From an uncultured virus (IMG/VR IMGVR_UViG_3300020463_002162) (Duplodnaviria; Heunggongvirae; Uroviricota; Caudoviricetes), in IMG/VR virus record IMGVR_UViG_3300020463_002162: DNA of 20,000 bases. The stretch is one strand, 5' to 3'. Positions 1 through 20,000 of the stretch are shown here, one piece after another. The position numbers and the translations under genes are program-made. Every line of letters starts with the position of its first letter. Position 1 is the first letter of the stretch. The notes below the pieces were generated by a model. It had not been told where the DNA came from. It worked only from the letters and a program-made list of their open reading frames with translations, and did no database searches.

Positions 1-2
1 TA

Positions 3-98
3 ACTGGAGGTTATGTTGAAATAACACTTTCTTTTGAAGCATATTCATTACTTTCTTCCCATAAAGACTGGGAGGCTTCTGCAGGTTGGATGACTTAA
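3..98 (+). CDS. 3' end of a gene running in from the left edge (hypothetical)
   Basis: Open frame ...TGGYVEITLSFEAYSLLSSHKDWEASAGWMT ending TAA at 96-98. Confidence 0.5.
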   Translation, partial: TGGYVEITLSFEAYSLLSSHKDWEASAGWMT

Positions 99-108
99 AA
101 CAAAAATT

Positions 109-213
109 ATGAGAAAAGGTAACAGGACAGACTACCTATTAAACTACAAAGGCAAGAAATTTAAAGCTAACAGTTTCGTAGGATTAATCTGGAAGTTTAT
201 TAGAAACAAATAA
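109..213 (+). CDS. small basic hypothetical protein (34 aa), not in ORF track
   Basis: MRKGNRTDYLLNYKGKKFKANSFVGLIWKFIRNK*; A-rich leader; followed by a terminator. Confidence 0.55.
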   Translation: MRKGNRTDYLLNYKGKKFKANSFVGLIWKFIRNK

Positions 214-231
214 AACTTCGAACGTATAACT

Positions 232-261
232 AACCGTCTAAGGTAACTTAGGCGGTTTTTT
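232..261 (+). terminator. rho-independent terminator
   Basis: Stem AACCGTCTAAG / GTAA loop / CTTAGGCGGTT followed by a T-run. Confidence 0.8.
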
Positions 262-283
262 AGTATTTAAAGGAATAAAAGGT

Positions 284-1015
284 ATGTACACACTAGACGA
301 ATTAAAACAGATGATATTCATCGACATTGAAACAGCAACTCAAAAAGAGACGTTTCAAGAAATTATTGACGAGAACCCAGAACTCGAACAATACTGGAAC
401 TTAAAGACTATGCAACTGGTACAAAAGAACCCAGTTGAATTATCAGAATTTGAAGACCCACACAAAATGTGGCCTAGAATGGCTGGACTTAACCCAGAGT
501 GGGGTAGAATTGTTTGTATCTCTATTGGTCAATTACAGTTTGACGAAACAGGCTTTCCTAATGGTTTTAAGGCTGTCTCATTCAACGGAGAAGACGAGAA
601 AGATATTCTTAAACAATTTTGCGAAATGTCCTCTAAGATTATGCAGAAATACCCAGGAATGAAATGGGTAGGTCACTTTATTAAAGGTTTTGATATGCCA
701 TACATTATTAAGAGAGCTTTGATTAATGGTATATCAGTCCCATCACATTTTCATCTACACAAACAAAAACCTTGGGAAAACTGTTTACTCGATACTAAAG
801 AGACTTGGCAATTCGGAGGATGGGACTCTGCAAAACTAGGACTTATCTCAGAAGTTCTAGGCATCCCTTCTCCAAAAGACGCTATGTCAGGTTCAGAAGT
901 ATCTGAGTATTTTTGGAATAATAGACACGAAGAGATAAAAACTTATTGTGAGAAAGATATTAAGGCTACCGCAAATGTCATATTAAAGATTGCAGGCCTG
1001 CCAATATGTCACTAA
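284..1015 (+). CDS. 3'-5' exonuclease, DnaQ-like (PolB exonuclease-related family)
   Basis: DEDDy motifs: IFIDIET (ExoI), GHFIKGFDMPYI (ExoII), YCEKD (ExoIII). Confidence 0.85.
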   Translation: MYTLDELKQMIFIDIETATQKETFQEIIDENPELEQYWNLKTMQLVQKNPVELSEFEDPHKMWPRMAGLNPEWGRIVCISIGQLQFDETGFPNGFKAVSFNGEDEKDILKQFCEMSSKIMQKYPGMKWVGHFIKGFDMPYIIKRALINGISVPSHFHLHKQKPWENCLLDTKETWQFGGWDSAKLGLISEVLGIPSPKDAMSGSEVSEYFWNNRHEEIKTYCEKDIKATANVILKIAGLPICH

Positions 1016-1071
1016 AGAATTGGTAAACAGTGACATATCGTCACTAAAATTGCTTTGGCATACTTTTTTCA
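999..1071 (+). promoter_or_regulatory. two palindromic TGACA-N3-TGTCA-like boxes plus a sigma54-like -24/-12 element upstream of hsp20
   Basis: TGCCAATATGTCA (999-1011), TGACATATCGTCA (1031-1043), TTGGCATACTTTTTTCA (1055-1071; GG at 1057-58, TC instead of GC at -12). Confidence 0.45.
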
Positions 1072-1118
1072 CTATTAGTATTGTGCATAAGCACATAAAA
1101 CTAAATAAAAATTAAAAC

Positions 1119-1502
1119 ATGTATTTAACAAATTTATCAAAACTAAACAATCAACTAGATGCTTTTGATGGTATCTTCGATTCATTCTTTAATTTCCCTA
1201 ACACTAGACCATCTACATGGACTACGATTAACTCTTTTGGAACTGACTATAGAGTAAATGATAATTCTCTAGAACTTTCTTTACCTGGTTTCACAAAGAA
1301 AGAGATTGATATTGCCGTAGATAATGGTATTCTAACTATTTCTTCAGATGTAAAAGAAGAAGGTTTTAGACAATCATTCAATAAATCATTTAGATTGCCT
1401 GCTACTATTGATACTGATTCTATTTCAGCTTCAATGAAAGATGGTATTCTAACTATTGATTTTAAAAGAACTGATAACGTTAAGAAAATTAACATCAAAT
1501 AA
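1119..1502 (+). CDS. small heat shock protein (Hsp20/alpha-crystallin family)
   Basis: LSLPGFTKKEIDIAVDNGILTIS, F.KSFRLP, ASMKDGILTI, C-terminal I-x-I (KINIK). Confidence 0.93.
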   Translation: MYLTNLSKLNNQLDAFDGIFDSFFNFPNTRPSTWTTINSFGTDYRVNDNSLELSLPGFTKKEIDIAVDNGILTISSDVKEEGFRQSFNKSFRLPATIDTDSISASMKDGILTIDFKRTDNVKKINIK

Positions 1503-1504
1503 TT

Positions 1505-1564
1505 ACAAAATAGTTGCCAAAAAGTTTTCCAGTGTCAGATTTTTTTATTATATTAGTACTGTAA
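1505..1564 (+). promoter_or_regulatory. repeated phage promoter-like element, copy 1
   Basis: ACAAAATAG TTGCCAAAAAG TTTTCC AG TGTCAGA N9 TATATTAGTACTGTAA; matches copies at 7556, 9106, 9813. Confidence 0.8.
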
Positions 1565-1586
1565 TTAAAAATCAAACTAATAAATT

Positions 1587-1721
1587 ATGTGGAATATACT
1601 ATATTTTGACTACGGTAAAGAAATTATTGACACTGCCGAAACCTTTAAAGAAGCCAAATACTTGCTAAAAGAATACAAGATGGCTTTCAAATCTAATAAC
1701 CTTAAAATATCAAGAGCCTAA
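1587..1721 (+). CDS. small hypothetical protein (44 aa), not in ORF track
   Basis: MWNILYFDYGKEIIDTAETFKEAKYLLKEYKMAFKSNNLKISRA*; directly downstream of promoter copy 1; TAATG overlap with next gene. Confidence 0.7.
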   Translation: MWNILYFDYGKEIIDTAETFKEAKYLLKEYKMAFKSNNLKISRA

Positions 1722-2017
1722 TGGAAGACAATTTTAACATCGACGACTATATTAACGATCCAGACTTCGAGCAGAAGATGGAGAACTATAAAGAAAAAAT
1801 GATTCATGAGGCTATTGAACACAACTATGAGAATATGTCCAAGAATGGTATCTCAGATTGGCATGTAAGACACATGAACAAAGATGAGATGACTCAGCTA
1901 AAAGAAACTCTCCAGTTTATGATGACACACTTCTTAGAATACGAAGAGTATGAAAAGTGTACTTTGATGAAATCTGAGCTGGAAAAGGTTAATCGGATAT
2001 TAGAGAAGGTGTCTTAA
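1721..2017 (+). CDS. acidic hypothetical protein with C-terminal UVR-like coiled-coil motif
   Basis: C-terminal FLEYEEYEKCTLMKSEL, similar to the tails of the ORFs at 4206 and 4755. Confidence 0.7.
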   Translation: MEDNFNIDDYINDPDFEQKMENYKEKMIHEAIEHNYENMSKNGISDWHVRHMNKDEMTQLKETLQFMMTHFLEYEEYEKCTLMKSELEKVNRILEKVS

Positions 2018-2026
2018 GATATATAA
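2018..2026 (+). promoter_or_regulatory. putative late promoter motif GATATATAA
   Basis: Same 9-mer at 2108 and 13740, variants at 4744, 15121, 18965 and 9780(-); all intergenic. Confidence 0.55.
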
Positions 2027-2104
2027 CTTAACGCACTACCATAACGGCGGTGCGGGCCCCCGAAATGAACCCGTAGGAAATCTAGTATTTCCGCGGGTTT
2101 TTTT
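2027..2104 (+). ncRNA. candidate ~75-nt structured small RNA ending in an intrinsic terminator
   Basis: GC-rich island; hairpin CGCAC(2032-36)/GTGCG(2050-54); second hairpin AACCCG..GGAAAT/ATTTCC..CGGGTT (2068-2099) plus T7; preceded by GATATATAA. Confidence 0.4.
2068..2104 (+). terminator. rho-independent terminator
   Basis: AACCCGTAGGAAAT-CTAGT-ATTTCCGCGGGTT followed by a T-run. Confidence 0.75.
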
Positions 2105-2107
2105 ATT

Positions 2108-2116
2108 GATATATAA
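2108..2116 (+). promoter_or_regulatory. putative late promoter motif GATATATAA
   Basis: Follows a terminator, 3 nt before ATG 2120; same arrangement at 13740. Confidence 0.65.
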
Positions 2117-2119
2117 TCT

Positions 2120-2674
2120 ATGAAATACGTATTAACATTGGAAAAGTACAAAGCATATAAAGACTTTGAGCGCATGCGTGGTAACTGGGGAAGTCCTGTA
2201 GACATGCGTGCTGATGTAGAATTCTGTTTAGGCAGATTACTACCTAAGGATAATCTGATTAAAAACATTGAAGATCAGTCTTCAGATAAAGGTATTAAAT
2301 TCTTTGTTCAATTAAAAGGCGGTGACCACCTCCACATGTACAAAGTATCTGACTGGCAAAGATCTCCAGAAGATGGTTGGGAATACTACTTCAATAAGAA
2401 GAAAATGTCCTACTATGATTTATACAAAATGCTAGAAGATGAGTATCAATCTAAGCTAGAACAATTCCTAAAGTATTTTAAGTCCTATGACTTCTATGCA
2501 CAATATATTGATGATGGTCGTCAGTGGAAAGCTGCTACTGCAAACAATGATAGATTAGTAGACAGATACAAAGATCTTTCAAAATCAGAGCAGAAAAAAG
2601 CTAAAAAAGAAATTCTAAAACATTTCAAGTCTAAGGAATTAAGACCCGATGTGGATAGAGTTTTCCCAGGATAA
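2120..2674 (+). CDS. hypothetical protein with MKY..LE N-terminal motif (possible internal virion protein)
   Basis: 184-aa ORF starting MKYVLTLEKY. Confidence 0.7.
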   Translation: MKYVLTLEKYKAYKDFERMRGNWGSPVDMRADVEFCLGRLLPKDNLIKNIEDQSSDKGIKFFVQLKGGDHLHMYKVSDWQRSPEDGWEYYFNKKKMSYYDLYKMLEDEYQSKLEQFLKYFKSYDFYAQYIDDGRQWKAATANNDRLVDRYKDLSKSEQKKAKKEILKHFKSKELRPDVDRVFPG

Positions 2675-2675
2675 T

Positions 2676-3014
2676 ATGAAGTATCTAAACACATTTGAGT
2701 CTTTTGTAAATGAAGGAAGACCTTTCTTTCAAGAAACACCTAATGAGTTTGCTTATTTAGATTTTAAGAAATGGGCTTACAAGAAAAGAGGTGATATTAA
2801 GAAGAGACTAAAAGATATTGATGATGGTTCATTCTTCTTTATAGAACTTAAGAAGGTTTGGATGGACTGGGCAAACAAGAACGCTAAGCAATGGAGTTAT
2901 GTTCATTCAACACCAGTTGCTGAGAAAGACTTTGGTAGAGCTCTAGCAGCTATGATGAAAGATGATAATTTAATTATCAAAAAAGCTGGTAATAAACTTA
3001 CAGATCTAAAGTAA
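2676..3014 (+). CDS. hypothetical protein with MKY..FE..NE N-terminal motif (start reassigned from 2649)
   Basis: ATG 2676 lies just after the upstream stop and gives MKYLNTFESFVNE, matching its neighbours. Confidence 0.7.
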   Translation: MKYLNTFESFVNEGRPFFQETPNEFAYLDFKKWAYKKRGDIKKRLKDIDDGSFFFIELKKVWMDWANKNAKQWSYVHSTPVAEKDFGRALAAMMKDDNLIIKKAGNKLTDLK

Positions 3015-3268
3015 TGAAATATCTACAATTATTTGAAGACTTTGCAAAAGATGAACCTGAATTAGAAGTAATTAGACAATTCAAAGGTTCTATTCAAGAT
3101 CTGGATGACTGGCTCAAATCAAAGGTGGGTGAAACAAACCCATACAAAGACACTATAATGGTTAACGGTCCCCATGTTGGACAGAAGGATAAATCAATTC
3201 CTTACCAAGATTTCCAAAATGGAGAGTCCGATTTAATAAAGAATAGACATGGACGAAAAGACAGCTAA
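3014..3268 (+). CDS. hypothetical protein with MKY..FE N-terminal motif
   Basis: MKYLQLFEDF; TAATG coupling to the upstream gene. Confidence 0.7.
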   Translation: MKYLQLFEDFAKDEPELEVIRQFKGSIQDLDDWLKSKVGETNPYKDTIMVNGPHVGQKDKSIPYQDFQNGESDLIKNRHGRKDS

Positions 3269-3419
3269 AGAAATAGCAAAACAACTTAAGAGAATTGCAG
3301 ATGCAATGGAAGCACAAGGTAAACGTGATATTCTTGGAGAGAAGAGAAGAGCTAAGTTAGAGTCTTTGCAAGTAATAGATATTCGTAAAAGAAACAATTC
3401 TAAATCTGATATAGAGTGA
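3249..3419 (+). CDS. small helical hypothetical protein (56 aa), not in ORF track
   Basis: MDEKTAKEIAKQLKRIADAMEAQGKRDILGEKRRAKLESLQVIDIRKRNNSKSDIE*; GTGA overlap with the dnaJ start; fills the gap. Confidence 0.7.
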   Translation: MDEKTAKEIAKQLKRIADAMEAQGKRDILGEKRRAKLESLQVIDIRKRNNSKSDIE

Positions 3420-4213
3420 GCCACTATGCAACTTTAGGTGTAGACAAAACAGCAACTCAGTCAGAAATCAAAAAAGCTTATAGAAAACTGTGTATAGTTC
3501 ACCATCCTGATAAAGGAGGTGATGAGAACAGATTTAAAGAAATTGCAGACGCTTATGCTGTAATTGGCGACGAACAGAAGCGCCAACAGTATGACGCTGT
3601 ACAAGATAATCCGTTTGCCAACTTTGGAAACATGGGAGGCATGGACGGTAACTTCGGTGATTTATTCAATCAATTCTTCGGTCAACAACGTCAACAAGCA
3701 CGTGGTAGTGATATTAGAGTTGATATGCATATCACATTTTATGAAGCATTTCATGGATGCACAAAGGTGTTTCAGATTAATGGTCAAGAACATACCATTG
3801 ATTTGAAGCGTGGTGTCAGATCTGGACAGAGGTTCAGACTAGCTGGCAAAGGTCAAGCACATCCTTTCAACACGCAACTTCCACCTGGAGATTTATTCGT
3901 AACAATACATGTACAACTTAATAGTGAGTATATACTAGAAGGAAACAACGTATGGGTAGAAGTTACGCTTCCATGGTTTGAAATTATGTCAGGTACAAAA
4001 GTAACAATCAACTCACTGGATGGACCGATTTCGATAACAGTACCTGAAGGAACTGCGCCCGGTAAGGTGTTAAGAGTAAGAGAAAAAGGATGGCCAGACT
4101 ATGATACGCAAATAAGAGGAAGTTTATTGTGTAAAATTAATCCTAGCTATCCTGAACTAAATGAGCAACAACTCGAATATATAAAGAAAGTATATCAAAA
4201 CAAAAATGGATAA
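3416..4213 (+). CDS. dnaJ: DnaJ-class co-chaperone (class B/CbpA-like, no zinc finger)
   Basis: J-domain (HYATLGV...EIKKAYRKL...HHPDKGGD...FKEIADAY), G/F-rich linker, DnaJ C-terminal domain (GQRFRLAGKG, GDLFV, LRVREKG). Confidence 0.93.
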   Translation: MSHYATLGVDKTATQSEIKKAYRKLCIVHHPDKGGDENRFKEIADAYAVIGDEQKRQQYDAVQDNPFANFGNMGGMDGNFGDLFNQFFGQQRQQARGSDIRVDMHITFYEAFHGCTKVFQINGQEHTIDLKRGVRSGQRFRLAGKGQAHPFNTQLPPGDLFVTIHVQLNSEYILEGNNVWVEVTLPWFEIMSGTKVTINSLDGPISITVPEGTAPGKVLRVREKGWPDYDTQIRGSLLCKINPSYPELNEQQLEYIKKVYQNKNG

Positions 4214-4484
4214 ATTCTTTAGAAAGAACCGTAATAGGTTATTTAATTCGAAATGGGACATAATTATTGAAGGCCTAATGGTTAACAATAAGCCTGCTTT
4301 TTTTGCTGCTCTTTACCAAGCCATGATGGAACATCCGACATACGTCATTCTATCAGATATGCCAGTTGAACGTAAAATACAAATTTTGAGTAATATGTTA
4401 CAGTATTATGAAGAGAAAGAAGATTACGAGAAATGTGCAAAATTAGTAAAAATGCAACAGCAAGTAAATTCAGATATATGTTAA
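4206..4484 (+). CDS. hypothetical protein with C-terminal UVR-like motif
   Basis: C-terminal YYEEKEDYEKCAKLVKM. Confidence 0.7.
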   Translation: MDKFFRKNRNRLFNSKWDIIIEGLMVNNKPAFFAALYQAMMEHPTYVILSDMPVERKIQILSNMLQYYEEKEDYEKCAKLVKMQQQVNSDIC

Positions 4485-4672
4485 TAGTAAAATTAAATAA
4501 GAAAACAAGTATAGAAAAGGCTCTTAAGCAGCTTAAGTCAAAAGTAATAAGGACTAAGCAAATGCGAAAGCTAAGAGATTTAAAACAATTCACAAAACCT
4601 TCAGAGAAGAAAAGGCTACAAATACAGAAGGCCAAATATATTCAGCAAATTAGAACGAAGGAACAGCAATAA
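4478..4672 (+). CDS. rpsU: 30S ribosomal protein bS21, Bacteroidota type (start reassigned from 4433)
   Basis: MLIVKLNKKTSIEKALKQLKSKV...LRDLKQFTKPSEKKRLQIQKAKYIQ; 64 aa; IEKALK and F.KPS..R signatures. Confidence 0.9.
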   Translation: MLIVKLNKKTSIEKALKQLKSKVIRTKQMRKLRDLKQFTKPSEKKRLQIQKAKYIQQIRTKEQQ

Positions 4673-4754
4673 AAAATATAGGATTAACTTAATATCCTAA
4701 TAATTTTCCATCTAGATATTAGCTATCTGGGATGAGAGCTCTAAATATATAATC

Positions 4755-5051
4755 ATGGTTGACCTAACTATAAAAAGACCAACAATTAAGATGAGTGGAT
4801 ATATCTCCAACACAGATAAAGATTCTCTTATGAGAGCAAGTTATTATCAGATAACTAGAAACTTTACTAAGACAGTAAATCGTTTTGTTGCTTTTAAAGA
4901 TGACGATAGATTGATTGAGATTCCACATGGTATTGGTCAACGATCAAAATTTATAGACTTAATGGTTAAATACTTTGAGTCGCTTGAAGAATATGAGAAG
5001 TGTAATAAGCTAATGAAGCTTAAAGATCTGGTCATAATGGCTGGTGACTAA
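4755..5051 (+). CDS. hypothetical protein with C-terminal UVR-like motif
   Basis: C-terminal YFESLEEYEKCNKLMKLKD; preceded by AATATATAA (4744-4752); alternative start at 4791. Confidence 0.7.
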   Translation: MVDLTIKRPTIKMSGYISNTDKDSLMRASYYQITRNFTKTVNRFVAFKDDDRLIEIPHGIGQRSKFIDLMVKYFESLEEYEKCNKLMKLKDLVIMAGD

Positions 5052-5064
5052 AAAAAATTAAACT

Positions 5065-5748
5065 ATGGCAAGAACCTCTAGAGCAGCATCAATTGGAGCT
5101 GGGTTGAAAAGAGTTCAACTAAGACCTAATCAAAGAAATTATGTCGATACAATAAACAAGAATGATATTACATTCTGTTACGGACCAGCTGGAACATCAA
5201 AAACATTTACAGCTTGCTTTACAGCGCTGCAGATGTTACAAGAAAAGAAGATTAAAGAAATAGTGTTGTGTAAACCAATCCAAGAAGCGGGTGAAAAACT
5301 TGGACATTTACCGGGAGACATTCATGATAAAACGGATCCCTACATGAAATCTTACAAATCTAATATAGAAAAGATAATTGGAGCTGAGCTAACTAAAACC
5401 TTATTTGACAAAAGAATAATTCGATTCGAACCACTAGCCTATATGCGAGGAGATACTTTTGACGATGCCTTAATGATTCTTGATGAAGCACAGAATGCAA
5501 CATACAAACAGTTGATGTTATTTGTGACAAGAATGGGTAAGTCAAGTAAGGTGGTAGTAACTGGAGACGTAAGTCAAGCTGATATTGCAGCTTCACAGGT
5601 AAGTCTACCAGGTTTCATAGAGTTATTAGAAGGTGTGAAAGGAATTGACACACATATATTTACAGAGTCAGATATAGTTAGAGCTAAAATACTACAAGAG
5701 GTTGTGGCTAGGTATGATAAATGGAAAATTCAAAACAACATCAGATAA
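5065..5748 (+). CDS. phoH: PhoH-family ATPase
   Basis: GPAGTSKT P-loop, EAGEKLGHLPGD, PLAYMRGDTF, ILDEAQN, TGDVSQAD. Confidence 0.95.
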   Translation: MARTSRAASIGAGLKRVQLRPNQRNYVDTINKNDITFCYGPAGTSKTFTACFTALQMLQEKKIKEIVLCKPIQEAGEKLGHLPGDIHDKTDPYMKSYKSNIEKIIGAELTKTLFDKRIIRFEPLAYMRGDTFDDALMILDEAQNATYKQLMLFVTRMGKSSKVVVTGDVSQADIAASQVSLPGFIELLEGVKGIDTHIFTESDIVRAKILQEVVARYDKWKIQNNIR

Positions 5749-6200
5749 AGATTCGTAAAGCAACTTACGACGACTTAAACTCTATTTGTGATATTTACAC
5801 GGAGGCTTTTAAAGGTAAGACTCTACCATCTACTAGACAGTGGTGGAATATATTAGATGACAAGAACATTCATTACTTCGTGGCAGAGCAACATGGAGAC
5901 GTTGTAGGAGCAGCTTCATTTATTACAATTAACAAACTAATTAGAGGTGGTAACCGAGTAGGCATGATTGAAGATGTGGCAGTGTCAAAGTATGCAGGTT
6001 CAAGAGGTATCGGTTCTATGTTAATTGAAAGACTAAAAGAACTAGCCATAGAAAAGGGATGTTACAAAACCATTCTTAATTGTTCTGAGGAAAACATAGG
6101 CTTCTACAAGAAATGTGGCTTCTACCAAAAAGAAGTTCAAATGAGATGGGACAGACCACCAGAATTCGCTCCTGGCAATAGAAACAAATCACTATTCTAA
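5721..6200 (+). CDS. GNAT acetyltransferase, glucosamine-6-phosphate N-acetyltransferase (GNA1)-like
   Basis: KLIRGGNRVGMIEDVAV, RGIGSMLI, GCYKTILNCSEENIGFYKKCGF. Confidence 0.85.
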   Translation: MENSKQHQIKIRKATYDDLNSICDIYTEAFKGKTLPSTRQWWNILDDKNIHYFVAEQHGDVVGAASFITINKLIRGGNRVGMIEDVAVSKYAGSRGIGSMLIERLKELAIEKGCYKTILNCSEENIGFYKKCGFYQKEVQMRWDRPPEFAPGNRNKSLF

Positions 6201-6224
6201 GGTATAACAACTAAAGTTATATCT

Positions 6225-6851
6225 ATGTCTAAACAAATAATTCTAAGACACAGTCACACAAACAATCCTAGTACTATTGAGGTTGGAGTTGATGAAGCAG
6301 GTAGGGGAGCGTTAGCAGGACCAGTCACAGTAGCGGCTTGTATTATGCCGTATGGTTTTCAACATGAATTAATCAAAGATTCTAAACTCTTAAATGAAGG
6401 TCAACGTACAGAAGCTAGACAAATGGTCTTAGATAACTGTTTAGCATACTCCATTCAACACGTAAATGTAGAAGAAATAGAAAACACTAACATTCTCAAA
6501 GCTACCTTAGAAGGCATGAGAAGAGCTTTGGAGGACTGTCAAACTAGACAAGACTTTCAGTTTATTCTAATAGACGGCGATCAATTTCATGGTTTCGATG
6601 GTAAACCTTTCGAGACTGTAGTTGGTGGAGATAATACTTATGTCAGTATTGCAGCAGCAAGTATTCTGGCAAAAACCGAGAGAGATAACTATATGAAGTC
6701 GCTTGAAGGTGGTAACGTATATGGTTGGGGTTCTAACAAAGGTTATGGAACTAAACAACATATCACAGCTATCAAAGAGTCAGGCGCAACAAAACACCAC
6801 AGAGATTCATTCATCTCACATTTACTAACCACGACAAGTCAATTATTTTGA
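6225..6851 (+). CDS. rnhB: ribonuclease HII
   Basis: GVDEAGRGALAGPV, DSKLL, LIDG, SIAAASILAKTERD, NKGYGTKQH. Confidence 0.95.
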   Translation: MSKQIILRHSHTNNPSTIEVGVDEAGRGALAGPVTVAACIMPYGFQHELIKDSKLLNEGQRTEARQMVLDNCLAYSIQHVNVEEIENTNILKATLEGMRRALEDCQTRQDFQFILIDGDQFHGFDGKPFETVVGGDNTYVSIAAASILAKTERDNYMKSLEGGNVYGWGSNKGYGTKQHITAIKESGATKHHRDSFISHLLTTTSQLF

Positions 6852-7192
6852 GAGGATTAATTCTTGGAATGCTCCTCTTCCTAGGAGGGCAAATTCTAAT
6901 ATGGTTTCAAACCAACGGACAATTTCTAAGCAAATGGGCAAAAGACCATCCATGGATAATGTCCATAGTCGGTGGTACTATGATTTCATATATGTTTATC
7001 AAAGCTACTGCTCTAATTGCTGCACACTATAATGGTCTATTATGGCCAGGTAGATTCATTGGCTTCTCAATGGGTATTACCTCTTTCGCGTTCTTAACTT
7101 GGTGGTTAATGGGCGAAGGTATTAATATGAAAACAACAATCTGTGTGATTCTAGCAGTGGCTATTATCAGCATTCAACTCTTTTGGAAATGA
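6848..7192 (+). CDS. small membrane protein (about 4 TM helices)
   Basis: Four hydrophobic segments in 114 aa; TTGA overlap with rnhB. Confidence 0.7.
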   Translation: MRGLILGMLLFLGGQILIWFQTNGQFLSKWAKDHPWIMSIVGGTMISYMFIKATALIAAHYNGLLWPGRFIGFSMGITSFAFLTWWLMGEGINMKTTICVILAVAIISIQLFWK

Positions 7193-7446
7193 AACTACCC
7201 TGGCTAGAAAAGAAACCAGATAAACCTACATTTGTAGCAGTTTACAAAAAACAAAAGACTAGTAACAAACACTATATGATTGTTACTGATATTCACGCTG
7301 ACATTTTAATTAATGGCAGAGCAACAAAACCTGTTATAGACCACAAGTACGAAATTGTCGAACTTGGAATGGGTTCTTCATTTATTGAGCTATGGTCTAA
7401 GAAGTATAACATTAACAAACCTAAAGTGGTAAGCAAGTATGGATAA
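7189..7446 (+). CDS. hypothetical protein
   Basis: ORF; ATGA overlap suggests start at 7189 (MKLPWLEKK). Confidence 0.65.
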   Translation: MKLPWLEKKPDKPTFVAVYKKQKTSNKHYMIVTDIHADILINGRATKPVIDHKYEIVELGMGSSFIELWSKKYNINKPKVVSKYG

Positions 7447-7564
7447 ACCCAAACAACTATCAATTGCAACACTAAGAGCAATGGCAAAGACTGGTATTGG
7501 TCATGGTAAACTAATTGAGGTTGTAAAAAACTTGAAGAAAACTAACAAAAAAAGTGCAAAATAA
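7439..7564 (+). CDS. small basic hypothetical protein (41 aa), not in ORF track
   Basis: MDKPKQLSIATLRAMAKTGIGHGKLIEVVKNLKKTNKKSAK*; overlaps the upstream stop; ends inside promoter copy 2. Confidence 0.6.
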   Translation: MDKPKQLSIATLRAMAKTGIGHGKLIEVVKNLKKTNKKSAK

Positions 7565-7601
7565 TTTTTCTATGTCAGAAAAATTGATTATATTTGTACT
7601 G
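7556..7601 (+). promoter_or_regulatory. repeated promoter-like element, copy 2
   Basis: GCAAAATAA TTTTTC TA TGTCAGA N9 TATATTTGTACTG; contains a perfect Bacteroidota -7 box TAnnTTTG (7589-7596). Confidence 0.8.
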
Positions 7602-7617
7602 ACTAAATAAACTAAAT

Positions 7618-7833
7618 ATGAAACAATTTTTTTGGGCCTTATTGATAATCTTGGTATTCGTACCAGCAAGTATTTTCGTAGCAACATTACTATGGAATAT
7701 GGTACTAGTTCAAGTAGTTACATGGGCTAACCCAATTAACTTTTGGCAAATGTTTGGATTAATGGCATTATTGTACTTAATCTGGCCTGGCACAAAAGTA
7801 GGAATTAATAATAAGAATAAAAACAATGTCTAA
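7618..7833 (+). CDS. small membrane protein (2 TM)
   Basis: Hydrophobic 71 aa with LWN...INFWQMFGL pattern; downstream of the promoter. Confidence 0.7.
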   Translation: MKQFFWALLIILVFVPASIFVATLLWNMVLVQVVTWANPINFWQMFGLMALLYLIWPGTKVGINNKNKNNV

Positions 7834-8284
7834 GAAAATCATCTATTTTGATATGGACGGAGTCCTAGTAGATTTAGCAGCAAAGATTGCTACTTACTCT
7901 AAGGACTTTATTGATGCATGTCAAAAAGATGACACTGTAGACTGTATACCTGATTTATTCTTAGACCCACCTCCAATGGCAGGTGCTGTAGATGCATTCA
8001 ACAAGTTTGTCAAGTCTGACAAATATGATGTTTACATTCTAAGTACAGCTCCATGGAATAATCCAGATGCTTGGATGCAAAAAAGAAGGTGGGTTATGAA
8101 GCATCTAGGAGATGGTGCTTACAAAAGACTAATTCTCTCTCATAATAAACATTTGAATATGGGAGACTATTTAGTAGATGACAGAACCAAGAATGGTGCT
8201 GGTGATTTTACTGGAAAGCTAATTCAATTCGGCAGTGATAAATTTCCGGATTGGGATAGTGTGTTGAACTACTTAAAACCTTAA
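7826..8284 (+). CDS. 5'(3')-deoxyribonucleotidase (NT5C family, HAD)
   Basis: YFDMDGVLVD, ILSTAPW, KRLILSHNKHLNMGDYLVDDR, FPDWDSV. Confidence 0.9.
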   Translation: MSKKIIYFDMDGVLVDLAAKIATYSKDFIDACQKDDTVDCIPDLFLDPPPMAGAVDAFNKFVKSDKYDVYILSTAPWNNPDAWMQKRRWVMKHLGDGAYKRLILSHNKHLNMGDYLVDDRTKNGAGDFTGKLIQFGSDKFPDWDSVLNYLKP

Positions 8285-8285
8285 T

Positions 8286-8540
8286 ATGGACTTTGAACCT
8301 AAATGGACTTTTAAAGAAAACATGGACCACATCTTTGATGTAGTTAAAAAAGCTGCGGCAGTTATCAAATCTTGTAAGAACACTACACATTTAGTAGGTG
8401 CCGAAAATTATGTCAAGAATGTCAGGCGATACCTAAACTTCTTTGAAAAGTCTGCAAGACAACAAGAATTTTGTGACAAGCAATTAAATGAGTTTGAAAA
8501 AATGATTAGAATTAAAAATAAACAATATCTTGTCGATTAA
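8286..8540 (+). CDS. hypothetical protein
   Basis: 84-aa ORF tightly packed in the operon. Confidence 0.65.
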   Translation: MDFEPKWTFKENMDHIFDVVKKAAAVIKSCKNTTHLVGAENYVKNVRRYLNFFEKSARQQEFCDKQLNEFEKMIRIKNKQYLVD

Positions 8541-9114
8541 GAGATGGACACAGACCGATATAGAATTATCTTCTGAATTCTTAAAAGCTCCTCATTTTTG
8601 TAAACATCCCGGCGGGCAAGAAATCATGCATAAATGGGAAACTCCTATAATGGAGCTAGATGCAAAACACTTATGTAGAGGCGGAGGTAGTATTCTAAAT
8701 ATAGGATATGGTATGGGTATTATTGATGGTTTCATTAGAGACTATAAGCCTGACAAACATACTATTATTGAAGTACATCCACAGCTTGTAAGGAATGCTA
8801 AAGCTGCAGGCTATGAGAATGTATTGGAAGGAGATTGGATTGATATTGTCAAGAATATGACAGAACAATTTGATGCAATATATTTTGATACTTATTGTTT
8901 TGACAGAGATGATTGGGCTATTTTTACAAAGGACTATGCAGATAGACTTTTAAAACCAGGAGGTAGATTTAGCTATTTTAATCGTGATGCTGCAAAACAA
9001 CAAAAAGTATCAGACTTATGTGAGGCTAAAGGTTGGAAGCCACATGTGGAGACTATTCAGTTTTCCAGAAGCCAGTGGTATTATTCTATTGTTTGGCATA
9101 AATCTGCAAAATAA
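8530..9114 (+). CDS. class I SAM-dependent methyltransferase, Rmt2/guanidinoacetate methyltransferase-like
   Basis: IMHKWETPIM, ILNIGYGMGIID (motif I), HTIIEVHP, FDAIYFDTY, LLKPGGRFSYFN. Confidence 0.8.
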   Translation: MSIKRWTQTDIELSSEFLKAPHFCKHPGGQEIMHKWETPIMELDAKHLCRGGGSILNIGYGMGIIDGFIRDYKPDKHTIIEVHPQLVRNAKAAGYENVLEGDWIDIVKNMTEQFDAIYFDTYCFDRDDWAIFTKDYADRLLKPGGRFSYFNRDAAKQQKVSDLCEAKGWKPHVETIQFSRSQWYYSIVWHKSAK

Positions 9115-9165
9115 TTGCCTCTAGATTTTTCTATGTCAGAAAAATTGATTATATTAGTACTGTAA
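9106..9165 (+). promoter_or_regulatory. repeated promoter-like element, copy 3
   Basis: GCAAAATAA TTGCCTCTAGA TTTTTC TA TGTCAGA N9 TATATTAGTACTGTAA. Confidence 0.85.
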
Positions 9166-9175
9166 ATAAAACACT

Positions 9176-9637
9176 ATGAAAAAGAAAGTAATTTTTGACC
9201 TCGACGGAACTTTAGCTCTTATTGATGATAGGAGAAAGATTTCTAAGAAGCCAGATGGCAAGATGGATTGGGATGTATTCTTCGATCCTAAGAACATTGA
9301 CCTTGACCAACCGAACCATGCAGTAATTGCTATGGCTCAAATGCTTGATGCAGCTGGCCACATGATTGTTATTCTTAGTGGTAGAAGTAAAGCTACTAAA
9401 GATGCTACTAGAGCTTGGTTGAAAAAGCACAATGTACCGTTTGATGTACTAAAGATGAGACCTACTTCTAAAGATTTCATGTTCATGCCTGATGACAAGC
9501 TTAAGCAAATGTGGCTTGACAGTTTATTCAATGACAAAAATGATATTGTTTGTGTCTTTGACGACAGACAAAAGGTTGTGGATATGTGGAGAAGCAATGG
9601 CTTAACCTGTATGCAGGTTGCGCCAGGTGACTTTTAA
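9176..9637 (+). CDS. HAD phosphatase resembling the T4 PNKP (PseT) C-terminal 3'-phosphatase domain
   Basis: IFDLDGTLA, LSGR, LKMRP, DDKLK, VFDDRQKVVDMWR.NGLTCMQVA.GDF. Confidence 0.88.
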   Translation: MKKKVIFDLDGTLALIDDRRKISKKPDGKMDWDVFFDPKNIDLDQPNHAVIAMAQMLDAAGHMIVILSGRSKATKDATRAWLKKHNVPFDVLKMRPTSKDFMFMPDDKLKQMWLDSLFNDKNDIVCVFDDRQKVVDMWRSNGLTCMQVAPGDF

Positions 9638-9750
9638 CGTCCCTGGCCCCTGTATGCCTTCTTGTAATTCTTAGACTTCTTAGAATTAGAATGATTGTTC
9701 TTACTATGAACTTGTGGTCGTTTCTTCTTTGGTTTATCTCTCAGAGCCAT
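9634..9750 (-). CDS. small very basic peptide ending in YRGQGR (38 aa), not in ORF track
   Basis: MALRDKPKKKRPQVHSKNNHSNSKKSKNYKKAYRGQGR*; stop overlaps the convergent stop of the phosphatase; GATATATAG upstream on the minus strand. Confidence 0.75.
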   Translation of the reverse strand: MALRDKPKKKRPQVHSKNNHSNSKKSKNYKKAYRGQGR

Positions 9751-9779
9751 CACTATTAGTATATTTTTTATGTTAAAAC

Positions 9780-9788
9780 CTATATATC
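9780..9788 (-). promoter_or_regulatory. putative late promoter motif (GATATATAG) on the minus strand
   Basis: CTATATATC on the plus strand, 29 nt upstream of the YRGQGR ORF. Confidence 0.5.
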
Positions 9789-9812
9789 TTCAAGAATTGT
9801 TAACAACTTTTT

Positions 9813-9872
9813 GCAAAATAGTTGCCTCTAGATTTTTCTATGTCAGATATTTTTATTATATTAGTACTGTAA
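9813..9872 (+). promoter_or_regulatory. repeated promoter-like element, copy 4
   Basis: 55/60 identical to copy 3; ATG follows at 9889. Confidence 0.85.
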
Positions 9873-9888
9873 TTAAAACGATAAAACA

Positions 9889-10191
9889 ATGAACAAAATT
9901 TTAACTTTCCCATTCAGACACCCACTTGGCGACTGTACTAACAATGGTCTTACTTCAGTAGGTGACAACTTCGAACTTTATTTCGACAATGACAATTTGG
10001 ACTCTGTTCCAAACGATTCACTTGTCCTAATTAAAAGGACTTTGTTTGGTAAACCTGCTTGGTATGCAAAACCTGCATCACTTGTAAAATCTAATACTCA
10101 CTCTATGATGGGTGGTAACTTCATCTACACTTCAGATTCAAGATTTCCTGGCGATGCTCCAATTCCTGTTCACGATAGAGTAGAAGCCTAA
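9889..10191 (+). CDS. conserved-looking phage hypothetical protein
   Basis: GDCTNNGLTS...MMGGNFIYTSDSRF...PIPVHDRVE pattern; directly after the promoter. Confidence 0.7.
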   Translation: MNKILTFPFRHPLGDCTNNGLTSVGDNFELYFDNDNLDSVPNDSLVLIKRTLFGKPAWYAKPASLVKSNTHSMMGGNFIYTSDSRFPGDAPIPVHDRVEA

Positions 10192-10403
10192 TGACAGATT
10201 TTTATACACATCCAAAAGGTACTTCATGGTACTACAGAGAAATGGGTTCCAGAAATAAGAAGACTGGAAAGCTAAACTATTACAATGTCAAAGTGACAGA
10301 CTATAAAATTGTAGACTGTAACTGTATGGCAAGAGAGTTCAGGCCGTACTCTCCATGTAAACACATGAAAAGATTACATGAAAAAATTGGCCATAGTTTG
10401 TAA
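10191..10403 (+). CDS. SWIM zinc-finger protein
   Basis: CxC-x10-CxH (CNCMAREFRPYSPCKH). Confidence 0.75.
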   Translation: MTDFYTHPKGTSWYYREMGSRNKKTGKLNYYNVKVTDYKIVDCNCMAREFRPYSPCKHMKRLHEKIGHSL

Positions 10404-10433
10404 ATTTACGAAAAAGCATGTAATTATACTAAT

Positions 10434-10952
10434 ATGGAAGCAATACAACAAATACAATCACTTCTGCAGGAAGCAGAACAGATAGCAAAAGAAGACTTAG
10501 GCTTAGACAATATATTCTACAACGAGAGGTTCGTAGAGATGTTTATGGCTAATCATTTAGGACACGAGTATGGTAACAATACTCAGGGTGGCGATGCCTT
10601 AGATGCCACTGAAACGCCTACAGAATATAAGGCAATTAATCTTAGAAATAAAACTAAAGGTACGTTCCAGTTCCATTGGTTATCTAAGAATAAAATCAAG
10701 AAATATGCTGAGACTAATAATATGTACTTTGCAATTAGAGATGGTGTAACTATTAAGAAGATCTATGAAGTTCCTACTGAAGTTATCATGCCAGTCTTAG
10801 AAGCTAAAGCTACAAATTCAAAATCTATTAATGGTCATGCAGGTTTCAATGAGAAGAAATTAGTAAATGAGTTTAACGCAAAGCTAGTCTATGATGCAGA
10901 GAAATTCAACTGTGCATATTCTGGCTTAACATCACCAGCAGCCTATGAGTAA
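10434..10952 (+). CDS. PD-(D/E)xK endonuclease, PvuII-like
   Basis: GLDNIF..., QGGDALD...EYKAIN, KY...FAI..G..I..IY: colinear with R.PvuII as recalled (GINDIF, EGNDAVD...ELKSIN, FAIYRGIAIEAIY). Confidence 0.7.
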   Translation: MEAIQQIQSLLQEAEQIAKEDLGLDNIFYNERFVEMFMANHLGHEYGNNTQGGDALDATETPTEYKAINLRNKTKGTFQFHWLSKNKIKKYAETNNMYFAIRDGVTIKKIYEVPTEVIMPVLEAKATNSKSINGHAGFNEKKLVNEFNAKLVYDAEKFNCAYSGLTSPAAYE

Positions 10953-11205
10953 AAGTAAAACACCAATATCATTGCTGATCGAAGCAATGCAAGAAGAACT
11001 AGAAAGTAGCCCGAAAGAAGTTTGGCCAGGTATGGAATATGCAATAGAGATTGCTAAGAGAATGTTACCTGAAGAAAAGAAAATCATGTGTGATTTTGCA
11101 AACAATTGGGCAGATGCTAGAGAACAAACAGATAGAATGTACAATGATATTCCAGGGTTTGAAGGTACTCTGGATGCATTAGATGACTTAACCGATTTTT
11201 CATGA
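10945..11205 (+). CDS. acidic hypothetical protein
   Basis: 86-aa ORF overlapping both neighbours. Confidence 0.65.
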   Translation: MSKSKTPISLLIEAMQEELESSPKEVWPGMEYAIEIAKRMLPEEKKIMCDFANNWADAREQTDRMYNDIPGFEGTLDALDDLTDFS

Positions 11206-11561
11206 ATAAAATCTTAGTCTTAGGTATTTCACCAGGTTTTGCTGGTAGTCCACAGAAATCTATGTCTATTCAAAGAGTAAAGAGATGGATGGCTGAATGT
11301 GGCTACGAGCAGACTGACTACGATTGGAGAAATCTAGTCGATGAAGCAGGTAAAAACCCTAAGATGGGTGAAGTAACAATTGGTGTTGATGAGGTCGCTA
11401 AATATGACAAAGTAATATGTCTTGGAAATAAACCTGAACAATGGTGTAAATCTGTAAAGATAGAACATTTAAAAGTTCCACATCCATCTGGCTTAAATAG
11501 ACAGTGGAACAATCCCGAAACAGAAACTATAACAATTAATAATATTGGTGAGTATTTATGA
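11202..11561 (+). CDS. minimal uracil-DNA glycosylase-like superfamily protein
   Basis: ILVLGISPG (motif A-like), KVICLG, VPHPSGLNR (motif B HPS). Confidence 0.65.
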   Translation: MNKILVLGISPGFAGSPQKSMSIQRVKRWMAECGYEQTDYDWRNLVDEAGKNPKMGEVTIGVDEVAKYDKVICLGNKPEQWCKSVKIEHLKVPHPSGLNRQWNNPETETITINNIGEYL

Positions 11562-11662
11562 ATAAGGAATTTGAGTTAATTAGCGAAGAAGAATTTAATC
11601 AACTGATTATAGACGAATTATCGAAAGGTGTAGAAATAGAATTTATAGATTTAGATGAGTAG
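11558..11662 (+). CDS. very acidic small protein (34 aa), not in ORF track
   Basis: MNKEFELISEEEFNQLIIDELSKGVEIEFIDLDE*; ATGA overlap upstream, overlaps the next start. Confidence 0.6.
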   Translation: MNKEFELISEEEFNQLIIDELSKGVEIEFIDLDE

Positions 11663-12242
11663 ACAATTTACATGGTGGCGAAGATTCTGGGCAACAAGAA
11701 AGATGCCTAAGCAAATGCTGTATAAAGCTGCTAGTGAATTACAACAGAGAATTGAGTTCGGTGAATATGAAGTAGATGAACTCGGTAGAGAATATATGCT
11801 GGAAGAAGCAATCTTCGAACAGAAAGAAAAGGCTCTAAGAAAAGAAAAGCCATGGTTGACTGAAGAGTCTTACAGAGAACAGATTCATCCTATCAATAAA
11901 CAATATAGAAAAAGACAGCAATTAATTATGAAGGCTCATCTTCAAGCTGAACAAAAATTATTGTATAAACTGAGAGAAGAACTAAATAAAGAGTTTGGTA
12001 TCTCAACAGAAAGAATTACAGATGAAATGGAAGTATTCGACGGTACAACTAGAGAGTTTTACTTCTATATCAAATCAATAGCTCTGGGTAAAAAGTTTGA
12101 CCCTGATAAACAACAAAGACTAATACCTGAGCAACCAAGACACATACTAAAACCTAAAGAGAGAAAGTATGTAGATGTTTGGATGAAATTAGTAAAGAAA
12201 AACAAGTGGGAAGAGTTCTTAAATTGGAACAATTACCAATAA
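11655..12242 (+). CDS. hypothetical protein
   Basis: 195-aa helical, charged ORF. Confidence 0.7.
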   Translation: MSRQFTWWRRFWATRKMPKQMLYKAASELQQRIEFGEYEVDELGREYMLEEAIFEQKEKALRKEKPWLTEESYREQIHPINKQYRKRQQLIMKAHLQAEQKLLYKLREELNKEFGISTERITDEMEVFDGTTREFYFYIKSIALGKKFDPDKQQRLIPEQPRHILKPKERKYVDVWMKLVKKNKWEEFLNWNNYQ

Positions 12243-12251
12243 ATCACTATA

Positions 12252-13193
12252 ATGAATAAATCTAGCCTTATGACAAACTATGGATATTGTTGCATCAATA
12301 TGCAACTCAGAAAACAAAAACCATCTATCACTACAAATCGTAGTATGATTAAACGTACATTTATGGCTAAAGGTCCTGACTACGCTTCAGAACTTATTGT
12401 ACAAAACGTACGAGACCTACGTGAAATCATTAAATGGAATGAGGCTAACGGTATCAAACTTTATCGTATGTCTTCTGATATTATGCCGTGGATGTCAGAG
12501 TACAATATCTCAGATCTAAAAGACTTTAGAATTATTCGAACTATTCTAGAGGACTGTGGCGATCTGGCTAGGGAGTACGGACAGAGGATTACATTCCACC
12601 CTGGACCATTCGATGTCCTCGCATCACTAAATGAAAACGTTGTCACCAAATCTATTGCTGATCTCAACAAGCATGGTGAAATATTTGACCTTATGGGTCT
12701 ACCGCGTACTCCCTATGCTGCGATCAATATCCATGTCAATACTACACAAGGTGGTAAGGAAGAAGCTATGCAGAGATTCGTAGATGCATTCCACTTACTT
12801 GACCCTTCTGTTAAAAGCAGACTTGTAGTAGAAAATGACGACAAACAAAAACAATATGCTGTAGAAGATCTTTATCAAGGTATTCACAGCAAGATTGGTA
12901 TTCCTATTACATTCGACTACCATCACCACTGGTGTCACCCAGGTGAGTTGACTCAAGAAGAAGCACTTAAAATGGCTTCAACAACTTGGCCTAAGGACAT
13001 CAAGCAACTTTGCCACTACTCTTCGTGCAAGCAAATACACGAGGATGCTTCCGTAATGGCAAGGGCTCATGCTGATTATATCTATGAGCACATTAATACC
13101 TATGGTCTTAATTTAGACATTGAGTTAGAAGCTAAAGCCAAAGAATTGGCAGTTCAAAAATATGTGAAACAATTTGCATCACAGTTAGTATAA
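12252..13193 (+). CDS. uvsE: UV DNA damage repair endonuclease UvsE (UVDE)
   Basis: GYCCIN, LYRMSSD, RITFHPG.F.VL.S, RLVVENDDK, IPITFDYHHH, RAHADY, ELEAKAKELA. Confidence 0.95.
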   Translation: MNKSSLMTNYGYCCINMQLRKQKPSITTNRSMIKRTFMAKGPDYASELIVQNVRDLREIIKWNEANGIKLYRMSSDIMPWMSEYNISDLKDFRIIRTILEDCGDLAREYGQRITFHPGPFDVLASLNENVVTKSIADLNKHGEIFDLMGLPRTPYAAINIHVNTTQGGKEEAMQRFVDAFHLLDPSVKSRLVVENDDKQKQYAVEDLYQGIHSKIGIPITFDYHHHWCHPGELTQEEALKMASTTWPKDIKQLCHYSSCKQIHEDASVMARAHADYIYEHINTYGLNLDIELEAKAKELAVQKYVKQFASQLV

Positions 13194-13212
13194 CCCTTAA
13201 ATAACATTATCT

Positions 13213-13422
13213 ATGATAAAAGTTTTAAACTCTTTAAAATCAGGTCTTAACCTAGTAGTAAGTTCAGTAATTCATCAATGGTTCTATGTAATAGGTCTAT
13301 TGTGGATGGGGGCATCTTTCCTTTATATCGGAGAGCCTCATTTTTGGAATGTATTAGGTTTCGCGATCCTGTTTACTGGAATTCAAAATGTAATCAATGA
13401 AATTAAATTAAATTCGAATTAA
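13213..13422 (+). CDS. small membrane protein
   Basis: Two hydrophobic segments in 69 aa. Confidence 0.6.
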   Translation: MIKVLNSLKSGLNLVVSSVIHQWFYVIGLLWMGASFLYIGEPHFWNVLGFAILFTGIQNVINEIKLNSN

Positions 13423-13423
13423 T

Positions 13424-13672
13424 ATGAACCTAAAAGTAGATGCTTTAAGAGCTAAGTACCAAGCAGAAAAGCTCGAAGCAATTGCAACCCTTGAAGTTTA
13501 CTCCACAAATGCAGTCGGTATTGGTGAACACCCGCAAATCATCAATGAAATGGATAAACTGGTCAGAAAAGTCGCTGATGTCGACGGATGCCTAGAGGCA
13601 TTAGACCAGATCTTTATCAAAACTGGAGACGGCGATACAAATGTAACTCAAGAGGGCTCCGTAAATAGTTGA
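13424..13672 (+). CDS. conserved phage hypothetical protein (VGIGEHP motif)
   Basis: Helical hairpin with LEVY...VGIGEHPQII.EMDKL. Confidence 0.7.
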   Translation: MNLKVDALRAKYQAEKLEAIATLEVYSTNAVGIGEHPQIINEMDKLVRKVADVDGCLEALDQIFIKTGDGDTNVTQEGSVNS

Positions 13673-13706
13673 TTTATTTAGGCTAGACATAGACAACTTA
13701 AGGAGC

Positions 13707-13737
13707 AAGAGGTCCCAAACGTGGGGCCTCTTTTTTT
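13707..13737 (+). terminator. rho-independent terminator
   Basis: AAGAGGTCCCA-AACG-TGGGGCCTCTT plus T-run. Confidence 0.85.
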
Positions 13738-13739
13738 GT

Positions 13740-13748
13740 GATATATAA
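13740..13748 (+). promoter_or_regulatory. putative late promoter motif GATATATAA
   Basis: Directly after the terminator and 3 nt before ATG 13752. Confidence 0.65.
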
Positions 13749-13751
13749 TAA

Positions 13752-15110
13752 ATGAAGTATATCCAACCTCTACATGAAGCCGATAAAAGAATTCCTAGAA
13801 AGAAGGGACAGAAGGCTAAGTCAGATAAACATTCAGATCTTTATACGGATGAAGATCCGAAAGGCACTATCCATGGCTTAGGTTTTAAAGACGCCCAGAA
13901 AGCAGAAGACAGCATAAAGATTATTAAGAAAGTAGATAGAGAACATGCCCATAAAGTTCAAGCAACTCTTGTTATGCAACAGAGAGCTAAAGTTGCTATT
14001 GAGAGAACTAAAGATCCTGAGAAGAAAAAGAACTTAAAAGCAGCTTATGAGATTTGGACTAAATTCTTAGAAGAGATGAAAAAGAAAACTCAAGAACTAA
14101 AAGAGTCTTGGACTGGCCAAGAAGTTGCTGACCATATTAAATACATTACTCCAGACGATAGTGATATTCCTGATTACTTTATTGACAAGTATGTTTTACC
14201 TAACGATGGTTGGCAGAACAAGCCAATTAAACTAAAGAACTTACTAAAAGACAGAGACTTTAAAGCGTACTATAAATCTGGTGAAGAGAGATATGATGAG
14301 TATGATGTGAGCGGTGATGACCTATATCAAGAATTAGTTGTATATAAAGGTCAATTATTAGATGGTTATTCTAGAGCAGCGAGAATGTTGAGGAATGGTG
14401 AAAAGACTGCAGCAGCTTTCATAATAGAGAGTAATTATGTAATGGACTTAGAGTTATTTGAAAGATATACTAAATTAGATTCTGTCTCAAATAAATTATT
14501 AGGTGATGTATTTAGACAATGGGTATTAGACTATAAGAATGGTAAGAGGTCTTCTCACTATTCATTTAGTGTAGAGAACCCAAAATTAACTTTTGATTTA
14601 GATTGTAGAATTTATTTTAAAGGTAAAGGTTTTGAAGTCTTAGATTCTACTGGAGCTGATGCAAGAGATGAAGATGGCGATGGCGATTGGCAAGATCCGT
14701 TTATCAATATAGACTTTGCTTGTAATCCAGAGTGGTTGCCTACATATTGGTCAGAAATTTACTTCCACTTAGCAGATGTTCTAAGACATGAGATCGAACA
14801 TATTACTCAAGATGGTATTGATATTGGTAATTATAGAAAGGGTAAACCTAATGAACCAGATGATGAGCTAAGAGCCATGATTAAGAGTGGTATTATACCT
14901 AAGTACTACTATATGCTTTTAGCTAAAGAAGTAGACGCAAATCTACAAGGCTTAAGGTTTGAAGCCAAGAAGAGAAAAGAGAAAACAATTGATGCTGCGA
15001 ATAGATATTTAGACCAAAAGATAGACATGGGTCAAATAACATCAGAAGAAAAAGAAATTGTCCTACTCAAATGGGCAGCAAGAGCTAAACAATTAGGCTT
15101 TAAATTATGA
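13752..15110 (+). CDS. multi-module protein: MKY..HE leader, unknown domain, ParB/Srx-like domain, HExxH zincin-like domain
   Basis: MKYIQPLHE; LLDGYSR (about aa 202-208); LRHEIEH (H346-H350) with downstream KEVDA. Confidence 0.7.
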   Translation: MKYIQPLHEADKRIPRKKGQKAKSDKHSDLYTDEDPKGTIHGLGFKDAQKAEDSIKIIKKVDREHAHKVQATLVMQQRAKVAIERTKDPEKKKNLKAAYEIWTKFLEEMKKKTQELKESWTGQEVADHIKYITPDDSDIPDYFIDKYVLPNDGWQNKPIKLKNLLKDRDFKAYYKSGEERYDEYDVSGDDLYQELVVYKGQLLDGYSRAARMLRNGEKTAAAFIIESNYVMDLELFERYTKLDSVSNKLLGDVFRQWVLDYKNGKRSSHYSFSVENPKLTFDLDCRIYFKGKGFEVLDSTGADARDEDGDGDWQDPFINIDFACNPEWLPTYWSEIYFHLADVLRHEIEHITQDGIDIGNYRKGKPNEPDDELRAMIKSGIIPKYYYMLLAKEVDANLQGLRFEAKKRKEKTIDAANRYLDQKIDMGQITSEEKEIVLLKWAARAKQLGFKL

Positions 15111-15132
15111 AAAGGAGACAGATAAATAGAAT

Positions 15133-16533
15133 ATGAAGTATATAAAATCATTAGACGAGAAGAAGCCAAAAGGCGCCCCTGATTTTCATCATTCAGATGC
15201 TCCAGATGCCGAAGGTAGATTCAGAGACCTGGGTATCAAAGCACTTGCAGCATGGTTAATTAAAACCAGAAAGAAAGATGTAAAGAAGATTAGTGGTTCC
15301 TTAACTCAACAAGTTGTATTCAATAGAAACGACGACCCTGAGTATGCAGAGAAAATGGAGAAGGTTAGAAAAGAAGTCTACAAACAATTAGGTAGAAAAG
15401 ACCTCCTAGATAAAATGGATGAGTCTATAGATATGTATTATTTAGACAATGCTAAAGATCTTCTTGAACCTAAAAAGGTTTACAAGCATTTAGACGTTGA
15501 GTATGGTGAAACTAGAAGAGGTGACAAGTATGTTCAGATTCACTATATCCCTGTATCAAGACCTCAGAGTCAAAATCCTGAATGGGTTAAAGTATTCTAT
15601 GATAATGATAGAGACCTAAAGAAAATAGGTAAAGAACTTGGTATGGAGCTTAAAGAATCTGTATTAAACGAAGAAGACTCTTATGATGATTATCCAGCTG
15701 CTGCAAAGAAGAATGCACAGATGGCTATTGATTGGAAAGAGAAGTATGGTAGAGATGAAGTACCTGCTGGAACTCCAGTTGGTTGGGCAAGAGCTCATCA
15801 ACTAGCTAAAGGTGAAAAGATCTCAGCAGATACTGTAAAGAGAATGTCTGCATTTAATAGACATAGAAAGAATTCATCAATTGCACCAGAACATAAAGAT
15901 ACTCCATGGAAAGATAGAGGCTATGTAGCTTGGTTAATCTGGGGTGGAGACGCAGGTGTTGATTGGGCAATGAATAAATCAAAAGAAATTGATGCTATGA
16001 AAGAAGCAAAAGAGCTTAAACATATTAAACCTTTAAATGAAGGTTACTGGAGCCACTATGAATACGAGAAGTGGACTAAAGAGAATGGTAAGCCTAAATA
16101 TCCAAAATGGGTAAAGACTACTCTAAAGGAAATTGTTAAGGGTGGTTTCATGGAATCACACTATGATGCAGAACACAACTATATGGTTTTATGGTTAGGT
16201 TCATTAGAGGCCAAAAGAAGATCCGAACTATATGCTTACGACAAGAAAGGTAAGAAAGAGTTCGGTAAAGTAGGCTACGCGATGTACCAAAGATTCTACA
16301 ACGACTTAACAGGCTACAATATGTTTTTTATGATGGGAGCAATGTTTGCACTTGAAGTTTCTAAACAGATTCAAGATAGAATAGCTAATGGAGAGCCTGT
16401 AGAACCAGCATACTATATGATGAAAGAATACTTTAATAATTTTGGTATGGACACTAAGAGAAGTAGAATTTTCAATGCCGCTTACGAGAAACTAGAGAAG
16501 TGGATGAAAGACAACCAAATTAAGACACTATAA
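15133..16533 (+). CDS. multi-module probable virion/head-associated protein
   Basis: MKYIKSLDE leader; internal GTPVGWARAHQLA...GYVAWLIWGGDAG domain; GATAAATAG at 15121. Confidence 0.7.
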   Translation: MKYIKSLDEKKPKGAPDFHHSDAPDAEGRFRDLGIKALAAWLIKTRKKDVKKISGSLTQQVVFNRNDDPEYAEKMEKVRKEVYKQLGRKDLLDKMDESIDMYYLDNAKDLLEPKKVYKHLDVEYGETRRGDKYVQIHYIPVSRPQSQNPEWVKVFYDNDRDLKKIGKELGMELKESVLNEEDSYDDYPAAAKKNAQMAIDWKEKYGRDEVPAGTPVGWARAHQLAKGEKISADTVKRMSAFNRHRKNSSIAPEHKDTPWKDRGYVAWLIWGGDAGVDWAMNKSKEIDAMKEAKELKHIKPLNEGYWSHYEYEKWTKENGKPKYPKWVKTTLKEIVKGGFMESHYDAEHNYMVLWLGSLEAKRRSELYAYDKKGKKEFGKVGYAMYQRFYNDLTGYNMFFMMGAMFALEVSKQIQDRIANGEPVEPAYYMMKEYFNNFGMDTKRSRIFNAAYEKLEKWMKDNQIKTL

Positions 16534-16550
16534 AATAGAACAAATTAAAC

Positions 16551-18338
16551 ATGGGACAGATTCAAAAAACAGTAACAGTATTACCACAGGGTGACCAATA
16601 TCAGTGGGAAGATCTAAACGGTGCAGTAGGCAACTGGTTATCTCTAACTCAAAATGGTAGTACAGATACTTGGACATTTGCTACAACAGGTGTAAATAAT
16701 ACAGGTTCTGATAGAACAGCTACTTTTAGACTGTTACATTCTACTTTCACAGAATTCCCTGGAGATCCTGGTTTGAAAGATGAGTTTACAATTACTCAAT
16801 TGAGCTCTCAGCAATCTCTAGCAGCATTTACTTATGCTGATTGGACCGGCTCATTGACTGGTGTCGATGCAGCAGGTAATGTAAATATTGTTAATGGCAA
16901 CTCTTCTACAGTAACTTCAGTCCCTGCTAGTTTTGATGCAAACGATGATGATGGAACCAACCAGGTAAGTTTGATATTATACGTTACAGTTCCCGCTGGT
17001 TATTCTAATACAGGAGGCACAGTTGATAGTGGTACTCTCACAGTGACGCAACCTACTAGTTATGTTGCACCAAGTACAATAACAGGGTCGATGAATATAA
17101 ACTATGGTGGTAGTGGAACGGATGTATGTACAGGTGCAGGAACTTCTGTTACCGGTGTTGCAATAAACATAACTGGAATTCCTAATCCTAGTAATGCAGA
17201 ATGGCAACAAGCTGCACGTGTACAAGCTGCAGACCACTTGAATTCACTTAATGTTCCTGCTAACCAATTCTATAAAGTAACAGCTATATCTGACCATAAT
17301 AATGGTACAATCCCTACTTTAAATCAATTTGTTGAATATGAAGGTGGTGGAATAATAGGAGATCAAGAGCCATGTCCAAACCCACAATATACAGTTAACA
17401 TTACAGCAAACAGTACTATAGCTAACGCATCAATCTATAATGTTGCATCTGGAGGTGTACCTAACAATGTTATTACACAAGTAGGAGAGTCTGGTACTAC
17501 TATTACTGATGCATTCTATGTTGAAGCAAACTCTGGCTATAACATTAGTCCTAGCCAAGTTAGTATATCTTCATGGGGCGGTGGAGGCTCTAATACTTAT
17601 GTTAACCCTAACGTAAACGCAGCAGGTAGGGTTGTTGTTGGATGGAACGACACTCTAGATCCAAACAATCTTAATTTTGCTATAGGAATAGCGGGTAGTG
17701 TAAGTCAATTAACATATACAGTAGATGTTGTAGAAACAAATAGTTCTAGTACAATATGTAGTGAAACTGTAAGTAATAATCAATTCTCCTACCCACAAGG
17801 TGAAGGTGGAGTAAACTTCCAGAACTACTTCTTAAATAACTACGGGGTAACTGGTAGTACAGGCTCGATAAAAATAATTAGCTCTAACGAACCTAACTTC
17901 TCTTGGGCAGGTTGGGCAATTACAATGAATAGTTCAAACGAGCCTCTAAACGGAGGTTGGTTTAACTGTAACTCTGGTGGTGGATCCGCTTCAGTAGCAA
18001 TATCCGGATCAGAGTGGGTTTACACAGTGAGTGGACCGGAAGATTATCTAGCAACTCCTGCTAATATATTCGGTTCTGGTGGAAATGGAAACCCTTCATT
18101 CTCATGGCAACTGACTGGTATTAACGCTAATAAGTTCGCATTAACTAACCCGAGTTCACAAACATGTACCGTACAGTATATCGGGACTGGTGATTGTAGT
18201 GGAGGTGGACATTCGTGTCTTATCAGCGTTACAGCAACAGGTTTTGATGCAAACGGACAATCAATATCACCAGTATCAAATACAGACACAATAAACGGAT
18301 GTGATGACTCCAGTGAGGGTGGATCTTCCGGCGGATAA
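16551..18338 (+). CDS. beta-rich adhesin/virion fibre-like protein with N-terminal BACON-like domain
   Basis: G/S/T/N-rich; NWLSL...NNTGSDRTATF...FTITQ; Ig-like repeats with Cys pairs. Confidence 0.65.
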   Translation: MGQIQKTVTVLPQGDQYQWEDLNGAVGNWLSLTQNGSTDTWTFATTGVNNTGSDRTATFRLLHSTFTEFPGDPGLKDEFTITQLSSQQSLAAFTYADWTGSLTGVDAAGNVNIVNGNSSTVTSVPASFDANDDDGTNQVSLILYVTVPAGYSNTGGTVDSGTLTVTQPTSYVAPSTITGSMNINYGGSGTDVCTGAGTSVTGVAINITGIPNPSNAEWQQAARVQAADHLNSLNVPANQFYKVTAISDHNNGTIPTLNQFVEYEGGGIIGDQEPCPNPQYTVNITANSTIANASIYNVASGGVPNNVITQVGESGTTITDAFYVEANSGYNISPSQVSISSWGGGGSNTYVNPNVNAAGRVVVGWNDTLDPNNLNFAIGIAGSVSQLTYTVDVVETNSSSTICSETVSNNQFSYPQGEGGVNFQNYFLNNYGVTGSTGSIKIISSNEPNFSWAGWAITMNSSNEPLNGGWFNCNSGGGSASVAISGSEWVYTVSGPEDYLATPANIFGSGGNGNPSFSWQLTGINANKFALTNPSSQTCTVQYIGTGDCSGGGHSCLISVTATGFDANGQSISPVSNTDTINGCDDSSEGGSSGG

Positions 18339-18356
18339 AAATTAAAAGAATAAAAG

Positions 18357-18956
18357 ATGTATATATTAAACATAGGCCCAAACGTTTCTACTCAAGACTA
18401 TACAGATTTTAGTAGGTGTACTCCTGTTAAAGTTAAGGCATGGTGGGAAGCAGTAAAGCAAAACATACCAAACTATAATAACTATAATTGGCACATTGTA
18501 GGTGGAATGGCTAATGGATCTCAGGATTCACTAGATGCTGATATAGTATTAACACCATTATCTGGTGAGGTATATGATTCTAGTGAATTACCTTTACTAC
18601 AGTCTATATTAGTAAGCGCACAGCAATTAGCATTAGATAATAAATTCTTCGTTGATCTTAAAGCAGCACCATATCATTGGGATAGCCCTTTAGGTTTTAC
18701 TAGAAGCTTTTTTTTAATTACTTGTTGGGATAAAATGACTGTCACTATTGATGATGAAACGGCAGTTAAATCAAGTATCTATAGAAGACGTAATGCCACT
18801 TCTATAGAAAAACTAGGTGAACTAGATCTATGGAAAGTTTCATGGAATAGGGAAAGTTATATAGGTGAGCTTTTCTTTCCGTATGGTTCAACTGAAAAGG
18901 CGGAAACTTATACAGCAGGTTATGTTCCTGTTGAAGACTGGTGTAACGCACAATAA
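18357..18956 (+). CDS. Pol-beta superfamily nucleotidyltransferase-like protein
   Basis: hGG-x9-DhDh motif (IVGGMANGSQDSLDADIVL) and candidate third Asp (FFVDL). Confidence 0.55.
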   Translation: MYILNIGPNVSTQDYTDFSRCTPVKVKAWWEAVKQNIPNYNNYNWHIVGGMANGSQDSLDADIVLTPLSGEVYDSSELPLLQSILVSAQQLALDNKFFVDLKAAPYHWDSPLGFTRSFFLITCWDKMTVTIDDETAVKSSIYRRRNATSIEKLGELDLWKVSWNRESYIGELFFPYGSTEKAETYTAGYVPVEDWCNAQ

Positions 18957-18993
18957 TTAAACCGAATATATAATAAAAACAGACCGAAATTAG

Positions 18994-20000
18994 ATGGCAG
19001 TAACTCATAAAAAGACAGTAAATTTCTCAGGAGTAGCAGGAGCAGGTCAAGCAAACTATGACTGGCAAGATCCAAGCACTAACTGGATAACATGGCCACC
19101 AACTCAGGTTGGTAGTACCAATGAGTGGGAATTTGTTGTCGCATCAAATAGTGGAGCTCAAAGACAGGCTACAATCGAAGTAAGACATTGGGATTATGTT
19201 AATGATAATTCATTAACAGATTCTTTTACTATTACACAGGAGGCAGCTCCGTCGGTGCCAACTTATACTAGTTTATCAGGGGCACCAGATCCAGCTAATG
19301 AAGGTCAAGTAGTAACATTTACAGTACAAGGTACAGATTTATCAGCTGGTACAGTACCATATACATTAAGTGGTAATGGTATAGATGCTAATGATATTAA
19401 CGGTGGTGTATTATCTGGTAATATCACGATGGCAAATACTACTGGTAATAACTGGGAAGGTACTCTAACAGTAACTCTAACGAATGACCAAACAACAGAA
19501 GGTACTGAGAATTTAATTTGCTCATTAGGTGCAAATGACTCTAATGGTGTTGCAACTGGTGGTTTTACAACTAATGTACAGGTCAACGATACTAGTACTC
19601 AACCTAGTACAGTTAACGTTAACTTACAGTGGTTTGAGAGTACAGCGACATTAGCTAGCTGGCAAGTATCAGGTTCTTCTGTTTTATCTGGTGCAGCTAC
19701 CAATGTCACAGCAAATGCTGTTGGTGTAACGTTTGATGCAGCTCCAGGTGAAGTAATGCAGTTTACAATTACTGGTAGTACTAATGGAACTGACTTTACA
19801 TCAATTGGTGGCAATGACATAATTACAATTTCATCTCAATCTGCTGGTGGTAGTTTAGTTTCTAATCTAGAAACCTTAATAGACCCAGATTCAATTTCAT
19901 TCGTTTATCAATATACAGTTCCTGCAGCTAATACAACTGTAGGTGCAACATTTGCAGCTGAGACTATAGTTGATTCTGGTAATGGTAATAATCAAATATG
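18994..20000 (+). CDS. adhesin-like protein, BACON-like plus Calx-beta-like domains (runs off the window; not in ORF track)
   Basis: MAVTHKKTV...NWITW...SNSGAQRQATI...FTITQ then NEGQVVTFTV...DQTTEGTENL...VNDTS; open to the window end; AATATATAA at 18965. Confidence 0.75.
   Translation, partial: MAVTHKKTVNFSGVAGAGQANYDWQDPSTNWITWPPTQVGSTNEWEFVVASNSGAQRQATIEVRHWDYVNDNSLTDSFTITQEAAPSVPTYTSLSGAPDPANEGQVVTFTVQGTDLSAGTVPYTLSGNGIDANDINGGVLSGNITMANTTGNNWEGTLTVTLTNDQTTEGTENLICSLGANDSNGVATGGFTTNVQVNDTSTQPSTVNVNLQWFESTATLASWQVSGSSVLSGAATNVTANAVGVTFDAAPGEVMQFTITGSTNGTDFTSIGGNDIITISSQSAGGSLVSNLETLIDPDSISFVYQYTVPAANTTVGATFAAETIVDSGNGNNQI

What the first reader, a model, noticed from the sequence alone, without database searches (positions are those of the whole stretch)
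1119..5051. Putative phage proteostasis-hijack module: Hsp20, DnaJ and three UVR-tail proteins that may be ClpC adaptors
Seen: three unrelated-looking ~95-aa proteins (1721, 4206, 4755) share only a C-terminal motif (F/Y)-x-x-x-E-(E/D)-YEKC-x-x-(L/M), and they are interleaved with hsp20, dnaJ and rpsU. Established: the UVR (UvrB/UvrC) coiled coil has the consensus E.(F/Y)E.AA.LRD and mediates homotypic contacts, including the ClpC middle domain and McsA. Inference: variable N-terminal domains on a constant UVR tail look like a family of phage adaptors that dock on the host ClpC M-domain (or UvrB/C) and redirect or unlock protease activity, working alongside phage-encoded chaperones.
Basis: partly seen in the sequence, partly recalled or inferred. 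Interest (0 to 1): 0.75.

Follow-up and report, generated by a model that had tools for sequence, protein, structure and literature searches.

The report
Phage UVR-like hairpin proteins, ClpC candidates
Three small genes of a large uncultured marine phage end in a cysteine-bearing copy of a docking hairpin that bacteria and plants use on the ClpC protease motor, so they may let the phage steer its host's protein degradation, although binding has only weak computational support and they do not form one unit with the neighbouring chaperone genes.

Summary
The three ORFs (A 1721, B 4206, C 4755) and their shared E-E/D-Y-E-K-C tail are real. The tail is a divergent UVR hairpin: no window protein reaches Pfam UVR, but reciprocal profiles, helix-turn-helix models and bridging relatives place it in register. 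Its closest cellular match is the terminal UVR of Flavobacteriaceae nuclease-UVR proteins, not the ClpC M-domain; it lacks the R-D pair. The family is large: 1,063 clusters. Relatives carry their own N-domain-less ClpC, ClpP and a fourth copy, D, yet one relative lacks that block and keeps A, B, C. 'Chaperone module' is not supported: linkage is clade synteny, hsp20 is optional (32 of 65), and B and C follow their own late-type promoter motifs. A with a host-type M-domain scored 0.51 against 0.02, weak support. Best reading: M-domain-capping regulators, most likely of host ClpC (0.45). This scan noted the same family before on at least nine other genomes.

The parts
1119..1502 (+). hsp20 (optional neighbour)
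   Evidence: PF00011 E 3e-14; present in 32 of 65 related loci that span exo..C
1721..2017 (+). paralogue A, 98 aa, acidic N-part + helix 1 + UVR-like hairpin (hairpin about 1886-1990)
   Evidence: 65 of 65 loci; most like the host nuclease-UVR tail (17.3 bits mean; hhalign 75.9%); weak complex support
2063..2106 (+). terminator-like hairpin followed by a U run, downstream of A
   Evidence: fold -17.2 kcal/mol; not picked up by the strict terminator scan; one RNA-library contig of a relative stops at 2104 (weak hint)
2109..2116 (+). ATATATAA late-type promoter motif before ORF 2120 (another copy at 2019)
   Evidence: motif class tested
3416..4213 (+). dnaJ, J domain + C-terminal domain, no zinc finger
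   Evidence: PF00226 + PF01556; 65 of 65 loci; no Hsp70 in 5 of 5 related records, one complete
4177..4184 (+). ATATATAA motif inside the 3' end of dnaJ: putative promoter of B-rpsU
   Evidence: motif in the last 120 nt of dnaJ or at the B start in 46 of 62 distinct loci, at two alternative positions, 3 of 62 further upstream in dnaJ
4206..4484 (+). paralogue B, 92 aa, all-helical, hairpin about 4362-4466; overlaps dnaJ stop and rpsU start
   Evidence: H54-70, 3-residue turn, H74-89; 61 of 65 loci; absent from the complete relative G001
4475..4672 (+). rpsU (bS21), Bacteroidota-like
   Evidence: PF01165; only PDB matches 7jil and 9i5v
4745..4752 (+). ATATATAA motif: putative promoter of C-phoH
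   Evidence: in the rpsU-C intergenic region in 51 of 62 distinct loci
4791..5051 (+). paralogue C, probably 86 aa from ATG 4791 (ORF open from 4755); helix, beta-hairpin, UVR-like hairpin (about 4929-5033); by far the most conserved copy
   Evidence: 73% mean column identity; H19-36, E45-49, E52-55, H62-76, H80-95; least M-domain-like tail
5065..5748 (+). phoH, always directly after C
   Evidence: PF02562; 81 of 81 loci

Best explanation
A, B and C are paralogous members of a large, so far virus-only family of small proteins whose C-terminal helical hairpin is a divergent UVR motif (Cys in place of the first Ala, Lys or other residues in place of R-D, extra aromatic residues that pack a third helix). 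The hairpin most resembles the terminal UVR of the host's own nuclease-UVR protein, the bacterial counterpart of plant proteins trapped on ClpC. Most likely mechanism: the acidic E-E-Y-E tip pairs head-to-head with the basic tip of the host (Bacteroidota) ClpC middle domain, caps it, and so interferes with the M-M contacts that hold ClpC at rest or with host UVR-tailed partners; the different N-terminal parts set when, or on which substrate, each copy acts. B and C act late in infection. The same family supplies a fourth copy, D, to the phage's own N-domain-less ClpC. Shown: homology, fold, gene context, promoter-like motifs. Weakly predicted: A binding an M-domain. Inferred: target choice, activation, substrate delivery.
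For: Tail profile built from phage proteins alone ranks the M-domain tip first, in register, in 58 of 75 bacterial ClpC (top 3 in 69) and the reverse profile puts tails in 18 of the top 25 of 2,569 phage ORFs. Mean score: nuclease-UVR tails 15.9 bits (n 20, rank 1 in 20 of 20), Flavobacteriaceae ClpC 5.8 (n 2), UvrC 6.4 (n 1), UvrB -3.6 (n 3), phage ClpC -0.7 (n 19); hhalign 77.7%, E 1.9e-5, 24 columns; domain content BFN + UVR confirmed in 3 of 3. Bridging relatives hit Pfam UVR (3 of 22; 3 of 150, one over the cut-off; Atlas clusters with 17% and 13% UVR). Hairpin with a 3-residue turn in both models. Net charge at the tip: A -3.1, B -2.0, C -3.2, host M-domain +0.95 (n 21), phage M-domain -1.8. 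Complex A + Flavobacteriaceae M-domain 0.51, best of 3 controls 0.02, runs agree in 100% of contacts, partner pLDDT at least 81: weak support; the mark was reached by 116 of 157 solved and 2 of 215 mismatched pairs, at 0.60 or under by 18 of the solved and both mismatches. A, B, C persist in G013, which lacks the phage clpC-thyA-D-clpP block, so their target need not be phage-encoded. D sits with the phage ClpC in 71 of 71 loci that show ClpC, tying the family to a ClpC at least once. Plant DUF151-UVR proteins are enriched 16- to 47-fold in a CLPC1 trap (PMC8889267, passages); M-domain tips repress ClpC (PMC5699869, passages).
Against: No window protein hits Pfam UVR at E<=1. R and D, which matter for M-M contact (R443, D444 in PMC5699869), are mostly replaced. 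Profile-profile scores against ClpC M-domains are negligible (2.7% and 1.6%). C, the most conserved copy, ranks the M-domain first in only 5 of 75 and its invariant residues lie largely outside the tip. The complex pass is weak and may reflect memory of solved UVR dimers; it used a stand-in host and gave no contacts. In 36 loci of other phage groups a tail gene has no Clp or chaperone neighbour. A UVR motif does not guarantee ClpC binding: Arabidopsis UVR1 was not trapped. Being trapped can also mean substrate.
Confidence: 0.45

Rival explanations
1. A, B, C and D are plug-in adaptors for the phage's own N-domain-less ClpC-ClpP: they replace the missing N-domain by docking on its M-domain.
For: Relatives carry a 656-682 aa ClpC with Pfam UVR and no Clp_N; clpC-thyA-D-clpP in 70 of 74 loci anchored on an independent marker; both blocks on one record in 10 records; D stays with clpC where clpP is missing (L296); N-less S. 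aureus ClpC stays repressed through its M-domain and cannot bind MecA (PMC5699869, passages).
Against: G013 keeps A, B, C without clpC, D or clpP at the syntenic site or elsewhere in 170 kb (70% complete). Phage M-domain tips are acidic like the tails and score worst among ClpC sets (rank 1 in 3 of 19). 0 of 13 records of other groups with a tail gene show ClpC, but these are 18-52% complete. A later paper finds the N-domain stabilises the resting state (PMC12583610, abstract), so an N-less ClpC may need no unlocking.
Confidence: 0.15
2. The hairpin docks on another UVR protein: the host nuclease-UVR protein, UvrC/UvrB, or the paralogues on each other, acting as a decoy against a host nuclease or repair complex rather than on the protease.
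For: Highest similarity is to the nuclease-UVR tail; 31 of 31 Flavobacteriaceae-family genomes hold several UVR proteins; the phage brings its own UV endonuclease UvdE.
Against: Nuclease-UVR and phage tips are both acidic, which disfavours pairing; UvrB scores lowest; D's position inside the clpC-clpP block points to Clp.
Confidence: 0.2
3. The hairpin has become the structural core of a three-helix bundle, and each paralogue serves a different partner through other surfaces (C with PhoH, B with bS21 or the ribosome, D with ClpP); UVR likeness is ancestry only.
For: Invariant Cys and added aromatics suggest core packing; C precedes phoH in 81 of 81 loci and a tail gene precedes phoH in one unrelated locus (L147); B overlaps rpsU and shares a promoter-like motif with it; C's conserved residues cluster in helix 1, the beta-hairpin and the C-terminus.
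Against: The exposed E-x-Y-E tip is the one feature kept across 1,063 clusters with varied N-parts and lengths, as expected of a shared docking site; weak complex support for A with an M-domain.
Confidence: 0.2

Closest known systems
Bifunctional-nuclease (DUF151/PF02577) + UVR proteins: about 210 aa in Flavobacteriaceae; Arabidopsis UVR2/3/4 (PMC8889267, passages)
   Same: C-terminal UVR hairpin with an acidic E-(D/E)-Y-E-K tip; best match to the phage tail; plant members are enriched on trapped CLPC1
   Different: Phage proteins lack the nuclease domain, have Cys for Ala and no R-D, and carry short unrelated N-parts; ClpC binding of the bacterial protein is not in the papers found
UVR motif, Pfam PF02151 (UvrB C-terminus, UvrC, ClpC M-domain)
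   Same: Helix, 3-residue turn, helix; E-[FY]-E at the tip in register
   Different: Below the curated cut-off in all three window proteins; A-A-x-x-R-D replaced by C-x-x-L-K-K; extra packing helix
SPO1 Gp53, phage adaptor-like protein of B. subtilis ClpCP (PMC6873191, abstract and passages)
   Same: A phage protein proposed to redirect host ClpCP
   Different: Gp53 is 25 kDa, binds surfaces overlapping MecA's including the N-domain, and is experimentally shown; these are 10 kDa UVR-like paralogues with no experimental data; no sequence comparison with Gp53 was made
Chloroplast CLPF, EXECUTER1/2 (bioRxiv 10.64898/2026.08.05.743032, passages)
   Same: UVR-bearing proteins that contact ClpC, CLPF also through the middle domain
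   Different: Large multidomain eukaryotic proteins; not phage

Membership tests
UVR motif (PF02151) | Score over the Pfam cut-off (21.5 bits) | tested here: not met
   0 of 3 window proteins at E<=1; relatives: 21.3, 18.3, 13.7 bits in 3 of 22; 1 of 150 over the cut-off
UVR motif (PF02151) | Helical hairpin with a short turn and E-[FY]-E at the tip | tested here: met
   Models of C and B; register and reciprocal profile ranks; A was not folded alone
UVR motif (PF02151) | A-A-x-x-R-D on the second helix | tested here: not met
   Cys invariant at the first Ala; Lys, Met or Leu at the R position and mostly Lys at the D position
UVR motif (PF02151) | Structural match to a solved UVR domain | tested here: inconclusive
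   Only generic helical bundles listed, Z up to 8.6
ClpC adaptor / M-domain regulator | Binds ClpC (here the M-domain) | tested here: inconclusive
   Weak support for A with a Flavobacteriaceae M-domain, 0.51 vs 0.02; B and C not tried
ClpC adaptor / M-domain regulator | Activates ClpC or delivers substrates to ClpCP | not testable with these tools
   Needs ATPase and degradation assays
ClpC adaptor / M-domain regulator | Genetic linkage or co-occurrence with clpC/clpP | tested here: inconclusive
   Met for D; A, B, C lie 5-45 kb away and persist in G013 without the block, which leaves host ClpC open
Nuclease-UVR (DUF151) proteins | BFN domain PF02577 | tested here: not met
   No BFN hit in A, B or C; they are under 100 aa
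Co-regulated phage chaperone module | Specific linkage and shared transcription unit with hsp20 and dnaJ | tested here: not met
   hsp20 32 of 65; dnaJ 65 of 65 but phoH 65 and RNase HII 64 of 65 too; terminator-like hairpin after A; separate motifs before B and C

The most novel reading that the evidence does not exclude
Large Bacteroidota phages have expanded a host-derived UVR docking tail into a family of over a thousand sequence clusters of plug-in ClpC regulators: each couples a different N-terminal recognition part to the same acidic hairpin, caps the ClpC middle domain (host ClpC for A, B, C; the phage's own headless ClpC for D) and switches proteolysis on in timed waves, an adaptor route that bypasses the N-domain used by MecA, McsB and Gp53.
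Probability: 0.25. Interest if true: 0.8.

Novelty: new variant of a known kind. Interest (0 to 1): 0.5.

Why it matters
The phage ClpC modulator found in my searches (SPO1 Gp53) and the classic adaptors engage the N-domain. A phage family that works through the M-domain tip would be a second route to control ClpCP, would give a direct test of the idea that UVR-tailed proteins are general ClpC regulators, and would give a function to a very large unannotated viral family and a lead for the unstudied nuclease-UVR protein of Flavobacteriaceae. The proteins are 10 kDa and the test is a simple pull-down and ATPase assay. If they do not bind ClpC, the finding is an unnamed paralogous phage family in a conserved gene block.

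Tried and rejected
No whole genome is held for the window, so its own clpC could not be checked; the closest record (G005, 61 kb) does not reach the expected site (for relatives). Pfam and PHROGs on single proteins: nothing for A, B, C; Pfam on 93 alignment members lists no consistent family, UVR not among the rows shown (25 of 49, 25 of 33, 6 of 6 families). PDB sequence searches with B's profile and the tail profile: no meaningful hit. Fold searches against PDB: generic helical bundles, no UVR chain listed; viral library: only uncharacterised phage proteins, best E 0.01. tblastn of C against annotated phage records: no match. Sigma-70 promoter scan: 22 found vs 27 expected, uninformative. 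The idea that the three share their whole N-terminal domain was tested and gave at most 2.1%. The idea that A, B, C depend on the phage's own ClpCP was my first reading and was weakened by G013. Three huge phage records with a ClpC-like gene: two have 2 tail genes each (one strong, three weak), one has none: uninformative. RNA-library contigs (4 runs, 2 studies, share of words 0.07-0.12): no contig on most of dnaJ in run X4, which proves nothing; a contig in X2 bridges the dnaJ end and B. Pfam neighbours of tail genes in other phage groups were only read by eye and by phmmer with 11 queries. Paper searches found no description of a phage UVR-tail family; subscription papers, including the review on Uvr motifs cited, were not searchable, and no supplements were read.
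Full report
Observation. The three ORFs exist at the stated places and share an E-(E/D)-Y-E-K-C core, three times in 7,012 residues against 1.3e-4 expected. hsp20, dnaJ (J and C-terminal domains) and rpsU are confirmed by Pfam; phoH, an acetyltransferase, RNase HII and uvdE follow. The window looks like part of a large T4-like phage: relatives are IMG/VR contigs up to 256 kb, one of them complete, with PHROG matches to major head, portal and tail tube proteins. The phage bS21 matches only PDB 7jil and 9i5v; that 7jil is the Flavobacterium johnsoniae ribosome is recalled, not printed by the tool. A ClpC 81% identical to that of a related phage lies on a contig binned in a Flavobacteriaceae MAG. 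A Bacteroidota host is therefore likely, not shown.

What the three proteins are. From 80 loci found with C I collected orthologues of A, B and C and aligned representatives: 37 A, 34 B, 22 C (chosen from 71, 73 and 81 hits by identity, with hand removal of truncated A entries). Profile comparison shows they are paralogues (96.7-97.9%). With the last 35 or so residues removed the N-parts score 0.1-2.1%, with only a Tyr-bearing helix in register, so the constant part is the tail. Models of C and B show that helix followed, after a beta-hairpin (C) or short helices (B), by helix, three-residue turn, helix (pLDDT 81 and 77). Fold searches gave generic bundles only. A 35-column tail profile finds 1,063 clusters at 50% identity; the 150 listed are 39-289 aa, nearly all under 175 aa with the match near the C-terminus. 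Atlas neighbours of B are viral hypothetical clusters in 30 of 30. So this is a large unnamed viral family, not a feature of this locus.

Is the tail UVR? By Pfam cut-off, no: 0 of 3 window proteins. By homology, yes, as a divergent variant. A profile built only from phage tails ranks the M-domain tip first among roughly 800 windows, in register, in 58 of 75 bacterial ClpC proteins (75 of the 79 bacterial loci were usable; mostly Bacillota and Spirochaetota), but in only 3 of 19 phage ClpC; A alone gives 59 of 75, B 50, D 52, C 5. The reverse profile places tails in 18 of the top 25 of 2,569 phage ORFs. Relatives bridge to Pfam UVR (3 of 22; 3 of 150, one over the cut-off). The tip E-[YF]-E is kept; the first Ala is an invariant Cys; R-D is mostly replaced by Lys. 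Profile-profile scores against M-domains are negligible (2.7%, 1.6%). In the Flavobacteriaceae family all 31 genomes searched hold UVR proteins of four size classes. Among windows recovered from 26 of 33 such loci, the tail profile scores the roughly 210-aa proteins highest (15.9 bits, n 20) ahead of UvrC (6.4, n 1), ClpC (5.8, n 2) and UvrB (-3.6, n 3); hhalign gives 77.7%, E 1.9e-5. These proteins are bifunctional nuclease + UVR (3 of 3), the architecture of Arabidopsis UVR2/3/4, which were enriched 16- to 47-fold on trapped CLPC1 while UVR1 was not (PMC8889267, passages). The phage tail thus resembles a partner-type terminal UVR more than the M-domain itself. Its tip is acidic (A -3.1, B -2.0, C -3.2) like the nuclease tail (-2.2), whereas the Flavobacteriaceae ClpC tip is basic (+0.95, n 21) and the phage ClpC tip acidic (-1.8).

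Four of five related records hold one true UVR, inside a phage-encoded ClpC of 656-682 aa with no Clp_N domain (19 full-length copies). It is followed by thyA, a fourth paralogue D, and clpP in 20 of 20 D-orthologue loci. Anchored on an independent downstream gene, 70 of 74 loci show all four genes; one has clpC beyond the edge, one has clpC-thyA-D without clpP, one lacks the whole block, one is too short; many of these loci are near-duplicates. Record G013 (170 kb, 70% complete) also lacks the block at the syntenic site and shows no clpC or clpP anywhere, yet keeps A, B and C. So D follows the phage ClpC, while A, B and C do not need it, unless it hides in the missing 30%. The complete relative G001 has A, C and D but no B. 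In 36 loci from other phage groups a tail gene has no Clp, DnaJ or Hsp20 neighbour, and 0 of 13 such fragmentary records show ClpC.

Not one chaperone module. In 65 loci spanning the exonuclease to C, A is in 65, dnaJ 65, B 61, rpsU 63, phoH 65, RNase HII 64 and hsp20 32: ordinary clade synteny, with hsp20 optional. No Hsp70 was found in 5 related records. An ATATATA(A/C) motif is strand-biased (437 vs 74 in these loci; 49 vs 4 in G001) and in G001 precedes the major head, head protease, portal, tail tube, baseplate, tail fibre and endolysin genes, also SSB, RNR and dCMP deaminase (37 downstream ORFs scanned): a late-type promoter by inference. It lies between rpsU and C in 51 of 62 distinct loci and in the end of dnaJ in 46 of 62, at two alternative positions, but before hsp20 in 0 of 27, before A in 7 of 51 and before D in 0 of 15. 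A terminator-like hairpin follows A. In one RNA library, contigs of a close relative cover 1536-2104 and 4186-4638, matching these borders, but this is one study, contigs cannot prove ends, and a contig in another run bridges dnaJ and B. Late expression of phage bS21 is reported for other phage clades, and Hsp20 and Clp proteases are frequent near phage bS21 (PMC9723584, title and passages).

Binding test. A (residues 14-98, 37-row alignment) with a Flavobacteriaceae ClpC M-domain (33-row alignment of 21 bacterial and 12 phage sequences) scored 0.51 against 0.02 for the best of three controls; runs agreed in 100% of contacts, partner pLDDT at least 81. The tool rates this weak: the mark was reached by 116 of 157 solved and 2 of 215 mismatched pairs, at 0.60 or under by 18 solved pairs and both mismatches; no contacts were given, and UVR dimers have been solved, so memory may contribute.

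Mechanism. In S. aureus, M-domain tips (F436, R443, D444) pair head-to-head to keep ClpC at rest, and breaking them activates it without adaptor, also in N-less ClpC (PMC5699869, passages); a later abstract adds that the N-domain stabilises this state (PMC12583610). An acidic UVR-like hairpin that pairs with the basic host tip would cap it and either unlock ClpC, carry a substrate on its N-part, or displace host UVR-tailed partners. I give 0.45 to this, 0.15 to service of the phage's own ClpC, 0.2 to another UVR partner and 0.2 to a repurposed bundle with neighbour-specific roles (most plausible for C next to phoH). Homology, fold and context are shown; binding is weakly predicted for A only; activation and substrate delivery are inferred.

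Novelty. Six paper searches found phage Gp53 (PMC6873191, abstract and passages) and plant UVR proteins (bioRxiv 10.64898/2026.08.05.743032, passages) but no phage UVR-tail family. The scan's own notes hold the same family on at least nine other genomes; they are not independent support, but their claim that only the clpP-adjacent copy is tied to the phage protease led me to the G013 test, which agrees. Verdict: a real, new viral variant of the UVR motif with a testable ClpC hypothesis; the chaperone-module framing is not supported. Interest 0.5.

Noticed in passing
window 2019, 2109, 4177, 4745, 13741, 18966 (+): ATATATAA motif, six copies on + and none on -, a late-type promoter candidate for this phage group; one copy is kept inside the dnaJ coding end, always with the codons that spell it (19 of 19 distinct loci with that peptide).
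   Followed up: yes
   Followed up: no
L102:7665-11539 and 70 other loci: Phage-encoded ClpC that naturally lacks the N-domain, in a fixed block clpC-thyA-D-clpP; lost as a block in G013 and L277, clpP alone missing in L296; ClpC split by an apparent frameshift in G002 (L101:7843-9856).
   Followed up: yes
L316:976-1596 and L323-L347: Flavobacteriaceae genomes carry a conserved 210-aa bifunctional nuclease with a terminal acidic UVR tail, a candidate ClpC partner for which I found no paper.
   Followed up: partly
window 10434-10952: PvuII-like restriction endonuclease domain (PF09225, E 3e-8) in a phage, with a possible methyltransferase-fold ORF at 8530-9114.
   Followed up: no
window 11202-11561 and 12252-13193: Uracil-DNA glycosylase superfamily protein and UvdE UV endonuclease: the phage carries its own repair enzymes.
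   Followed up: no
L046, L048, L049, L050, L059: A subgroup lacks B, so dnaJ is followed directly by rpsU; L083 and L093 show no rpsU hit.
   Followed up: partly
P0067, P0148, P0126: The same tail sits at the end of longer proteins of 173-256 aa with no Pfam match, showing that it can be appended to larger domains.
   Followed up: no
window 16551-18338: 595-aa Gly/Ser/Thr/Asn-rich ORF with no Pfam match, probably a virion surface protein.
   Followed up: no
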